The notes under the pieces were generated by a model. The model was not told the origin of the DNA, did no database searches, and worked only from the letters and a program-made list of their open reading frames with translations. From sequence record PX068455.1: a DNA stretch of 64,000 bases. One strand, 5' to 3'. Positions 1-64,000 of this stretch are shown here, piece after piece. Source of the DNA: a phage. A program made the position numbers and the translations under genes. Numbering within the stretch: the stretch's first letter is position 1; every line of letters begins with the position of its first letter.

Positions 1-375
1 CGGGTCTTTGACTTCTACTAAAGGTTCTTCTGACTTGATTGCTACCCCAGTGAACCCTACACCGTGAACAACACACAGCGGATATACCACGCCCCAACGT
101 TTAACGGAACCTTCTCCTAAATCTAAGATCATGGCGTACTTACCGTTATCTTCCAGCCCATATCGAAATAAACGGGCCTCTTCACGGGTTTCAAAATCCT
201 CACGGGTGTAGCAGACGCTGTCACGGTCAGGATCGAACAACTCTGGGGCACCTACTGCCAGTGTCCAGGTTGTGTTACCTTTCTCAATAGCGCATGTGAA
301 ACCCTTCTTCTCAAGCTCTGCACGGCGGTCACGTGCTTCTTTACGAGTTTTGAAATGTTCGTAGATGAAAATCAT
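1..375 (-). CDS. hypothetical protein (N-terminal part; gene runs off the window start)
   Basis: Open minus-strand frame from ATG at 373-375 with AAGGAGA RBS at 381-387; translation begins MIFIYEHFKT. Confidence 0.4.
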   Translation of the reverse strand, partial: MIFIYEHFKTRKEARDRRAELEKKGFTCAIEKGNTTWTLAVGAPELFDPDRDSVCYTREDFETREEARLFRYGLEDNGKYAMILDLGEGSVKRWGVVYPLCVVHGVGFTGVAIKSEEPLVEVKDP

Positions 376-385
376 CTTGGTCTCC

Positions 386-2368
386 TTATTTGATGTTATT
401 CTTTGTATCAATCAGTTCACGGTATTCAATCATAGCAGGAGTGTCCCAATATTTCAAGCCTACATGCTTCAAAAGTGGATATTTCTTTTCCAATCTTGCA
501 ATATAGGCCTTCCCGCACTTAACCCGGTTGGCGATTAAGATTTTGGCACGATGATTTAGCTCACCGTACTTCCACGTGGTGCTACCTTCCCACTTGTGAA
601 AATGTGGCCGATAACTTCCAAAATCCTGCATGGGGATAATTTTACCTAACTGTCTGTACAGGCTGTCATATGAAGTTTCATTTGCTGCGCGAGTTAGTAA
701 GAATTTCCAAGCATCCTCTTTCAACAAATGTTCCACATTCTTCTCTGTAACATATTGGCAATCAGGATCAGTCCAAAGCAGACGAGATTCCGACACCAGG
801 TACAGATCTTCCCCTTCAGGAATCTGGAGTGCCGCACGCACACGGTCATAATCTTGCTGGTAGATGTTGCTCATCTGCCCTAGCCAACAACTTCCGCGTT
901 GGATATCCCCCTCATACGGTATGCAGTGCTTAATCTTCCTGAACTCTGCCTTAGTAATACGCTCACGCCGGAAGTAACCATCCTTCTCAAGTTTTTTAAC
1001 CCAATAGCCTGGTTCGTAACGGGTTTTGGTTTCACCTTTCTTCGTAGGTCGGCGTGGAAGCTCCGATAACAATTTGACCGTATCTGCAAAAAACGGATGG
1101 TGTGCCGCCTCTTTAAACTCTTTCACCAGATCCGTGTTACGGCAATAGAAAACGTTGCGTCCGGTAATCTCGCTTAAGTAGTTACACTTATTCCGGTTAT
1201 ATTTGCCGTCTCCGTCGTTAAATACTAAATAAACTCCCCGTAAGAATTCTACCTTTCCGTAGCAGGCGTAACCTATGCGGCCTTTATTTAAGCCGCCAGC
1301 GAAGATCTCGCAGTCCCCCAAATTTCCTAGCCCTGTTTCTTCCCAGCGGTCATACATAAAATTCTTACCGAAGATGTGCCCGAACACTCCACTGTTCTTC
1401 ATCATCTCGCGTGCTTCTGAGGATGTTTTTGCTGTCTCCAGTTCTGCAACAACTTCTGCTCCACGAAGGCGAATGCCTTCTTTGACAAAAGCTTCCAAAC
1501 GCTCTTGGAATCCACCATCGTCGTGACCTTCTATGGTCCATTCACGCCCTGGGTTAATATTGCAATCTCCGATAGGGATCTCTACACAAATTGCAGGATA
1601 ATCTATTAGTGTCTCCAGGAACTTAGAACGGTAAGGTTGGTGACCCATTACCACACGACTCTCGTCAGAGCTGGTATAACCCTTCAGGATGGTCATTTTC
1701 CAACCATCCTTCTCGTAGTGATACTGCGCCTCAACCTTGTCACCTTCCAGCATCTTACTGGTCATAGGGTCGGTAACGGTAAACGGAAACTTTGCATAGC
1801 GTAGGCATGACGCAATAGCAGTGCGATATTTCAGGACATGCTCTTTCTTAACATGGAACTGAACTTTTACCCCGTTGTGCTCTTCAGTCTTCCGCTCGCG
1901 GATCTTGGTAACGTTTGGGATACCCTGATCCAAGAACAATAGATATGTGCTTTCAACACCATTGTGCACACTGATAACATCGAAAGTGTCCACCATGCTG
2001 AACGGAGCCTTTGAACCAACACCTTTATTACCTACCAGAGCGTTGCTGTTGCGCTTGGTTGACTCCCCGAGGTTCATGAAAGTGTTGCGGACCATCTCTT
2101 CTGACATGCCCAATCCAACGTCCTGCACAAAGAAGTATGGTTCAAGGTCTGTAGGGGAGTGAATGATGATCGGTACATCACCCCGTCCAGACTCAACATG
2201 AGAGTCCACAGCATTGAAGATTGGTTCACGGCAGCTTGCCAGCACCTTATCTTCGTAAATCCCTTTAATGATTAGCCCAAAAGTCTCTTTGTTCAGAGAA
2301 ATTGAGCCCCTGGTGACCTCCATATTTCCGGTTAGTACTGCTTTAGTTTCATTACTGTTTACAATCAT
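386..2368 (-). CDS. Hsp90/GHKL-family ATPase domain protein
   Basis: 660-aa ORF; N-terminal Bergerat-fold motifs in HtpG-like order and spacing: ETFGLIIKGIY..REPIFNAVDS (ExxxNAxD), DVGLGM (DxGxGM), GNKGVGSKA (GxxGxG); C-terminal 450 aa unassigned. Confidence 0.6.
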   Translation of the reverse strand: MIVNSNETKAVLTGNMEVTRGSISLNKETFGLIIKGIYEDKVLASCREPIFNAVDSHVESGRGDVPIIIHSPTDLEPYFFVQDVGLGMSEEMVRNTFMNLGESTKRNSNALVGNKGVGSKAPFSMVDTFDVISVHNGVESTYLLFLDQGIPNVTKIRERKTEEHNGVKVQFHVKKEHVLKYRTAIASCLRYAKFPFTVTDPMTSKMLEGDKVEAQYHYEKDGWKMTILKGYTSSDESRVVMGHQPYRSKFLETLIDYPAICVEIPIGDCNINPGREWTIEGHDDGGFQERLEAFVKEGIRLRGAEVVAELETAKTSSEAREMMKNSGVFGHIFGKNFMYDRWEETGLGNLGDCEIFAGGLNKGRIGYACYGKVEFLRGVYLVFNDGDGKYNRNKCNYLSEITGRNVFYCRNTDLVKEFKEAAHHPFFADTVKLLSELPRRPTKKGETKTRYEPGYWVKKLEKDGYFRRERITKAEFRKIKHCIPYEGDIQRGSCWLGQMSNIYQQDYDRVRAALQIPEGEDLYLVSESRLLWTDPDCQYVTEKNVEHLLKEDAWKFLLTRAANETSYDSLYRQLGKIIPMQDFGSYRPHFHKWEGSTTWKYGELNHRAKILIANRVKCGKAYIARLEKKYPLLKHVGLKYWDTPAMIEYRELIDTKNNIK

Positions 2369-2865
2369 TTATTGCGCTCCTTGTAGTAGATATGACTCCC
2401 GAACTGAGCTGTCCTCTGCATCTTTTTTGCCCATTTCGGTCGTACTTTGGTTGTATGGTAGTGTGTTGCTCCACCTGTTATGTCCATAGCCATGTATGCA
2501 ACATGGTTGTTATTATAGACCTTTAGAAGCATCTTTGCAAGACTTTTAGCGTGATCCCATGAATCTTTTTCTGTCACCTTAAAAGTTTTGCCGTGGTTTG
2601 TCCACGAAAACTGGTTAGGTTGGTAGACAATCTTTCTTATGGTGTCTGGGTATTTGGGGTGAGATTTCCTGTTTAGGGTGGCAAACCCAGATGCCAGCAT
2701 ACCCATCGTGCCATCCCCTCTAGCTTCCCTGTAGATATTGCATGCTAGAATGTTTTCCTTAGTATCTGATGGCTTGCAAGTATGGTATACTTTTTGTTTT
2801 GGTGCTGCAACAACAGGCAGCGATAAAAATGCGCTCAAAATAATAGCAAAGATCTTAATTTTCAC
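2365..2865 (-). CDS. secreted cell-wall hydrolase, SleB-like (candidate lysin)
   Basis: 166 aa, GTG start; N-terminal signal-peptide-like segment KIFAIILSAFLSLPVVAAP; SleB-type motifs NIYREARGDG and QPNQFSW. Confidence 0.65.
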   Translation of the reverse strand: MKIKIFAIILSAFLSLPVVAAPKQKVYHTCKPSDTKENILACNIYREARGDGTMGMLASGFATLNRKSHPKYPDTIRKIVYQPNQFSWTNHGKTFKVTEKDSWDHAKSLAKMLLKVYNNNHVAYMAMDITGGATHYHTTKVRPKWAKKMQRTAQFGSHIYYKERNK

Positions 2866-2878
2866 AATAACTCCAAAT

Positions 2879-2902
2879 AGAAAATCCCCGCCGAAGCGGG
2901 GG
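2879..2902 (-). terminator. intrinsic terminator, CCCCGC-UUCG-GCGGGG hairpin plus U-tract
   Basis: Perfect 6-bp GC stem with UUCG tetraloop on the minus-strand transcript, followed by AUUUU; lies between 2915..3295 and 2365..2865. Confidence 0.6.
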
Positions 2903-2914
2903 AGGTCTTAGAAA

Positions 2915-3295
2915 TTAATCGTAGTGTGCCAAAATCTCTCCATCGTTGCAAGTTCCCTCTACAAAGTTATGAAGATTCATGCACTCATCTTGATAGAAGA
3001 ATTTACCGCTTTTCAGCCGTAAGCCAAACAACTCCGCATCTCCACGATGGCAAGCCTCTACAAGTTCATAGATTTCATACGGCAACTCTCCGTCGTCATG
3101 GAAGAACCCAGCCTTATCGTTGACATAGATGAAGAAATAATCACTGCTGTCGCAAGCGTCCAATATTTTAAACCAGATTTCATCTACATCTTTTTCTCGG
3201 ATATCGATCACGCAAGTGGAGCTGCATTCGTACTCCTTCTCCGGCTCCTCGGTCAATACCACCAGGTAGTTTCCCCGCTTACCTACTTTAGCCAT
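2915..3295 (-). CDS. hypothetical protein
   Basis: 126-aa ORF tightly packed in the minus-strand operon; no motif recognised. Confidence 0.4.
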   Translation of the reverse strand: MAKVGKRGNYLVVLTEEPEKEYECSSTCVIDIREKDVDEIWFKILDACDSSDYFFIYVNDKAGFFHDDGELPYEIYELVEACHRGDAELFGLRLKSGKFFYQDECMNLHNFVEGTCNDGEILAHYD

Positions 3296-3304
3296 ACAAC
3301 CTCC

Positions 3305-4489
3305 TTAAGCTTTAGCCAAAATGGCGCTAAACTCTTCACCAAACTCTTTTACAATCTTCATCAGGTTTGGGTATGCTTTGATCAGCTGAGCAACGATCTT
3401 GTCACGACCTTTACCGATAAGCAAGGCATTTCCTAAGGCATTAGGTTTCATCATCGCCATAAAGACTGAAAATACAAAATCTCGGTTCTCGTCCTTGAAG
3501 TTTTCCCAAAGGAAATCGAGAAAGTTTGCCACACAGCTAACAAGATCTTCGTCGGAGATACTTGCATTTTCCATCATATTACGAATAGCGATGCAACCTT
3601 CAGATCCAAGAATCCACAAGATGTCTGGCTGTTTAGGACCTACGTATTCTTTGCAACCTCCTGCCATAATCCGACCGATTTCCGGTAAGTTGCGTTTCTT
3701 GGTGTGGTAAGTCCAGATCTCTACCGCTGCAGTGTGACCAATAGCACCTTGCAGAAGAACACGGGCCATAGCGTCAGAAATAATACCGCTGTCAAAATCG
3801 TGCAAGATATCAGATGCAGCAACCCAAGATCGCGGTGTGGCAAAAGATGGACAATTAATCTCAGCCATGGCCTCATAATTATCGATAGCTGATGGAACTC
3901 TTTTCAGATATCCAATTACAGAGGAGTGCACCCCATTAAGGAATGCGTAGTCCTCAATAAACACCTCTGCATTGCTTGTAACCTCTACAATGATAAAACG
4001 GTTAGCCAGAGGGGCTTCGAGCGCCGAAAGAACCGCACCATCTGTAGAACGGTTACCAGCAGCCACAAAAACAGACCCCTTAGGGAATGCATAAGTACCG
4101 CACTTGTGGTCAAGCATAATTTGCATTGCAACCTTTTGTAGGTAGTTATCTGCATGAGTGAGCTCATCCAGAAAGATAATTCCGCTCCAGTCAGGATCCG
4201 CAGGCCAAAATTCTGGAATTGCAAACACTGTACGTGTAGTTCCATCCGCTTCTACAGGGATAGGTAGCCCAGATAAGTCGGCAGGATCTTTATCTGACAG
4301 CCGCACGTCAACAAGGTTGTCATCTCGCTCACCGAACATATTATCAGCGATCTGCTTCATCACCTGGCTTTTACCTACACCCATTGGTCCCAAAATTAGG
4401 ACAGATCGGCTATGACGTTGGGCAAACTGAATAATAGCTGGCAACTCACGGACAGTGATTTGACCACTTTCGAATACGTTTCTTGACAT
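3305..4489 (-). CDS. AAA+ ATPase, MoxR/CobS-like
   Basis: 394 aa; Walker A GPMGVGKS, Walker B IIFLDE, compact single-AAA layout. Confidence 0.7.
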   Translation of the reverse strand: MSRNVFESGQITVRELPAIIQFAQRHSRSVLILGPMGVGKSQVMKQIADNMFGERDDNLVDVRLSDKDPADLSGLPIPVEADGTTRTVFAIPEFWPADPDWSGIIFLDELTHADNYLQKVAMQIMLDHKCGTYAFPKGSVFVAAGNRSTDGAVLSALEAPLANRFIIVEVTSNAEVFIEDYAFLNGVHSSVIGYLKRVPSAIDNYEAMAEINCPSFATPRSWVAASDILHDFDSGIISDAMARVLLQGAIGHTAAVEIWTYHTKKRNLPEIGRIMAGGCKEYVGPKQPDILWILGSEGCIAIRNMMENASISDEDLVSCVANFLDFLWENFKDENRDFVFSVFMAMMKPNALGNALLIGKGRDKIVAQLIKAYPNLMKIVKEFGEEFSAILAKA

Positions 4490-4758
4490 TAGTAAAAGTC
4501 CTCTACTTGTGTGTAAGTGTTTTCAAAGTTTTCCAAAACAGATATCACATCGGATCTGTCAATATCATACGTGACTCTCCAGTTGTACGCAACCCTTTCT
4601 GCTGTTGCCTCTTCTGGCGCTAGTCGTCTGCTGGCATAAAAGAGTGTTGGAGTACACTTTCTTGCTTGCCCTCTAACTTTCCCATAATAATATCTGTGAA
4701 TATCTTTGTCAAAATTTAACTCTTTTTCTGCACGAAGTTCATATTGCTGGTATAACAT
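4489..4758 (-). CDS. hypothetical protein
   Basis: 89-aa ORF, start overlaps stop of upstream gene. Confidence 0.35.
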   Translation of the reverse strand: MLYQQYELRAEKELNFDKDIHRYYYGKVRGQARKCTPTLFYASRRLAPEEATAERVAYNWRVTYDIDRSDVISVLENFENTYTQVEDFY

Positions 4759-4802
4759 CTCTACTACTCCTTAAGCAGCATCCTTGCCGCCATTCCTGCC
4801 CA

Positions 4803-5183
4803 CTAAAATGCAGTCCGAATCCAGACAAGGTTCTTATCTGCCCAATCATAGAGGCAAGTCATTGCACTATTGAATTGCTCACACGGAGGATAATCTTCTT
4901 CCATCTGACGCATAGCAGAGCCTTGTGGGTAAAGCTCCCGTGCTGCAAACCACGCGTCGTAGTCATCAACGGTGTCGAAGTAGTATACAACATCCTCCAA
5001 CTCAGGATCGAACTTTGAACTATCAGGATCCAGTTGTTCAGGGAACTTGGAGCGTAACTTGCCAGCCACAATACTTGCCAACTCGCTAACATGCTTATTG
5101 TCCCACTCCATTAGCTTCCCGTCTTCAGTGATGCGTCCTAACCACTGATCATGAAGGTCAACTGTTGTCTTCCACCGGGCCAT
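4803..5183 (-). CDS. hypothetical protein
   Basis: 126-aa ORF in operon context. Confidence 0.4.
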   Translation of the reverse strand: MARWKTTVDLHDQWLGRITEDGKLMEWDNKHVSELASIVAGKLRSKFPEQLDPDSSKFDPELEDVVYYFDTVDDYDAWFAARELYPQGSAMRQMEEDYPPCEQFNSAMTCLYDWADKNLVWIRTAF

Positions 5184-5185
5184 TA

Positions 5186-5443
5186 TCAGTCCACCTCTTC
5201 TTCTCGTTGTAGTTCAAGATACCCGTAGGTCTGGACATCTTCAAGGGTGTGGAACTCCCCATCTGCCGCTAATGCACGAACAACTTGGCACAAAACCTTA
5301 TGAGGAACTTCATCCAGACCAAGATTCAGTGCAGGGAACACCTTATCTAAGTCAACAAAATAAATGAACTGTAGCTCACCAGCTTCAAAAGGTGTATCTT
5401 CAATAAACATCTTCTCGGCATTAGTCAAGATCTGCACTTTCAT
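5186..5443 (-). CDS. hypothetical protein
   Basis: 85-aa acidic ORF. Confidence 0.35.
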   Translation of the reverse strand: MKVQILTNAEKMFIEDTPFEAGELQFIYFVDLDKVFPALNLGLDEVPHKVLCQVVRALAADGEFHTLEDVQTYGYLELQREEEVD

Positions 5444-5799
5444 TATTCTACCTCCTCTTCTTTTTCTTCGGCATTAGTTTCATGGCTACCCCACTCTGGA
5501 GTTTCCACCTCGATAGTAAACTCACGCACTACACGGTAATTGCCCATGAAGCGCTCCACTTCGTCAAGGCTTATGGAGAGGCCATTGGCAACCAGGTCTG
5601 CAGCACCCTCTTCTACCAGGTAGTCCAGATTGGCTTCCAGAGCTTCAGGTTCAAACCCTGTCAATGCAATCAGATAACCTTTCCCTTCATCAGGGAGGAC
5701 AATACATCCCAACTGATTTTCTTTAAAAAGGCAGTGACCATCATTATTGATTGGGTGTTCATTGCAGTAAATAGCTGCACGATAAGTAACTTTAGACAT
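5443..5799 (-). CDS. hypothetical protein
   Basis: Track ORF 5443..5820; ATG at 5797-5799 (MSKVTYRA) has an AGGAG RBS and is preferred over the upstream ATG. Confidence 0.4.
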   Translation of the reverse strand: MSKVTYRAAIYCNEHPINNDGHCLFKENQLGCIVLPDEGKGYLIALTGFEPEALEANLDYLVEEGAADLVANGLSISLDEVERFMGNYRVVREFTIEVETPEWGSHETNAEEKEEEVE

Positions 5800-5812
5800 C
5801 GGCAAGGTCTCC

Positions 5813-6091
5813 TTAGGCAATTGTCATTTTACATTCTTGAAATTTTAACACAAGACGGTGATTGTGTCTAGTGTCTAAAAAGATTTTTTCAACCATCAGG
5901 CACACGGTATAACCGTCCATCTTGTTGACAACAAAATCTCCAGGGTAAGGGAGAGTGTCCCCTGGGCTGGGAAAGCATAACCCGCTCAGAAAGGCATCAT
6001 CGGTGGTGGACTTAATGGATTTCCACACACTATCTGCCTGAACATTCTCACCAACATAATATACACTACCACATGACTTCATCATAGTCAA
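5813..6091 (-). CDS. hypothetical protein
   Basis: 92-aa ORF. Confidence 0.35.
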   Translation of the reverse strand: MTMMKSCGSVYYVGENVQADSVWKSIKSTTDDAFLSGLCFPSPGDTLPYPGDFVVNKMDGYTVCLMVEKIFLDTRHNHRLVLKFQECKMTIA

Positions 6092-6987
6092 ATCTCCGCG
6101 TAAATTAAACTGGAATCAGTATACTTCTTTAATGGGTAAATATCCTGTCCATAGATGCAATCATTAAACACCTCATCTACCCAAAGGCTACGCTTATATC
6201 CCATCATTTCTAAAACACTCATCTCTTCTTCGGTAAACTTATCACCACTCTTGCAAGATGTCAATACCTCATTTTGAACTCTTGCTACCTCGAATCGGTT
6301 ATTGGCAATATCGCTATTGGCGATCAAATACTCACCTAGAGGGTGTGCGGCATTAAAGATGCACAGTGGACGGCTGACGTAATAGTCTCCGGGTGTATAA
6401 AAATTGTTGAGGTCTTTCACTAGAACATTCTTATCAGTCACTTCATTTATAACATCATGCATATCGCACATCTTTATATGTTTGAGGATTCCATCTCCCA
6501 TCACAAAATAAAAACTTGCTGAGACACTTTCGGCATAGATCTTACTAGATCCGTTGTAGTTGTATTTTACTCGGATGCTAACGGGGGTTTTTCCTGTCGC
6601 GTTAGCCATCATCCAAAGAAATGGCAGCTCATACTTCTCCTCTGAGGAAACAAAAGGTGAGGTAGCCAGAGATCGAAAACCTCCAGAGAAGTTGAAAGTT
6701 ACAGAACCGCTCCGGCGGTATGATACCGCGTATTCTACTTTTATATCGACGTACCCATTGGAATAGGTGTGTCCTTCATTATCTAAATATGTCCACTTAT
6801 CAGACCCAGATACCAATCTACGCTCAATAACCTTCATCACTACAGGAATTAGTGGGTTGGTACAAACCGCTTTTGAAGTAGCTTTATCATCTAAAGCCTC
6901 GTAAATTGCAGAAAGGATGTCCCCAGCTGAAAGATTGGTTGTTATGTCCTGTTTCCACCGCGTACTAAAACTGTTAAGATTTGCCAT
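6088..6987 (-). CDS. hypothetical protein
   Basis: 299-aa ORF, first gene behind the divergent promoter region; GGAG RBS. Confidence 0.45.
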   Translation of the reverse strand: MANLNSFSTRWKQDITTNLSAGDILSAIYEALDDKATSKAVCTNPLIPVVMKVIERRLVSGSDKWTYLDNEGHTYSNGYVDIKVEYAVSYRRSGSVTFNFSGGFRSLATSPFVSSEEKYELPFLWMMANATGKTPVSIRVKYNYNGSSKIYAESVSASFYFVMGDGILKHIKMCDMHDVINEVTDKNVLVKDLNNFYTPGDYYVSRPLCIFNAAHPLGEYLIANSDIANNRFEVARVQNEVLTSCKSGDKFTEEEMSVLEMMGYKRSLWVDEVFNDCIYGQDIYPLKKYTDSSLIYAEI

Positions 6988-7027
6988 AAGTAAGTGCTCC
7001 TATGTTAGTTTTCTTTCGAATGGGTGC

Positions 7028-7056
7028 ACTATATTGTGGAGTTAGAGTAAAGTCAA
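7028..7056 (-). promoter_or_regulatory. sigma70-like promoter (TTGACT-17-TATAGT) for the 6987-to-386 minus-strand operon
   Basis: -35 TTGACT at 7051-7056 and -10 TATAGT at 7028-7033 (minus-strand sense), 17-bp spacer, in the divergent intergenic region 6988-7063. Confidence 0.45.
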
Positions 7057-7063
7057 CACGTTT

Positions 7064-7609
7064 TTGATGTTGACATCTGTTGAGACAATTGATACGATTT
7101 CTTCACTTACAGAGCACGAGAGACGACGCATGAATCTTGAAAAATATTATACACCAGAAGAGTTAGAGCGCTTGCTCAAAAAATATAGACGCAAACAGAA
7201 TAACGCACGGAAACGAGATATAGAGTTCGACCTGTCATGGGAAGAATACCTCCTATTTGGTAAAAAACTTTTAGGAGATGGAGTATGCGACTATACCCTT
7301 ATACCTTTTGACATGCACACAGATGAAAACGGGCTGGGGAATCCTTTCTACCCATCTTTGGAGCGTATAGATGATGAAGGTCCTTACGCAATTGACAATT
7401 GTTGTGTGGTAGGGTTGAGGTGCAATGCTCTGAAAGACTGTCTGGTAGATAAAAAGACTGCAATCCTGATTAAAGACAAAACTGATCGAAAAATTGTCCA
7501 GCAGATGATGCTCCACCTGAGTGAAGAGCGTATGGAGAAGTTGAAAGGTGATTATACTTTTGAAGATTTCATCTTGCAATACGGGACAGAAGAAGACAGA
7601 AGAAATTGA
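7064..7609 (+). CDS. HNH-superfamily endonuclease-like protein (degenerate motif), upstream part of a split gene
   Basis: 181 aa; C-x-Y...SLERID..GPYAIDNC..C.N..K pattern typical of phage HNH modules with the His residues replaced; stops within a 10-bp tandem duplication. Confidence 0.45.
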   Translation: MMLTSVETIDTISSLTEHERRRMNLEKYYTPEELERLLKKYRRKQNNARKRDIEFDLSWEEYLLFGKKLLGDGVCDYTLIPFDMHTDENGLGNPFYPSLERIDDEGPYAIDNCCVVGLRCNALKDCLVDKKTAILIKDKTDRKIVQQMMLHLSEERMEKLKGDYTFEDFILQYGTEEDRRN

Positions 7610-7988
7610 AGAACAGACATCTGAAGAGGAAAAAGAGCCTCAGGTGGTTGAAGAGGAGATTGCAGAAGAGGTTCCTGCACTGCCTGATGATGTTGAGATT
7701 GCTAAGGCTTACACTTTCTATTGTCAAACGTTCTACGATGCAGGTATGAAAGTTGACCTGTCGTTCAGCCAATTTAAGAGTTCGTATATTCGCAAATGCT
7801 GTGCTTTAACTGGTGAACGTCTCGGAGCTGGACTTAAACCACTGTTGGTGACCGACTGGAATAAAGGTTTCACTAAAGGAAACTTTATGGTAGTATCTCC
7901 AATTATGGAGAAAGCTATGACAGATCTTATGAAGACCACCCGCATGACAATGACCGAGTTGGCAGGTATTTTCAAACACGTTAAATAA
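7548..7988 (+). CDS. second HNH-like module ORF (downstream part of split gene)
   Basis: 146 aa; acidic linker then KVDLSFSQF...C.LTGE...WNKGFTKGNFMVV resembling the module in 7064..7609; would be in frame with 7064..7609 if one 10-bp repeat copy were removed. Confidence 0.4.
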   Translation: MIILLKISSCNTGQKKTEEIEEQTSEEEKEPQVVEEEIAEEVPALPDDVEIAKAYTFYCQTFYDAGMKVDLSFSQFKSSYIRKCCALTGERLGAGLKPLLVTDWNKGFTKGNFMVVSPIMEKAMTDLMKTTRMTMTELAGIFKHVK

Positions 7989-8021
7989 TGACAGGGGCCA
8001 TTGGCCCCTTCTGGAGTTTTA

Positions 8022-9482
8022 ATGGATAGCAGAAGTTCAGAAATCATTGCCTCACAGAAAGATGATGCCCTGAGAATGTTGCAGGCTGCACGTATGTATC
8101 TCCTTGAAAAGCTGCCGTTTTATGGCACACTGCTGTCAGGATTGCAGTTCGTAGAAAACCACACATGGTGCTCCACCATGGCAACCGACCATAAACGCAT
8201 CTATTACAGCCCTGAGTTCATTATGGGATTGGCTGATGAACGCAAGGTTATTCTTAAGGCTTCTCTAACTGACGAACAGTTTGAGATGGCTGAGGTTTTC
8301 TATTCCCTCAAATCTGTGAAAGAGGTGGCTTTTCTTCTGTCACACGAGGTGGGGCATATTATCTGTGATCACCTGGTCCGTGGTAAAAGCTTCGAGCCGG
8401 AACTGTTTAATATTGCTTGTGATCATGTTATCAACACAGGTCTTGTGGTTGACTTTAGCAAGCCTCCCTGTGTTTTCTTCCCGAAGGGGAAAAGCACTAC
8501 GTTCGTGAAAGGTAAGCCTTTTGGTTTCTTAGCCAGCTGCTACTGCGACATGAGGTTTCATGGATGGATTGCTGAGAACGTCTATGCGGTTCTTGATAAG
8601 CAAAGAGATCAGAATAACGGTAAAAGTAAGAGCGGTAAAGGTGAGAACTCTCAAGGGGATAAGCGACAAACCGATGATCACATGAGTGGGAACGGTGGCA
8701 CCAGCGATGATCTTGGAAAGGCTATGGGGTATGATCAGCCACAACCTGTAATCAGCCAATCTGATAAAGATCAGGCCATGCAAGACTCTGGTGACATGCT
8801 GGAAGCAGCAATGCAAGCTTCCGGAGGTCGTTGCCCCGAGGCGGTGCGTGAGTTTGTCAAGAACAGAGGTAAGCCTGTAATCAACTATATAGACATCATT
8901 AAGCAACGCATGTTGTCTAAACGAAAGGCCGAACTGACCTACAGAAAACCTGGTCGCCGATCTGGGTCTTTGACCAGCACAATGCGAAAAGTTGGGGCTA
9001 TAAACAAGAACCAGCACGTTATTGTTCCTGGTCGTAATCCGGAAAACACCATAGATATTGTGGTAGCTTTAGACGTTTCTGGCTCGATATCTCAAAGAAC
9101 TTTAAAGAAAATGTTCAATGAAATCACCGGATTGTGCAATCTGTATAAAGAGTTTAAGGTTACAATGTTCTGTTGGTCAACTGAAGTCGGAGAGGTTAAA
9201 GTATATACTCGCGGCAACATAGACGAAATGATCAACTATGAGGTCCACTCAACATGGGGCACAACAGCTGCTTGCGTGTTCGAGTATCTGGATGCCAACA
9301 TACCAAATGCAAAAGATGTCATCGTCCTGACCGACCTATACTTTGAGCATAACTTTGAACAAAAGGCTGTTGACAACAAGTGGAAAAAGTACGATACTTT
9401 ATGGGTTCTCACCGAAGGGTATAATAAAAATTATATCCCTAGCTTTGGTAAAACTGTGGAATTAATCGAGTACGCTAAGTAA
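8022..9482 (+). CDS. metallopeptidase-like plus von Willebrand factor A (vWA) domain protein
   Basis: HExxH (SHEVGHIICDH) in N-half; vWA MIDAS motif VVALDVSGSIS in C-half; track ORF starts at TTG 8001, ATG 8022 with GGAG RBS preferred. Confidence 0.65.
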   Translation: MDSRSSEIIASQKDDALRMLQAARMYLLEKLPFYGTLLSGLQFVENHTWCSTMATDHKRIYYSPEFIMGLADERKVILKASLTDEQFEMAEVFYSLKSVKEVAFLLSHEVGHIICDHLVRGKSFEPELFNIACDHVINTGLVVDFSKPPCVFFPKGKSTTFVKGKPFGFLASCYCDMRFHGWIAENVYAVLDKQRDQNNGKSKSGKGENSQGDKRQTDDHMSGNGGTSDDLGKAMGYDQPQPVISQSDKDQAMQDSGDMLEAAMQASGGRCPEAVREFVKNRGKPVINYIDIIKQRMLSKRKAELTYRKPGRRSGSLTSTMRKVGAINKNQHVIVPGRNPENTIDIVVALDVSGSISQRTLKKMFNEITGLCNLYKEFKVTMFCWSTEVGEVKVYTRGNIDEMINYEVHSTWGTTAACVFEYLDANIPNAKDVIVLTDLYFEHNFEQKAVDNKWKKYDTLWVLTEGYNKNYIPSFGKTVELIEYAK

Positions 9483-9488
9483 GAGAGG

Positions 9489-9755
9489 ATGTTATTTATG
9501 GCAACAGAGGTAGTAATTAAAGCTGAACGCCCAGTTAAAAAAGCTATCAACACGTTCCCTGTGGGGACCATTGTGAGCATGATCACAGAGTCAGGTCGTG
9601 TATCTACGCTGCTGATTGTGAAATCTGCATGTTCTTCTTGTGTGTGGGCTTACGATCTGGACGAGAAAGAACTAAAAGATTTTGTTGGGGAGCTGAAAGC
9701 AACCGAGCTCGATGCTCGTATCGAAGTATTTGGTGAAACTATGGAGGAAGAGTAA
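9489..9755 (+). CDS. small hypothetical protein, paralog family member 1
   Basis: 88 aa; shares F-x-x-G-[TE]-[IV]-[VL] then acidic, hydrophobic, Cys pattern with the next two ORFs. Confidence 0.4.
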   Translation: MLFMATEVVIKAERPVKKAINTFPVGTIVSMITESGRVSTLLIVKSACSSCVWAYDLDEKELKDFVGELKATELDARIEVFGETMEEE

Positions 9756-10018
9756 TGACCACGAAAATCACTATTGCAGAACCGAAAGCTAACACGCAAC
9801 CTATCGAAAAGTTTAAATGCGGCGAGGTGGTAACATTCACACCAGATAATGAAGATGCTAAGATTTTCGCAATGGTCACAGCTGAGTGGATGTGTGACAA
9901 CACCACACAGGTTCTGCGTTTTGACACCTATCTTACCGATGAAATCAGGAACGACAAGATTGTGACTGGTGTGGATACTGAGATTGTTTTCTACAAGAGC
10001 TTTTTAGAGGGTTTCTGA
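9755..10018 (+). CDS. small hypothetical protein, paralog family member 2
   Basis: 87 aa; TAATG stop/start overlap with previous ORF. Confidence 0.4.
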   Translation: MTTKITIAEPKANTQPIEKFKCGEVVTFTPDNEDAKIFAMVTAEWMCDNTTQVLRFDTYLTDEIRNDKIVTGVDTEIVFYKSFLEGF

Positions 10019-10019
10019 T

Positions 10020-10253
10020 ATGGCAAAAATTCGAAAATTATCTAGCAATCAGGTTGTGAAAGACTTCGAATCTGGAGAGATTCTTTATGTTCGTGATGCA
10101 GATGACGAAGGTGAAGATCTCGTTATGTTGGTGGGGCACGCTGAGGACGGATGCATCCAAGCTGTTTTTCTTGAAACAGCTATGGTGCACTGGATAGAGC
10201 TGGACTTGAAAGCACGAAAACCTAAAGCAGAAATCCTGATTTACGAAGATTAA
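10020..10253 (+). CDS. small hypothetical protein, paralog family member 3
   Basis: 77 aa; same motif pattern (FESGEILYV...). Confidence 0.4.
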   Translation: MAKIRKLSSNQVVKDFESGEILYVRDADDEGEDLVMLVGHAEDGCIQAVFLETAMVHWIELDLKARKPKAEILIYED

Positions 10254-10269
10254 CAAAAAGGAGATAGCC

Positions 10270-10719
10270 GTGTTGAGCAAGCGTGAATGCGACAGCATTA
10301 GCCTGAATTCTTATAAGAAACAATGGTTTGGGGTAGAAGTTTGCCGACTGCGGCTAGGCTCCTACCTGAACTTCGTTTATTATGAGAGCGATAGTCGTAT
10401 CGTTTCTTATGAAGTGTTCTACACTAAGAACACCTTCGAACTGCGCCGTAAAGTGGATGGCGGGAGAACTACCGCTCAGAATAATTGGGAAACTATCCTA
10501 CCTACAGATGTTATAGGAAGTCCCCTGAATGTATCTGAAGATGAAAATCTTATGGTTCATGCTATGATGGGACTTGACAGCTTAGAGCTGGCAATCTATG
10601 ATATGTCCATCGAAGCAGTTAAGCTGGACTACATCGAAAACACTTTAGAGGAAGGTATCAAGAAGTTTCTCAGTGAGAAATTAAAAGACCACTTTCATAA
10701 GGAGCTATACCTGTTATGA
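10270..10719 (+). CDS. hypothetical protein
   Basis: 149-aa ORF, GGAG RBS. Confidence 0.4.
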   Translation: MLSKRECDSISLNSYKKQWFGVEVCRLRLGSYLNFVYYESDSRIVSYEVFYTKNTFELRRKVDGGRTTAQNNWETILPTDVIGSPLNVSEDENLMVHAMMGLDSLELAIYDMSIEAVKLDYIENTLEEGIKKFLSEKLKDHFHKELYLL

Positions 10720-10961
10720 AGACCCGTAAAGAACGTAACAAAATTTTACCTGGAGCTCTCGAACACCTGATGAAGTGCAGATCTATTTGGCACTCTGCCA
10801 AGGAAGGGCAGAAGGTGGTTGTGGTTAGTGACAATACCAACCCGTTTGGAGATTATACCACTATGATGGCCCCGTATGTCCGTGATGGTGTTGTGGAAGT
10901 GGTCCCTTACAACGGTCTGCATGAACGGCACTTTGAAAGCACTTTGCTAGTGGAGCTATAG
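10716..10961 (+). CDS. hypothetical protein
   Basis: 81-aa ORF, ATGA overlap with upstream gene. Confidence 0.35.
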   Translation: MKTRKERNKILPGALEHLMKCRSIWHSAKEGQKVVVVSDNTNPFGDYTTMMAPYVRDGVVEVVPYNGLHERHFESTLLVEL

Positions 10962-10963
10962 TC

Positions 10964-11530
10964 ATGGCGGTCAATGTGGCTTACAACACAGGAAAGCTTG
11001 ACAGAGACATTGGGTGTCTTGTCCTTTCAGATACAGAAGAGTATTGGGGTTATGGGTTGCTGTCAGACCCACACCCGAGCAACCTTGTATCAACAGTGCT
11101 ATACCGCTACGACCCTGTGCCAACGGTACACGACAAAGACATTCACGACCTTCGGATCAAGTGTCTGGAAGATCTGCTGAACAATGGTTGCAATGATCTG
11201 AGGGTAGCCAAAGAGAAGCTTACAAACATTCACAAAGAGGAAGTGATGAGCACCCTCAGTAAGAGATCAGTGCACAAAAAGATGATGCTGAACTTTGCAA
11301 TGGGTATCTACATGGACGGGTATAAGGGAGGTGATCCGATTCTCAAGCTTCGCTGCCCAACACTGTGGGAAAGGGTGGTTGACAGTAAGGACGGCACTGC
11401 CCTGCTTGAGCTTCACACTGCAGGTTGGATATGGCGGTATGTTGATGGATACCCTCTATGGGCATGTGGGCCTGGGGAATTTGTTGACAGGCCTAGTGCG
11501 GTGGTGGACCTGCTATTGCAGTTTGAATAA
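10964..11530 (+). CDS. hypothetical protein
   Basis: 188-aa ORF. Confidence 0.4.
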   Translation: MAVNVAYNTGKLDRDIGCLVLSDTEEYWGYGLLSDPHPSNLVSTVLYRYDPVPTVHDKDIHDLRIKCLEDLLNNGCNDLRVAKEKLTNIHKEEVMSTLSKRSVHKKMMLNFAMGIYMDGYKGGDPILKLRCPTLWERVVDSKDGTALLELHTAGWIWRYVDGYPLWACGPGEFVDRPSAVVDLLLQFE

Positions 11531-11585
11531 AAGTGAGATATAAGGTGTTCATGCACCTACTAACAATACAACAAGAGAGACTGAG

Positions 11586-11861
11586 ATGACGAAAGAAGAA
11601 GCTGACGTATTAGACTTTGCACTGGAGGCTACGCAAGAGGCTCTGGTGTTAGCTTGGAAAATGAACCAGCGTGCTGCAGAATGCAACCGCCGAATCAATG
11701 AGATCCTGGGCATGTCTATGTATGATTTCACCATGCATGCTGGAGAGATTCCTGAATTAACTGCTGAGATGAATGATCTTGACGATAAAATTAATATCAT
11801 TCTGAAGACAGCAGAAACAACTCACCAAACCGCCCGTAAATTTATCAACGAGAAGGTGTGA
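11586..11861 (+). CDS. hypothetical protein
   Basis: 91-aa ORF. Confidence 0.35.
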   Translation: MTKEEADVLDFALEATQEALVLAWKMNQRAAECNRRINEILGMSMYDFTMHAGEIPELTAEMNDLDDKINIILKTAETTHQTARKFINEKV

Positions 11862-12328
11862 ATATGGACTACAGCTACTGCGGGGAAGAGGTCCCTTTTA
11901 ACTACAGCAATCTTACCACAAGCAATCCATATGAGACACGCCACGGCACACACATCATTGCCATTGACTTTGATGGAACATTTAATGCGAGTCCTTTCAT
12001 CTTCTCCCGCCTGATCAGGGACCTGAAGAAGGAGAGGTGGACAGTATACCTTGTGACTTTCCGATTCATTACTCAAGACAATGTGGACATTGAGTATTGG
12101 CGCAAGGAGCTTGATGTTGGTGTGTTTTATACTGGAGGTATTCAGAAGGCAGCCTATCTGGCGCAGTTTGATATCTACCCAGATATTTGGATTGATGATT
12201 CTCCGGCATGTATTCCGGCTAAAAATCAGTTAGAGTTTGCAATGAAGGAGATCGAGTATAAGTCTGAGGCTAAGCGGAACGGATGGCCTTTTATTATTGA
12301 AGATTACCCAGATCCTGAACCGGAGTAA
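11858..12328 (+). CDS. HAD-superfamily hydrolase-like protein
   Basis: 156 aa; HAD motif I IAIDFDGTF near the N-terminus. Confidence 0.45.
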   Translation: MNMDYSYCGEEVPFNYSNLTTSNPYETRHGTHIIAIDFDGTFNASPFIFSRLIRDLKKERWTVYLVTFRFITQDNVDIEYWRKELDVGVFYTGGIQKAAYLAQFDIYPDIWIDDSPACIPAKNQLEFAMKEIEYKSEAKRNGWPFIIEDYPDPEPE

Positions 12329-12333
12329 GAGCC

Positions 12334-12504
12334 ATGAGGCGAAGATATCATTACCTGATGTGGAAGTTATATCATGGTGCTGCTAAAGCTTACCGCACCG
12401 TGTTTAGTAATGACAATCACTGCATTATGTTACGCCTTGCCGCCATTGGACATCACAATGAGTGGATTCGTGCAATCGTAATAGGTGACAAAGATTTTAA
12501 GTAA
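12334..12504 (+). CDS. small ORF (56 aa), unannotated in the ORF track
   Basis: ATG preceded by GAGTAAGAG RBS-like sequence; falls below the ORF-track length cutoff. Confidence 0.2.
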   Translation: MRRRYHYLMWKLYHGAAKAYRTVFSNDNHCIMLRLAAIGHHNEWIRAIVIGDKDFK

Positions 12505-12534
12505 AGTATTGCTTTCTAGATGGAGACTGATTAA

Positions 12535-12915
12535 ATGTGCAAGTGTAAATCCTATAATTGGAAAGTGAAAGGTGCCAAGCATCAAAATGTTATCGTTGAT
12601 GTGCCTAAAAAGCTCCGTGACGGCAAAAAACGTGTGTGCCTTGATAAGTGCATGGCTAAGCCTATCATGAGTCTATGGGCGGCAGGATTGAAAACTCTAA
12701 ACTGCTGCTGTGGTCATAACAAAGATGTTCCAAGTATCATTATCCCAGAAGATGCAGACCCTAAAGCTTATGCAAAAATACTGACCCGCTACCCCAGCAC
12801 CTTCCTGATCGGAAAATGGTGTCACGATGAACTTCAATGGTGGGTAGCATACGGTAGTATAGGTACTGCTTTTGGCTTTCCAGCCCTGTCAGAGCGCTAC
12901 GTAAAAGTGTCATAA
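12535..12915 (+). CDS. Cys-rich hypothetical protein (possible metal-binding)
   Basis: 126 aa with CxC, CxxxC and CCCGHN clusters; GGAG RBS. Confidence 0.4.
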   Translation: MCKCKSYNWKVKGAKHQNVIVDVPKKLRDGKKRVCLDKCMAKPIMSLWAAGLKTLNCCCGHNKDVPSIIIPEDADPKAYAKILTRYPSTFLIGKWCHDELQWWVAYGSIGTAFGFPALSERYVKVS

Positions 12916-12924
12916 TCGATTTTA

Positions 12925-12942
12925 AGGCCTCAAACGAGGCCT
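12925..12942 (+). terminator. hairpin AGGCCTC-AAAC-GAGGCCT, weak terminator or attenuator
   Basis: 7-bp perfect stem right after the stop of 12535..12915; no strong U-tract. Confidence 0.3.
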
Positions 12943-13021
12943 GTGCCTTCATAAATTGTCCTACCCTATGTGATTACCCACCCTGAACAAAATACCTCTC
13001 CAAAATCGTTTAAAATTAAGC

Positions 13022-13050
13022 TTGACCCCAACATCAGATCTATGTATGAT
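13022..13050 (+). promoter_or_regulatory. sigma70-like promoter (TTGACC-17-TATGAT)
   Basis: -35 at 13022-13027, -10 at 13045-13050; followed by GGAG RBS and ATG at 13081. Confidence 0.45.
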
Positions 13051-13080
13051 TACCTCACCAACCAAACAGAGGAGATCGTC

Positions 13081-13488
13081 ATGAACAATCTTGCAGATGT
13101 AAATGTCGAAATTGTTAAACTAAAGTTCTTGGGCTTTCGAGACCCTTATTCTTTAACAGCTATACTAATGGACACTCACTTCACACCAGGTAAAGAGTAC
13201 ACAGCCTTCCGTTATATTTGTGGAGATCACGAATCAGCTTATAGTGTGAATACAAACCTCGGCGAGGGATATTTCATCAGAGATATCACAGATCACTTAT
13301 GGGGAATGTGGGAGTTGGTGGAAGAAGAGAATAAATCCCTTCCTAAAGAGATTTGGGTGCACACCTTCCACACAGGTAAGTTTGGAGGTACGGAACATAA
13401 GTCTATCCACTATGATGAAGAAAGTGCCATCAAACAACAAGCTGTGCTTGGTGGATCTGTAGAAAAATTTTTTAAATGCGAGGACTGA
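13081..13488 (+). CDS. hypothetical protein
   Basis: Track ORF 12970..13488; internal ATG at 13081 (MNNLADVNV) has a promoter and RBS, so the shorter form is preferred. Confidence 0.4.
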   Translation: MNNLADVNVEIVKLKFLGFRDPYSLTAILMDTHFTPGKEYTAFRYICGDHESAYSVNTNLGEGYFIRDITDHLWGMWELVEEENKSLPKEIWVHTFHTGKFGGTEHKSIHYDEESAIKQQAVLGGSVEKFFKCED

Positions 13489-13491
13489 GAA

Positions 13492-13692
13492 ATGGCTGAT
13501 TTTTGTAAAGATTGCTCTGAAGAGTTGTTTGGCTTTGACTGCAAAGATTTGGAAGGTCTGATCACTGAGGATCAGTGGAAGGAAGGCTATGCAGCACCTG
13601 TTATTTGTGAAGGTTGTGGCTATACCTATGTTGACCATAAAGGTAAGCGCGTCAAGCCGTCTGAAGATGGGGCATGTTGGGAGTATTACTAA
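13492..13692 (+). CDS. small Cys-containing protein (zinc-ribbon-like)
   Basis: 66 aa; CKDC...CEGCG pairs. Confidence 0.35.
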   Translation: MADFCKDCSEELFGFDCKDLEGLITEDQWKEGYAAPVICEGCGYTYVDHKGKRVKPSEDGACWEYY

Positions 13693-13700
13693 CTATAAAA

Positions 13701-13730
13701 AGAAAGGGGCCGTTTGGCCCCTTTTTATTT
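13701..13730. terminator. bidirectional intrinsic terminator between convergent blocks
   Basis: AGGGGCC-GTTT-GGCCCCT hairpin flanked by T-runs on both strands, between stop 13692 (+) and stop 13739 (-). Confidence 0.65.
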
Positions 13731-13738
13731 ACCCCTTG

Positions 13739-16700
13739 TTAACGAGAAAAGGTTGCGTAGGCTTCTAGACGATACTGCTGGTCACCAGGGAACATAACAC
13801 CTATAGAGGCTGTCCCTAGAATCCTGCCTTCCCTTCCAGACTCCATTCTGAACCCTACCCATCCTGAACTCCTTGCAGCCTCGATGTTGTCGCTATACCC
13901 GAAAGTGGCAAGATCGTCAACACCAGCCCCAAACAGCAACTGAAGCTGACTTCTCGGAAGCCCTATAATTTCAGGAATATACGCACCAAAGTACACCATC
14001 TGCCCTACCTTAGGACCGCTGCCGTACTCCATCGGTTTGCTTGTAGAGAAAGTCTTCATACCAGAAGTACCTGCCGGATTAGGGTATGCCCCGTTTGTTG
14101 CTGTACCTATCCACATTCTCCACTGTGGTGCCATCTGTTTAACAGTAAAAGATGTTGAGGACGTTTTGCGGCCTGCATCATCTGTAACTACAAACTTTAT
14201 GGTGACATTCCCAGTAGCTTTAAATGTTACCAGTCCTGTGGTAGCATCCACTGTTGCAATGTTGGTATTGCTACTTTCCCAAGTCTTTCTAATCCCAGAT
14301 ACGTTGGAAGGGGTAATAGAAGGTTCCTGCATCTGCAGTTTACCGCCCACAATCCCTATGCCGTTGCCAGGATTATACAGTGCACCAACCTCGTCTATAA
14401 TGTTCCCTGCTTTGAGACTATACTTCCTTGAGAAATTGTAGGTTCCGTTATAAGTGTGTGTCCCTGAGAAGGTGACATCTGCCTTCCCGTAAGAGATGCA
14501 AACCAACGCATACTTCCTGTCAGGCAACGTTTCTCCAGTCTCTGGGTGAGTTTTACCTACCTGGAACACACTCGGGTCAGTAGAGTCGTGACTATCACTA
14601 ACGGAGCTTGGACCGCCCATCAACTGTGACAAACAATTCCTTACCCATGTCCAGTTATTATCGCTGGAGAAGTCCACAGTCAAATCAAACACAACCCACT
14701 CATTTGGCTTCCACACAGGTGTTGTAATGGACTTGCCTACACCACCTCCTTGGAGTGTTGCCGACTGTTCAGTGATCAGGGCCGCATAGGCCAGAGTTCC
14801 TAAACTCAGAGTCTGGCTTGCTGTCCTCACTACCTTAGAATCAGCATCTGTGAAGTTGTTGATGATTTGGAATGTGCCATAAGTGTTTTTACAGGTAATT
14901 CTGGCGTTCAGTGTGTCAATCTTCCTCACATCTGCCATAGCAGTGTTAGACACAGAGAAGTCAGAAGCTTTAGCTGAGTTTGCCGCAACAGCAGGATCAA
15001 CGTTAAGAGTTGCGTTGAACTGACAAGCAGGAGTAACCAGTAGCTTGTTATCACCTATTTGCTTCCATGAAACACTTTGAACAGGGAGATTCCATTTAAT
15101 ACCTGAGAAAACCTTAGCAACCCTTGGCCCCAAAGCTCCAGTCCTGTTGTCTTTACAGCACATAGACATGGTGATCGTTGACGGAGTGGCCTGACCAAAT
15201 AATTGCTGTGCTTTTGCAGAGGACATAGTGTAGAAATTGTCCTTAACAAACTCATCAGCAGCTAAAGATCCATCAGCTCTCCACCACTGAACCTGATACC
15301 CTGTTTTGTCCCAACCACCGACCTGCTTCAAGTCCTCCCAGGAGATTTCCAGATCCCCGGTGGTAGGATTGATTGCAGCAGTTCCTGGTGTTCCAGATGA
15401 CCATATTGGAATATCGAACCACGCTGGTTTAACCGACTGCACTGCGCTGGGACCTATTGCGGCAGCAAGTTGCTGGCCCATCAATACGCGAGCATCTTTC
15501 ACCAGACCCCACTCAATCATAGACCCAGAGTAACCTTCTTTCTTGTAGGCTGAGGATCCGTTCAAATGGATGAGTCGGCTTGTGCCAAAGTTATGTGCTC
15601 CACCACCGTTGTCGTCTGCAAAATTGGTTATGATTCTGTCCCTGATATTTTTCCATGCCCTGCCTCCAATCTCGTAGTCATGGTCATAACATCTTTGCAG
15701 TGTTGTCCAGCAAATGATCGCCATCCTTCTACCATTGCTGAAGCCAAAGGCCTGATCGTTAAGCTCTCTCCACAAGTAGCAGTTGGTGGTCCACATGGCC
15801 CTATGAATGTTAAACCAGTTTATAGATTTGGCTGAGTTGTTCCACTGAGTCCCAGGTAATTCAGGCCATACTGCATTAACCAGCATGTCTTCTGTTCCTG
15901 CATCAACCAAGAACCCTCTCACCTTCTTACCCATGCCTACCCTATCTTTTGCAATCCAACTGCCAAACAATCTCAGTTTTGGACCGTAGACAACATCTTC
16001 CGGATGCTCAAAAGAAATATATTTTAGGTATATTGTAGGGTCACCATAGGTGCCATCACAAACAGCTTTGTGCATGTTCTCACCAAGGTCTAGACGAAGT
16101 CCTGTTACAACTCTAGACGTGTCGGTGAATTTGTCTGTTAAATCAAACTCATACCACCACCAACCTGCACCCAACAATACTTTCTTACAACGCTGTGCAT
16201 CTGTATCAGATATTCTCTTATCGCCTGCAAAAGGTGAGTCAGCAAACTGATAGTGCAGAGCAACCTCAAAAGGATGTGTGGATGTCCCGTTTTCTGCAAG
16301 AACTTGTTTACCTATCAGGTCGCACTTAATGATCATCACAACACGTTTGTATCCGTTTGTTACCGGAATTTGCATGGACATGGATGTCCCATCCATGTTT
16401 GATCTCAGTGCAGTCATGATGATATAAGGGTCAACGGCATTGCCCAAAGTCTCAGGACCGGGGATTATCTTATACTTCTTGACCTGCCCCATGATGTAGT
16501 CACTTGCGTAAGTTGCCTCATTCAAGCAAGATCCTCCACCAGGTAACTCACCAGGTCCCCAGAAAAATGCGCCGTAACAGTTGTAGAACCACTTGTTAGG
16601 ATCGTATTTATTCTTGAAGGTCTGAACCTCGTTGGCCTGTTTTGTCAAGAAAACCTGCGTGTCTGTGAAGATTGCAGGGTTTACTCTCGCCTGTCTTGGA

Positions 16701-19375
16701 GGGTAACCTGTAGTTTGGTTAAACCACAAATTACAAGAGTAATCCCTCATATAGTCATAATCAGAGTATTTGTTTACATCTTCGTTCCAACACATGTTTA
16801 GGTTGGTACCGCCCATGCATACAATATATTCTGCGACATACTTATCACTTCTGGTAGGAATACCTATGAACCATCTGTTAACAGGCTCATCCCAAGCTGT
16901 GCGCTCATCTTTAACGCAGATAGCAATCCAGTCATGTGTTCCTGTTTTCTTGCACACATCTCGCTTCATACCATAGTAGAACTCTTTAGTATTCGGCTCA
17001 GGTGCATTTATCAGGTAACTCCATGCCTGATTTGCATAAGTTCCATTGGTGCGTGGATCATGATCAAAGGCATACATGATGATCCTTTCCCCACCAAGAT
17101 GTTCGCCAAGAGTAACTTTGACATTCACATCGCCGTAACCATTGCGAACAACATCCATATTGTCAATAGAGATGCCTCTGGGAGTGTAGGCAATCTTCAG
17201 CGAGTTATCCTCACTAGTGCCACCAAGTGTAATCCCTATGTTGTTTGTTGTCCCGTCGGCATATCTTACTGTGGCTTCCCAGCGTATTCCGAAATATCCT
17301 GCATCATGGCTAACAATTTTCAGTGTACGAGCACCAGAGTTAGGTTTTCCAGGATCAGGCCAAGGATTTGGATGTTCATGGACAGTCAACGATGTCCCGT
17401 TTTGCTCGTTGACCTGCAACATTTTACCGCCTCTGCCGTTAGGGTTGAACTCCCACAAGGCTTGTGTTTTCACAATATTGTCATACGTGGTACGTCTCTG
17501 ATCGTAGATCTCCTGAGTCACATCGTAGGTTACAGACCCGGCATCCATTCTATGGAGTCGTACTATATACGATGTATCGCCTTCTACAGCAGGTTGAGCT
17601 GCGTTAAGCCCGAAGTATACAGTATCGTTGACATGGAACTGTTTGTTTCTACCGACAGTATGCCACTTGCCGTTGGACGGGTACGCTGGGACGATAGTGT
17701 TCCAGTTCAAAGTCCTTGTTGTGTGGGTTCTGCCTGTGCCATGTTTGTCATGATAGGTTATTTTTACAGAGTACAGTCCACGTCTGTTAACATTTCTGTT
17801 ATATTGGGTAACAACAACTTCGTTGGCCCCGCCGTGGTTCCAGTTGGTGGAGAATTGGTAATTTGCATCTGTAACAACCGTGCCTGCAGCATTTACCAGT
17901 TCAATCTTGTCAATAATGAACGTAGCCCCCTCTGGCTGAGGCTTCAATTTCATCTTGACCGTGTCACCAATGTAAATATTGCTAACGCTGCTAACACCGT
18001 TAACTTCGAAAATATCATCAACACCCCAACTGTCTACTGGGACATTTTTATACCAATTCTCAGGAACCTCTGTGAACCCCTGGCTATTAAGTCTGCCGCC
18101 AAACAGGTTGTTAGATCCTGCAAAACTTCCCCTTGGGATGCCTGACCACCAAAGTTTACCATTAACAACAGTAAAGGTTCCTAAGAAACCTTCTCTGTGG
18201 ATGCCTTGGAAATAAACACTCTCTGTCCAGCTAACTGGCAGGCGTTGCTCAACATATTTAGCTGTAGCAAGAGCTTGATAGTGGATAAAATTAGCCCTAG
18301 GGCTATTGTTTGCAGATTGTGCACCAATATCATTACACAAGTTGCGAGAGAATCCACGATACTGTTTAGTGCCATTATTGAAGAAAATGCCACTTGTGCC
18401 ATATCCACGAGCCATTATCACCTCATGGGTGTAGGTGATATTTAAGGAACGCCATGTGTCATCTCCCCAGACGTCTTGCCCGTAGAATACGTTAACAAGC
18501 TGCTGGTCATTGGGTTTGTGCATCCTCTGTGTGGCAATTATTGCCCCGTTAGGGCCACACATAAACCCTTTCCACTCCTCATCTGCAGGAATGCCCCTCA
18601 AATCGTTACGAGTAATCTGCACAGGGGGCCAAACAAGGTCGTTTCTACTGTTATTTCTCAGAAAGTCGTATCCAGCAATCCAGAAACCCCTAGGACCACC
18701 GAAAATAACAGAATTGTCATGCACCTCGCAGTTGATGCTTGGGTTTTTCCAAGGTCCTGTTTCAGGATTTTCCGATGTCTCACCAATCTTCACAGGGGTT
18801 GCATGCTGATTTTTATCTACATGTAAAGATCCGTAGGTGTTGTTACCAGATCCATACAGGTTAAGTATGCCAGTACCTTCTGCCTCTGCAATAACCCAGA
18901 CAGTGTTGTTAATACCGCCCATCACCTCAATAAGGCGTTCTGGGTGGGTGTCAAGGTGCAATCCTTTAACAATCTGCTCTGGGAGTGGTGTCCACTCGTT
19001 TACGCAAACATCATTACCGCCTGCAGCAGTGGATCCGATAAGACCTGCAGTGCAGCCGATGTAGAAAAACTGGTTATCAAAAGTCCGGATCACAAACGCG
19101 CGGTCTGCTCTCCACACATGATCAACATTCCAGGCTGTTTCGCTCGGATAGTTTATAGGGCTACGATCCCCAGTGCGGCACTCTCCGAACTTGTTATAGC
19201 CGGTAATATTAAGCTGACCATCATCAAAAAGTATAGCTAAGCTATTTACATAGGATACTGTGTTGCTTGTACCATCACTGTTGTCTATTGGGTATGACAG
19301 AACAGCAAGTTCCTTAATTCCACCCCTCTTATCGAGGAAATGACGACCAAGTTTTAGCAAAGGGATTGGAAGCAT
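13739..19375 (-). CDS. giant virion protein (1878 aa), probable tail fibre/tailspike with Ig-like domain
   Basis: Uninterrupted 5.6-kb ORF; Gly/Asn-rich beta-type repeats; Big_2-like Ig segment NVSGIRKTWESSNTNIATVDATTGLVTFKATGNVTIKF near the C-terminus; sits in the tail-fibre cluster. Confidence 0.55.
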   Translation of the reverse strand: MLPIPLLKLGRHFLDKRGGIKELAVLSYPIDNSDGTSNTVSYVNSLAILFDDGQLNITGYNKFGECRTGDRSPINYPSETAWNVDHVWRADRAFVIRTFDNQFFYIGCTAGLIGSTAAGGNDVCVNEWTPLPEQIVKGLHLDTHPERLIEVMGGINNTVWVIAEAEGTGILNLYGSGNNTYGSLHVDKNQHATPVKIGETSENPETGPWKNPSINCEVHDNSVIFGGPRGFWIAGYDFLRNNSRNDLVWPPVQITRNDLRGIPADEEWKGFMCGPNGAIIATQRMHKPNDQQLVNVFYGQDVWGDDTWRSLNITYTHEVIMARGYGTSGIFFNNGTKQYRGFSRNLCNDIGAQSANNSPRANFIHYQALATAKYVEQRLPVSWTESVYFQGIHREGFLGTFTVVNGKLWWSGIPRGSFAGSNNLFGGRLNSQGFTEVPENWYKNVPVDSWGVDDIFEVNGVSSVSNIYIGDTVKMKLKPQPEGATFIIDKIELVNAAGTVVTDANYQFSTNWNHGGANEVVVTQYNRNVNRRGLYSVKITYHDKHGTGRTHTTRTLNWNTIVPAYPSNGKWHTVGRNKQFHVNDTVYFGLNAAQPAVEGDTSYIVRLHRMDAGSVTYDVTQEIYDQRRTTYDNIVKTQALWEFNPNGRGGKMLQVNEQNGTSLTVHEHPNPWPDPGKPNSGARTLKIVSHDAGYFGIRWEATVRYADGTTNNIGITLGGTSEDNSLKIAYTPRGISIDNMDVVRNGYGDVNVKVTLGEHLGGERIIMYAFDHDPRTNGTYANQAWSYLINAPEPNTKEFYYGMKRDVCKKTGTHDWIAICVKDERTAWDEPVNRWFIGIPTRSDKYVAEYIVCMGGTNLNMCWNEDVNKYSDYDYMRDYSCNLWFNQTTGYPPRQARVNPAIFTDTQVFLTKQANEVQTFKNKYDPNKWFYNCYGAFFWGPGELPGGGSCLNEATYASDYIMGQVKKYKIIPGPETLGNAVDPYIIMTALRSNMDGTSMSMQIPVTNGYKRVVMIIKCDLIGKQVLAENGTSTHPFEVALHYQFADSPFAGDKRISDTDAQRCKKVLLGAGWWWYEFDLTDKFTDTSRVVTGLRLDLGENMHKAVCDGTYGDPTIYLKYISFEHPEDVVYGPKLRLFGSWIAKDRVGMGKKVRGFLVDAGTEDMLVNAVWPELPGTQWNNSAKSINWFNIHRAMWTTNCYLWRELNDQAFGFSNGRRMAIICWTTLQRCYDHDYEIGGRAWKNIRDRIITNFADDNGGGAHNFGTSRLIHLNGSSAYKKEGYSGSMIEWGLVKDARVLMGQQLAAAIGPSAVQSVKPAWFDIPIWSSGTPGTAAINPTTGDLEISWEDLKQVGGWDKTGYQVQWWRADGSLAADEFVKDNFYTMSSAKAQQLFGQATPSTITMSMCCKDNRTGALGPRVAKVFSGIKWNLPVQSVSWKQIGDNKLLVTPACQFNATLNVDPAVAANSAKASDFSVSNTAMADVRKIDTLNARITCKNTYGTFQIINNFTDADSKVVRTASQTLSLGTLAYAALITEQSATLQGGGVGKSITTPVWKPNEWVVFDLTVDFSSDNNWTWVRNCLSQLMGGPSSVSDSHDSTDPSVFQVGKTHPETGETLPDRKYALVCISYGKADVTFSGTHTYNGTYNFSRKYSLKAGNIIDEVGALYNPGNGIGIVGGKLQMQEPSITPSNVSGIRKTWESSNTNIATVDATTGLVTFKATGNVTIKFVVTDDAGRKTSSTSFTVKQMAPQWRMWIGTATNGAYPNPAGTSGMKTFSTSKPMEYGSGPKVGQMVYFGAYIPEIIGLPRSQLQLLFGAGVDDLATFGYSDNIEAARSSGWVGFRMESGREGRILGTASIGVMFPGDQQYRLEAYATFSR

Positions 19376-19383
19376 TGTGTTCT

Positions 19384-19416
19384 CCAGATAAGAAAACCGC
19401 CCCGTCAGGAGCGGTT
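19384..19416 (-). terminator. hairpin AACCGC...GCGGUU plus U-rich tract
   Basis: 6-bp stem, 10-nt loop, UUUUCUUAUCU downstream on the minus transcript. Confidence 0.4.
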
Positions 19417-19423
19417 AGATATA

Positions 19424-21169
19424 TTAACGTTGTGCAATTACTACGTCTACGATATCACCAACACCACAATACGTTAATTGCAGCAAGGTAACACTGTTAG
19501 CCTTGTTGTTAATAACAGGTGTTGCCGACAGGATAGCATACTTATCGTGCAAAGTCACGTTGTGACCTACAGCATCCTGAATTACATAGATAACCGCAGT
19601 GAATGGATAAGGTTTATCTTCCGCTGATGTCCCAGGCCACTGTCCTATTGTAAAATCCCCTTTCGCGTGAACAACATACATACTGGCCTGCCCGTTAGGT
19701 GTCCATGTCCCACTGGACGCGTCAACCTCCTCTAAATCAAAATCTACCTTTCCTGCGTGGAAAGTAGGGGCAGTAATGGTTTTACCCGCCTCAATTTCTT
19801 GAGAGGTGGTTATCTTGCCACTGGAGTTAATGCCATTACAGACAAAGTTGACATTAGAGAAGTCAGGCAACCACCCAGTCACCGTGCCGGATATTTCAAG
19901 GTTGTGAACAGAGGTGGTGCCAGTCCCTGCTGCGTTTAAACTGACATCTCCATTTACCTGCAAGTTGCGGGTAACGTTGCAGTTTTCAGAGTTTGCAGTT
20001 GTTGCAGTTAAAGTGGTTGTTGTCAGCTCGGTAATTACACCTTTGTTGGCTGTAAGCCCTTCTCCTTCAAAAGTTGCACGCTCATTGACTCTTAAGGTAT
20101 TCAGAGCTATGTTTTGGATAGAGGCCGTACCTCGAATAACTACAGACCCGCCAATCTCCAAATCGCCATTTATCAATGCATCACCAGTGCTTTCAATATA
20201 GCTAGGATAGATCATGGTGCCATCGACAGAGTATGTTATCCCTGTAACGGTACCTGTCACCTCAAGGTTCTTAACCCTGGTGGTCCCATCGACCTGCAAT
20301 GTCGGTTCGGTTGCTGCCTTCATGGCATTACCACGAATGTACACGTAGTCAAAAAAGTTATTACCCAGACCATCAAAATGCACATCGTTATTATTAGCCA
20401 CTGGTTTCCCAGAAGTTATAGTGTCAGCTATAACCCTGTGGGTGGACACTTCATGAGGTTGCAGCTCTGTACTTCTCCAGTCTGCATGCTTAGGATCGCT
20501 CCACGCAAAAGTAAGTGTAGAAGTATTTGCCGTGAGGATTAGATTCCTAAAGCGTGCAGTAGAATCTGCCCCATTAACAGGTCCATGTAAGGTAAGGGTG
20601 CCACCAACTATAGTGTTAGCGAGTTCTGTAAGACCTTTTACCACCAAAGATCCTACAGTAACTTTCATCCCCTCCATGGCTTTAAATATGCTATCAACAT
20701 AGTCAACAACAAACTCTGTGTTTGCTATGGACTCTGACTTATCGTCCATTGGAGGTGTAGGTACTCGCGGGTCACCTTCGAACCTTGGGCTGTTAAGTTT
20801 TGCGTAGTATTTTGCCATTACTGCAGAGTCGGTGTATAATCTCCAGTTTGGAGATTGTGAAGGATCTGCTGGCATTCTAACCGGGTTAGATTTTGATGCT
20901 GCTGGGGCGTACCACCACTGAGTGCCTGTATCCCCTTTAAACTCATACAACTGGTTAAAAACTGTTGTGGATGCACCATACGCCCAAGGGATTGGTGGCG
21001 TTTTAAAATAAAGGGTGTCAAGCATGGCTTTTCGTACCGTAGGGATAGTGGTCCCATCCTCTACGACAACTTCATCCACAGCGTTACCGTTGACAATCAA
21101 GTGCAAACGTTCAGAATCAACAATTACTTGATCTACCGCCTGCTCGAAGCTTGTCATGTCTTGCGCCAT
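19424..21169 (-). CDS. tail fibre protein
   Basis: 581 aa; N-terminal MAQDMTSFEQAVDQVIVDSERLHLIVNG resembles conserved baseplate-attachment domains of phage tail fibres; Thr/Gly/Asn-rich beta-type body. Confidence 0.55.
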   Translation of the reverse strand: MAQDMTSFEQAVDQVIVDSERLHLIVNGNAVDEVVVEDGTTIPTVRKAMLDTLYFKTPPIPWAYGASTTVFNQLYEFKGDTGTQWWYAPAASKSNPVRMPADPSQSPNWRLYTDSAVMAKYYAKLNSPRFEGDPRVPTPPMDDKSESIANTEFVVDYVDSIFKAMEGMKVTVGSLVVKGLTELANTIVGGTLTLHGPVNGADSTARFRNLILTANTSTLTFAWSDPKHADWRSTELQPHEVSTHRVIADTITSGKPVANNNDVHFDGLGNNFFDYVYIRGNAMKAATEPTLQVDGTTRVKNLEVTGTVTGITYSVDGTMIYPSYIESTGDALINGDLEIGGSVVIRGTASIQNIALNTLRVNERATFEGEGLTANKGVITELTTTTLTATTANSENCNVTRNLQVNGDVSLNAAGTGTTSVHNLEISGTVTGWLPDFSNVNFVCNGINSSGKITTSQEIEAGKTITAPTFHAGKVDFDLEEVDASSGTWTPNGQASMYVVHAKGDFTIGQWPGTSAEDKPYPFTAVIYVIQDAVGHNVTLHDKYAILSATPVINNKANSVTLLQLTYCGVGDIVDVVIAQR

Positions 21170-21178
21170 GATTTCTCC

Positions 21179-21445
21179 TTAAGCTTTTTGCTCTTCGTTT
21201 TTAACGTGGTCAGGGTGCTGGCAACCCCACCGGAGCGAGATGAATTTGCTAATAAGCTGGGGGCAGGCTACTGAAGGTGCATATATCCACGCATACCATT
21301 CAGGAAGCGTATCATTATACCCCATATGAATAAACACCCCAGTCATCACCGCCATGCCTATGTTCGACCATAGCTTAGATTGGGATACTTTCGTAGGGTC
21401 ATCAGATGCCGCAACCAGTCCCCATAAAAACTGAGTTAGTTTCAT
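21179..21445 (-). CDS. small membrane protein (holin-like, 2 predicted TM segments)
   Basis: 88 aa; hydrophobic stretches LWSNIGMAVMTGVFIHMG and WYAWIYAPSVACPQLI, charged C-terminus. Confidence 0.4.
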   Translation of the reverse strand: MKLTQFLWGLVAASDDPTKVSQSKLWSNIGMAVMTGVFIHMGYNDTLPEWYAWIYAPSVACPQLISKFISLRWGCQHPDHVKNEEQKA

Positions 21446-21456
21446 TTACCCTCTTT

Positions 21457-22503
21457 TTAAGCATAAGATATAGTGATCCATTGACCGTTTACAAGTTTTT
21501 GGATAGCACCTGTCCAGTAATCACCTTGATAAGGGTGTTTATAAGCGTAGTTACCAGAGCACATCACATGTCCAGGGTAGACTCTTGACTCTCTGTAGGT
21601 GGTTTTGAAACGGTTTGCTATCCTTACATCGTCAACCCCTCTACTGGGCATAGGGACAGTAAGGTTACCACTACCGTCTGCGCTGTTACCGTTTACCCTG
21701 CGGACCACGTTTCTTCCACCAACGGTTGCATATTGGCCTCTAACGGTTTCATCGTTACAATCAACTCTTCCACCTATTTGAGCGCTTCCGCAGGATTGTT
21801 GTCCGTTAACAGTGGCTCTTGGTATCGTGACCGCATTGGCATTTGCAGAGGAACTTTTTGCATCGTTGCATTCAAGATTTCCTTGGATAGCCAGTCTTGC
21901 ACGGTTGGCAGTTATAGCATTGAGCTTCATAGCCGAAAACACAGGCTGCCCACCAGAAGGTTGAAATCTCCAACGGAACCCGTCTATTTGGTGAGAAGGA
22001 TCATCAAGGTCTGTGCCGTCAGCACCACCGATGTTGTCCATAATCCAGAAATCCATCGTCGTCTTGTCTGGCGTTATGGTGGTATATATTGCCGCACTGT
22101 CTGTTGACGCAGATGCAAACTCGATTCTTTGGAGACCTAAAGTTTGAGTCTGAGTCATTATGTCTCCAGACTTGTCAACATATAGATCGTCCATTTCTTC
22201 AGGTGAGTATACATTGAGAACTTGACGTGCAGCAGCTTTGTCTGGAACGTCTGCTAGATTATTAGTGACCCTTAAGAATCTATTATCCCATCCTGGGACA
22301 ACATCTTCTGTTAAATGCTTCAACCACGCAGAAAGCATGTGAAGTTCAAAGTTAACAACTTCACATGCCATTCTTTGTGTCATATCCCAACCTTTCAATC
22401 TCTCTTCTTTTTTTGGTTGAGACTTATTCAACTCTCCCGTATTTTCAAGCACAACATCCTGATTGGCCCAAATATCAAGAGGGATAACTGGTTTAGTCAT
22501 CAC
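21457..22503 (-). CDS. tail fibre protein (paralog B)
   Basis: 348 aa; conserved ends shared with 23515..24555 (N-term PLDIWANQD..KGWD, C-term QKLVNGQWITISYA); divergent centre. Confidence 0.6.
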   Translation of the reverse strand: MMTKPVIPLDIWANQDVVLENTGELNKSQPKKEERLKGWDMTQRMACEVVNFELHMLSAWLKHLTEDVVPGWDNRFLRVTNNLADVPDKAAARQVLNVYSPEEMDDLYVDKSGDIMTQTQTLGLQRIEFASASTDSAAIYTTITPDKTTMDFWIMDNIGGADGTDLDDPSHQIDGFRWRFQPSGGQPVFSAMKLNAITANRARLAIQGNLECNDAKSSSANANAVTIPRATVNGQQSCGSAQIGGRVDCNDETVRGQYATVGGRNVVRRVNGNSADGSGNLTVPMPSRGVDDVRIANRFKTTYRESRVYPGHVMCSGNYAYKHPYQGDYWTGAIQKLVNGQWITISYA

Positions 22504-22544
22504 GTTCTCCTGAGAAAATTCCTTAGGACTATTTTAACACTTTA

Positions 22545-22580
22545 GAGAACAAAATGCAAGAACGGAGTCCTTTCCGTTCT
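22545..22580 (-). terminator. hairpin AGAACGGA...UCCGUUCU plus U-rich tract
   Basis: Perfect 8-bp inverted repeat 22559-22566 and 22573-22580, just after the stop of 22590..22904. Confidence 0.45.
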
Positions 22581-22589
22581 GACCTTTGT

Positions 22590-22904
22590 TTACCTTTTAC
22601 TATGCTCTACGAGCATGTGCAAAATCTTTTGTACATCAGCTCGGATGCCGGAGACATCTGTCCTGACATCCTGCTTAAGGTCGTTAATATCGGCCTCTAG
22701 CTTGCTTAACCGGGTCTCGATAACGGAATCAAGTCTATCTTTTGTAACCATACTGTTTTTCACTAAGATGAGGTCTTTCTCCAGTTCATCCAACCTCTGG
22801 GAAATGCCTTTCCATTTGGTGTGCCACTGGTTGAAAGCCCATACACAGATCGGGACAACGGTACCCATACAGATACCGTACAATGCCGCCAAATCCAACT
22901 CCAC
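22590..22904 (-). CDS. membrane-anchored coiled-coil protein
   Basis: 104 aa; N-terminal hydrophobic segment LAALYGICMGTVVPICVWAF then heptad-like charged helix. Confidence 0.35.
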   Translation of the reverse strand: MELDLAALYGICMGTVVPICVWAFNQWHTKWKGISQRLDELEKDLILVKNSMVTKDRLDSVIETRLSKLEADINDLKQDVRTDVSGIRADVQKILHMLVEHSKR

Positions 22905-22915
22905 AACACCTCCTC

Positions 22916-23500
22916 TTAGAGGGTAGGTCGCTCCGGGAAGAAAATGTCAGGGGCTTTAGATGTATCTATTTCAAGAAGTTTTACCCTGTACATTTTCAAA
23001 TCTCTGATGTTACGTTTCTGGTCATCAGTAAGATCATATTCAAGGTCAATCATGTCTTGATAGGCACCAATTCTAGCAGTAGCCCAAGCAAGTTCTGTCT
23101 CTATGACACCCTCTGCCTGTTGAACAAAGAATTCATTGTCTGTGACAAATTCATCACCAACTAAACGCAAAGCGTCGTGGTGAAGCATAATGTTTTCTGG
23201 TACCTCTTCTTTTTTGGCGATAACCACACGAAGACCTGGAGCAGGCCATAAGGCATCAGGTTCTTCTGTAGATGTCTTAAGAATTCCCTTCTCGTCAACA
23301 AGTAGGAAGATACAACCTGGATTTTCTTGTCGCAATGTTCGTGACTGCACATACCAATCGCCATCATCATTACGTAAAAAATACCCAGTGTATGCGGTGT
23401 AATCCTCAACCTCTTGAGGGGTCAGCTCCTTGGTTTCCTTGTTGGCGTGGTATTCGCCAGATCCCGGTTGGTAAAGTTTAAACTCTTGAAGTATTTTCAT
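22916..23500 (-). CDS. tail fibre assembly protein (Tfa-like chaperone)
   Basis: 194 aa directly downstream of a fibre gene; C-terminal YRVKLLEIDTSKAPDIFFPERP resembles the Tfa signature. Confidence 0.5.
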   Translation of the reverse strand: MKILQEFKLYQPGSGEYHANKETKELTPQEVEDYTAYTGYFLRNDDGDWYVQSRTLRQENPGCIFLLVDEKGILKTSTEEPDALWPAPGLRVVIAKKEEVPENIMLHHDALRLVGDEFVTDNEFFVQQAEGVIETELAWATARIGAYQDMIDLEYDLTDDQKRNIRDLKMYRVKLLEIDTSKAPDIFFPERPTL

Positions 23501-23514
23501 GCTAGTCCTCCGAT

Positions 23515-24555
23515 CTATGCATAATTAACAGTGATCCATTGACCGTTTACAAGTTTTTGTAAAGGTCCTGCCCAGTAAGTTGAACCACGCATCTCTTTTT
23601 TGTCACCGAAATGCCAGCCTGTGACAACGTAGCCGTTGCGGATTGGAGATTCAGAAACGCCGTCCACAAGTCTTGCACCGATTCTGATGTCTTGCACACC
23701 TGTCTGCGGGATAGTGATCGTTACATCACCGTTACCGTTAGCCGTCACTCCGTTCACAGAGCGAACCACATTTCTGTTACCGACAACACAGTGCTGGCTT
23801 CTTACAACCATACTGTCACAACTTGCACCACCATTAACATATACTGACCCAGCCGTCAATTGACTAGCCACATTGCAGTTGGTGAATGTTGCTGTATTAC
23901 TGATAGTAAGGTTATTACACCTCATGTTATCGACAACTTCAACATTGCCTACCACTTTCAACAGCGCACGGTTAGCCGTGATCGCGTTAAGGTACATCAA
24001 AGTGAACTCTGGATTAATATCCGGCTGAGTTGGCTGGAATCTCCAACGAAACGCATCTACTGTAGATGTACCGCCATCATCAAACGACCCGGTATTATCA
24101 CTTAACCCAAAGTCGAGAGTTGTCTTATCTGGGCCAATAGTCGTCTCTATCCAAGCCTTATCTGTCTCGGCAGCTTTAAAGTTGATACGTTGCAAACCCA
24201 AGGGGCCTGTCATTGTATCACCTGTAACTTTTACATACCTGGCGTCTGCCTCTTCCTTGGTAATAATCCCAAGGTTTCTACGGGCAACAGGGATGTTCAA
24301 AAGATCACTCAAGTTATTATCACGTACCAGATAACGGCCTTCTTGAGCGGGGATCTGCTCGTCAGCAATATATTTTGCCCAAGTTCCGAGCATATTGAAA
24401 ATATAGTTAAGTTCTTCACATGAGGGCTTTTGACCAAGATCCCAACCTTTTCTCCACAAATCATCAATCGGGCGTAGCCTGTTCTGTCTGTGGGTGTTAG
24501 GCAGAACCTGATCCTCCTCTGCCCAAATCTCTAATGGAAAACTAGGTTTTGACAT
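23515..24555 (-). CDS. tail fibre protein (paralog A)
   Basis: 346 aa; GDTMTGPLGL collar-like motif; paralog of 21457..22503. Confidence 0.6.
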   Translation of the reverse strand: MSKPSFPLEIWAEEDQVLPNTHRQNRLRPIDDLWRKGWDLGQKPSCEELNYIFNMLGTWAKYIADEQIPAQEGRYLVRDNNLSDLLNIPVARRNLGIITKEEADARYVKVTGDTMTGPLGLQRINFKAAETDKAWIETTIGPDKTTLDFGLSDNTGSFDDGGTSTVDAFRWRFQPTQPDINPEFTLMYLNAITANRALLKVVGNVEVVDNMRCNNLTISNTATFTNCNVASQLTAGSVYVNGGASCDSMVVRSQHCVVGNRNVVRSVNGVTANGNGDVTITIPQTGVQDIRIGARLVDGVSESPIRNGYVVTGWHFGDKKEMRGSTYWAGPLQKLVNGQWITVNYA

Positions 24556-24567
24556 TTTATCTCCTGA

Positions 24568-26640
24568 TTATGAGAAGTCTGGCGGGACAACATCTTCTAC
24601 ATACCCTTTCAGAGCAACCTGCCCCATATGAAGCACGGTAGAATCTCTAGCGGTAACAGTGATGCTGTCAGACATTACTTGCGGGTATGCCCACACATAC
24701 TGTTTTACCTCAGGGTATCTATACTCTATAGTTGCCATGTTTCCGCAAATACATCTCCATAAAAATTCTTGGTAATTCCTAGTTGGGTCATAGCCATATA
24801 CCGGAGCAAGCTCTTTACTAGGAACGAACCCTGCAAGGTATTGTATTTCAGACGGTTGCCAACCTAACCTAACGATAGGTATGTTTACAGACTCTTTTGC
24901 CTTTTCAATACCTCCCTGCATCACCCAATCGTAGCACTCGGTGCAGAAGAAATCAAGAGCACCTGCTTCCTTTTTATATTGGTCAGCAAGGTTCAGCTTT
25001 TGTGTAAGCTCGGTTTCCATAATGGTTGGGAAAAACAGCAAAGCTGTCATCTGAGCTGATGCAGCGTGTGCCTTTACTGCCTTTGAAATAGCCGCAATAC
25101 GAGCGCCAAGCTTACCACGACAAAATGCCACATACTTGTCGTAAACACCGCCAGTTTTAGGATCGTCAATAGTCCCAATATCTAATGCATACTCACCTGT
25201 CTCATCATAAAACGCCTGCTTTGTAGGGTAATCATAAATACAAGGCCTACGAGTATCGGTATTGTACCACCACCACGGTTCACCAACCTGCATAATCACT
25301 GGCAGGTTGTTTCTCATAGCGGCTGATGCAAAATTCTTAAATACTGCAGTAAGGAAATTCATACCCTCTTCAATGGTTGGAGATAGGAGGTAGCTACAAG
25401 GTGTATACCCTGTTTTAGCGTAGTTATCGTTCCAGTCTCTTTGGGTCCATTCCAACGGGCAGGCATCGCTGAAAAGCTCAAAACTTACAGATTGCATAAC
25501 GTCGAAGTTATGTCGTTTGGCATTGTACATAAAATCATCATGCCATTTATAAGCTGCAGCGTTTAGCGCTCCTGTTCTGTTTATAGACCATTGGGTTCCG
25601 GACCATGTGTAGTCATAATAATGACTCATACCAACATAATGGTTTATGGTTCCGGTATATCCCAGACGCTTGATATTGTTCAACACCCTTAAAGGAGAGA
25701 CGTTCCACATATCGTCATATGCGGTGCAGATCCCAACGTCGTGCTCTCTCACCTGAATATTATTAAGTTGCATCATTTTCCAGCCTGTGTCTGGCTGAAG
25801 CAAATCTAGGCGCAACTCACACTCTACATTTTCCGTTCTCGGGTCTGTGCTATTACTTACCCAGTCTTTAGGCATGAGTGGTATTAAAATCCTTCTCACC
25901 TGCCGAGGATCAACACCCATCATGTTGTTGTTCTGGTCCATCCCGACGCAGTCCTCGAAATCAATATGAATTTCTGCAACATTCTTATCCTCTGAGATGC
26001 TGACAGCATATTGAGCTAAAGGAACATAGATGATTGTGCCATCAACAAGGTCTACAGTCATAATCATCTTTTCAGGAGTGGAGAAGTTGCTGGCGTTGGT
26101 TATTGACATTCTGAACCAAAGTTTGGTGTTTCTCATCTCATAGTGATCATCAAACCCAATACCGAAATGGTCATACTTGTCAACTGTTTCCCAAATGCAT
26201 CCAGCCATACCCCCATATGTTCTTGACACTAAACGGTTAATACAACAGTTGTTATCTGCAACAATACAGGTACTTTCAGTCTGCTGAGTAGTTGTAACCC
26301 AATATCTTGGGTGGAACATTCTCTCCTCGACAGTATCCCAAGATATCCTGTCAAGATTCTCATCTGAAACTATTGTACATTTCGCCCTTTGTGTCCCGAT
26401 CATCACCCCTTGAGATTTTGATGAAAACTCCATAAAGAAGCTTCTTGGCAACCTGTTGGGTAATTTGTCAACAATTTCCACCGGAATCTCAATACTGGTT
26501 GCCCCGACTGGGATAGTTACATCGCCCTCAACATGATCATAATCCCTACCAGGAACGGCAGTATCCTGAACTGTGCGGTAATGAAACTGCGCAGCCATTG
26601 TAGAGTAATCACGGTAAGGTTTAAAAACAGCTGTTGCCAT
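24568..26640 (-). CDS. virion structural protein, tail-fibre associated (function unknown)
   Basis: 690-aa ORF in the fibre cluster; no confident domain. Confidence 0.4.
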   Translation of the reverse strand: MATAVFKPYRDYSTMAAQFHYRTVQDTAVPGRDYDHVEGDVTIPVGATSIEIPVEIVDKLPNRLPRSFFMEFSSKSQGVMIGTQRAKCTIVSDENLDRISWDTVEERMFHPRYWVTTTQQTESTCIVADNNCCINRLVSRTYGGMAGCIWETVDKYDHFGIGFDDHYEMRNTKLWFRMSITNASNFSTPEKMIMTVDLVDGTIIYVPLAQYAVSISEDKNVAEIHIDFEDCVGMDQNNNMMGVDPRQVRRILIPLMPKDWVSNSTDPRTENVECELRLDLLQPDTGWKMMQLNNIQVREHDVGICTAYDDMWNVSPLRVLNNIKRLGYTGTINHYVGMSHYYDYTWSGTQWSINRTGALNAAAYKWHDDFMYNAKRHNFDVMQSVSFELFSDACPLEWTQRDWNDNYAKTGYTPCSYLLSPTIEEGMNFLTAVFKNFASAAMRNNLPVIMQVGEPWWWYNTDTRRPCIYDYPTKQAFYDETGEYALDIGTIDDPKTGGVYDKYVAFCRGKLGARIAAISKAVKAHAASAQMTALLFFPTIMETELTQKLNLADQYKKEAGALDFFCTECYDWVMQGGIEKAKESVNIPIVRLGWQPSEIQYLAGFVPSKELAPVYGYDPTRNYQEFLWRCICGNMATIEYRYPEVKQYVWAYPQVMSDSITVTARDSTVLHMGQVALKGYVEDVVPPDFS

Positions 26641-27326
26641 TAACCCTCCTGTCTAGTTGCGTTTACTGTAATACTTTCACAATAAATGGTTGTGGTGTCC
26701 CAATCAGGTCTTACGTCAGGAACATACAGCAAAGTAGCCAGCCCACCAACTCCGAATTGGTTTTCTTCCCACACTGATCCGAAGCCAAGAGCTGTATGGT
26801 CCCCTTCAAAACCAAAAGCTTGCCCTTGCGATTCTGTAAGACGCAAATGACAAGGCAATGGTAGCATGTCTAAGATCTGATCGATAGACTGCAATATGTC
26901 AAAGCAAGTTTTTCTAATATTTATGTCAAATCTGAAGTTGTCTCCTTTCCACGTATCGAAATTGTCCCTTCCGAACAATTGTCGCAAGGTGGAGATGACA
27001 TCTTCGCGAGTCCCACCCCTTGATGCTGCGGCCTGCTGAATAATCAGCGTGGCACGAAAATCAGCATCTGAAAGTCCATTCCTAAGAATACCAAGTTGAT
27101 TACCAACTTCGTCAAGGTATCTTCCGCTAGCATTGTTAAGCAATCTTCCTTCAGCCAAACCTACCAGCATCTTATCAACATCCTCCAACCTTTTAAGGTA
27201 CACGGTTAAGAATGTGACCAAATTAACCTTCTCAGCCAGAAAATCTCCAGGCAGGTAGTCAAGACCTCCCTGAACAAAATCTGGCAGAGTGTGGATGTGG
27301 TTAACATCCGACTTAATCTCTGCCAT
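26640..27326 (-). CDS. putative baseplate wedge protein (gpI-position)
   Basis: 228 aa immediately downstream of the baseplate-J-like gene. Confidence 0.35.
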   Translation of the reverse strand: MAEIKSDVNHIHTLPDFVQGGLDYLPGDFLAEKVNLVTFLTVYLKRLEDVDKMLVGLAEGRLLNNASGRYLDEVGNQLGILRNGLSDADFRATLIIQQAAASRGGTREDVISTLRQLFGRDNFDTWKGDNFRFDINIRKTCFDILQSIDQILDMLPLPCHLRLTESQGQAFGFEGDHTALGFGSVWEENQFGVGGLATLLYVPDVRPDWDTTTIYCESITVNATRQEG

Positions 27327-27337
27327 ATCTCGCCGCC

Positions 27338-28828
27338 TTAAATAGTTTGTTGGAAAGTTATATTACTTTCGTCGAGGTCAAACACCTCGGTCATGTTCGC
27401 AACAATATCGTTTGTAGTGTAAGCTTCATCAGAAGCTCCTACTGGTTTAACTTGAATTACCAGTCTATTAAATCTGCCTATTGACACAGCAGCAGATGCA
27501 GCACCGACCAATTGGATATTATACAACGTATCTGCAACATCCAGTCCGTTAACAACCTGTAAAAGAGCCTCTACAATGGCATCTTTTTCGGTTGTGGAAA
27601 GCGCAGCACCAGAGTAGGTAATTCTTACATCCAGGCGGTAGGTATTTGCCTTGGAGTAATAAATTCTTTCAGTTTGACCGTCAGATGTAGTGACATCGTA
27701 GAAAATATTACCATAAGTCCTGTTCGTACAGGCTATAGTTTGGTAAAGTGCTTGGCAAATGTCCTCCGTTGCACCACCAAACACAACCACTTGGAACTTG
27801 TAAGGAGGTATACCTTTAGCATCAGTTTTATCGGTGTTGTTGGAGAACACTCTCACTTTCTCAACACCTTTCACCTCGCTTACAGCGCTAAGGATTGCAG
27901 GACGGGTAGCCTTAGATGTTAACTGTTTTGTGCTGGAAGCTCTTAAGCGATACTCTGAGTCTTTCTCAACATCTCTGCCCTCATTGAATCTTTCTCGGTT
28001 GGTAAGTTTGATAAATCCACTAGGGGTAGGTGACATTGTTGTCACGGTTTCTGCCTCTCTTGACAGCTCACCAGCCTCGTTAGCGATAACATCCAGGGTG
28101 ATAGTTCTTTCTCCTACAATCGGGGATACTCTGAAATCTACCCTGCTATTAAGTCCAACTTGATCAAGATTCGAATTGTACCCTATCCACAACGTTCCTG
28201 TCAACATATCGATCTGAATCAAATCGTCGTTCAACAGGGTTGTATTATCGACAATGAACTGCTTAATCTCTCCGTAAAAGCTTGGCAGATCAGAGGAGTC
28301 CAGAGCCTTATCTGTTAAAACCAGACTTTTTGTTTTGATACTTCCGTCTGTCTGGTTGGTAATTTGAAAGTTGTATTTCCCAATTCTTAGGTCTGGAGCG
28401 TTTATTCTGTGAGCAATAAGATTTCCAGCCACCTGCACATCGTTGCTAAGAACAAAGTTGCCACTGTCCAGCGTATAAGTTTTGGAATCATAAATCATAT
28501 TGTACGGCACAGTTGTGTTGATTGTCAACTGGCAGGTACCTGATGATTTAGAACGGCCTCTTCGGTAAATACCCTGCCTTCCAAGAAGCTCATCCAGGTA
28601 AATACCTTCTGCCCCATACAGCGTCTGTGATGCGTATACAGATGCTGCCATAAGAATAAGTTGATATTCTCGCTCGTTGAAAATAGTGGTCAGCTTATCT
28701 GCAACTGAGTTACTCTGTACGTTGAAGTTTTCGCCAAAAGCACGGATCAGGCTTTGCTTAGTTTCAACGATTAGGTCATTTAGGGTTGGTATAACGAAAC
28801 CAGCCTCTGTCAATCCATACTTAGCCAC
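27338..28828 (-). CDS. baseplate J-like protein
   Basis: 496 aa; N-terminal LTEAGFVIPTLNDLIVE...AFGENF and later ASQTLYGAEGIYLDELLG fit the Baseplate_J family pattern; GTG start with GGAGG RBS. Confidence 0.55.
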   Translation of the reverse strand: MAKYGLTEAGFVIPTLNDLIVETKQSLIRAFGENFNVQSNSVADKLTTIFNEREYQLILMAASVYASQTLYGAEGIYLDELLGRQGIYRRGRSKSSGTCQLTINTTVPYNMIYDSKTYTLDSGNFVLSNDVQVAGNLIAHRINAPDLRIGKYNFQITNQTDGSIKTKSLVLTDKALDSSDLPSFYGEIKQFIVDNTTLLNDDLIQIDMLTGTLWIGYNSNLDQVGLNSRVDFRVSPIVGERTITLDVIANEAGELSREAETVTTMSPTPSGFIKLTNRERFNEGRDVEKDSEYRLRASSTKQLTSKATRPAILSAVSEVKGVEKVRVFSNNTDKTDAKGIPPYKFQVVVFGGATEDICQALYQTIACTNRTYGNIFYDVTTSDGQTERIYYSKANTYRLDVRITYSGAALSTTEKDAIVEALLQVVNGLDVADTLYNIQLVGAASAAVSIGRFNRLVIQVKPVGASDEAYTTNDIVANMTEVFDLDESNITFQQTI

Positions 28829-28861
28829 GTCACTCCTCCGGTATGAAAATCTCTACAAGGT

Positions 28862-28890
28862 ATTTTACCAAATTTTGTAACAATAGTCAA
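28862..28890 (-). promoter_or_regulatory. sigma70-like promoter (TTGACT-17-TAAAAT)
   Basis: -35 at 28885-28890, -10 at 28862-28867 (minus sense); just downstream of terminator 28901-28924. Confidence 0.5.
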
Positions 28891-28900
28891 TCTGAGCATA

Positions 28901-28924
28901 AAAATAAACCCCGCCGAAGCGGGG
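28901..28924 (-). terminator. intrinsic terminator CCCCGC-UUCG-GCGGGG plus UUUAUUUU
   Basis: Same stem-loop as 2886-2901; follows stop of 28934..32773. Confidence 0.65.
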
Positions 28925-28933
28925 CTTTAAAGG

Positions 28934-31900
28934 TTAGTCGTGAGACTCGTTCCAAGGTCCTTGGAAACTAGAGTTAGAACGGCTTACCACAACAGTAGGA
29001 CAGGATATTGCGACCCCTGTTACAGAAGACGTTGACCATGGTGTGTAGATTTCAACAACAATATCTATGGTTTGTTCACCAAGACCCGTTATCCCTACTG
29101 CACACATACCGTTGTTGTCGTTTCCGTACTTCTTACCTGCAAGGATTTGATGTCCGGCTATCCAAACGTTAAGCTGGGAGCCAGACAAGGTTCCGTTTAG
29201 TTTAAAGAAGAATGTTACGTTCTTACCTTGTCCTGAAACGTTGTCCACATATCTCCACCTCCAACGGCAAACCCTCTGCTGTGAGTTATATACTGGAGGA
29301 CAGTCACCGTAGGTTCTGTGTGCAACTATTGCACCTTCGAACTGGTTAGCACGGATAACAGAAGCTTCTACACGCCCACGAAAGGTACCTCCGGTTGCAT
29401 CTATGGTGCCCCTAAAGCTACCATTATTGGCATAAACATCCCCACGGAAGGTACCACTAGTGGCGTTAACTGCCCCTGTGAAGTTACCAGAACTGGCGTT
29501 GATGTTGCCTTTCACCCACACATCCATAAATTGGGCGTGCCCGTTCTTGTTAATATACCAACCGTATTTATGGTACCCGTTGCCATCGTAGTTGTTTGAC
29601 GAAATTTCTTGTGCGATCTTGGCAGATGAAATCGTCCCGTTCTCTATAAAAGCATCTTTCAAGAACGCTTGGTTGTTCTTGATTGCGAAAGCAAGGGTTG
29701 CTGTTCCATTTCCAGGGTTGTATACCGCAAAATTGTTTGCACTAACCATGAAGTAGGATTGAACTTGGCCTCCAGACCCTTCCATCCCCAACTGGATACC
29801 TGCAACATATTTATTCCCTGCGGAGTCTACCTGTATTTTTGTGCCCCATTGAGCATTTACTTTACCCTCTAAGTCGGTTACAGCCTTAGATGTTGTAGCT
29901 ACTGCAGCCCTGATCTCGGACACATCCCCAACATCATCAATGATCTCCTGCTTAGCAACAGCAAGTTCTTGACGAATAGCTGACGCTGTGCCGTTGATAA
30001 GGTCCACAGTAGCTTTGTTGGTATCGGAAATTGTAGCATCCAGCGCTGTTTTTGTGGAAGTCAGTTTTCCATCCAAAGCATCAATCGCCTGCTTGTTGGT
30101 AGAAATCTCCCCACGTGCAGAAGTTATCTGCTCTGACAGTGCAGATGTTTTCTGATTCAACAAGTCAGTGGTGGCCTTGTTGGTATTGGCAATCAAGGTG
30201 TTGAGGTCAGTTTTTGCGGTGGTTATCTTGCCATCCAGGGTGGTATAGTTTTTAGATACCGTCGCGTTTGTCTGACTGATCTTTTGATCCAGAGTTTCAG
30301 ATGTCCTGTTCAAAAGATCCACAGTTGCCTGGTTAGTGCTCAAGATGCTTGCGTCAAGTTCTGTTCTCTGAGTATTGATCTTACCATCCAGAGTTTTATC
30401 TCCGGCTAAATACCCGCTCTCAACTCCCTCTATCTGCTCTACCAGCTCACCTTTGGCGGCAACCAATTTCTCATCTAAAGCCTCTGTCTTTTTGTTCAGA
30501 AGATCAGTAGTTGCTTTATTGGTTGTCTCGATCAGAGATGCCAGTCTGCCACTTTCAGTGTTCAGATCGTTGGTGAATTTGTTCTGTGCAGCAACAAGTT
30601 TCCTATCCAGCGCTGTAATGTTACCATTGACATCTTCAAACTTCTGAGTTGTTTCTGTAACTACCGCACCTATTCTGTCCCCAAGTTGTTGGAACGCTTC
30701 ATCTACCCTACCATCCATGTACCTGTTAAGTTCTGTGACACGATTTTCAACCTCTTCAATAGAGGAATCCAAAGTGCTCATCAACTCTTTATAAGTTTCT
30801 GTCTTTTTGAATTCAGCATCTATCTGAGGCATCAAATCCTCAATAGAGGTATAGCAGCGTGCAGCGCATTCTACAAACTGAGAGCTACCAAAAGCGTTTG
30901 TGGTTCGAATATACCAATAATAAACCTTATCGTTCTGCAGACCTTCAGATGTCCAAGTCGAACCAACACCCATACGGGTGGCTTCTGAAGTAACGGTTGC
31001 ATCACTAGTGTCTGGCAACCTTGTCATACCAGATGTCCAAAAGTCATACTGGGTGCTTACACTTGCTAAATCCCTGCTGTGTGGAATCAAGGTGATAGCA
31101 AAGTATCCTTGCTTAACCTCTACAGAAACAGGAGCTTCAGGTGCCTGAATGTTAAACTCGCAGTACGCTTCTGGAGATACACCACCTTTATAAGATGTTG
31201 CAACCACGGTTGCTGTGTATGACCCTTTGGTCAAGCCTTCTACTCTGACAAACTGCTCAACTGTCTGTGCTGTCCAAACAATCTCTCCGTTCTTTCTTAC
31301 CTGCACAATATTTTGAGCGTAAGTTCCAACGTTGTCCCAAGCCAAAACACCGTGAGTTACTTCCCCAGCTTGGAGAACGGAGTATCTGAAGTTTTGCGGT
31401 TGAGCTACACCGGATGGGGATATCGGAATATCTACATCGCCGGAATCCGGAAGTTGCCCTGTGGCATCATTCCACTCTTTAGCATCTTGACGAAGTTTTA
31501 CCTTGACACCGCCCTTTTTGGTGAACTCCCATTCAAGAACCCTCATTTCTTGGCCCACTATACCAATACTTGGGAGATTCATTGTAACGTAACGGCCAGG
31601 TTTAAATTTAAAACCTCGCATATTGCAGGTGACTTCAATAATCCTGCCAGCTCTAGCACGTCTTAAAAATATTGCAGAAACACGCTGAGCTTGATAAGGG
31701 CTGGTAACAAAGCGGTAGTCTATATCGATTATCTTTCTTTCTCCATCCTTCTCTATCCACTCTGGGACAAACACTGATGGAAAATCTGTTTCAGAATACC
31801 CTTTGGTCGGACTGGTGAATCTGCCAGTTATTGTGTTGGATCTTTTGTCAAACGAGGCTTCCGGATAGATCTTAACCTCACCACAGACACAGTCCTCACT

Positions 31901-32773
31901 CAGTGTCATTGTTGCCGGACCATAATATGCACCTACCAGCAGTCCATACTTACCAGCTACATAGCTGAGATCTGCACCACAAGCTTTCAGCATTTCTGCC
32001 ATAATACTTGCTGGGGCCTCATCCATATCGAACTCGCCATTAATGGTGTAACGGCGCTCACTAGTTCCGTCCGCGTTTCTTACCGCCTCATCGCATATGT
32101 TAGCAGCCTCCTTGAAGGACTCCCAGTTGATGGTTTCGTCAGGACATTTAAGGTACGTTCTTAAATAGTCTAGAATCACCAAGGCCGCGTTATTGGTATA
32201 CACCTCTTTACTGATACGAGGATCATAGCATTTTTTACCAACCTTGACGAGTGTAACGTTTGGCAACCCAAAAGGGAACTTGTTAGGGTCAAACCTGAAG
32301 CTGGCACGTAGCCAACTGATCCCTCTACCTATCATGTCTGGTGACCACGACGGGCAGTGTGTACCCATGAAAGGATCAGATGTTTTTCTGTCGTTATGTA
32401 GCTCCCACGATATCAAATCTCCATACGAGGAAATAGGATTACCGTCGATGAGTATATCTTCTATACCTTCCAGGGGATGATTGGCAAGAACAATAGCACA
32501 ATGGAGGGTCCTGTCCCTGTCCTGCTCCAAAAACGCAAGTAATCCAGATGTGCGTGTCTTCCCATACACTACAGAGCAAGGTGCAGCAGAAGATCTGAGA
32601 AGCTTTTGTCTATCTTGCTGACTTCTGTAAGATTTGTTGCCCTCAAAAATCTTATCCAGAGTTCTGGTGGTAACAGTGTTCAGGCTGTCAGCCAGAGCTG
32701 CCTTGGATGCGTTCCAGTCATAACTTGAAGATCTTGCAGAAGCAACGATGTTATCAATCATTGCAATTGGCAT
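28934..32773 (-). CDS. lambda gpJ-like host-specificity / central tail fibre protein with expanded coiled-coil repeats
   Basis: 1279 aa; matches to remembered lambda J signature blocks: NNAALVILDYLRT, PEAPVSVEVKQGYFAITLIPH, YYWYIRTTNAFGSSQFVE, YVAGIQLGMEG...FMVSANNFAVYNPGNG; about 330 aa of coiled-coil repeats inserted. Confidence 0.6.
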   Translation of the reverse strand: MPIAMIDNIVASARSSSYDWNASKAALADSLNTVTTRTLDKIFEGNKSYRSQQDRQKLLRSSAAPCSVVYGKTRTSGLLAFLEQDRDRTLHCAIVLANHPLEGIEDILIDGNPISSYGDLISWELHNDRKTSDPFMGTHCPSWSPDMIGRGISWLRASFRFDPNKFPFGLPNVTLVKVGKKCYDPRISKEVYTNNAALVILDYLRTYLKCPDETINWESFKEAANICDEAVRNADGTSERRYTINGEFDMDEAPASIMAEMLKACGADLSYVAGKYGLLVGAYYGPATMTLSEDCVCGEVKIYPEASFDKRSNTITGRFTSPTKGYSETDFPSVFVPEWIEKDGERKIIDIDYRFVTSPYQAQRVSAIFLRRARAGRIIEVTCNMRGFKFKPGRYVTMNLPSIGIVGQEMRVLEWEFTKKGGVKVKLRQDAKEWNDATGQLPDSGDVDIPISPSGVAQPQNFRYSVLQAGEVTHGVLAWDNVGTYAQNIVQVRKNGEIVWTAQTVEQFVRVEGLTKGSYTATVVATSYKGGVSPEAYCEFNIQAPEAPVSVEVKQGYFAITLIPHSRDLASVSTQYDFWTSGMTRLPDTSDATVTSEATRMGVGSTWTSEGLQNDKVYYWYIRTTNAFGSSQFVECAARCYTSIEDLMPQIDAEFKKTETYKELMSTLDSSIEEVENRVTELNRYMDGRVDEAFQQLGDRIGAVVTETTQKFEDVNGNITALDRKLVAAQNKFTNDLNTESGRLASLIETTNKATTDLLNKKTEALDEKLVAAKGELVEQIEGVESGYLAGDKTLDGKINTQRTELDASILSTNQATVDLLNRTSETLDQKISQTNATVSKNYTTLDGKITTAKTDLNTLIANTNKATTDLLNQKTSALSEQITSARGEISTNKQAIDALDGKLTSTKTALDATISDTNKATVDLINGTASAIRQELAVAKQEIIDDVGDVSEIRAAVATTSKAVTDLEGKVNAQWGTKIQVDSAGNKYVAGIQLGMEGSGGQVQSYFMVSANNFAVYNPGNGTATLAFAIKNNQAFLKDAFIENGTISSAKIAQEISSNNYDGNGYHKYGWYINKNGHAQFMDVWVKGNINASSGNFTGAVNATSGTFRGDVYANNGSFRGTIDATGGTFRGRVEASVIRANQFEGAIVAHRTYGDCPPVYNSQQRVCRWRWRYVDNVSGQGKNVTFFFKLNGTLSGSQLNVWIAGHQILAGKKYGNDNNGMCAVGITGLGEQTIDIVVEIYTPWSTSSVTGVAISCPTVVVSRSNSSFQGPWNESHD

Positions 32774-33210
32774 TAATACCTCCAGACATCAACAACAATA
32801 GAATCTTTCATGTCGAACATAAAGACCCCTTTATCACCTTTCGCCCAAATCTGGTTGTTCCAGAACACACCCGCGGTGAGTCCGTTCAGTCCTTCGAAAA
32901 TAACAATATCCCCACGCTGAACCTGTTTAGGAGTGTCCAGTCGAGTCATAAAGAAATCAAAAATAGTAGGCAGGTGTGTGGTTTTGAAATGAAGCATGCA
33001 CCATCTCTTGCTTTCCAACTCTGTTTTATACGTTCCTTCGAAGTTAGAAAGAAAATCTGTTCCGTATTGGGCATCAACACACTTAGCCGCAAAGGTGCAA
33101 CAATCGTGGAATCCCCATTCAAAAGGTATGGTGGCCTCTTCGTCAAACACTTTCCACAACCTTTCTTGCCAGTCCACTAGACGAGGATGTGTGCTCATTA
33201 AACCTCCCAA
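32773..33210 (-). CDS. NlpC/P60-like protein (lambda gpK-like C-terminal half)
   Basis: 145 aa; Cys in FEWGFHDCCTFAA and His in GDIVIFEGLNGLTAGVFW in papain-like order. Confidence 0.45.
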   Translation of the reverse strand: MGGLMSTHPRLVDWQERLWKVFDEEATIPFEWGFHDCCTFAAKCVDAQYGTDFLSNFEGTYKTELESKRWCMLHFKTTHLPTIFDFFMTRLDTPKQVQRGDIVIFEGLNGLTAGVFWNNQIWAKGDKGVFMFDMKDSIVVDVWRY

Positions 33211-33764
33211 ATGATCGGGCGGCTCGCCACCTGATCCACATATTTAAAAAATCTGTCGTTATCGTTTCTTGAGCTGTGGCTTTCCTCCGTGTACCGATAA
33301 GGAAAACCTCTTAACCAGCTGTTGAAGATGGAAGAGATGGATATGGACAAAGCACTATTCTCTCCTGTCTGGATAGCCATATCTGTTATAAGGCCGTCAA
33401 ACAAGCCATTAGTTGTGACAGGCAGACCATTCTCCATAGCGGTAATGTACAACGTGGCACGACAACCAGAATACTCCGTCTTCAGCAGATCACCCACATA
33501 CTTAGGATCAAACCCGTTCAATGTTGCTACCACAGATCCGAAGTTGGTGGCATCTTTCTCAGACACAGCGGTCAATGTTGCTGATCCGCCTATCCCTATA
33601 AAATGTTGACCCTCAATTACTACAACACCAGTGCCTGAGCACACCCTGACAGTGCCTGTCGGTAGCTCCAGCTTTGCAGCAATTAAGATCTCAACACCAT
33701 CAAGCTCTAGCTTTTCAAGAAATAAATTATCTAATGGCGCTCTGATCATCTTAGAAATCCTCAA
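33198..33764 (-). CDS. tail-tip assembly protein (gpL-position), putative
   Basis: 188 aa; assignment by position only. Confidence 0.3.
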   Translation of the reverse strand: MRISKMIRAPLDNLFLEKLELDGVEILIAAKLELPTGTVRVCSGTGVVVIEGQHFIGIGGSATLTAVSEKDATNFGSVVATLNGFDPKYVGDLLKTEYSGCRATLYITAMENGLPVTTNGLFDGLITDMAIQTGENSALSISISSIFNSWLRGFPYRYTEESHSSRNDNDRFFKYVDQVASRPIIWEV

Positions 33765-34341
33765 AGAAGTTGATAACTATATTATCACCTTTTTGCATAG
33801 CATCGACTTTTTGCTTAATTTTATAAATATCTCTGATATGGAACCTACCCTTCGGGGATTGAGTTATTATCTTCATAGTGTCCCCTGCGGCAATAGGTTT
33901 TCTAAGTCTTGGAGATATGCTTATAACAGCAGACCCAACACCATCACTACGCACTGGAGCTGTTACCACTTTCAATTCATCATTGACAGATATTTTATCC
34001 CCAGCTCTGGCTATGTCTCTGTTTGGCTCCCATCCGACCGTATTCAAAAAATCGTCGTTGCCAGTAGGCCCAAGGGCGATTGGCTCATTAGCTGTTACTG
34101 AGTGACCGTAAGTTTTAATGAGAAAGATGTTCCCATCTTTATACACCTGATCAACAAAGCTTTTAAGCTCTAGCAACTGTGACTCGCTGATATTGGAGAC
34201 CGTCAAAGTGCCTTTCCAGTTAGGTGTGGCATAGGTTACTTTTTGCGTCTTACCTGTAAACGGACTTTTAAACGTAACAATATCTGCCAGCAGCTCCAAT
34301 CTAATATCTGGAAGGTATCTAGGCCTTTCCCATAAAAACAT
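33751..34341 (-). CDS. tail-tip protein (gpM-like), putative
   Basis: 196 aa; LTVSNISESQLLELKSFVDQV..G..FL weakly resembles lambda gpM core; GGAGG RBS. Confidence 0.3.
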   Translation of the reverse strand: MFLWERPRYLPDIRLELLADIVTFKSPFTGKTQKVTYATPNWKGTLTVSNISESQLLELKSFVDQVYKDGNIFLIKTYGHSVTANEPIALGPTGNDDFLNTVGWEPNRDIARAGDKISVNDELKVVTAPVRSDGVGSAVISISPRLRKPIAAGDTMKIITQSPKGRFHIRDIYKIKQKVDAMQKGDNIVINFFEDF

Positions 34342-34372
34342 TGTGCCTCCAGGTTAAACAATCATGATAGTT

Positions 34373-34401
34373 ATTTTACCAGATTTTGAGTTAATACGCA
34401 A
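34373..34401 (-). promoter_or_regulatory. sigma70-like promoter (TTGCGT-17-TAAAAT)
   Basis: -10 at 34373-34378, -35 at 34396-34401 (minus sense); shares the AAAAT(C/T)TGGTAAAATA core with the 28862 promoter. Confidence 0.45.
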
Positions 34402-34405
34402 TACA

Positions 34406-34433
34406 AACAAAAAGCCCCCGCCGAAGCGAGGGC
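34406..34433 (-). terminator. intrinsic terminator GCCCUCGC-UUCG-GCGGGGGC plus UUUUUGUU
   Basis: UUCG tetraloop hairpin after the stop of 34441..38241. Confidence 0.55.
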
Positions 34434-34440
34434 AAAACAG

Positions 34441-37400
34441 TTACTTCAATTTCTCTTGCAATCCAGTAACAACCTCTGTCAATTTTTTAACCTGCTCCTC
34501 AAGGGCGGTTATTTTATCGTCCTGTTCCCTGCAAACCTGGACAAGCAAGCCTGTTACAGCTGCGTAGTCAACGTTATAGAACCTTTCCTCAGTCATTAAA
34601 GGAATGCCGTCTTGAGTAGGACCTTCTATTTCCTTCCTTTTCACGAAAGATCCTACTGCCTCTGGCAATGCTTCCATAACCTCTTGAGCAATCACGCCTG
34701 CATAAGGCATACCATTCTCTTTCAAGGTGTAGGTATAGCCTTTCATCTTTCTAATTGCTTCCAGAGCGTTAGGTATGACCTCTATGTTATCCTTCAGGTC
34801 CCTATCGGAACTTTGACTAACAGTAGTACATTCTACCGTGCCGTTGACAGCAAAATATCTTGATTTAGCCTCATCTGCCTTAGCACCACAGTGGAATACC
34901 CAGCTGGCGACTGTTGAGTTATCACTTATCTGAAACTCCAGCACATTCTTCCTATCTGCGCCATTACCCCAATAGTACAACCTACCTGTATTAGAAGGCA
35001 TGTTGGAAGTGTTGGTAACATCCGCACCACCACCTGTGTGTATTGTGAACTCCGGTTCAAGATTGGATCCTTGAGTTTTTAAAGTGATACCTTTACCACC
35101 AAGCTGCTGCCAATGGCCCCATGTGAAAACACCACCTATCGTTGTTCCATAACGCAGGAATTTTTCTCCAAGATATGTCGTATATTCCTGTACGCAACTC
35201 TCTGGAACGTTGGCATAGTTTCTGTAGACAACGAGAGTACCTGCCTGGGAGCATGGGTAGTTTTTATCAAGTGCGGCCTGAGCATTAGCCTCCTGATGAT
35301 AAAAACCCTCTCTATCCCCTTTGTAGTCGTTAAGGTCATTAGTCCCCAGCCCTTGACCACGGTGCTGAATAACTTTGTTCCATGCCCTATGGTTACCACC
35401 CTCGATAGATCTGGTGTATAGCTGATCAAGGCGACCAGCCATTTGGAAGGCATAGTTTCCAGAAAACGCCACAGACAGCCCACCAACAACCATCGAACCT
35501 TCAGGTCCGTTGACATTGCCTGCCATTATTTTAGAAGGGTTGTTAGGACCAAACTGGTTGTTCCAGTCTGCACCAGTATGGCATACAAAACCACCTGGAG
35601 CTGAGAAAGTACCATCCTTGTTGAAGTTGTAGAATCTATGAGCTGTGCCTACAACATCGCGAACAATAACTTGACCAGCTTCCGGAGTAGATCTGAACTC
35701 TGCCTGGCCTTTGAGACCAGCACCATTACCGCATTTAGAGGTAAACGTACCGTTAGTCAGATCCTCTGTCCCATCAGATGCACACTGGAATCCTGCATTA
35801 GAGAATAACGCCTTTCTAGGACTGCCGTAGCACAAATAGTCAAGACCGTCTGCCCATAGCTCGACTTTTGGCATATTCATTTTGCTCATCACAGCATAGC
35901 GTTCAGCAGTGCCTATATAGTGCCACTGTGTGCCGCCGCCAGTGTAGAACCCTGAAGTACCTTTAAAATCAACAATAGGTCTGGTATTGGTGTTGTTATC
36001 TCCAAGAATGGCAAGATTCAAATCTGCTGACTGAAGAGGTGCAACGAACTTAACCCCATCCTGATTGTCTGTTACAGAGCCAACCTGGTAATCTTGCTCT
36101 CTGGTAAACACTTCGACAACATTTCTACTTGCGTATATGCTGACAGGGAAAGCACGAGCCTCTACATAGAAAGCAACATACTCTTGTTTACCCCTTGTTG
36201 GAGCAACCATCCCAAGAAGTGCTTTTTCATTCTGGTAGAAATTTACTACCCCGTAGAAAGCGTCCCCTCTGTCTGTCCAACCACCAGTTCTATAGTGACA
36301 CTGTAAGGTAGCACAGTTCATAGGGTCACCGCCGGATGACGATCTGGTAACTATGGTAATATCAGTGCCAGTTGCTGGAGCATAGTACGGATCTGTTCTA
36401 ACGATAATTGGGTAGTATTTCCCATCTTCCATCCCTGCGGTTCTTGGCAGTGTTAAGAAGTCTTTTACACCTGCTGCTATAGGAACTTTGAACAGATTCT
36501 GAGCATCTGCTAAAGTTGTGGCTCCAGTACCACCTGCGGCGTGAGGTAAAGGTTCCCACTTGGCCTTCCGGTTGTTATAAACACCCCATTCCAAACTGCC
36601 GTTACCGGATTCGTCCATCCCGCCATCCCAGATAACCATCTTGGCGGCTTTCTTGGACCCCCAAAAGCCTCTTTCTGCTCCTGAACTACGGATCCACTCC
36701 CCAAGTCCCCAGTTTGTCAGCTGACCAGTAAGATCCCCAACCTGCATATATTTAGGACAGTCTAATACACCGTCCTCGCGGAAACCTAAATATCTATGAG
36801 TTTCAGATCCTTTTGCACCTTTGTGGAGGTGGATTGTCAACCAAGCCTTATTGTCGTTTCTTACCTCAGAATAGATCCTATAACCATGCTCAAGAATACC
36901 ATCAGTATTATATTTATCTCCATGGAGAATACCTGAGGCCGATTTAACATCTCCAGAGTATTGAGCTAAGTAAAGGTGCCCGAAGGCTGGCGAGTTGTTT
37001 TTACCAAGGCCGATATGAGATCTGAAAGTATCATCGTTACGAGGTCTGACCATCGGCTGCCATGCAGTCCACTGGTTTGTGTTGGCCTGATAGGTTCTCA
37101 AATACCAAACATCTACGTTAGAAAATGGATAGTATTCCTGACGACAACCTGTACCGCCGTTAGCATTGTTCTGCCAAACAATCAAGTGACCAGCACCAGA
37201 ACCTGCAGGGTAACCATTTGCCTCAGTTGCATAAGCAGTCATCGGCTGGTAGTATACGCCATCCTGATTACCAGTCAAGTTATTGATATTGAAATTTGGC
37301 TCAAGGGCTGCACGTTGCTTATAGAAAGCACCGATATTGATACGGACTCCAGCGGCATCTCTAGCCCCTGTGCCGCCTTGCTCTATAGCAAGAGGTTGCC

Positions 37401-38241
37401 ACGAAGCTGTTTGTTGGTTCCACATACCCCAACGGCCTGTTGCATCAAGCTGCAAGTACCCTGCCGTATTTAAATCATCTCCAGCACGGATAACTGTTCT
37501 TGTTGGGTTGTTTGCCTCTAGGCGTTTAAATTCATCACGAAGTGCTATTCTTTTCGTTGTTGCTACACCGTTGGTTACTGCAATGGTGTACATGGCTCCG
37601 GTGGTAGCGCCACGGAAAATACCATCAACAGTTGTAGTATCACGACGAGATACCACACCGTTCAGAAATTTTTCACCAGCTGCTACAGAAGGGTAGTTGG
37701 TAGTTCTTCCCTCTTCAATAACTGCAGGGCCAACAAAGTTATCGAGGTGAATAACATCGCCTACAGTGTGCACTGTACCAAAATCTACACGCTGTGCAAG
37801 TGCTTTGGCATCGTTAGCTGTCTGAACAGTAACATCCATTACATCCTGGACAGACTGCCCTTCGGCTGTCATGATCATAGATGCGCCAATGGTAGATTCC
37901 AGCTCCTCCCTTAATGACGGATCTGTATATACCATCCATGCAGCGTCAGTAATCCCACCATCGGAGTACGGTGAAGACAGTGCAGGAACAGTGTGTGGAA
38001 ATTCGCCTTTCCAACGTAGGTAGAGGTCTTCCTCTTCGAAGTAGGCAAAATCCATTGGGCCGTTTAACTTACCACCTTCCTTAAAGGAGATTACATGAGA
38101 AACAGTCCCATCAACATGGACAACATCGCCAATTTTTACACGACGGGTCAGGTCTGGTTGTTGAACAACCAGGTAATCATCCTCTGTCACTGCGGTAGTG
38201 GCAGGAAGAGATTCAATTCTGACAACTTTAATATCAGCCAT
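34441..38241 (-). CDS. tail fibre/tailspike with C-terminal intramolecular chaperone (peptidase S74-like) domain
   Basis: 1266 aa; C-terminal SDRDLKDNIE...GYTYTL...GVIAQEV...coiled coil matches the self-cleaving chaperone signature; N-terminal 100 aa homologous to 40876..41544. Confidence 0.65.
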   Translation of the reverse strand: MADIKVVRIESLPATTAVTEDDYLVVQQPDLTRRVKIGDVVHVDGTVSHVISFKEGGKLNGPMDFAYFEEEDLYLRWKGEFPHTVPALSSPYSDGGITDAAWMVYTDPSLREELESTIGASMIMTAEGQSVQDVMDVTVQTANDAKALAQRVDFGTVHTVGDVIHLDNFVGPAVIEEGRTTNYPSVAAGEKFLNGVVSRRDTTTVDGIFRGATTGAMYTIAVTNGVATTKRIALRDEFKRLEANNPTRTVIRAGDDLNTAGYLQLDATGRWGMWNQQTASWQPLAIEQGGTGARDAAGVRINIGAFYKQRAALEPNFNINNLTGNQDGVYYQPMTAYATEANGYPAGSGAGHLIVWQNNANGGTGCRQEYYPFSNVDVWYLRTYQANTNQWTAWQPMVRPRNDDTFRSHIGLGKNNSPAFGHLYLAQYSGDVKSASGILHGDKYNTDGILEHGYRIYSEVRNDNKAWLTIHLHKGAKGSETHRYLGFREDGVLDCPKYMQVGDLTGQLTNWGLGEWIRSSGAERGFWGSKKAAKMVIWDGGMDESGNGSLEWGVYNNRKAKWEPLPHAAGGTGATTLADAQNLFKVPIAAGVKDFLTLPRTAGMEDGKYYPIIVRTDPYYAPATGTDITIVTRSSSGGDPMNCATLQCHYRTGGWTDRGDAFYGVVNFYQNEKALLGMVAPTRGKQEYVAFYVEARAFPVSIYASRNVVEVFTREQDYQVGSVTDNQDGVKFVAPLQSADLNLAILGDNNTNTRPIVDFKGTSGFYTGGGTQWHYIGTAERYAVMSKMNMPKVELWADGLDYLCYGSPRKALFSNAGFQCASDGTEDLTNGTFTSKCGNGAGLKGQAEFRSTPEAGQVIVRDVVGTAHRFYNFNKDGTFSAPGGFVCHTGADWNNQFGPNNPSKIMAGNVNGPEGSMVVGGLSVAFSGNYAFQMAGRLDQLYTRSIEGGNHRAWNKVIQHRGQGLGTNDLNDYKGDREGFYHQEANAQAALDKNYPCSQAGTLVVYRNYANVPESCVQEYTTYLGEKFLRYGTTIGGVFTWGHWQQLGGKGITLKTQGSNLEPEFTIHTGGGADVTNTSNMPSNTGRLYYWGNGADRKNVLEFQISDNSTVASWVFHCGAKADEAKSRYFAVNGTVECTTVSQSSDRDLKDNIEVIPNALEAIRKMKGYTYTLKENGMPYAGVIAQEVMEALPEAVGSFVKRKEIEGPTQDGIPLMTEERFYNVDYAAVTGLLVQVCREQDDKITALEEQVKKLTEVVTGLQEKLK

Positions 38242-38276
38242 TCTTTCTCCTGAAAGGGGGCAAACAGCCCCCTATG

Positions 38277-40874
38277 TTAAAGGTACAATCCACGGTATTG
38301 AGCATAGAGGCCCAGACCGCGAAGGATTTCGCCAGAGTGATAGCCTACCGGATCAGAAACTGCCCAGCAGCCGTTTAAAACATTATCCCCATTAATGAAG
38401 TGGTGCTTTTGCAGTAGCTTCACACAGGCTTCTACAACAATGTCTATTTGAGGTATTGTCTCTGAATACCCACACAGACCTAGCCAGCAGCAACCTGCAA
38501 GCCATTCACCTACCACCCACATCCTGTCTCCTCTGTCTTGATAAGAATATCCCCCAGAGGTGTTAAAGTCTGTAGGCAGATTTCCTGAATGAGATGACTG
38601 GAATCTGTTGAGGAACCATGCCCATTTCTGGCAGAACAGGAATAGTCTTTCATCAACAGGTTCTTTATGTTTCTTGAGCTCATATATTGTGCGGCACGCA
38701 GCAACAAAAGATCTTGACTGGAGCTTAGAGTTATCTACCATCTCCCACCAACCAGTCAACCCTTCATTACCTCTTTGCCATACATAACGTGAGGCAACTG
38801 GACCCTCTGTCTTAAATGTATTATTATACCAGACTTGAGCGTCATACAGAAAGCCTATTGTATTTGACAATCTATGGCGATCTATGTTTTCTGCACCCAT
38901 ACAGTAGACTGCTGGGTATTGCATGCCAGGGTAGGGCCAATTTGGCCTTTCCTCTAAGAGATAGTTTTCCTTATCTATCACCTTTCCGGCAGGGAACACC
39001 CCTGGCGTGTGCCTGTATGCACCTTGCTTGTAGTTTCTGACATAGCAATCGCCAACCTTAGCGGTTGATTCTGTCTTGCTTGCCATCCATACGCTAAACC
39101 AGATTAGATAAGCATCCCTGTCTGCAATATAGAATTGCGGCAGCGTGTTGACGCAGTACAGATCAAACAAGCCATTACCTATCTGCCTGTCGCTTAGGCT
39201 GAAATCTACAGAGGTGAGCCCCTTAGGATTAGCAAAGAAAGGTTTAATCTCTTCTTCGGTGTGATGAGGTTGTGTCGGATCTAGTTTGAAATCTCCTAGA
39301 GTAAGAGTTTCTGTTATCCATTGTCCATTAGTGGCATATAGATCAGCATACCATAACCACCTGTCTTTGTCAAGAAATTTGACCCTTACCATCTCATCAT
39401 CTGATCGATAAGTTACTGAGTTTAAAGAAATCTCTCTTCCAAAATTGAAAGTTACTTTACCTCTTGCTATATTACAACGGGTGAAGTTGTCAGAGTGGTT
39501 GTAAATGTCGGTATCATACTGCATACCAACACCAGCACCACCGCTTACGGCAATGTTTTCCTCTTTAGGTAAGAGATACGGATTACCGTCTTTACCAACC
39601 ACCTCTACGAAATCAGTAACCTTGGCAACTATTTCTGTTACCTCTGCACCTCCAAAAGGGACACCTATCCTGTACTGTTTTTTGTTATTGTTACCATCAT
39701 TAAGGATGAAATGCGGCTGGAACAGAACACCTTCTCCTCCGAAATTCATAACAATTTCAGCATCTCTACCTATTTTGTATGTAGTCCCTTTTTGAATTAT
39801 TTCGCAAGGCTGGCGTGCGTTCATTCTAAAATTGATATACCCGTCACTGTCCCTGCTCATGACAGGAACTGTTCCTGCAACAAGACAAGCACCATCTGTG
39901 AACGGTGCCTTAATCAACGTGGTCTTTCTAAACAGCTTGTCGTAGGCGTTTATATCACTGAAATTAAGCAACTTGTTGTAAGACTGTTTAAACGCGGTGT
40001 AATACTTTTCCTCACCTGTCAAGGTGTAGAGTTGATAACAAGCGTCACACCACATTTCTTCCCCGTCCAACTCCGGGGCCTGATTATCTGCAACCACGTT
40101 TATAGGATTTACAATTACAGGGGATCCTGCAGGTATCACCGATCCACCCTGCTCTTGAGGTAATCTTACACAATAGGTCACCTTGTGGCTGCCTGTAACA
40201 CCCTTATCTTGTAATTGGATTGTGCCGAACTCTACAGATGTATGACCACTGTCGGCTATGCTACCGTTAGCCCAATAGCGGTTACCATCCCATGCTATAT
40301 ACCACTCAACCCACCAACTTAATCCGGATGTTGTCCAATCCGGGTTAGCATCTGTGCCGCCGTAAACATCAGAGTCTACAGTGTTTCTTCCTAACACACC
40401 GTTATACGCTTGGAATGCCTTGTCCAGGTATTCCCCCCATGTCGGAGATCCAGCTGGGATTTTTCCTCTACCATTGGTAAAAGACACCACCACATCTTTA
40501 AACCCACCATGTGATGGAACCCCGTCTGTGGATAGAGGGTAGTGGGACAATCTTTGCATTTTACTTTCTACAGCATATGCACCCAGAAGATGACTATTGT
40601 AAGCTTCCCAAGCATCTTTTGCCCTATCCAGATAGAAATCGCTTTTCGATGCCCTATATGCTTCAATGTATCCCAGAATCAACACAGCTTGGGACTCATG
40701 CATTGCCCAATCATTATTTATCTTATTACCTGCCCACCCTGCAGCTATAAGACCATCAGGGTTTACTAGCTTATTTTGTGTAGGGGTGTTGGTAATACCT
40801 GTGTTGTTATCGAGGCACTTCCTGTGCCCCTCAATCATCTGAAATACGTTATCAATGTTGTGTTGAATACGCAT
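38277..40874 (-). CDS. tailspike enzymatic subunit, putative glycoside hydrolase/depolymerase
   Basis: 865 aa; N-terminal helical region (ESQAVLILGYIEAYRASKSDFYLDRAKDAWEAY) suggestive of an alpha/alpha-barrel glycosidase; ATG one nt after stop of the adaptor ORF with AGGAG RBS. Confidence 0.4.
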   Translation of the reverse strand: MRIQHNIDNVFQMIEGHRKCLDNNTGITNTPTQNKLVNPDGLIAAGWAGNKINNDWAMHESQAVLILGYIEAYRASKSDFYLDRAKDAWEAYNSHLLGAYAVESKMQRLSHYPLSTDGVPSHGGFKDVVVSFTNGRGKIPAGSPTWGEYLDKAFQAYNGVLGRNTVDSDVYGGTDANPDWTTSGLSWWVEWYIAWDGNRYWANGSIADSGHTSVEFGTIQLQDKGVTGSHKVTYCVRLPQEQGGSVIPAGSPVIVNPINVVADNQAPELDGEEMWCDACYQLYTLTGEEKYYTAFKQSYNKLLNFSDINAYDKLFRKTTLIKAPFTDGACLVAGTVPVMSRDSDGYINFRMNARQPCEIIQKGTTYKIGRDAEIVMNFGGEGVLFQPHFILNDGNNNKKQYRIGVPFGGAEVTEIVAKVTDFVEVVGKDGNPYLLPKEENIAVSGGAGVGMQYDTDIYNHSDNFTRCNIARGKVTFNFGREISLNSVTYRSDDEMVRVKFLDKDRWLWYADLYATNGQWITETLTLGDFKLDPTQPHHTEEEIKPFFANPKGLTSVDFSLSDRQIGNGLFDLYCVNTLPQFYIADRDAYLIWFSVWMASKTESTAKVGDCYVRNYKQGAYRHTPGVFPAGKVIDKENYLLEERPNWPYPGMQYPAVYCMGAENIDRHRLSNTIGFLYDAQVWYNNTFKTEGPVASRYVWQRGNEGLTGWWEMVDNSKLQSRSFVAACRTIYELKKHKEPVDERLFLFCQKWAWFLNRFQSSHSGNLPTDFNTSGGYSYQDRGDRMWVVGEWLAGCCWLGLCGYSETIPQIDIVVEACVKLLQKHHFINGDNVLNGCWAVSDPVGYHSGEILRGLGLYAQYRGLYL

Positions 40875-40875
40875 C

Positions 40876-41544
40876 TTAGATAGCTCCTGCGATAATCAGT
40901 GCCCCGTACCAAGTTAACCCGTTGTCGTAGGTTTCCAACTTGAAAATATCTGTTGCACCAGCTGTAAATGTTAGGATAGGATCTCTTCCGTAGGACCATT
41001 TAACATTGTCAGGCCAATAGACTTTGTTGCCGCCAGAGGTCTGAGTAATGCATACGGTTATAGTTCTCGCCACCCCTTCAAGACCTTCTGTTTGATTTTC
41101 AAAAGAGATTGTGGTATTTGAAGTTAGTCGAACTTTAAAGGTATCCGCAACTTCAAGATCCATATCAAGCTGACCACCGATAGATCCGTAATCAACTATT
41201 CTGCCATAAGAAGTTGCAGCAAGCTCACCAAAAACAGACCATGCATTTGCAGACACACCCCCAGCACCCTCTACAGTGGAGTCTGGGAGGATTATTTTAG
41301 GATAATCCCCGTTCCACGTGTAGTAGCGCTTAGTCTCTGGGTCATAAGCAAAGTCCTTCTTGCTCTTAAGATAGCCACCCTCTGTGAAATAGACTATCTT
41401 AGTAATGCTAAGATCGTTGACAACATCGTCAATCTTAGCCTTTCTTGTCCCATCAGTCTGGTTGACAACCAAGAAGTCATCACTCAGGACTGTTTCTGCA
41501 TCTTCAAGATCTGGAATTGGTATTGTAGGATAAGCTACAGCCAT
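40876..41544 (-). CDS. tail fibre/tailspike N-terminal adaptor-domain protein
   Basis: 222 aa; DDFLVVNQTDGTRKAKIDDVV...FTEGGYLKSKKDFAY aligns with the N-terminus of 34441..38241. Confidence 0.5.
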   Translation of the reverse strand: MAVAYPTIPIPDLEDAETVLSDDFLVVNQTDGTRKAKIDDVVNDLSITKIVYFTEGGYLKSKKDFAYDPETKRYYTWNGDYPKIILPDSTVEGAGGVSANAWSVFGELAATSYGRIVDYGSIGGQLDMDLEVADTFKVRLTSNTTISFENQTEGLEGVARTITVCITQTSGGNKVYWPDNVKWSYGRDPILTFTAGATDIFKLETYDNGLTWYGALIIAGAI

Positions 41545-41553
41545 GATTTCTCC

Positions 41554-42270
41554 TTAGTTAACATCAATAGCACGACCAGACTGGTTGGCAATGGCCTCAT
41601 CATTGGAGGTAGCAATAACACCAGAGTATTCGCGCTCATCTGGAGCAAGCGTCCAGGTATTGCGGTTAATGGTTTGTTCTGCCTCAGTCATCAGCAGATC
41701 TTTATCCTGAGTCAACAGAGAGCCTACAGGGATCGGGTTTTCCATCTCAGGACCAGCATACTGGTTCCACCATGTGGCATCTCCGGTTCTAGGCAATCTG
41801 AAGTTGATCAGATAGTACAGTTTATTAGCCCACTTAATCCAACCCTCATCATCACAGAGAGAGGTTGTCCCAGAATCAGGCTGTGGGTAGGTGAACTGAT
41901 CAAGACCTACGAAAGCCAGCCTTACAATCTCGTTCTCTTTGGTAACAACCTCAAAGAACGCTTGGTATGTTCTCGATCTTCGATCCATGGTAGACTGGAA
42001 GTTTATGATGTTTAGCACATCCGGCTCTTGTCTTGCCACTTCCATAATCTTGTTATCAAGAACAGTCTTCATGACCTTCTTACTGAGAAAGTCCATATAA
42101 GGGAAGCCAAACAACTCGTCAAAGTACCAGCTCCCCTTCCACGTATTAAACCTCATCCACAAGCGCTGGCGCAGACTTACTTGGTTTGAATCTATCAACT
42201 CAAGACCTTTGTCTATCGCCAAATCGCCTGTCTGTGGGTCCATCAATATATCACTATAAAGCGTAGCCAT
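41554..42270 (-). CDS. baseplate protein with gpW/gp25-like N-terminal domain
   Basis: 238 aa; SLRQRLWMRFNTWKGSWYFDELFGFPY...ARQEPDV fits the W/gp25 pattern; C-terminal 120-aa extension. Confidence 0.45.
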   Translation of the reverse strand: MATLYSDILMDPQTGDLAIDKGLELIDSNQVSLRQRLWMRFNTWKGSWYFDELFGFPYMDFLSKKVMKTVLDNKIMEVARQEPDVLNIINFQSTMDRRSRTYQAFFEVVTKENEIVRLAFVGLDQFTYPQPDSGTTSLCDDEGWIKWANKLYYLINFRLPRTGDATWWNQYAGPEMENPIPVGSLLTQDKDLLMTEAEQTINRNTWTLAPDEREYSGVIATSNDEAIANQSGRAIDVN

Positions 42271-42282
42271 GAAAGCCCTCTA

Positions 42283-42960
42283 TTAGTGCGGTCCACTTGT
42301 CTCGCCATCAGGGCAAGAGTGGGTATGACCTTTATATTCTGCATAGAATGAATCCAAATCCACACCAGCAGCAGTTATAATTCTACCAGATGGGTCTATT
42401 GTGGCACCATTCATTCTGATATTTCCATCCACAGCAGCTCGCAAATTGGCAGCCCCGTTAGTGAAAGAAAACTCCCCGCTACTGTCGCACCGTAATGTCC
42501 CACCAGGTGTTTGAAGCTCAAAATCGCCAGAAGGTGTCAGTTTAAAATAAACCCTATCATTCCATAACTCTACGTTATCAGGATCGATCTGTAAAGCGTT
42601 TGAGTCTGAATGAACAGAGGTGATTGCCCACCCTGGAAACAGGCCGTGAGTTTGTTGATCGTCGTTATTGTTTTCATTTCTCTCTGAAAACTGCAATCCT
42701 ACAACATCCCCAGCCTTAATAGGAAGTGTTAACCTTGCCTTTCCGCTGTTTGCAGACATCACCTGAATTGGAACGTCATAGATAAGAGGGTATCTCTCCA
42801 CATCCCCGTCATCAAACGTGGTTTCAGCTATTGGCTGCACGGCTGCAGAAGGTATACTGTAGTCAACACTGACAACTCTGGCCCTGATACTGGTGTGATA
42901 GTCCCTCATTATTTTTTCTATAAAGGATCTTACAGCAGCATCTTTCCTATTTATTGCCAT
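42283..42960 (-). CDS. baseplate central spike, P2 gpV-like
   Basis: 225 aa; C-terminal EYKGHTHSCPDGETSGPH matches the gpV apex HTH..P.D..G.T motif. Confidence 0.6.
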   Translation of the reverse strand: MAINRKDAAVRSFIEKIMRDYHTSIRARVVSVDYSIPSAAVQPIAETTFDDGDVERYPLIYDVPIQVMSANSGKARLTLPIKAGDVVGLQFSERNENNNDDQQTHGLFPGWAITSVHSDSNALQIDPDNVELWNDRVYFKLTPSGDFELQTPGGTLRCDSSGEFSFTNGAANLRAAVDGNIRMNGATIDPSGRIITAAGVDLDSFYAEYKGHTHSCPDGETSGPH

Positions 42961-43958
42961 TATACCTCCTCAGTTTTGTCAACAACTCCACCCACTGTTT
43001 CCCCAAGGCCAAGCTCTGTAGTGTAATCACCGCCTTCTATGGTGCCCTTATGATGCACCGTGATCACCTTATAGAAGCCTGTATATTGCCTGCTTTTAAG
43101 ATAAATAGTGGACTCTGGGAGGATAGCTCCGTTAAGGCATGTGGTTACAGTAAGGCCAACATCCTCTCTCGGGTTTTTCTTTTTCTTACGTGTGCCACCT
43201 TTCGCAGCAGCTTTAGCTTTTCGCTTTTTAGCAGGTTCTGGGTTTTTAGGGGTAGGTGATCCGTGCATCCCAGACTCTGCACTTATTTCAAACACAGAGT
43301 CTTTAAACCTTTTTCCAACCTTAGTCCAATACAAAGCCCCATCCTGAACGCTAAATGTGGAGTTGGTCAGCCTTGCAAACCTGCGGAGGTTCTCTGCAGT
43401 GTTTCCAGAGAAAGCCATAGAGTATTGCAAAGTCTGGTTTCCAAAACCAACAACCCTACCTTTTGGCAAGTTCATATCCTTCAGCAGGTCATTAAGCACA
43501 GAGTTCAGAGGTGTACCTTTCTGATAAGATCTTGTGCTTTGGCACTTAATGATGTTCTCAGTGCCATCCCCAAAGATGAACTTAGTTTTTCTGGTCGGGC
43601 CTTCCCATCTGTCCTCAACAAACTCTACAGTTCCAGAGAATATCAACTGGTTCTCATTGTCATAGCCAGCCTCAAACATAACTGCAAGAGCATCAGCTTG
43701 ATGCATATCCAGATAGTTAACTGTATCGTCAGACAGGTTGTAAACTGTCACATAGCCTTTGTTTGGCTCTTTGGTATTGTCCTTTTGTATGTCAAACTCT
43801 ATATTGGCAGCACCAGTGTCCGAGCTAATCTCATAAACTCCGGAATCACTCTCTCCTTTCTTTTCAACAGATTTTGGGATATTGGTTTTTGATTTACCGC
43901 CATGCTCTACAGGACGACCAAATAATAATCGCCATGTTCTACGTCTGTACTCTGCCAT
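42960..43958 (-). CDS. putative baseplate hub protein
   Basis: 332 aa with Lys-rich linker; position between tape measure and spike. Confidence 0.35.
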   Translation of the reverse strand: MAEYRRRTWRLLFGRPVEHGGKSKTNIPKSVEKKGESDSGVYEISSDTGAANIEFDIQKDNTKEPNKGYVTVYNLSDDTVNYLDMHQADALAVMFEAGYDNENQLIFSGTVEFVEDRWEGPTRKTKFIFGDGTENIIKCQSTRSYQKGTPLNSVLNDLLKDMNLPKGRVVGFGNQTLQYSMAFSGNTAENLRRFARLTNSTFSVQDGALYWTKVGKRFKDSVFEISAESGMHGSPTPKNPEPAKKRKAKAAAKGGTRKKKKNPREDVGLTVTTCLNGAILPESTIYLKSRQYTGFYKVITVHHKGTIEGGDYTTELGLGETVGGVVDKTEEV

Positions 43959-44338
43959 TATTCTAACCCTTGCTGTTCCTTGTAAAGATCAACTGGGGTG
44001 CCGTATACAAGCTGTAGCTCGGATCTTGCTCCAAGGTTGTATCTTCCAACCCTGCCCCAATATTGATCATCTTTAAACGACAGCGCCATCAATCTACCTT
44101 TCGGTAAATCGTCTCTGTAATGCAGTCCGTCTAAGATATCTTGACAAGCTGTTACTTTTCTGGTTACTAAAGGGCTGTCACCTACCGGACCAAGGGATAA
44201 CCACCAAGACTCATCCCTCTCATTCCATTGCATACGCATTTCATATGTTTCATTGTCTAAAACAACACGCATGGTTTGATCAGGAAAGCCGTCAATGTCC
44301 CACACAAAGGTGATTATGCACCAATCTTTAAGCTCCAT
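43958..44338 (-). CDS. hypothetical tail protein
   Basis: 126-aa ORF. Confidence 0.35.
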   Translation of the reverse strand: MELKDWCIITFVWDIDGFPDQTMRVVLDNETYEMRMQWNERDESWWLSLGPVGDSPLVTRKVTACQDILDGLHYRDDLPKGRLMALSFKDDQYWGRVGRYNLGARSELQLVYGTPVDLYKEQQGLE

Positions 44339-44350
44339 TACACGCTCCCC

Positions 44351-45235
44351 TTATTTTCCGTTAACTTTGTTGTAGTTTCCCTGCTCAGATGGGACTATGG
44401 TAGAAGGTCTTCCATATTCCTGGTAATACCAATCCGCAGCAGATTGGGTAACACCGTTTTCATCTGTCCACATCATAGATTTGTATGGCTGCCACTCTTC
44501 TGCAGCATTTGTGGATGCAGTGTCTGCAAATGCCCCTGTGTCCCTCTTGTTACCTACGTTACTGCCATTCTTACAATCGTTGACAGCACCTTTTTGCTGG
44601 GTCTTGCCTACTTTCTTAGGGTTGCTGTATACAGTTGCATTAACAACCTTGTTCAAGTAGAATGTGCGGAACTCTGTAAGTTCTACATCAAACACCATCG
44701 CAGCACCTTCACCAACAGACTTGTTGGCAGAAAGACTGGTTATGATGTAGTTCTCAAGGAGCCTCTCCTCGGTAACCAAAGAAACCAACTGGCGCTTATT
44801 AATGATCTCAGTCAAAGCCTCCAGTGCAGCGCCTGGTCGCATAGATGCTGCAGGGTTTTTAGAGTCAGTATTCCTGTCAATGTAGTTTTGCTCATAGATT
44901 ATGTGTGGTGATGTATTTACCCTACCAGTAAAAGAAAATACACCATCTTTAATTACAGCGTGGTCTGACAGGGTAGATTTATCTTCCACCGCAAAATCAG
45001 TCTTATCAACAGAATGTTTGAAAGAGTAATTCTCAATCTGATCGAAGATGATGGCAAGATCGTTAGTAAAGTTTTTGCCCTTCATCTCCGTATTGCGACC
45101 ACCATAGTTAAGACCGCTGACAAACATAGTGTACTTTACATCGCTTTCAGTTTGTTGCTCTGCCTTTTCAGCCTTTGGAGATTTAACCTCTTGAGGCTTG
45201 TACAGGTCTTTTTCATCAACTATATTGCTTGGCAT
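44351..45235 (-). CDS. tail/baseplate protein following the tape measure
   Basis: Track ORF 44351..45262; ATG at 45233-45235 has a GGAGAGG RBS, whereas the -10 element lies only 7 nt from the upstream ATG. Confidence 0.4.
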   Translation of the reverse strand: MPSNIVDEKDLYKPQEVKSPKAEKAEQQTESDVKYTMFVSGLNYGGRNTEMKGKNFTNDLAIIFDQIENYSFKHSVDKTDFAVEDKSTLSDHAVIKDGVFSFTGRVNTSPHIIYEQNYIDRNTDSKNPAASMRPGAALEALTEIINKRQLVSLVTEERLLENYIITSLSANKSVGEGAAMVFDVELTEFRTFYLNKVVNATVYSNPKKVGKTQQKGAVNDCKNGSNVGNKRDTGAFADTASTNAAEEWQPYKSMMWTDENGVTQSAADWYYQEYGRPSTIVPSEQGNYNKVNGK

Positions 45236-45268
45236 AACCTCTCCAGGACACTCCGATACCATCTAAAT

Positions 45269-45297
45269 ATTGTATCATAAAATAGCCGTTTTTACAA
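45269..45297 (-). promoter_or_regulatory. sigma70-like promoter (TTGTAA-17-TACAAT)
   Basis: -10 at 45269-45274, -35 at 45292-45297 (minus sense), just downstream of terminator 45303-45329. Confidence 0.4.
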
Positions 45298-45302
45298 CAC
45301 CG

Positions 45303-45329
45303 ATAAAATAAAGGGGGCCGGAGCCCCCT
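45303..45329 (-). terminator. intrinsic terminator GGGGGC-UCCG-GCCCCC plus UUUAUUUUAU
   Basis: Perfect 6-bp GC hairpin after the tape-measure stop at 45342. Confidence 0.6.
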
Positions 45330-45341
45330 GTGTGCTGTTTA

Positions 45342-47681
45342 TTACCAAAGATCTGTTGACATAAAGTTAATATCCTTGTTGTTCTCCCACTCAAGTTTTG
45401 CATCAAGTATTTTGCTAAACTCCCCCTCATCTATTGAAATCGTGATTTTACCATCACTAATCTCTAAAGGGAGCATTTCCATAGTTCTTAATTGAGAAGC
45501 AAAACCAGGGCCACCGGGCAACGGAAGAGTCCCTCCCGGTAAGGTGTCCAAAGGATCAACAAACCCGTTACCTCCAGATATGATATCTTTGCGAATCATA
45601 TCGCTGATAGTATCCAGTTGCTGATTTCTCTCACTCAGTGGGTTGAAACGGTCATTAAATAACTCCCCGGCGCTTAATATTGTACCGATAATACCAAGCT
45701 TACCAAGCAGGCCAACTTTACCACCAGGTGTCTTGAGGCCACCTCCCCCTTTTCCTGCCGCACCACCACCAGATCCTTCTGTGGTAGCTGCACCTGCACC
45801 TGCTGCTCCAGCTGCACCTCTTATAGAACTAAGGAATTTGAAGGTTTTTACAAGCATAGATGCCATGACAAAACCTTTTGTCAGGGCGTTCACTACCAGC
45901 ATAATGGCAGCAGCAAACCCTGCCCATTTAGCATAGCTAAAGGTGTCATTAAGCTCTTCAGAATATTCCTTCGTCTTAGCTGTTATGAGTCCCCATTTAA
46001 TCCCCCATTCAAGGAAAAACATGCGGATCTTGACTATGGTATTGTTTAGTTCACCAACTACCCAGTTGAGACCTCTCACAAAACCACTAACAAAATCACC
46101 AGAGGCATCCCACACAAATTGCAAAGTCTCACCAGTGCGAATCAGTGTATAATAGAACTCTGTTAGTTCATCAGCCCAACGGGTGAATAGTTTCTGACGA
46201 GACAGTTCAATGAAGGTTTTCAGTCTGTTTTCTGCCAGTACGTTAGACTTCTGCATTCTTTCATAACCAGCTGCAGATGCCTCGTTCATGTACTTAGCCA
46301 CATACTTCATGATCTTGGCTGTCTTAACCTCACCTTTCTTCATCATGTCCATGAACTGATCCATGGATAGTTCAGAAAGACCAAAAGCCTCTTTGGTGGC
46401 TTTGATAAAAGGTTCGTATGCACCAGGCAATGCTTCAGCAAGTTGTTGCTTCAGTTCTTCGGACATTACCTGTCCTTTACCGAGCATTTGCTGGATTGCC
46501 ATGATGCCACGCTGGTATTTTACCTCATCTGCACCGTAAGCAGCAGCATACTGTGAGTATGCAGAGAATAGCTCATGCACCTCTTGATTTGTCATCTGGT
46601 TTTTGGCGTTTACCGCCATCTGGGCGTAACCTTGAAGACCAGATTTGAGATCAAAACCAAGACGCATAGCCTCTTGCTGGACAAACGCAACCTCACTGTT
46701 GGCTTTGTTTGGATCTCCAGTAACAGCAGTAAGAGCAGCACTTGCCCCCTCCATCATGTGACCAGATCTGTTCACAGCAGTAAATCCAGAGAAAGCCGTA
46801 TACGCAGCTGTTGCATTAATAACAGACCTACGTAAGTCTCTCATGGCATCACCAAGTGTAAGCGTTTGGCTGGTGGCGCTTTTAAATCCAGACTGCAGAG
46901 CTGACAGGTGGGCGTTAAAGGTTGACTTTTTCATCTCTCCGCGAGCAAACCTGGACTCTAACTCTGAGTATCCTGGCAAGCTTCCACGGAATCCGGCCCC
47001 ATACTTGGCAGAAAGTCTTATCGCAGAGTTGTAGAGGTGGGTTCTCCTTGCCTCACGATCCGACATAAGCTTATTATCCATACCAGCTTTACTGTCTCTT
47101 CTTAGCTGCCTATGATAACGATTCATAGCGGCTGTCTGAGCTTTCACAAGGTTAGGGTCGGAAGCCACACCACCCATATTAGGGTTACCTGGGATATACT
47201 TGAAAGATTTGGCATTAGCCAAAACTCTTGCCTTAGGTGCCTTATAACCGCCGTAAGACACTGGTGCAGATTTGGTAGCCTTTTTGGCCTCTTTAGCTTG
47301 CTGCTGGTAGAACTTACGCATCCTAGCCATTTCTGGATTTTTAGCGGTAAGATTACCCACAGCTTGTTTACGTCTCGCGTTCTCCCTACGTTCTATTGCA
47401 GCCCTTACTGCAGCCTCTTTCTTGGCCTGTGCTACGCTCTCCCTGTGCAGTTTAGCATTTGCCTGATATTGCTGTCTGGCAACCCGCTGCATTGTTTGCT
47501 GGGTTTTAACAGCCACTGCCTGCCATCTACTCATTGGGTTGGCTGAGTTAAAATCCTCGCCCAGTTTCCTGAACTCCCTCCCAATACTGCGAATTTTCTC
47601 TACAGCTTTTTTGTAGGAGGAGTTCTCTATCTCAAAGCCAATCTTGTTGACTGTTGTGGCAACTATTTTGTTTGTAGCCAT
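45342..47681 (-). CDS. tail tape measure protein
   Basis: 779 aa, helical and Ala/Lys/Gln-rich; TMP-core-like GIMAIQQMLGKGQVMSEELKQQL; Gly-rich C-terminal region; downstream of frameshifted chaperone pair. Confidence 0.8.
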   Translation of the reverse strand: MATNKIVATTVNKIGFEIENSSYKKAVEKIRSIGREFRKLGEDFNSANPMSRWQAVAVKTQQTMQRVARQQYQANAKLHRESVAQAKKEAAVRAAIERRENARRKQAVGNLTAKNPEMARMRKFYQQQAKEAKKATKSAPVSYGGYKAPKARVLANAKSFKYIPGNPNMGGVASDPNLVKAQTAAMNRYHRQLRRDSKAGMDNKLMSDREARRTHLYNSAIRLSAKYGAGFRGSLPGYSELESRFARGEMKKSTFNAHLSALQSGFKSATSQTLTLGDAMRDLRRSVINATAAYTAFSGFTAVNRSGHMMEGASAALTAVTGDPNKANSEVAFVQQEAMRLGFDLKSGLQGYAQMAVNAKNQMTNQEVHELFSAYSQYAAAYGADEVKYQRGIMAIQQMLGKGQVMSEELKQQLAEALPGAYEPFIKATKEAFGLSELSMDQFMDMMKKGEVKTAKIMKYVAKYMNEASAAGYERMQKSNVLAENRLKTFIELSRQKLFTRWADELTEFYYTLIRTGETLQFVWDASGDFVSGFVRGLNWVVGELNNTIVKIRMFFLEWGIKWGLITAKTKEYSEELNDTFSYAKWAGFAAAIMLVVNALTKGFVMASMLVKTFKFLSSIRGAAGAAGAGAATTEGSGGGAAGKGGGGLKTPGGKVGLLGKLGIIGTILSAGELFNDRFNPLSERNQQLDTISDMIRKDIISGGNGFVDPLDTLPGGTLPLPGGPGFASQLRTMEMLPLEISDGKITISIDEGEFSKILDAKLEWENNKDINFMSTDLW

Positions 47682-47735
47682 GCTTTCCTCATAATAAAAA
47701 GGGCCAGATCCCAGAAAAGGAATCCGGCCCTTAGA

Positions 47736-48101
47736 TTATCCTCTCCTGCGCTTAGCTTTCGCAGCAGCTGCGGCAGCCTTCTGCTCCCGCTCCATTTCCC
47801 TGTTTTGGACGGTATCTAGGAATTCTTCGATATCAAGATACTCACAGAGCTTCAGGAAATACGCCATATCTGCAAGATTTAGCGATTCAAAATTTTCCCC
47901 TTTGAAATTCTTGAGCACCCTGCACCAAAGAAAGTCGAACCAGTTAAGTGAACTGTTCTTAGCTGCCCACTCACTGGCCCTCACAACAACCTTGCTTATT
48001 CCTGCTCTTCCGGAGTCTGATCCAGATTGTTCACCTGCTGGATCATACCCATCTGCTGTAACATCTCCAGAAGGCTTCCTAAACCGTCTTGTGTGAAAAA
48101 A
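47736..48101 (-). CDS. tail assembly chaperone -1 frame extension (gpT-like), made as a G-T fusion by frameshift
   Basis: -1 frame is open from the slippery heptamer U_UUU_UUC (about 48095-48101) through the 82-aa ORF to stop at 47736. Confidence 0.5.
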   Translation of the reverse strand, partial: FFHTRRFRKPSGDVTADGYDPAGEQSGSDSGRAGISKVVVRASEWAAKNSSLNWFDFLWCRVLKNFKGENFESLNLADMAYFLKLCEYLDIEEFLDTVQNREMEREQKAAAAAAKAKRRRG

Positions 48102-48469
48102 CAGCCGTAGTTAACCTCCAGAACCTTACCTGCCAGCTTAATCATCTCCAGCAGATGCCCTGCAAACACAACATCAGGGTTAAGCTTATCCACACCATCC
48201 ACGGTAATATCTTCGAACAAGATTTTAAATAACTCTTCAATAGAGTTATCATCAAGTTCTTGGAACAGGTAAGCTAGGGCTGTAGGAAGGACCTCTGCCA
48301 TATTCTGACCGCCTGAGAGAATAGATCCACCGATAGCACCTAGCGGGACAGCCACAATCTTACCGATTTTAGGCATGTTTTTCATTGCTTTCATCGGTCC
48401 CCAGTGGGTGATCACAAAGTTGTGCCCTGCTAAATCAATCTCTGTTGTAGGTCTAAAGTTTATAGCCAT
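47996..48469 (-). CDS. tail assembly chaperone (gpG-like)
   Basis: 157-aa acidic ORF immediately upstream of tape measure; contains the slippery site 43 codons before its stop. Confidence 0.55.
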   Translation of the reverse strand: MAINFRPTTEIDLAGHNFVITHWGPMKAMKNMPKIGKIVAVPLGAIGGSILSGGQNMAEVLPTALAYLFQELDDNSIEELFKILFEDITVDGVDKLNPDVVFAGHLLEMIKLAGKVLEVNYGCFFTQDGLGSLLEMLQQMGMIQQVNNLDQTPEEQE

Positions 48470-48512
48470 TTTATAGCATCCTTATTAGTCATGTTGTGCA
48501 CCATATTTGTGT

Positions 48513-48541
48513 ATTTTACCATGATTACGGTGCATTGTCAA
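48513..48541 (-). promoter_or_regulatory. sigma70-like promoter (TTGACA-17-TAAAAT)
   Basis: Consensus -35 at 48536-48541 and -10 at 48513-48518 (minus sense), after terminator 48583-48613. Confidence 0.55.
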
Positions 48542-48582
48542 TTTAACCTTTCAAGCAACTCAAGAACGTGTGTCAAAACCAT

Positions 48583-48613
48583 AAAAGCAAAAAGCCCCAC
48601 CCGAAGGTGAGGC
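48583..48613 (-). terminator. intrinsic terminator GCCUCACC-UUCG-GGUGGGGC plus UUUUUGCUUUU
   Basis: UUCG tetraloop hairpin 19 nt after the tube gene stop. Confidence 0.6.
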
Positions 48614-48631
48614 CTATGCTAAAGTGTGCCC

Positions 48632-49105
48632 TTAGATAATACCTGCAAGACCTGCGAGGCCAGTGAGAGCACCAGTGATGTTGTCACGGTTGAGCCATGC
48701 ATCCAGAATACCGATATCCCAGTCCAGCTGACCTACTTCGGTTCCGTAAGTTAGGTCAGGCTGTTTCTGGATCCAACCGATTGTAGCAATGCCAGGGCCC
48801 TGGCTACCTTCCAGCAGAACCGGGAAGAATACCAGACCAGTAATAGATGCCTGTTTCTGCCAGTCAGAAAGGTAAGCGTTCCATACAGAAGTGTTCTGCA
48901 AGGATACAGTCATAACACCAGATTGGTTACGAGACAGAGCTGCAGACATTTCACCATCCACACCAACGTGAGGGTAGATGTTGTCTTCGTTTCTTGAAAC
49001 AACGATCTTGGTGTCAGCAGCGAAGCCAGTGACACGCTGCTGCATCAGATACAGTTTGACCTTTTTAGGGTCATACGCATAAGGAGTTAAAATTTGAGTT
49101 TCCAT
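48632..49105 (-). CDS. tail tube protein (putative)
   Basis: 157 aa between sheath-like gene and chaperone pair. Confidence 0.45.
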   Translation of the reverse strand: METQILTPYAYDPKKVKLYLMQQRVTGFAADTKIVVSRNEDNIYPHVGVDGEMSAALSRNQSGVMTVSLQNTSVWNAYLSDWQKQASITGLVFFPVLLEGSQGPGIATIGWIQKQPDLTYGTEVGQLDWDIGILDAWLNRDNITGALTGLAGLAGII

Positions 49106-49115
49106 CTAGTCTTCC

Positions 49116-50492
49116 TTATTCAGTCATTGCAACAGCATTGGTGGATTTAGAACCAACTTTGTCCAGAAGGACGTTGATCCGGATACGAACGAAGTGCAGG
49201 GCGTTGTTATACACCAGTTCTACTTTCACACCTTCCAGAACACGAGCAGCCAACTGATTGGTTGGGATTTCTGCACGTTTAGGAACTGTGATGATCGGGT
49301 CGTAGAATACATTATTGTCTTCGTCAAAACCTGTCAGGATCGCACCATTTTTAATGCCAGTATTGATCGGGTTGTTCATCAGAACAGACTTGATAACCGG
49401 AAGATCATCATCAGACATCTTCATGCTTAAGCCCATATTGGAGCGGCGATGCATGTACCCAAACATGGACTCTTCAGATCTGAACTTGATCCAGTGTGCA
49501 AAACGGATAGCGTCTGCATACTGACCTGAAGCACACTTACCTTCCCAGAAAGCGCCAACACCGTTAATCATTCTATAGAAGTTAACGTGGTTTTCCCAAA
49601 TCGCCATACGCTGAGTTAAAGTCAGGGATGGTGCAATAACGCCCGGCATCTGTTTTAAATGCAAGCTGTCGCCGTAAGACGGATCGTTGGATGCCATAGC
49701 GCCTACGATACCACCCTCTGGAAAATCTTTATCCGCACGAGGATCGTACATGCCGACACTATCATATTGTGCAGCCATCAGTTTGGTGGCGATGTTATTT
49801 TCTTTGCCAGTCACATCTTCTGCAGTAGAATAGACATGGAGCTTGTAGTTAGCCTGAGCCCACTTAGCACATGCTTCAATGTCGGTGTGGTCTTCATGGC
49901 ACAGGAAGTACCAATTATCACGCTCAGCATTGATCTTATCAACTACTGTAGAAGGTTTTTCAGAATTGGCGATATTTTTGATTGTATAGTTACCAGTATG
50001 ATAACCAACAGTGCAGTCACCAGTGATGGTAATAACACCTTCAGAAGCCTCTACAGTGATATCGTTCAAGTTATCATCTGCTTCGATTTTAGTCTTCATT
50101 GATTCTGCAATCTGAGTTGCACCTGTTCCACCAGAGATAGGTACTATCAGAGAAGTATTGTAGCCACCTTTTGCAATGGTCATTACGACATCGGTATCAG
50201 CTGCGGCAGCAATACCTTTAAAATCTACAGTGGTTTTTTCTTTAGCCTGTCTGCCGATCATAACGTATTGTGGAGGGAATACACCGCCGAAAGCTTTTGC
50301 TGCAAACTCATACGCTGCAGAGCCTTGTGCGAAACCGTCTTCCACCATCTGGTCCAGCTCCGCATACACGCGAGCTCGCTCAGTAAAGTTGTTGTGGATA
50401 GCGATGAACAGCGGGGTTTCGAAACCTACAGTGTCAATAGGCTGGGTTCCGAGGTTAACTGTAACATCTACCACTTTATCTAAATATGGCAT
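49116..50492 (-). CDS. tail sheath protein (putative)
   Basis: 458 aa; C-terminal IWENHVNFYRMINGVGAFWEGK resembles the conserved sheath motif; followed by a tube-sized ORF. Confidence 0.55.
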   Translation of the reverse strand: MPYLDKVVDVTVNLGTQPIDTVGFETPLFIAIHNNFTERARVYAELDQMVEDGFAQGSAAYEFAAKAFGGVFPPQYVMIGRQAKEKTTVDFKGIAAAADTDVVMTIAKGGYNTSLIVPISGGTGATQIAESMKTKIEADDNLNDITVEASEGVITITGDCTVGYHTGNYTIKNIANSEKPSTVVDKINAERDNWYFLCHEDHTDIEACAKWAQANYKLHVYSTAEDVTGKENNIATKLMAAQYDSVGMYDPRADKDFPEGGIVGAMASNDPSYGDSLHLKQMPGVIAPSLTLTQRMAIWENHVNFYRMINGVGAFWEGKCASGQYADAIRFAHWIKFRSEESMFGYMHRRSNMGLSMKMSDDDLPVIKSVLMNNPINTGIKNGAILTGFDEDNNVFYDPIITVPKRAEIPTNQLAARVLEGVKVELVYNNALHFVRIRINVLLDKVGSKSTNAVAMTE

Positions 50493-50564
50493 TTGTTTCC
50501 TCTTAATATCTGTGCACGGATATCAAACACGCAGTGTAATCATTACACTACACAATTATAACGA

Positions 50565-51116
50565 TTACTGACCACTGTCTGTAACCGATTTATCAGAATT
50601 GGGTGAAGGGAAGTGCGTGGTTATTTCAGCCTTAATTCCCTGAAGATCCTCAAAAGCCCCAATGTCTGTCTCAACAAACCTTACGTTAAATGTCAGCATT
50701 ACCGTGGCTCTATTTTCATACGTCTGCTTATTCAACGGCACCCTTTGAGGGGAGATTGTTGAATTGTTAGAGTAAGCAAAGCACGACCCCAGAGGGAAAT
50801 ACTTGTCATAAAACATTGGAAGATTTATTGCTTGCAATACTCTGCTAAGTGCAGCATGTGCCCTGCCACGATAAGCTGTTAACAGATAGGTAACAGTGTA
50901 ACTGTGTGTTACGTAAGCATTACCCTCCGCATCTTGAAACTCATTATCTTCCCAAGTGGTTGGATTGATCGCCAAGGTTTGTAAAAGTACAAACTCACCT
51001 TCCGGCTTCGGTATGGTAGAGCTTTCTGCCAGAACTACAGTTCTTCCTGTGGCAACCTTGACAAGCTTAGCAATGGTTGTTTCAAGATCAGAAAAAACTT
51101 TTTCGAAAGCTTCCAT
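50565..51116 (-). CDS. neck / tail completion protein (putative)
   Basis: 183-aa ORF between head and tail modules. Confidence 0.35.
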   Translation of the reverse strand: MEAFEKVFSDLETTIAKLVKVATGRTVVLAESSTIPKPEGEFVLLQTLAINPTTWEDNEFQDAEGNAYVTHSYTVTYLLTAYRGRAHAALSRVLQAINLPMFYDKYFPLGSCFAYSNNSTISPQRVPLNKQTYENRATVMLTFNVRFVETDIGAFEDLQGIKAEITTHFPSPNSDKSVTDSGQ

Positions 51117-51541
51117 CAGTCTTCTCCTTCAGGCTCTTCTACCACAAAAAATCTATATCTTCCACCACCAGACGTGACATATGCATCGCATTTTAAAACG
51201 GTAAACCATTTCAAGTCACCACGGATGTCAGGCAGCTGAATTTGATCAGCCATTGCATATGTTCCTTCATCTGGACTATACAACTTGGTTGAGGAGTAAA
51301 CTGTAAAAGCCTCGTACTGTCTGTCACCTTCGGGATTTATTTGAGAGGAGTAATCTTTAGCTGCCCTTCCTGTCAACGGCTGCACAACACACTCTAAGAC
51401 ATCAAACTCTTCATACTCAAGTTCTAACCCCTCGTTAGCAAAAGGACCACCAACTGTTTTGTTATACACTCTGTGGCGACCTTTGAATGTTTTGCGGGGT
51501 ATTAGCCTGTTCTTTCCTATCAGCTTATAACCTGCTGCCAC
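51116..51541 (-). CDS. head-tail connector protein (putative)
   Basis: 141-aa ORF, ATGA-type overlap. Confidence 0.35.
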   Translation of the reverse strand: MAAGYKLIGKNRLIPRKTFKGRHRVYNKTVGGPFANEGLELEYEEFDVLECVVQPLTGRAAKDYSSQINPEGDRQYEAFTVYSSTKLYSPDEGTYAMADQIQLPDIRGDLKWFTVLKCDAYVTSGGGRYRFFVVEEPEGED

Positions 51542-51550
51542 TCAACCCCC

Positions 51551-52015
51551 TTATTTTTGCTGTCCAATTTTAAAGGTTGCAGATTCCAGCAGCACATCGT
51601 AATGCCGCATAGCCTCGTTGAAGCCCTTCTCTTGTGCCCACTGCTCACTAACAGTAGGGTTACTAAACTGCCCAGCCTCAATAACAAACTGGATAGCTTT
51701 GGCTCCTGTGTCCCCCATCTGCTTAAGAACAGCCTCTGCACTTGATCCTCTAGCCATAGCTCTCAACAATTTTTCTGTCAAGGTCTGCAGTTGCGTGCTG
51801 TGAAATGCAAAGGCCGTCTCCATGAAATTGCGAACAGGCAGCCCGTTCCAACCGAAGTTGTGAATAGCTGCCAATGTTGCCATATTTAAGCCTGACGGGT
51901 GAGGTTCATCATAAAAGCCGTAGGTTATTGTTTTGCTTTCAAGTTTCACAAGGTCTTTATAAAAGCGATCTAAACGCTTTAAGTTGAACCTTGTTTGACA
52001 TTTAACCTTTAGCAT
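51551..52015 (-). CDS. head-tail joining protein (putative)
   Basis: Track ORF 51551..52027; ATG at 52013-52015 with GAGGA RBS preferred because the promoter -10 lies 6 nt from the GTG. Confidence 0.35.
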   Translation of the reverse strand: MLKVKCQTRFNLKRLDRFYKDLVKLESKTITYGFYDEPHPSGLNMATLAAIHNFGWNGLPVRNFMETAFAFHSTQLQTLTEKLLRAMARGSSAEAVLKQMGDTGAKAIQFVIEAGQFSNPTVSEQWAQEKGFNEAMRHYDVLLESATFKIGQQK

Positions 52016-52033
52016 TATATTCCTCACTAATGT

Positions 52034-52062
52034 ATTTTACCACAAAGATACATCAAAAGCAA
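52034..52062 (-). promoter_or_regulatory. sigma70-like promoter (TTGCTT-17-TAAAAT)
   Basis: -10 at 52034-52039, -35 at 52057-52062 (minus sense). Confidence 0.4.
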
Positions 52063-52068
52063 CAATTT

Positions 52069-52689
52069 TTAAAAACTGCGTTTGCGTCTTGGGTGGCGAG
52101 GAGGTTGATTATTTAGACCACTGATAGGTGTAATCCCTTGGACATCGAAAGGGCCGTTACTGTTTTCATTAAATTTAACCCGAATTCCTTCGTCTACACG
52201 AACACCCCCAATGATAATCATTCTGCTATAAGCATCTAACTCAGAGTCTACATAGTCAGGGTGTGCCAGCAGCCAATCAAGGAAATCTTTCCACTGGGCG
52301 TAGGAAGATCCACCACGGATCTCTATGGTCTCATCACCTATCTTTTCCAGACGAGAAGTTATACTTGCATTACCGCTGGACACTTCCTGCATCATCAGCC
52401 ACCGCACAAGCTGCACAAGCACATTGTACTTAAGCAGTGGTAGCTTATCAGGGTCTGCCGGATAATTTAGTTTCAGCTTCTCCATGTCAAGGAATGTTTT
52501 AATTACTCCGTCAGGGAGTGTTTCCTCATCAATATTGCCAAGCAATAACCTCATAATATCAATAAGAGGTTGGTCTGGATCAGGTTCCGGAGGTACAGGA
52601 TCTTCTTTTGGTGGTTCTTCTGGGGTATCGACTACACCATCATGGTTAGGCGGGGACGGGATAATCTCTTCATCTTCATACCATGCCAT
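52069..52689 (-). CDS. hypothetical head/neck protein, Pro/Glu-rich N-terminus
   Basis: Track ORF 52069..52746; ATG at 52687-52689 (MAWYEDEE) follows the terminator. Confidence 0.35.
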   Translation of the reverse strand: MAWYEDEEIIPSPPNHDGVVDTPEEPPKEDPVPPEPDPDQPLIDIMRLLLGNIDEETLPDGVIKTFLDMEKLKLNYPADPDKLPLLKYNVLVQLVRWLMMQEVSSGNASITSRLEKIGDETIEIRGGSSYAQWKDFLDWLLAHPDYVDSELDAYSRMIIIGGVRVDEGIRVKFNENSNGPFDVQGITPISGLNNQPPRHPRRKRSF

Positions 52690-52703
52690 TTGAAAATACC
52701 TCG

Positions 52704-52738
52704 TAAAAATAAAGCCCCATTCCTGATTTGGAAGGGGC
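52704..52738 (-). terminator. hairpin GCCCC...GGGGC plus UUUAUUUUU
   Basis: 5-bp GC stem with 15-nt loop and U-tract after the stop of 52749..53603. Confidence 0.4.
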
Positions 52739-52748
52739 CTTAACAAAA

Positions 52749-53603
52749 TTATGCCAGTGCAGCCTCAAAATCTTTCATCATATTTTGGAAAGTTTTTGCC
52801 TTACTTAAGGTAACACCGTACTCTTTAGCAAAGGTTTGGAGTGCATCTTTTGAACCACTTTTGTCATCTTCGTTGTTAAGAGCTGCGGCTTGCTGCAGTA
52901 TGGCATCAGTATCACTGTGAGAAGATCTTGATTCTTGTGCCTGTTCAGGATCCTGCTCAGTACCTTCCGTACCTTCCGGTGCAGTCGGGCCTGGTGATTC
53001 CTCGCCGCCACCACCAGGTTCAGTAGGGCCTACAGGTGGCTCCGGCTCAGGTTCAGGCTCTGGAGCCACTGTAGAAGTTAGCCCAAGATTTACAACCTGA
53101 GAACGTTTCTTAGGCCACTCAATAGTGAAAGTTTGGGTATCTTCTTCATAAACAATGCTGCATTGCTCATCGTTTATGGTCACTTTTTTAGGCATCCCTA
53201 CAGGGTCCCACAGATGTCCCTCTGCCACGGAAACTTTGAAAGCGGCATCTACCTCTTTAAACACTGACGGAGTGAGTGTGATATTGACATCTCCGCTTTG
53301 CAGTGTTAAAGTGCTTTCATCAAGGTTCTCTGTGAAGAACAGAAGAATAACACCCATACGGATAGTTGAAATACCGGTATCAATTGGCAGGCCTGTATGT
53401 TTTGCAATCTTCTCGAAGAAGTCTACAATAGTTCTGCATGGATAGTGAACACTGCCAATAACGAATTCTGTTGGTGGCAGCAAGGCTGATAAACCAACAT
53501 TGATTTCTGGGTTATATTGTGCTAAAAATTGATAGAAACTTAACTGATTGTTGAAAACTCTTAATAGAGGATCATACTCAACTGGATATACGGCTCTCTT
53601 CAC
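52749..53603 (-). CDS. hypothetical virion protein with PEPEPEPEPP linker
   Basis: 284 aa, GTG start with GGAG RBS directly after the capsid-gene terminator. Confidence 0.4.
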   Translation of the reverse strand: MKRAVYPVEYDPLLRVFNNQLSFYQFLAQYNPEINVGLSALLPPTEFVIGSVHYPCRTIVDFFEKIAKHTGLPIDTGISTIRMGVILLFFTENLDESTLTLQSGDVNITLTPSVFKEVDAAFKVSVAEGHLWDPVGMPKKVTINDEQCSIVYEEDTQTFTIEWPKKRSQVVNLGLTSTVAPEPEPEPEPPVGPTEPGGGGEESPGPTAPEGTEGTEQDPEQAQESRSSHSDTDAILQQAAALNNEDDKSGSKDALQTFAKEYGVTLSKAKTFQNMMKDFEAALA

Positions 53604-53624
53604 GGGACACTCCTGTTAAACCCT

Positions 53625-53659
53625 AATAAATAAAAAGGGGAGGGGAGAACCCCCTCCCC
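53625..53659 (-). terminator. strong intrinsic terminator GGGGAGGGG...CCCCUCCCC plus UUUUUAUUUAUU
   Basis: 9-bp perfect GC-rich stem after the capsid gene stop; likely sets capsid stoichiometry by partial termination. Confidence 0.7.
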
Positions 53660-53683
53660 ATATGGGATGAATCACCTTAGTGA

Positions 53684-54694
53684 TTAGCCACCGTTTTTCA
53701 GAGTTACTTTAACAACCAACTCTGGACGGGTGTTAACTGCCAGCATGGAAGTTTCAGATTCAATCTTCTCTTCACGCAGGTATGCAGAGTGTTTGTACCA
53801 CATATACAGTTCCTGTGCTGGAGTGTTTGCTTCGTTAACATCATCTGCCGGAGCAAAGTGCAGCTGGAACATCTGATCAATACCCATCGGCAGAATGCGA
53901 GCTTCTTTCTTAGGAATATTGCCAGAGATATCTTCGATAAAGGTGATACCTTTATGTTCAAACACACGGTATACGCTGTCTTGACCGCCAGCACCAAGAC
54001 GGCGACGCAGAGGTTCCTGAGCAGAGCCGTAATAGGTGTATGCCAGTTCTACCAGCGGGTGATGGGTAATAGCACTGAAGAACTCTGGTGAGCACAGAGC
54101 TACAATACGATAGCCAGCTGCGTTATCACCAGCTTGCAGTGCGATGTGCAGACGAGCTTCTTCCAGAACCTCCATAGGATCCTGATCTGCTTTTGCAGGG
54201 TCAATCTCAACAGATTTCTGTTCAACACCCCACAGAGTGTAGTAGTCATACTGACAGGTGGTGTCACCAGGTGCATAGGATTTACCCAGAATAGCCTGGA
54301 ACAGCGCTTTCTCACGCAGTGCTTCATGAGAAACACGGATACGGCGAACAACGCGGGTTACTACGTCCTGAACAGTTTTCGGAGCATCAGGGGTGAAGTA
54401 ACGACGGAAGTTCTGAACATCTGCGGCAGTGATGCCTTTGTCCAGAGGGAAGAACGGGATGTTCAGGTTTTTAACCTGGGCACGTTCACTACCAACGTAG
54501 TTACGCTCACCACCACGACGGCGTGCCGGAATGTCGGTTACAACTTCATCAACACGCTCGATCTGAGCAATCGTTGAGGTGCCGAGACGGGTTTCGAACA
54601 GATCCATACCAGTAATCAGTCGGAATTGGCGCGGAACAAGTTCCAGAGTAGCACCTAAATCAACAATGCCAAATTCATCTTTACGAGTAATCAT
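53684..54694 (-). CDS. major capsid protein (lambda gpE-like)
   Basis: 336 aa, similar size and layout to E-type capsid proteins; preceded by decoration-like and scaffold genes, followed by strong terminator. Confidence 0.7.
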   Translation of the reverse strand: MITRKDEFGIVDLGATLELVPRQFRLITGMDLFETRLGTSTIAQIERVDEVVTDIPARRRGGERNYVGSERAQVKNLNIPFFPLDKGITAADVQNFRRYFTPDAPKTVQDVVTRVVRRIRVSHEALREKALFQAILGKSYAPGDTTCQYDYYTLWGVEQKSVEIDPAKADQDPMEVLEEARLHIALQAGDNAAGYRIVALCSPEFFSAITHHPLVELAYTYYGSAQEPLRRRLGAGGQDSVYRVFEHKGITFIEDISGNIPKKEARILPMGIDQMFQLHFAPADDVNEANTPAQELYMWYKHSAYLREEKIESETSMLAVNTRPELVVKVTLKNGG

Positions 54695-54741
54695 TTATTT
54701 CTCCAAAGTAAAACTTAAATATTTCCCGAACAATTTAGGGC

Positions 54742-55131
54742 TTACTCATCACCAAGGGTCTGGACTTGAACCTTGTTACCAAGGGCCTCAAGCTTGTCTA
54801 ACACAGCCTGTGCTGCTTTAGCGCCACCAGTTGCCAGCAATTTATCCTTGGCAAAAGTAACACCACGTACAGCAACAACCAGTTTATATTTCTTTGTGCC
54901 AAGAGGTTCAGCGATATGCACTTTACCAGCAGAGTCTGGAATTAAAGCACGATCCACCAGAACGCCGTAAGCGTCTGAACCGTCCTGATTGGCAATGCTA
55001 CCATCTTTGGTCACAACCGTGCCAGCGTGGTGATGCTCTGTCAGTGTAATTTCCATCTCTTTAAAATTGTAGCCAGCATCGCTAGAATCAACTTTGCCGA
55101 GCACGATATCAGAATATTGAGCGGTAATCAT
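54742..55131 (-). CDS. head decoration protein (gpD-like), putative
   Basis: 129 aa immediately upstream of the capsid gene. Confidence 0.45.
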   Translation of the reverse strand: MITAQYSDIVLGKVDSSDAGYNFKEMEITLTEHHHAGTVVTKDGSIANQDGSDAYGVLVDRALIPDSAGKVHIAEPLGTKKYKLVVAVRGVTFAKDKLLATGGAKAAQAVLDKLEALGNKVQVQTLGDE

Positions 55132-55151
55132 TTATTTCCCCCGTTAATGTC

Positions 55152-56129
55152 TTATTTGGTAGATTCTGCACGTGCACGAGCAAGTGCTTTTGCAACGTTT
55201 TCAGCAAGAATTTCTTCTGCGGATTTTGCAATATCATCCACAACAGGTTCGCCATCATTACCATGTTCAGTGGTGGCAAACTCTTCTTTGGTTTTATGCA
55301 CCTCTGCTTCCAGCTCTTTAATTTTGGCTTGAGCTTTCTCCAGCATAGCTACGATAGGTTCGTTAGCTTTTTCCAGCATGAAGTCAACCAGGGTTGCATG
55401 ATCTTCTTCACCAACAAAGCTTAAAGCTTGAGCTTTAGCCAGCATTTTAGCTTTTTCAACTTCAACCTGGGCCTTGATGATTTCTTCAGCTTTACTCTGG
55501 GTTGCTTTCAGCTCTTCTACTTGCTTCAGCAGATCCAGATACTCTTTAGTTTTGGTTACGTCCACCGGATTCTCCTCGGTATTTGCGGATTTTGCAACAT
55601 CATCCACCTCGGTAGTTTTATCCACCTCAGTAGGTTCCTGTACCGCCTTGATCAGGTTCCCTTCTTTATCGAAGAGATCAGCGGTTACTTGTTCAAAAAT
55701 CTGTTGTGTTTTTAACAGGCTGTACTGATCTACCACACTAAGCTGCTTGCCTTCTTTTGCAGCTTTATGAATGGTCACGTTATCACAACGCTCTTCCAGC
55801 CATGCAATGCAAGACTCTGCGTCAGCTTGCGCCCATTCCCAATCAGGATGCTCTTTAGCCCAAGCTTCCTCTTCAATCTCAAAACCAAGCATGTGTGCGA
55901 GTGCTTTGGCATCGTCATACCACATATCGAAGAAACGACGCAGGTATTCTTCAAAACTCAGCTCCACAGTAACTTGGCGAAGTGCCTTAACAATATCGTC
56001 TGTTAACTGCTCAGGCTGAAGATCACTCTTCATCAAAAGAGATACAGGTCTGTTGTTAGCGCTATAGCCTTGAGCCTTATGGCACAGGGCAATCCCCTTC
56101 TCTTTAATAGTGATTGTTTTTTCAGACAT
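55152..56129 (-). CDS. scaffolding protein
   Basis: 325 aa with long Glu/Lys/Ala-rich coiled-coil C-terminal half; between portal and capsid. Confidence 0.5.
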   Translation of the reverse strand: MSEKTITIKEKGIALCHKAQGYSANNRPVSLLMKSDLQPEQLTDDIVKALRQVTVELSFEEYLRRFFDMWYDDAKALAHMLGFEIEEEAWAKEHPDWEWAQADAESCIAWLEERCDNVTIHKAAKEGKQLSVVDQYSLLKTQQIFEQVTADLFDKEGNLIKAVQEPTEVDKTTEVDDVAKSANTEENPVDVTKTKEYLDLLKQVEELKATQSKAEEIIKAQVEVEKAKMLAKAQALSFVGEEDHATLVDFMLEKANEPIVAMLEKAQAKIKELEAEVHKTKEEFATTEHGNDGEPVVDDIAKSAEEILAENVAKALARARAESTK

Positions 56130-56548
56130 TATTCATTGCCCTCTTCTACAACACTGATCCCGAAATTTACGTTGGTAATTTCGCCCGTCTCTTCATCAAC
56201 ATTGCCTGTTGCCTGAATGCTTAGGCCACCAACAATGCCAGCCTTCTTAGCTTCCCATAATTCAGGATTATTGTATTTAACTTTAGCAACCCAAGAGCCA
56301 GCCTTGATGACCTGCTCAGTACCAATTACTACAACATCAAACTCTTCTTGAATCCACGTCTTTTCAATAGTGAAAGCATCTGTAGAGGTCAAGTGGAAAA
56401 GGTTTTCAGAAACTAGGCCTGCGGCGTATGCTGCGTCCCAATTATCTTTAGCCTTTTTGATGGTGTCTTTACTCATCCACTCACCGTGAGCGTCTTTAGT
56501 GTCCGGTTCGTAGATGATTTCGTAGGAAATCATTTCTTCCTGTGGCAT
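56129..56548 (-). CDS. head morphogenesis protein (possible prohead protease or core protein)
   Basis: Track ORF 56129..56704 would overlap the portal by 89 nt; ATG at 56546-56548 preferred. Confidence 0.3.
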   Translation of the reverse strand: MPQEEMISYEIIYEPDTKDAHGEWMSKDTIKKAKDNWDAAYAAGLVSENLFHLTSTDAFTIEKTWIQEEFDVVVIGTEQVIKAGSWVAKVKYNNPELWEAKKAGIVGGLSIQATGNVDEETGEITNVNFGISVVEEGNE

Positions 56549-56615
56549 CTTATTCCCCATGTGGATTATTTTATCACGCCAAAGGAGGTTTTGCAACCCC
56601 CTGTGTTGATAATTT

Positions 56616-58172
56616 TTAATTTTCCATGTTGGATATGGAATTATCTCTGGTTGATGACATCTTAGAAGTGCCGTTGCCAGTGGATCCTGCAGCCATACCA
56701 TCACCAGCCCTGCTGATATCCTGGCCCAAAAGCTTCATCAGCTCTTCTTGATCCATGTCTTCGTCAAATCTTTCATCAAACCCGCCTACTTCAAGAATCT
56801 TATTAATTACTGTAGGAGTTTTTGGCAAGTAACCTACAGCACCGATCCTCTGGACAAACTTGGAGAAGCTCTCCATGTCCACTTCTTCAATCAGACCAGG
56901 TTTCAGTTTAGGCATATCATCATCTTCAAGGATGATACCATTCAATGCCAGAAGCTGTGGAATAAGATCTTTATTGAAGGCCTCAGTGATAATATCTATA
57001 TCACGCTGAACAAAATGCCCATGGATGGATTGTTTTGACTCAGACAGAGAGAAGGACCCAACGTTATCGTTACCAAGGTTAATAAAGCCAGCACCGAAAC
57101 GGTCAAGAATCGCCTTCTTACGGGCATCAATCAAATCTTTAGTGGAATACTGCTTACCCATACCATCAACCCCCTTCAGGGTCATGGAGTAAAGCTCTTT
57201 ACCAGACTTATCTCTATCAGACGGAAGTATAAAGAAACTTTGCTCCCCACTATGGGCGTTTGCTGCGTCCAACATAAGATCTGCAACCATTCTCCCTTCC
57301 ATCGAATTCGGGTCAATGCTGGCCTTGTTCAAAATATTGGAAGGAATTTTCAGCTCAAGCACACCACCAAGGTCTTTGGAGCAGCCAACAACCTCAAGGT
57401 TTTCAATCAAAACTTTCTCACGGAAAGATCTGTAGCAACCTATCATCGGTGACACACCTGCAGGATTAGATTCTGTTCCTGACAGAGTCATGAGCATAAG
57501 CTTTTTAGCAGGGATGAAAATTTCAGGCTCATTAAAGCCTTTTGAAGGCATTGCAGCAAGAGGACCAGCCCAGCGTGCATTCTGCGTGTTTAGAAATGCA
57601 TTAGGTGATTGATAAATACCTGTCAGTGTTCTACTATTCTTGTCAAAGACAAACGGCTCTGATCTGGACAAACTGGCCTGTGGTCGGAACGCAATCTTAT
57701 CAATAAGAAGCATCCCGGCGTATTTACCTTCTTTCTCTCTGCGGTATACTTTCTCAAACAGTGAAAAACCATACTCGTTAAAGGTAGCTGCGCTTCTTGC
57801 AATATCTCGAAGAGTTTGTTGGTTTGCCAAATTACGCAAAGAATACTCTACAAGCTCGGCAGCTTTCTTAGAGTCTTCACTTTTAACATTATAAAGTATC
57901 TTAAAATCATTAAATGCTTTCGTGATGAAAACATATTTTGTATCTAAGGCAGTAGCAACTGTGGAATCACATTTCATAGTTTCCACTGTAGCAATCAGCT
58001 GAGGCCAACGCAATTCCTCAACCATCATAGATTGTGATTCTGCCATAATTTGGGAAAGTGCGCCAGAACCGATCTCACTCATACGAACATTATGAGTTGG
58101 TGCGCCTGCGTTCCCAGATTTATTCACAGTTTTGGCTGTGGCGTTGTGTTTCCTGCGGTTCTTTTTGGACAC
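56616..58172 (-). CDS. portal protein
   Basis: 518 aa directly downstream of terminase large subunit; basic N-terminus, acidic C-terminus. Confidence 0.65.
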   Translation of the reverse strand: MSKKNRRKHNATAKTVNKSGNAGAPTHNVRMSEIGSGALSQIMAESQSMMVEELRWPQLIATVETMKCDSTVATALDTKYVFITKAFNDFKILYNVKSEDSKKAAELVEYSLRNLANQQTLRDIARSAATFNEYGFSLFEKVYRREKEGKYAGMLLIDKIAFRPQASLSRSEPFVFDKNSRTLTGIYQSPNAFLNTQNARWAGPLAAMPSKGFNEPEIFIPAKKLMLMTLSGTESNPAGVSPMIGCYRSFREKVLIENLEVVGCSKDLGGVLELKIPSNILNKASIDPNSMEGRMVADLMLDAANAHSGEQSFFILPSDRDKSGKELYSMTLKGVDGMGKQYSTKDLIDARKKAILDRFGAGFINLGNDNVGSFSLSESKQSIHGHFVQRDIDIITEAFNKDLIPQLLALNGIILEDDDMPKLKPGLIEEVDMESFSKFVQRIGAVGYLPKTPTVINKILEVGGFDERFDEDMDQEELMKLLGQDISRAGDGMAAGSTGNGTSKMSSTRDNSISNMEN

Positions 58173-58274
58173 AAGCTTTACCCCTCAAAACAGTATAACA
58201 AAATAGCCCTCGTGTCAGAGGGCTAGTATCTCCGATTACTCTATTCTACCACATCTAATTAAGATTGGCAACAC

Positions 58275-59822
58275 TTAGATAAAACGCTTGAACATAGAAG
58301 GTGATGAGATTGATGGAATCACACAAGGCAGCGCTACCTCCTCTTTCTCTAGGAAATTAATCGCAGAAGCTACACAGTCGGCCCAGTCGTCTTTTCTGTT
58401 AAATGTTGATCTTTCCCCGTTGAACTTTTCAAGTTCAGTCAGAAATGCTTCCAGAGTGTCAGGATGGAAACTGGATTTTACAATCCTCACCATTCCTTGT
58501 TGGGCAAGATTGGCAAAAGGTGAGAACCTTGTCAGTTTAGATTTGTTGGAAGGCATTGGATCTTCTTCAACCCTGAACCCTTCGGCGAGCAAGGATCTGG
58601 ATGAGGTTAAGAACTCACTCTTACCTGCCTGGCCGGGGTCCACAGAAAATACGATTATGCAATCATCTCCATCAAACTGTGCCTGTTTCCTGATGATCAC
58701 ATCTCGTTCCCCAGCCTTTTTACAGAACTTGCCTTCCAGACCTGTGGAATACCTACCGTCATCCACGTTCTCAGGACAATAATCTCCGGACAGGTAATAA
58801 AAGCCGTCGCTATCTTTACTTACCTTAACACTGGCGGTAAAGTCAGGAAATTTATTACCGGAAGTTCTCTCGGTCCCTGCCTTATCCCATGCCCTGCAAG
58901 ATACTGATCCAAGAGGTACTCTATCGGCATCCCGAAGGAAAGATCTTTGGAAATAGTTTGCACCCTCAGGTTTGGCAAACCAGTTGCCATGAAGAAGCTG
59001 GGCTTTTTCAAGCTCTGGCAGACCTTCAAGGAAAGCAAGGTATTCTGGGTTGTCTCTCAAGCAGACAGGATTATCGAAAATTGTTGCGCCTATAAACGAG
59101 AATGACAACGGTCTTGGCTTGATCTCCACACCCAGTCCGTTAACCGTGGTGTATTTCTCTATTAACTCTTCTTTAGAGTCTCCCCAAATAAATTCACCGT
59201 CGCGTCGGATAAAATATCTTTTCTTACCACATTTCTCCGGATCTGGATACCCTTCATCGTCCAACCACCACCTAACCAGTTTGGCAAGCATGTGTTCTGA
59301 GTCGGGGTTACAGCTGATAACCATTCTTGATGGATACTTTGACTGAGATCGCAGACGAGACATCAAATAGTCTATCTGCTCCCATTCGAATTGCGTGCCT
59401 TCATCGAAGCAAACCATGGTGTACTCAAGGCCTTGATGGTTAAGCTTATCTTGGACATACTCCATGTGGCAGTATTTTACAACGGCCCCCTTTTTGCTCC
59501 TATCCCACTTGCCAGTGCTCGGATCAAACCGTGGAAAAATAAACTTATGATCCTTCTCTCTGAACTTTGGTTTAATGTTTTCAGGCAGATCACTGTAAAT
59601 AGCTACTGCTTTAGGCCATAGCCCACCCTCACCTTCCAACTGGGGAGTTGTTCTTCGGAACATAACCACAGAGCTGTGCGGGTCATCAATAATTTTAAGC
59701 GGCATTAGCTGCAAGAGGAACGACTTGCCAGACCCAGCTGCACCTCCGATCACCAAAATATCTGCATCGTTCTCTAGGATCATCTTCTGCTTTTCAGAAC
59801 ACGGTCCGTAAATCTTAGACAT
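58275..59822 (-). CDS. terminase large subunit
   Basis: 515 aa; Walker A ILVIGGAAGSGKS near the N-terminus, Walker B MVCFDEGTQFE, nuclease-type acidic residues in the C-terminal half. Confidence 0.85.
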   Translation of the reverse strand: MSKIYGPCSEKQKMILENDADILVIGGAAGSGKSFLLQLMPLKIIDDPHSSVVMFRRTTPQLEGEGGLWPKAVAIYSDLPENIKPKFREKDHKFIFPRFDPSTGKWDRSKKGAVVKYCHMEYVQDKLNHQGLEYTMVCFDEGTQFEWEQIDYLMSRLRSQSKYPSRMVISCNPDSEHMLAKLVRWWLDDEGYPDPEKCGKKRYFIRRDGEFIWGDSKEELIEKYTTVNGLGVEIKPRPLSFSFIGATIFDNPVCLRDNPEYLAFLEGLPELEKAQLLHGNWFAKPEGANYFQRSFLRDADRVPLGSVSCRAWDKAGTERTSGNKFPDFTASVKVSKDSDGFYYLSGDYCPENVDDGRYSTGLEGKFCKKAGERDVIIRKQAQFDGDDCIIVFSVDPGQAGKSEFLTSSRSLLAEGFRVEEDPMPSNKSKLTRFSPFANLAQQGMVRIVKSSFHPDTLEAFLTELEKFNGERSTFNRKDDWADCVASAINFLEKEEVALPCVIPSISSPSMFKRFI

Positions 59823-60109
59823 TAACCTCTCTCCTTTGGAAACAGTGTTCTTATATAGTCTTGCAAAATGATCAATTTAGCTCTATCATTACTACAAGAC
59901 AGGTTATTATCCCTCATAATGCCAGAATTCACCGCATCTGGCGCACCTTTCTTCAAAGGGATAGCTTTAGCAGGTGGTTTCATAGCACCCTCGGGAGGTT
60001 TAACAATCAACCTTCCTACATTCGGAGGGTCAATCTTGTATTCTCTCTCAACGCTGGTTGCACACCCACACAATAACAAGCACAAAACAACCAGTGCAGT
60101 AACTCTCAT
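59822..60109 (-). CDS. outer-membrane spanin-like lipoprotein (o-spanin candidate)
   Basis: 95 aa; signal peptide MRVTALVVLCLLLCGCA with lipobox-like LCGC, Pro-rich mature region; 4-nt overlap with upstream i-spanin-like gene. Confidence 0.5.
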   Translation of the reverse strand: MRVTALVVLCLLLCGCATSVEREYKIDPPNVGRLIVKPPEGAMKPPAKAIPLKKGAPDAVNSGIMRDNNLSCSNDRAKLIILQDYIRTLFPKERG

Positions 60110-60504
60110 CGAACCTCCTGATTGATACTCTCATTATAAATATCTATTAGCTGATCAGGAAGTGTTGACTTCTTACCTTCAGGAGATTGGAGGTAGATAA
60201 TCTGCTTTTCTTTACCTGCCTTCTCAGCCATATTTAATTTATCCTGTAGATCAGAAAGAGATTTTTCAAGGTTTTTAACCTCCTCTGCGTGGCCCATTTT
60301 AATTTTGTCGGCCTGCTTTTGTTGTTGGTCAAGGATCCGTTCCCACTTTAACTCTGTTGCTGACACACCTTCTTGATAAGCATCATTGAGCTTAGAGTTA
60401 AACCAATACACGGCCCCAAGATAAGCCATGCCTATAGCCGCTGCAAAAACTAAACCTTTTATGATCCCTCTGTGTTTACTCATCAATGTTAAAACTGAAA
60501 TCAT
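60106..60504 (-). CDS. inner-membrane spanin-like protein (i-spanin candidate)
   Basis: 132 aa; N-terminal TM GLVFAAAIGMAYLGAVYWF then coiled-coil periplasmic domain. Confidence 0.5.
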   Translation of the reverse strand: MISVLTLMSKHRGIIKGLVFAAAIGMAYLGAVYWFNSKLNDAYQEGVSATELKWERILDQQQKQADKIKMGHAEEVKNLEKSLSDLQDKLNMAEKAGKEKQIIYLQSPEGKKSTLPDQLIDIYNESINQEVR

Positions 60505-60610
60505 TTTTAAGGCTCCAGAAACGAAAAAACCCCGCAGCTATACAGCTAACGGGGCGGGTTAAAATTGAGTAACCTAAATAGATCGAAACTAACTAAAAGG
60601 AGACTAATAC

Positions 60611-60880
60611 TTATCGAGGCACTCGGTGGATGATTCTGACAGTAACCGCATTCTCATTCATCAAGTAAGCATCCACATCTCTGTAAATATAAAACTTCTG
60701 CTCGCTATCAACAACACAAGCTACTGCCCCTTCAGAGTTGTCTTCAAAGAAGACCACAACTGCATCGCAGCTTAGTTCATGATACGACTCTCGAAGATTT
60801 ACAGCAAGAGGGTTGAAATCGTCACGAAGATCTAAAGTATGGGTTGGATTTACACGTTCTACAATTTTAAGTGTATACAT
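60611..60880 (-). CDS. hypothetical protein
   Basis: 89-aa ORF with AAGGAA RBS, just downstream of the tRNA cluster. Confidence 0.4.
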   Translation of the reverse strand: MYTLKIVERVNPTHTLDLRDDFNPLAVNLRESYHELSCDAVVVFFEDNSEGAVACVVDSEQKFYIYRDVDAYLMNENAVTVRIIHRVPR

Positions 60881-60926
60881 TTTAAAGGTTCCTTTTGTGT
60901 GTATATATTTAAAGTATAACTAAAGG

Positions 60927-61003
60927 TGGTCTCCACGGAGTGATTCGAACACTCGACCTCCTGATCCCAAATCAGGCGCTCTACCAAGCTGAGCTACGCG
61001 GAG
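60927..61003 (-). tRNA. tRNA-Pro (anticodon UGG)
   Basis: 77-nt cloverleaf read by hand: acceptor CTCCGCG/CGTGGAG, anticodon loop UUUGGGA, T-loop GTTCGAATC, CCA encoded. Confidence 0.8.
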
Positions 61004-61014
61004 TATTTATTATT

Positions 61015-61089
61015 TGGTGGCCCTGGGTGGAATTGAACCACCGTCTGGCGATTATGAGTCGCTTGCTTGAACCTTCCAGCTACAGGGCC
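61015..61089 (-). tRNA. tRNA-Met or Ile2 (anticodon CAU)
   Basis: 75 nt: acceptor GGCCCTG/CAGGGCC, anticodon loop CUCAUAA, T-arm GGTGG-TTCAATT-CCACC, CCA encoded. Confidence 0.75.
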
Positions 61090-61090
61090 A

Positions 61091-61166
61091 TGGTGCTGAT
61101 GGCAGGACTTGAACCTGCAACCTATTGATTACAAATCAATTGCACTGACAATTGTGCTACATCAGC
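61091..61166 (-). tRNA. tRNA-Thr (anticodon UGU)
   Basis: 76 nt: acceptor GCTGATG/CATCAGC, D-arm GCAC/GTGC, anticodon loop UUUGUAA, T-arm GCAGG-TTCAAGT-CCTGC. Confidence 0.8.
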
Positions 61167-61170
61167 AAAA

Positions 61171-61269
61171 GGTGCTAGGTGATGGAATCGAACCACCTAT
61201 GTATTCAACGACTACCTCGTCTATTTTCAGGATTAAAAATCCTCGCCCTTGCCAAAGGGCTTACCTAGC
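61171..61269 (-). ncRNA. atypical tRNA-like gene (about 99 nt) with non-canonical anticodon region
   Basis: Perfect acceptor GCTAGGT/ACCTAGC, canonical D-arm GCCC/GGGC and T-arm GGTGG-TTCGATT-CCATC, but anticodon arm only 15 nt and a 31-nt extra region. Confidence 0.45.
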
Positions 61270-61367
61270 GCAATATGTTGACCATGTGGCTAGTCGGCGA
61301 TGACGACTGTAACATTTGATAATCCGGTTCTGCTTCCGGCTTTCGCTTAATTACAAGGTCAACAATG

Positions 61368-61458
61368 TGGCGGAGAGTAATGGAATCGAACCATCATCGA
61401 GTTATCCTCAACGGGACGGTTTTCAAGACCGCTTGAGCACCATTGCTCCCTACCCTCC
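61368..61458 (-). tRNA. tRNA-Ser (anticodon UGA), type II
   Basis: About 91 nt: acceptor GGAGGGT/ACTCTCC, anticodon arm GCGGT-CUUGAAA-ACCGT, long variable arm, T-loop TTCGATT, CCA encoded. Confidence 0.7.
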
Positions 61459-61572
61459 TTTATAAATTACACTGATAATGACACTGATTTTCGAGCAGTT
61501 AGTGACTAGTATAAACGACGATAAATATCAATGTCATTATCTGTATGATTTATGCATTTAAAAATATAAATT

Positions 61573-61659
61573 TGGTGGGGAGTGGTGGAGTCGAACCACC
61601 CGAGTCGCAATGACAATAGATTTACAGTCTACACCGCTACCTCTACGGGATAACTCCCC
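61573..61659 (-). tRNA. tRNA-Tyr (anticodon GUA), type II
   Basis: 87 nt: acceptor GGGGAGT/ACTCCCC, anticodon arm ending ACUGUAAAUCU as in bacterial tRNA-Tyr, T-loop TTCGACT, CCA encoded. Confidence 0.75.
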
Positions 61660-61663
61660 AATT

Positions 61664-61738
61664 TGGCACCCCGTACTGGACTCGAACCAGTGTCAACGGC
61701 TTAGAAGGCCGCTGCTTTATCCACTAAGCTAACAGGGC
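61664..61738 (-). tRNA. tRNA-Arg (anticodon UCU)
   Basis: 75 nt: D-arm GCTT/AAGC, anticodon arm GCGGC-CUUCUAA-GCCGT, T-arm ACTGG-TTCGAGT-CCAGT, CCA encoded; G1-U72 wobble. Confidence 0.7.
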
Positions 61739-61796
61739 ACTGGGTGGCTTTCTTTTACACCTGAGCCGCCAGAAAAGGTGGGAGACCATGTTTATA

Positions 61797-61825
61797 ATAT
61801 TACACTGTTAGGCAAAGTTTGTCAA
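61797..61825 (-). promoter_or_regulatory. sigma70-like promoter (TTGACA-17-TAATAT) for the tRNA cluster
   Basis: Consensus -35 at 61820-61825, -10 at 61797-61802 (minus sense), about 55 nt upstream of tRNA-Arg. Confidence 0.55.
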
Positions 61826-61834
61826 GAAAATATT

Positions 61835-62173
61835 TTAACTATTGCCAACAGGCTGTATTTCTGTGGTAAATGGCATAAAAGGTGCTGGTTTTTCAGCCTC
61901 TTCTACTACCACCTCTTCCTCTTCACCAAACATCTCATCATATTCTTCCTGCATTCGGTCTGCCTTATCAAGAACATACTCTGCAATGCTTTGACGAATA
62001 TTTTGTTTGGTTTTCGGGTCCAACATCAGCTCTCTTAAAACTTTGTGAGCTTCTGGAACCATCGCTATAAAAGATTCCTTCATATCAAGGATGTTCTTCT
62101 CTAGCTGAATGGCGTTGGACTCCTCTTTCAGAGGTCTGCCTCTACGGCGACGCTTTTTAGTTGTATCCGCCAT
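61835..62173 (-). CDS. basic DNA-binding protein, possible terminase small subunit
   Basis: Track ORF 61835..62293; ATG at 62171-62173 (MADTTKKRRRRGRP) has a GGAGG RBS; AT-hook-like basic N-terminus, acidic C-terminus. Confidence 0.3.
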   Translation of the reverse strand: MADTTKKRRRRGRPLKEESNAIQLEKNILDMKESFIAMVPEAHKVLRELMLDPKTKQNIRQSIAEYVLDKADRMQEEYDEMFGEEEEVVVEEAEKPAPFMPFTTEIQPVGNS

Positions 62174-62518
62174 GTTTCCTCCATTATCACGTGATAGGTG
62201 GATTTTATCACGGCAAATACTGATTGTCAAGTTCGCCGCAGGGTGGTATTCCCTGCGACTTGCCCAGCGTCCTGGACCAGCAAGACCCAACAAGTGGGTT
62301 ACCAGATACCCATTACCGCGCTCTGGCTCGACCTTATTACAGGTTGGCTGGGGTCACATCGTCATGTGCTGGCTGCCCCTACCATTTTAAGTGTGGTGCA
62401 CTATCAAGCCCTCTAAGGGGAACTCAGACTTCTCCGAACCCTGTTTCAAAGCATCCGGAGATAAAGCCATCAAACTCATCTTTAAATTGGATATTCATCA
62501 TGATACACGAAAACAACC

Positions 62519-62761
62519 TCATTGTAAAGCACAAATAAATAAAACATACTTAATTTGTTTGTTATCGGGCTCAGGGTAGAAGTAGAAGATCTTGCTATCA
62601 CCAATCTGCACACCACCATCCCAACAACATAAACCATAACCCGTATTCATACAAGCTAAGTCGTTTGCAAAATCTATTGCATCATCTAGTGCACGAAATT
62701 CACCTTCATCTTCTAAATAATCCTCATTCATGGAACGGAAAACGAGCTTAACCTTAAACAT
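62519..62761 (-). CDS. hypothetical protein
   Basis: 80-aa ORF. Confidence 0.3.
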   Translation of the reverse strand: MFKVKLVFRSMNEDYLEDEGEFRALDDAIDFANDLACMNTGYGLCCWDGGVQIGDSKIFYFYPEPDNKQIKYVLFICALQ

Positions 62762-62837
62762 AGCATTACCTGTAGACCTCGTAAGTTAAAATTGTATCAC
62801 ATCATATTGCAGATCTTATCAGGTAACATTATTTTTG

Positions 62838-63026
62838 TCAACAGATTCCGGCCTTATCCCTCCTGTCTGCGTATTCTTTAATCGCAACCTCACCTGCATT
62901 GGTAACCAGATCTTCAAAGTAATTCTCAAGCTCCTCGTCAATGTCCGGTGACCAGCTCTTTTTCCTGTCAGTGTGAATTGCAGACTTGTTGAACTTATTA
63001 CAATTCTTTGCTACCGGATTGTTCAT
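62838..63026 (-). CDS. hypothetical protein
   Basis: 62-aa ORF. Confidence 0.25.
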   Translation of the reverse strand: MNNPVAKNCNKFNKSAIHTDRKKSWSPDIDEELENYFEDLVTNAGEVAIKEYADRRDKAGIC

Positions 63027-63036
63027 TAAGCTCTCC

Positions 63037-63615
63037 TCAACGTTCGTAGTAAATCTTATTCAACATTACCTCATCGTTTGCAGAAAGGATATCAAGATAT
63101 GCATCACCAAATCTGCCTGCAACAACCTCTGCATGATACATCACTTCGTTAACATCGTCAAGAGTGATAACCGGATGACCATATCTTTCTGAATATTGTC
63201 TCAGTGTGCGATGTAACGAGTCGTCATCATATGCAGACTTTTTAATATCACAAACACGACGAATGGCCTTGATGTCGAAAAAACCTGTGCGATACCACCC
63301 AAGAAAAAAGTTCCGTGTAGTGTCAACATCTACATCAATACCATTAAGAACCTTATCTACAAGATAGCTGTCATCCTTTGGACTAGCGTCCTTAGTGCGA
63401 ATGTAGTTGCCATCTTTTCCAGGTGATAGCTCCTTCTCATCACCAACTTGCATGCCATCATTTGGCGGTGTTAGCCACTTATCAGGATGCTTACGATCAC
63501 GAGCGTTAGAATGATTACGCTGGAAACCTGGCTTCCACTTGAAAGTTTTCTCCATCTGTTCTTCATTCTGATAACGTTTTGCAATCTTTTCACTGGCATC
63601 TTTGCGTGAACTCAT
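63037..63615 (-). CDS. hypothetical protein
   Basis: 192-aa ORF with AGGAG RBS. Confidence 0.4.
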   Translation of the reverse strand: MSSRKDASEKIAKRYQNEEQMEKTFKWKPGFQRNHSNARDRKHPDKWLTPPNDGMQVGDEKELSPGKDGNYIRTKDASPKDDSYLVDKVLNGIDVDVDTTRNFFLGWYRTGFFDIKAIRRVCDIKKSAYDDDSLHRTLRQYSERYGHPVITLDDVNEVMYHAEVVAGRFGDAYLDILSANDEVMLNKIYYER

Positions 63616-64000
63616 AGCAGACTCCTCTTCAAGTTATAGAAAAACTCACTGTATCGCTTTGTAACGAGCTTTTCTATCAAACTGGTGCGATTGCCTTACT
63701 TGGTATAGTTTATATAGCTGTGGAGCGATTTAGGGGCCTTCTTGTCAGTTTCCACACATAAACTTTATCCGAACTCGCGCGGGAGGCTCTCAACCGACTC
63801 CTTCCGGCGCTGGCAAGCTTTCGTCGGTGGTACACATTAGTGCTCGGCCTTTGGCCTGCGCTATCGCTTCGCTCCCACACATGTTAACAGTCCTGCATGT
63901 ATGCACTTCTGTTATTGTGTGCACTATGGAGGCCCGGCATCTCGCCCCTCGTAGGCGAGTGCCAATGAAGGGCCGACACTACCCATAATAAGTAATAAAT

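Follow-up and report, generated by a model that had tools for sequence, protein, structure and literature searches.

The 64,000-nt stretch of phage DNA analysed here (sequence record PX068455.1; "the window" below) carries on its minus strand the tRNA operon of a Vequintavirus, an rV5-like coliphage, which ARAGORN and the GenBank annotation resolve into Arg(tct), Tyr(gta), Ser(tga), an atypical tRNA-like gene that we call X, Thr(tgt), Met/Ile2(cat) and Pro(tgg) (60927..61738). X is 99 nt long (61171..61269, minus strand), lies 98 nt downstream of tRNA-Ser and 4 nt upstream of tRNA-Thr, and is recovered by ARAGORN, by the Rfam tRNA model and by the family covariance model (R1) described below. 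The operon is likely to be driven by a putative sigma-70-like promoter about 60 nt upstream of tRNA-Arg, TTGACA-17-TAATAT (61797..61825, minus strand), recognised by consensus match only. The tRNA region of the window is 100% identical to that of phage ECP2303 and 99.8% identical to that of the BASEL phage Bas59 EduardKellenberger, and the sequence of X itself is 100% identical in about 90 rV5-like GenBank records. Bas59 has, 3-5 kb upstream of the operon, genes annotated as RNA ligase, polynucleotide kinase and phosphoesterase, which may correspond, by analogy, to the heal-and-seal kit of T4 against PrrC; on the coordinates of the window this trio would fall just past the right end.

Read 5' to 3', X is GCUAGGU AA GCCC UUUGGCAA GGGC G AGGAUUUUUAAUCCU GAAAAUAG ACGAGGUAGUCGU UGAAUACAUA GGUGG UUCGAUU CCAUC ACCUAGC A CC, a 96-nt body followed by a discriminator A and CC (all coordinates that follow are on the minus strand). 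The acceptor stem, whose pairing was included in the covariation scoring, joins GCUAGGU (61263..61269) to ACCUAGC (61174..61180). A8-A9 and the D arm GCCC-UUUGGCAA-GGGC lie at 61245..61262, the D arm having a covarying 4-bp stem and an 8-nt loop with GG, in which G19 covaries with T-loop position 56; the T arm GGUGG-UUCGAUU-CCAUC (61181..61197), supported by the Rfam tRNA model and by covariation, has a 5-bp stem and the T-loop UUCGAUU. The discriminator A73 and CC take up 61171..61173, and the CCA is incompletely encoded because the base after CC is U; other genera mostly encode U73 and then CCA. The lower half of the molecule begins with a 15-nt anticodon-like hairpin, AGGAUUUUUAAUCCU (61229..61243), whose stem covaries and whose loop contents are lineage-specific. 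It is followed by an extra region of 31 nt (8 + 13 + 10) consisting of a near-invariant 5' junction strand, GAAAAUAG (61221..61228), a 4-5 bp hairpin, ACGA-GGUAG-UCGU (61208..61220), which is the shortest form of a variable, exchangeable arm, and a 3' junction strand, UGAAUACAUA (61198..61207), which contains the invariant AAUACAUA and whose last five bases, ACAUA, can be taken as an ordinary 44-48 variable loop. The original prediction of a tRNA-like gene between tRNA-Thr and tRNA-Ser, with a perfect 7-bp acceptor stem, a D arm, a T arm with a TTCGATT loop, a CC end, a 15-nt anticodon arm and a 31-nt extra region with its own small hairpin, is borne out in every listed feature, on the minus strand.

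The prediction had also called the gene atypical, and here too it agrees with our results, for the three tools disagree on the fold and none of them gives a canonical class II tRNA. The hairpin AGGAUUUUUAAUCCU is readable in three ways, as 4 bp closing UUUUUAA, as 5 bp closing UUUUA, or as 6 bp closing a UUU triloop. The Rfam tRNA model (RF00005) gives X 35.5 bits, above its gathering score of 29 (E=5.9e-5), at the price of a deleted position 27 and a 26-nt insertion in the variable region, and obtains its 7-nt loop UUUUUAA (anticodon UUU) only on a 4-bp stem. The fold of ARAGORN differs from this in having a 4-base anticodon, and the gene is called tRNA-???(atcc). RNAfold returns a cloverleaf plus the extra hairpin, with the anticodon-like hairpin closed to 6 bp and its UUU triloop as the minimum; the minimum free energy is -34.2 kcal/mol (z = -3.66), and none of 200 shuffled sequences folds equally well. 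As for the earlier proposal that either UUU or UUA could stand at the anticodon position depending on the fold, the UUU loop is supported by the Rfam fold; the UUA fold is not kept in the homologues. The ARAGORN fold (stem AUUUU/AAAAU, anticodon AUCC) and the UUA reading were both rejected, as their pairing partners are missing in Seunavirus, Henunavirus and Mydovirus.

Existing annotation reflects the same disagreement. In GenBank the identical X sequence is labelled tRNA-Lys, tRNA-OTHER (Asp|Gly), tRNA-TERM or tRNA-???(atcc), or is left unannotated; tRNAscan-based annotations name it tRNA-Lys/AAA, and some records label members of the family tRNA-TERM or tRNA-sup(tca). The rV5 genome paper lists six tRNAs, X not among them (PMC3606486). 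The homologue in Salmonella phage KE22 gives no match to the Rfam tRNA model at E<=0.01, which accounts for the patchy annotation of the family, and that of phage Av-05 matches only tRNA-Sec, with 29.4 bits against a gathering score of 47. Four incompatible annotations, or none, are spread across well over a hundred genomes of therapeutic-candidate phages. The gene had already been noticed by annotators; our search of the published literature found no description of the RNA.

Homologues were gathered by BLAST and exact-pattern scans, and 26 distinct sequences were scored. They come from five genera of Vequintavirinae, one unrelated N4-like Salmonella phage and metagenome contigs, and include, besides the rV5 type, Av-05 in Avunavirus; Salmonella KE22, R7 and SalP219, Cronobacter GAP31 and Csp-D17 and Enterobacter FENT2 in Seunavirus; Proteus Mydo and Klebsiella DP and NDO71 in Mydovirus; Erwinia Hena1 and pEa_SNUABM_56 in Henunavirus; and the N4-like podovirus UTK0002 of Salmonella (Schitoviridae), which has a Hena-type loop. 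The cloverleaf is kept throughout: all 520 of 520 pair cells in the 26 sequences are standard pairs (100%), with changes on both sides in 11 of the 20 pairs. None of 500 shuffles reaches the observed score, and 3' partners that were slid out of register are only 35-47% paired. The seven pairs of the acceptor stem are kept in 26/26 homologues, and changes on both sides are seen in five of them and in three of the four pairs of the D stem; an earlier count that took in the whole 5-bp anticodon-like stem, over 17 sequences, found 99.5% paired. The covariation extends to the tertiary elbow pair: 16 sequences have G19:C56, the other 10 have U19:A56, and no unpaired or mixed combination occurs. The D loop must therefore be open and the L-shaped elbow under selection, so that a tRNA-Sec-like 6-bp D stem with a tetraloop can be discarded.

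Mydovirus and Seunavirus phages share 96-99% identity over the 109-nt RNA body but only 57-75% over the 300 nt downstream. The covariance model R1 scores members of the family at 103-112 bits and the copy in the window at 104 bits (E=2.8e-22); the best canonical tRNAs, namely class II Tyr, Ser and Leu as well as Cys, reach at most 28 bits. An R1 search finds one copy per genome, in the tRNA cluster. The comparison shows that X is a functional, selected gene for a non-canonical tRNA-like RNA, belonging to a discrete family across the Vequintavirinae. One copy of this family has moved horizontally into the Schitoviridae phage, and such a transfer is plausible through co-infection, since N4 and Vequintavirinae share a glycan receptor (PMC11990801). 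A host origin or prophage copy was rejected, as BLAST found no match to X in 5,426 E. coli genomes, and hence none to the tRNA-Lys of the host, and the 3' linker/T-arm motif AATACATAGGNGGTTNGATTCC has no exact match in 185,579 bacterial species genomes. The transfer into another phage family and this absence from bacterial genomes together imply that the RNA works alone with host factors.

The departures from a canonical tRNA lie in the core and the lower half. With 15 nt in X and 15-16 nt in the family as a whole, the anticodon arm falls short of the 17 nt of canonical tRNAs; its stem covaries (AGGAU/AUCCU, AGGUC/GACCU, GGGC/GCCC), and the loop has 5-7 nt, depending on the formation of the innermost pair. 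All 26 sequences have A8 and U14 where canonical tRNAs have U8/A14, and U15 stands opposite an A at the position equivalent to 48, so that the 8-14 and 15-48 positions are apparently swapped. Between positions 43 and 44 there is an insertion of 26 nt in the window copy and 25-35 nt in the family, which brings the extra region of the family to 31-41 nt, with conserved single-stranded linkers of 8-10 nt on either side of the hairpin. These junction strands are near-invariant and A-rich (5' GAAAA(A)UN, 3' NRAAU), and AAUACAUA is invariant in 26/26 sequences; the upper half of the tRNA and the junction strands, not the loop, are the most conserved parts of the family. The window copy has all of the hallmarks: A8/U14, the short anticodon arm and the GAAAA...AAUACAUA strands round the hairpin. 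Whatever its function, the RNA offers a compact case of tRNA structure, with a covarying elbow, a short anticodon arm and a modular insertion at 43/44.

The arm carried by this insertion is exchangeable. In rV5 and Av-05 it is a 13-nt stem-loop, and the ACGG-GCUAG-CCGU of Av-05 shows a compensatory A-U to G-C change with respect to the ACGA-GGUAG-UCGU of rV5. In the other genera it has 20-24 nt and falls into two classes, GC-rich hairpins of 22-24 nt (type 1) and a conserved GCC-AGAACUAACAGUAC-GGC (type 2); Klebsiella DP and Proteus Mydo have different arm types between flanks that are 98-99% identical. All seven of the type-1 arms (7/7) contain UGGA, complementary to the loop U34-C35-C36-A37, and phage 4MG, the sole type-1 copy with G34, carries UGGC in its place; type-2 arms are without UGGA, and positions 33/34 there vary freely. 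This suggests that the type-1 arm may hold an internal codon-like partner for the loop, although the single compensatory event could be chance.

Loop and discriminator switch together by lineage. The rV5 type, as in the window, has AGGA-UUUUUAA-UCCU with A73 and then CC; Av-05 has UUUAUAA with U73 or C73; the Seunavirus/Mydovirus type (14 distinct sequences) has a loop C-N-N-C-C-A (CAUCCA, CAGCCA, CCACCA, CCGCCA, CCUCCA or CUUCCA) with U73, G1:C72, C2:G71 and an encoded CCA; and the Hena type, the N4-like copy included, has YAUCAAA with U73 and then CCA. Set against the bacterial identity elements for Lys (A73, U34, U35, U36) and Gly (U73, G1-C72, C2-G71, G3-C70, C35, C36) (PMC9976931), the window copy has the full LysRS set (A73 with UUUUUAA), which holds only in the rV5 lineage, and the Seunavirus/Mydovirus type has all of the Gly set but G3:C70. 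No E. coli identity set is matched by the Av-05 lineage (UAU with U73 or C73), and none is matched in full by the Hena-type loop (YAUCAAA with U73).

In the Seunavirus/Mydovirus type C35, C36 and A37 never vary, and among the unpaired positions just the equivalents of 33 and 34 take more than two states; the copies of FENT2, NDO71, K54_rec2 and the metagenome contig L034 differ at these two positions only. In the family at large A, C and U all occur at position 33, whereas A37 is constant, and position 34 is U, G or A in otherwise identical RNAs. Such free variation does not fit selection for decoding, which needs U33 and a defined wobble base, and a constant C35/C36/A37 beside a free 33/34 would fit selection for recognition by a synthetase or by some other reader of tRNA-Gly. 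The variation at 33/34 could also be neutral drift and not an arms race, and the identity argument as a whole rests on only two or three independent lineage switches. A further point against routine decoding is that a canonical tRNA-Gly(UCC) stands beside the Gly-like copy in the KE22 cluster, and is also found in the clusters of Av-05 and Hena1, whose copies have other loops.

Several other identities were tried and rejected. The tRNA-Sec model (RF01852; 8/5, G73, UCA) scores below its gathering threshold of 47 bits, and X is 7/5 with a family discriminator A or U. Protein coding is reduced to spurious open reading frames of at most 64 aa, antisense across the tRNA genes. As to a base-pairing sRNA, a search of the 64-kb window finds no other complement of the invariant linker, and the complement of the type-2 arm loop matches 50 kb of Hena1 no better than chance. 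An intron spliced by the phage ligase and kinase is disfavoured by reasoning, as the anticodon stem would remain at 4 bp after removal of the 26 nt, and the insertion does not lie at 37/38. ARAGORN found no tmRNA in the window, and the sole match to the YrlA or Y RNA-like model (RF02553), at 25 bits against a gathering score of 69, lies over the neighbouring tRNAs and not over X.

Comparison with known systems places the family near, and outside, several of them. With class II tRNAs (RF00005) X shares the 7/5 acceptor/T arrangement, the T-loop UUCGAUU, G18-G19, the elbow pair, its location within a tRNA operon and the presence of an additional arm that separates the anticodon arm from the T arm; a canonical elongator tRNA, unlike the X family, has a 5-bp anticodon stem with a 7-nt U33 loop and U8/A14. 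The T4 species 1 and 2 (rnaC, rnaD) are likewise small non-tRNA stable RNAs, with no assigned function, that a phage encodes within its tRNA cluster, and rnaC ends in a T-arm-like CCGGG-UUCGAAU-CCCGG. In contrast to X, however, they are 119 and 139 nt long and lack a full cloverleaf, so that the likeness is one of context only; R1 matches neither, and homology was rejected. The T5 tRNA-Lys (against PARIS) and tRNA-Tyr (against retron Ec78) are canonical 76-nt decoders with few substitutions. X resembles the former as a coliphage RNA with a Lys-type loop and a stem unlike that of the host tRNA-Lys cut by AriB (AGGA/UCCU in X, GUUGA/UCAAC in the host), and differs from both in its truncated anticodon arm, its large insertion and its relatives with non-decoder loops. 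Allo-tRNAs, with 8/4 or 9/3 cloverleaves, combine long variable arms with diverse anticodons and are in some cases found in phages (PMC5389517), whereas the X family is 7/5 and departs from the norm in its core and anticodon arm rather than in the division between acceptor and T stems.

The reading that we favour, at somewhat below an even chance, is that X is a matured and probably chargeable tRNA mimic which counters host enzymes that target tRNA. From the canonical acceptor stem, T arm, D arm and elbow pair we infer RNase P cutting, trimming, CCA addition and an L shape. The RNA would be produced in quantity along with the phage tRNAs and would be recognised by host enzymes that read tRNA-Lys, charging by LysRS being probable. 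On this reading it would not be built for routine decoding. tRNA-Lys is abundant in E. coli, and codon supplementation is therefore a weak motive for X. It would instead imitate tRNA-Lys in the contest with host defences that target tRNA, occupying or titrating effectors such as PrrC or PARIS and escaping normal inactivation, its short, tightly closed loop and altered stem presumably making it a poor nuclease substrate. The background for such a conflict is as follows: T5 evades PARIS, which cuts E. coli tRNA-Lys at positions 40/41, by means of a variant tRNA-Lys (PMC11464382), the T4 repair kit counters the tRNA-Lys anticodon nuclease PrrC, and phage tRNAs bear loop changes at nuclease sites (both PMC10264068). 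Against a mimic stand the high abundance or tight binding that an enzyme decoy needs; nor does the model explain why the junction strands are invariant and why the 14-nt loop of the type-2 arm is conserved.

A wider form of the mimic reading, which we consider quite unlikely, is that the family is a self-contained, mobile anti-defence RNA whose loop and discriminator are adjusted from one host range to another so as to copy whichever tRNA is under attack. The imitated tRNA would then be tRNA-Lys in E. coli (PrrC, PARIS) and tRNA-Gly in Salmonella, Klebsiella and Cronobacter, where for example GNAT toxins reading U73 and G71 on Gly-tRNA-Gly might be the opponent, and the exchangeable arm of some lineages may present a codon mimic (UGGA; UGGC with a G34 loop) that masks the loop. 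The codon-usage explanation of phage tRNA genes is now being re-read in terms of counter-measures to host enzymes that destroy or modify tRNA. Should X prove to be a mimic, that idea would extend from mutated replacement tRNAs to a purpose-built tRNA mimic, and the switching of identity on one scaffold (Lys-like, Gly-like, UCA-type and UAU-type loops) would constitute a natural experiment.

The main rival to the mimic is a nuclease-resistant unusual decoder, an explanation that we hold to be unlikely while giving it real weight. On this account X is a genuine tRNA-Lys(UUU), re-engineered, charged by LysRS and reading AAA/AAG in place of the host tRNA-Lys that a nuclease has destroyed. Enlarged or odd loops are able to decode, as in yeast mitochondrial tRNA-Thr, which favours a decoder. 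Its loop can indeed be read as U32-U33-U34-U35-U36-A37-A38 with A73, in keeping with the tRNA-Lys/AAA labels of tRNAscan-based annotation, no other tRNA-Lys gene is present in rV5-like genomes, the remaining tRNAs of the operon read mostly A-ending codons, and the annotated RNA ligase and polynucleotide kinase genes of Bas59 are nearby. The T5 tRNA-Lys that acts against PARIS is a precedent (PMC11464382). However, a 7-nt loop leaves X with a 4-bp anticodon stem, whereas the most stable fold has 6 bp closing a 3-nt loop, the 26-nt insertion and A8 must be accommodated, and in Av-05, the closest lineage, U35 and N73 are both altered. In homologues that share the scaffold U33 is missing, the loop has 6 nt and the wobble base is unconstrained, which argues that the scaffold was not selected for decoding.

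We regard it as improbable that X is a tRNA-shaped structural or processing element, that is, an RNase P or 3' signal, a stabiliser, or a binding site for a partner of the A-rich junction, in which the loop has no identity role. The conservation of the upper half and the junction strands above that of the loop is what such an element would show, and the T4 tRNA cluster, too, carries the stable RNAs rnaC and rnaD. Processing sites are, however, already given by the neighbouring tRNAs, with only 4 nt between X and tRNA-Thr; a pure processing signal does not predict the invariant C35/C36/A37 or the joint change of N73 and loop; and the transfer as a single unit to the N4-like phage argues against a partner protein specific to the Vequintavirinae.

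A third alternative, an aminoacyl carrier for a non-ribosomal reaction, would resemble the staphylococcal non-proteinogenic tRNA-Gly that feeds Fem transferases, and we judge it very improbable. In Staphylococcus these tRNA-Gly species are the donors of the peptidoglycan bridge, and such carriers keep identity elements and lose decoding features. The same pattern is seen in the family, most clearly in the Seunavirus/Mydovirus copies, which keep much of the GlyRS identity and have lost the features of ribosomal use. Non-translational uses of aminoacyl-tRNA are noted in the review by Giege & Eriani (PMC9976931). Unlike the staphylococcal species, however, the family has a different body architecture and no constant identity, and an apparent identity that differs by lineage (Gly-like, Lys-like, others) is unfit for one conserved chemistry. 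Moreover, the annotation of Bas59 contains no aa-tRNA-dependent transferase, and the RNA moved alone into an unrelated phage.

Hardly any probability attaches to a nonsense or frameshift suppressor, whether UUA ochre, Hena-type UCA opal or 4-base AUCC, which would agree with the GenBank labels tRNA-TERM and tRNA-sup(tca) and with the 4-base anticodon of ARAGORN; the UUA and AUCC folds are absent in the homologues, the Hena type has A33, and TGA stops end 7/36 long open reading frames in Hena1 against 15/81 in Bas59, a crude test that shows no avoidance. To a decaying tRNA pseudogene, as had been suggested earlier, or a chance fold we give next to no credence, despite its dispensability in phage V18 and its omission by many annotators, for it is contradicted by strong purifying selection (body 96-99% and downstream flanks 57-75% identical), by compensatory changes across genera in every helix and in the tertiary pair, and by retention in five genera and transfer to another family. 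In V18 a deletion has removed tRNA-Ser together with the 5' half of X and the 3' portion of tRNA-Tyr, so that the 5' part of tRNA-Tyr is fused to the last 42 nt of X, and the RNA is therefore dispensable in the laboratory, as befits an accessory gene.

The tRNA-like gene varies among the relatives, also in its extra arm, the hairpin inside the insertion between positions 43 and 44. When Klebsiella phage DP (homologue region L020) is compared with Proteus phage Mydo (L015) over 808-917, the extra-arm cassettes differ while the flanks are 98-99% identical, which points to exchange of the extra arm as a module. A second kind of variation is a natural deletion in phage V18 (L005 1450-1542): tRNA-Tyr has lost its 3' part, the Ser gene is gone, and the tRNA-like gene is without its 5' half, its last 42 nt now being fused to the remaining 5' part of tRNA-Tyr. 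At 61245-61260 (minus strand), the D-arm hairpin of the tRNA-like gene together with the GAGGAUUUUU that follows it scores as intrinsic-terminator-like; this score is confined to the rV5 lineage and the site is probably incidental.

Two spacers of the operon, both on the minus strand, have features of their own. One, 98 nt long (61270-61367), separates tRNA-Ser from the tRNA-like gene and is predicted to fold into a closed, cloverleaf-like structure of three arms with an 8-bp closing stem (UGUUGACC/GGUCAACA), at a minimum free energy of -24.2 kcal/mol (z = -2.2). No Rfam family matches it, and it could be the degenerate remnant of a tRNA or some other small RNA. The other, the 114 nt from tRNA-Tyr to tRNA-Ser (61459-61572), contains a further promoter-like site, ATGACA-18-TATACT (61537-61508).

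Further odd elements occur in the tRNA clusters of relatives. Directly downstream of the tRNA-like gene, Salmonella phage KE22 (L003 1606-1796) and phage Av-05 (L004, about 1612-1790) carry an element of ~180 nt, absent from the window phage, that starts with GUG(C/U)AUUAGCU, ends in ACCAU(G/A)CA, has a long closing stem in its predicted fold (-63 kcal/mol, z = -3.8) and matches nothing in Rfam. Av-05 has in addition a second odd tRNA-like sequence (L004 1798-1883) whose acceptor and T arm are good and whose ACAAGU-CUUCUAA-ACUUGU arm presents the anticodon UCU (Arg), but which lacks a normal D arm and has a long stretch ahead of the T arm; ARAGORN makes no call on it, and its score against the Rfam tRNA-Sec model, 29.6 bits, is below the gathering score. 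The tRNA-Ile(gat) that ARAGORN calls in KE22 (L003 1419-1494) is not reported by the Rfam tRNA model at E<=0.01, and may be another atypical tRNA of the Seunavirus cluster.

Annotations of the CAU-anticodon tRNA (61015-61089, minus strand) conflict, being Met according to ARAGORN and the rV5 paper and tRNA-Ile (AUA, lysidine type) according to BASEL. The tRNA operon of the BASEL phage Bas59 (MZ501061) has as its neighbours, 0.7-4 kb past the window's right end, genes that carry the annotations RNA ligase, polynucleotide kinase and phosphoesterase (125348-127356) and resemble the set with which T4 heals and seals tRNA; a ribosome hibernation factor is annotated elsewhere in that genome. Eighteen GenBank records labelled 'Campylobacter phage' (MG0656xx) share 98-100% identity with E. 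coli rV5-like phages over this tRNA region and are probably mislabelled or contaminants.

Follow-up and report, generated by a model that had tools for sequence, protein, structure and literature searches.

A conserved structured element beside an origin-like repeat array in rV5-like coliphages, shared with small satellite-like plasmids of Escherichia coli

The origin of bacteriophage lambda has four dyad-symmetric O-binding iterons, an AT-rich region and a palindrome, is subject to transcriptional activation, and has the oop RNA nearby. T4, a large virulent myovirus, makes two stable, structured, non-tRNA RNAs beside its tRNA cluster, "species 1" and "species 2" (rnaC, rnaD), which are about 120-140 nt long and are not adjacent to an iteron array, and we know of no sharing of these RNAs with satellites. 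The rV5-like phages are widely used, as in O157 typing, in biocontrol and in the BASEL collection. In these phages the locus described here is a concrete candidate, with a conserved 300-nt fold, a 25-nt invariant junction and a lambda-like repeat array alongside, and it links the virulent rV5-like phages to a sizeable family of small plasmids that bear capsid and tail genes. Previous studies reported that the rV5-like phages PVP-SE1 and PhiTE were terminally redundant and circularly permuted (PMC3475682), and in the rV5 genome paper an origin of replication could not be defined (PMC3606486).

We analysed 64,000 nt of DNA from an rV5-like coliphage, genus Vequintavirus (record PX068455.1, hereafter the window). 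A GC-rich segment free of ORFs and with nested inverted repeats had been predicted in it at 63720-63990, at the window end, and had been read as a possible structured non-coding RNA, a packaging or replication site, or a boundary with foreign DNA. In all likelihood this segment belongs to a ~300-nt structured element of an undescribed family on the minus strand, which is present in all Vequintavirus and whose core, an exchangeable module, recurs in part of a plasmid family.

The GC-rich segment and its setting in the phage genome

The GC content of 63720-63990 was 0.550, against a window mean of 0.444 (sd 0.029, 271-nt windows), which made it the highest-GC 271-nt stretch of the 64-kb window; 0.02% of the 271-nt windows attained 0.550 and every one of them overlapped this site. 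The high GC that had been predicted was thus borne out once it was properly computed. The longest ORFs touching the segment were of 56 aa (63710-63880, minus strand) and 53 aa (63827-63988, plus strand), followed by ORFs of 44, 32 and 31 aa, in agreement with the claim that neither strand holds an ORF of at least 60 aa, and both inverted repeats were present as described, namely the nested hairpin (P1 in Table 1) and GGCC-TTT-GGCC at 63846-63856. Each strand folded better than its dinucleotide shuffles (z of -2.6 and -3.3, 0/200 shuffles as good). The segment is therefore a real feature, and what did not stand was its extent, since the window end cuts through a gene-free gap of 660 bp, which runs in phage ECP2303 from window position 63616 to the equivalent of 64276.

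A 401-bp query (window 63600-64000) was 100% identical to ECP2303 and matched 119 GenBank phage records at 90-100% identity, with the element in single copy in every matching record, and blastn at E <= 1 against 50,697 phage records gave matches in Vequintavirus only. Both flanks were ordinary phage DNA, collinear in the 119 relatives, which spoke against a boundary with foreign DNA. Moreover, the element was conserved more strongly than the neighbouring genes; in L004, a divergent relative from IMG/VR, the neighbouring protein was 82% identical, the upstream flank unrelated and the GC-rich body nearly unchanged. IMG/VR scans with the core, and with the type B core, scaffold, major capsid protein (MCP) and Rep of the plasmids described below, returned a single rV5-like contig only, and nine pattern matches in GTDB (Collinsella and others) proved to be chance 21-mer matches in unrelated context.

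The element lies in a minus-strand unit whose order is a divergent promoter region, polynucleotide kinase, phosphoesterase, the HTH gene and the gap, after which come three small genes, seven tRNA genes, the spanins and the large terminase. The downstream 192-aa gene occurred in 120 phage records (119 for the element), in the same groups by organism name; its product had no Pfam or PDB match, and its AlphaFold2 model (pLDDT 37) was unusable. The 192-aa and the 116-aa HTH_36 proteins were both restricted to the same ~119-120 Vequintavirus records, and a search for the module in other Vequintavirinae through these two neighbours found none; because both proteins are confined to Vequintavirus, no distant synteny was usable. 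Elsewhere in the unit, a second conserved structured non-coding patch with compensatory changes of its own was observed at 62215-62470, and the seven tRNAs and the two structured patches lie within 3 kb. TGTGTGGG occurred nine times in the window against 2.8 expected, an enrichment that we did not take as meaningful, the other eight copies standing in unrelated contexts with no shared flanking motif, and CYCTAAAT, considered as a promoter-like motif, was not enriched.

In the majority of GenBank phage records nothing is annotated at the element; CDSs of 171 and 96 nt, which correspond to the 56-aa and 31-aa ORFs on the minus strand, are annotated in NHEP1 and the BASEL phages (PHAROKKA-type annotation). 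Candidate ORFs held 1-nt indels in L004 and in three further relatives (L009, L011, L015), and three other relatives lacked an 18-nt block and thereby one hairpin. The variable sites at codon positions 1/2/3 of the five ORFs numbered 16/21/18, 6/8/6, 12/8/8, 13/18/12 and 8/8/10, and the differences from the plasmid homologues were paired across stems, not silent. Compensatory changes, conservation above that of the neighbouring genes, frame-breaking indels and the absence of codon bias thus support the structured non-coding RNA among the readings of the original prediction, and even the most conservative reading makes it improbable that the small ORFs entered in several GenBank records represent genes.

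Parts of the element, base-pair changes and strand

Table 1. Features of the element and its neighbourhood, in window coordinates
Feature	Position	Strand	Remarks
Seven tRNA genes	60927-61738		ARAGORN
192-aa gene, PHROG 12226	63037..63615	-	downstream of element
12-13 bp hairpin AUAGAAAAGCUC...GAGUUUUUCUAU	63636..63677	-	immediately before the ribosome-binding site of the gene that follows
3' domain	63680..63776	-	includes CCCUAAAU (63728-63735) and ACAGCUAUAUAAACUAUAC..GCAAUCGCA
Core domain, UGUGUGGG to CCCGCGC	63777..63881	-	covariance model R1
Covarying 6-bp stem ACCGAC/GUCGGU	63793..63828	-	encloses 25-nt junction
Invariant 25-nt junction GAAAGCUUGCCAGCGCCG[G/U]AAGGAG	63798-63822	-	inside 6-bp stem
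UGUGUGGG	63874-63881	-	same 8-mer as boxC of the E. coli rrnB leader
Hairpin 3, ACAUG...CAUGU	63879..63900	-	leads into UGUGUGGG; predicted in MFE and alifold structures
Variable hairpin 2, GUGCAC...GUGCAU	63901..63924	-	
5' hairpin P1	63931..63974	-	GGCCC / GGCA-CUCGCC ... GGCGAG-UGCC / GGGCC
5' flank	63975..64000	-	start of AT-rich stretch continuing past window end
116-aa HTH_36 gene	64276-64626 (window-equivalent)	-	in ECP2303

P1 had standard pairs at 15/15 positions across seven distinct sequences; in plasmid NZ_CP020521 two of its pairs had changed on both sides from G-C to U-A with pairing still at 100%, and its loop region held 1-nt indels in two phages. Hairpin 2 was lost through the 18-nt deletion in three phages and replaced in L004, and we therefore regard it as dispensable and peripheral, while hairpin 3 was conserved, with no compensatory changes. 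The covariance model R1 found exactly one match in the whole ECP2303 phage genome (134.7 bits) and one match per plasmid unit (100-106 bits). In every member the core was bordered by UGUGUGGG on its 5' side and by CGCGC on its 3' side; these flanks never vary and, given G.U wobbles, could pair on this strand but not on the other, and we propose that the core is closed by a GUGUG:CGCGC helix, which is invariant and hence lies outside the covariation test. The sole variable base of the junction, 63804, retained a GNRA loop (GGAA/GUAA). The 3' domain varied more than the core, its motifs recurred in the plasmid copies, and phage/plasmid homology reached into it. The hairpin just upstream of the next gene was predicted both in the window and in L004 and was nearly invariant among 16 relatives; when checked as a terminator it showed no consensus terminator.

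Phage and plasmid copies were compared for base-pair changes, with slid-partner and shuffle controls, a comparison that was informative because the loops are identical and the stems differ. The 6-bp stem read ACCGAC/GUCGGU in phages versus GCUGCC/GGCAGC in plasmids, with 3/6 pairs changed on both sides, and its fourth pair had changed from A-U to G.U in two phages. In this stem 198/198 cells were standard pairs, against 11-56% with the partner slid, and the covariation score was attained by 0/500 shuffles for the 6-bp stem and by 10/500 for P1. Altogether, five pairs had changed on both sides and one from A-U to G.U, with 302/302 cells paired, and these changes amount essentially to one phage/plasmid split and one change within phages, so that independent events are few. 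The check on conserved structure that had been proposed for the segment thus yielded compensatory base changes between phages and plasmids.

Evidence for the minus strand as the sense strand of the element came from its co-orientation with the flanking genes in phage and in plasmid, from the G.U at a covarying pair in two sequences, and from the plasmid copies, in which the sense strand was 5-12 kcal/mol more stable than the antisense strand (8/8 tested). The folding energy of the phage copy showed no strand asymmetry, and the RNAalifold energies of the phage alignment were equally non-discriminating. The greater stability of the sense strand in plasmids is a property that cannot separate RNA from DNA of the same strand.

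Rfam 15, searched at permissive E (<= 1-10), gave no match across the whole phage gap, none in the type A plasmid copy, with only noise at E > 2 elsewhere, and none in the type B copy; the families tested include tRNA, tmRNA, RNase P, 6S, SRP, pRNA, RNAI, C4, introns and ROOL/GOLLD. The Rfam scan that had been suggested for the segment was thus run and matched no family, and ARAGORN reported nothing within the element. Two likenesses were tried and rejected: that of the junction to the 16S 530 loop was no better than in shuffles, and that to SRP RNA helix 8 was contradicted by the covarying stem and the absent Rfam match. No consensus promoter or terminator was found around the element in phage or plasmid. 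The rV5 paper does not mention the element in the sections consulted or in Table S4, and no promoter or terminator is predicted there between P081 and P075 (PMC3606486). Since no promoter or terminator brackets the element, the phage copy would be made within the P081 transcript.

Plasmid copies and the origin-like context

Among 5,426 complete E. coli genomes the core was found only on small circular plasmids, which were 13.3-13.9 kb long (one record being a 39.6-kb trimer), and 7/5,426 carried a plasmid of this satellite-like family. Rep homologues of the family fell into 103 clusters (39-93% identity), almost all on contigs of 13.3-14.4 kb, from E. coli, Shigella and E. albertii. The plasmids encode major capsid, tape-measure, neck/tail-completion and baseplate-like proteins, small HTH proteins and a lambda-O-like/DnaD-like Rep, and four plasmid proteins were 30-50% identical to phage tail-region proteins; no terminase or portal appeared among the plasmid proteins scanned or the product names of the records, several small ORFs lying outside the scan. 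We take these 13.3-14.4 kb plasmids for probable satellites of rV5-like phages. Nothing relevant came up in literature searches on the RNA, on satellites of rV5 or on 13-kb plasmids, and the E. coli plasmid family is apparently undescribed.

The plasmid copies of the element were longer (340-470 nt), with hairpin modules, differing in number from copy to copy, set between repeats of the UGUGUGGG motif. Their RNA 5' scaffold was 87-99% identical, while Rep was only 37-90% identical. At one and the same position the plasmids have either of two cores, unrelated but similar in length: type A, which is the phage-like core (NZ_CP020521 and NZ_CP035869 are examples), and type B, which many plasmids of the family hold instead. 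The phage-type core is therefore not required for plasmid replication, as many plasmids have type B in its place. The type B core had no relative in GenBank phages or IMG/VR, and no co-variation was found between core type and the plasmid proteins from HTH_7 to the 78-aa gene.

In ECP2303, four phased 22-nt repeats at ~64119-64204 (spacing 21-22 bp) each contain a 17-nt dyad, and an AT-rich stretch of ~120 nt, strongest in its first ~50 nt and with two GATC sites, extends to window-equivalent ~64118; in the reading direction of the element the order is four repeats, AT-rich stretch, element. The 116-aa HTH_36 protein belongs to PHROG "replication initiation protein" families and matched the N-terminal DNA-binding part of the O-like Rep of the plasmids (E 1e-5); the half that O-like initiators have at their C-terminus is absent from it, and it might simply be a repressor. 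At the same place both the HTH protein and the repeats of L004 are different ones, which fits the expectation for a cognate pair. In the plasmids, four or five dyad iterons and a short AT-rich stretch stand before the element, and repeats and AT-rich stretch thus precede it in three lineages. The architecture makes it plausible that the repeat array is a replication origin. Of the two DNA-site readings proposed for the GC-rich segment, that of a replication site is plausible from this context, and that of a packaging site was not supported.

Taken together, it is very probable that the element at this locus is conserved, single-copy, non-coding and folded, that its junction is invariant, and that it is shared by phages and plasmids and fixed beside an initiator-repeat array. 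We infer that the element most probably acts as RNA.

Possible roles and comparison with known systems

Our best explanation is a structured RNA coupled to replication initiation, which we hold as a whole with moderate confidence. The RNA would be made in a sigma-70 unit that begins at the divergent promoter region (rV5 P081), includes the HTH gene and continues in the direction of the tRNA cluster, and would comprise the 5' hairpin, two small hairpins and the core with its 6-bp stem around the 25-nt junction. A factor of the host or of the helper phage may dock at the invariant junction. The origin-proximal transcript might activate or prime the origin-like site, or else act as a platform for the recruitment of replication proteins, and during helper infection plasmids that share the core would make use of this factor too. 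We favour such a coupling to replication initiation at this site because the element follows the HTH_36-associated dyad repeats and the AT-rich stretch in three lineages, and we put this particular step forward tentatively. If it is true that the shared core is a handle on the helper, it would represent a new mode of satellite-helper interaction and a new Rfam family.

The element might instead be a stable trans-acting non-coding RNA unrelated to replication and processed from an early transcript like the tRNAs. Some protein of the host or the helper would be its target, with the RNA acting as scaffold, decoy or sponge, for instance in host take-over or anti-defence, and the matching core of the satellites would compete for, or exploit, the same partner. 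This agrees with the RNA-gene-rich stretch in which the element lies (the tRNA genes and the patch at 62215-62470), with junction loops that are invariant while the stems covary, and with plasmid versions made of repeated hairpin modules between UGUGUGGG motifs, and it has a precedent in PhiTE pseudo-ToxI, a functional non-coding RNA of an rV5-like phage (PMC3475682). However, it leaves the position after repeats and AT-rich stretch in three lineages unexplained, no terminator or recognisable processing signal was found, and no plasmid protein in the range tested co-varies with core type, and we regard it as possible rather than probable.

A helper-satellite specificity RNA was also considered, in which satellites would swap ~95-nt cores on an RNA scaffold and so capture the RNA-binding factor of the helper. 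The phages would need the RNA for a DNA transaction at the origin site, either replication initiation or possibly packaging; type A would be a copy of the Vequintavirus core, and type B would match another helper. This is doubtful in our judgement; if true, it would mean an RNA-level hijacking module in a satellite system so far undescribed.

The element heads a long co-oriented minus-strand block, and as a cis-acting leader, working by RNA polymerase antitermination (rrn/nut, HK022 put) or RNase III-type processing, it would let transcription pass the tRNA cluster, which is not translated, and go on into the genes for lysis and terminase. UGUGUGGG, which precedes the core, is GU-rich in the manner of boxC, a lone 8-mer being weak evidence; in the plasmid copies, AGGCAATCTGTGTGGG agrees with the rrnB leader at 15/16 positions (0/200 shuffles as good), and some plasmids have a first UGUGUG module that is complementary to a CACACAUAU tract on the 3' side of the core, an arrangement resembling the processing stalk of rRNA. 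In the phage copy, however, similarity to the rrnB leader was not significant (local alignment, 137/200 shuffles scoring as high or higher), and no single-stranded boxA resembling GCUCUUUAACAA was found, only CUGUUAACA within a hairpin. The tract that resembles boxA is degenerate in the phage copy, in the plasmids a 9-bp stem buries it, and the downstream genes have sigma-70 promoters of their own in the phage (P075, P074, PtRNA) and in the plasmid, all of which makes a leader unlikely.

Were the hairpins to form on the displaced strand once the AT-rich region melts, the element would be a single-stranded DNA signal for priming or helicase loading, after the models of G4-type ssi signals, primosome assembly sites and RSF1010 ssiA/B. 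It directly adjoins the presumed unwinding element and has no promoter, its loops (GAA in GCGAAGC, GAAA, GGAA/GUAA) are stable in DNA and RNA alike, and the folding energy of the phage copy is symmetric between strands. On the other hand, the element lies inside a transcribed unit and has no similarity to Microviridae origins or to other phages (50,697 records), and we consider a DNA signal quite improbable. Finally, that the locus consists of one or two small protein-coding genes is scarcely credible: some records call CDSs here and the 56-aa frame is open for 40 codons in L004, but both minus-strand ORFs are hit by 1-nt indels in L009, L011 and L015, their codon-position counts show no enrichment at third positions, most records are without annotation, and the phage/plasmid differences pair across stems.

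Among the known systems, a structured RNA coupled to replication initiation is best set beside the lambda origin, whose order is matched here by four phased dyad repeats, an AT-rich stretch and a GC-rich hairpin-forming segment, and the neighbouring 116-aa protein is similar to O-like initiators in their N-terminal, DNA-binding part. The lambda origin, however, lies within gene O and has a 28-bp palindrome, whereas here a 300-nt conserved fold and a gene for a protein of only 116 aa stand at a putative origin. The T4 species 1 and 2 RNAs have a like setting beside tRNA genes, but no sequence or Rfam relationship to them was found here. ColE1 RNA II is, like the present candidate, a long structured origin-proximal transcript, and its fold matters for ColE1 function; there is no RNA I/RNA II homology here (no Rfam match), the plasmids are Rep-plus-iteron replicons, and the polarity to the AT-rich region differs.

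With the boxA-boxC/RNase III stalk of the rrn leader, lambda nut and HK022 put, the element has UGUGUGGG in common, to which the plasmids add their 15/16 match, and in some plasmid copies a long-range helix could enclose the folded body as in the rrn leader stalk. In contrast, the phage similarity is not significant, a single-stranded consensus boxA is absent, and the element is far larger than put or nut. The P4 CI RNA and PhiTE pseudo-ToxI (PMC3475682) are non-coding RNAs of a satellite and an rV5-like phage that act by mimicry or shared specificity; they are about 36-80 nt long, exert their effects through base pairing or by binding a toxin, and are not homologous to the element, and here, unlike there, helper and satellite carry the same folded core. 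The phi29 pRNA is a phage-encoded structured RNA within a DNA-handling machine, but the Rfam pRNA model had no match here and rV5-like phages have a TerL-type headful system (PMC3475682). On our best reading, the element is a phage-encoded structured non-coding RNA of a new family, which differs in size, sequence and arrangement from the systems compared.

Satellite-like plasmids and a second shared sequence

The 13.3-14.4 kb circular elements form a large family (Rep clusters, n = 103), which comprises E. coli plasmids and metagenome contigs (loci L017, L018, L020-L022, L032, L034 and L041-L049), and one of these elements was present in 7 of the 5,426 complete E. coli genomes. They code for a major capsid protein, a tape-measure protein, a neck/tail-completion protein, a baseplate-like protein and an O-like Rep, and neither terminase nor portal was found among the proteins scanned or the product names in the records. 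We consider these elements probable satellites of rV5-like phages; the literature searched contained no description of the family. Plasmid NZ_CP020521 (L017) is a recombinant. About 450 nt of other repeats split the usual satellite 5' scaffold in this plasmid (L017 480-1000), and the phage-type P1 hairpin, which is the 5' hairpin of the GC-rich main element and is absent from the other satellites, comes after this insert.

Among the satellite loci examined, 14 carried the exact 18-mer GATATTTGAGAATTGTTA, while it was not found in L017 or L047, where the stretches examined may end short of that region. The phage has a single copy, located inside a large non-coding region. GATATTTGAGAATTGTTA is a second short cis sequence common to phage and satellites, and it might serve as a promoter or packaging signal.

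Further features of the phage DNA

Four other features were located in the window or just past its end, and their positions are listed together with those of the 18-mer.

Positions of the features in window coordinates, or in the locus named
Feature	Position	Strand	Description
Second structured patch	62215-62470	minus	GC-rich, without ORF; conserved; folding and compensatory pairs
99-nt "tRNA-???"	61171-61269	minus	four-base anticodon (ARAGORN)
Hairpin	63636-63677	minus	AUAGAAAAGCUC...GAGUUUUUCUAU, 12-13 bp; nearly invariant
Four phased 22-nt repeats	L001 4520-4605 (window-equivalent 64119-64204, just past the window end)		dyad TGTCCGTATCACGGACA in each
18-mer, phage copy	L040 40278-40295 (PP261279 ~135,977-135,994)		GATATTTGAGAATTGTTA
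18-mer, satellite example	L032 6021-6038		GATATTTGAGAATTGTTA

The second structured patch lies directly upstream of the sigma-70 promoter P074 and is 92.6% identical to its counterpart in L004, a divergent rV5-like relative from IMG/VR. Two double-compensatory pairs and also 1-nt indels were present in the patch, its folding z-score was -2.6 on the sense strand versus -1.2 on the antisense strand, and an Rfam scan of it gave no match. The hairpin is directly 5' of the 192-aa gene's ribosome-binding site and may have a role in translation or processing. The 22-nt repeats, which adjoin the 116-aa HTH_36 gene and give way to an AT-rich stretch where GATC occurs twice, constitute a lambda-ori-like or operator array. 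The ARAGORN prediction, whose homologue is annotated as a 97-nt tRNA-Lys in a BASEL record, may represent a tRNA that is unusual or contains an intron.

We also observed rV5-like coliphage genomes under the label "Campylobacter phage" in 18 GenBank MG0656xx records marked UNVERIFIED (e.g., L016), which are probably mislabelled or contaminants.

Likeness to the rrnB leader

In the satellite copies of the main element, AGGCAATCTGTGTGGG is located upstream of the core (L020, L032), with a CUCUUUA tract on its 5' side that is buried in a 9-bp stem. AGGCAATCTGTGTGGG matches the boxC region of the E. coli rrnB leader (L038) at 15 of 16 positions.
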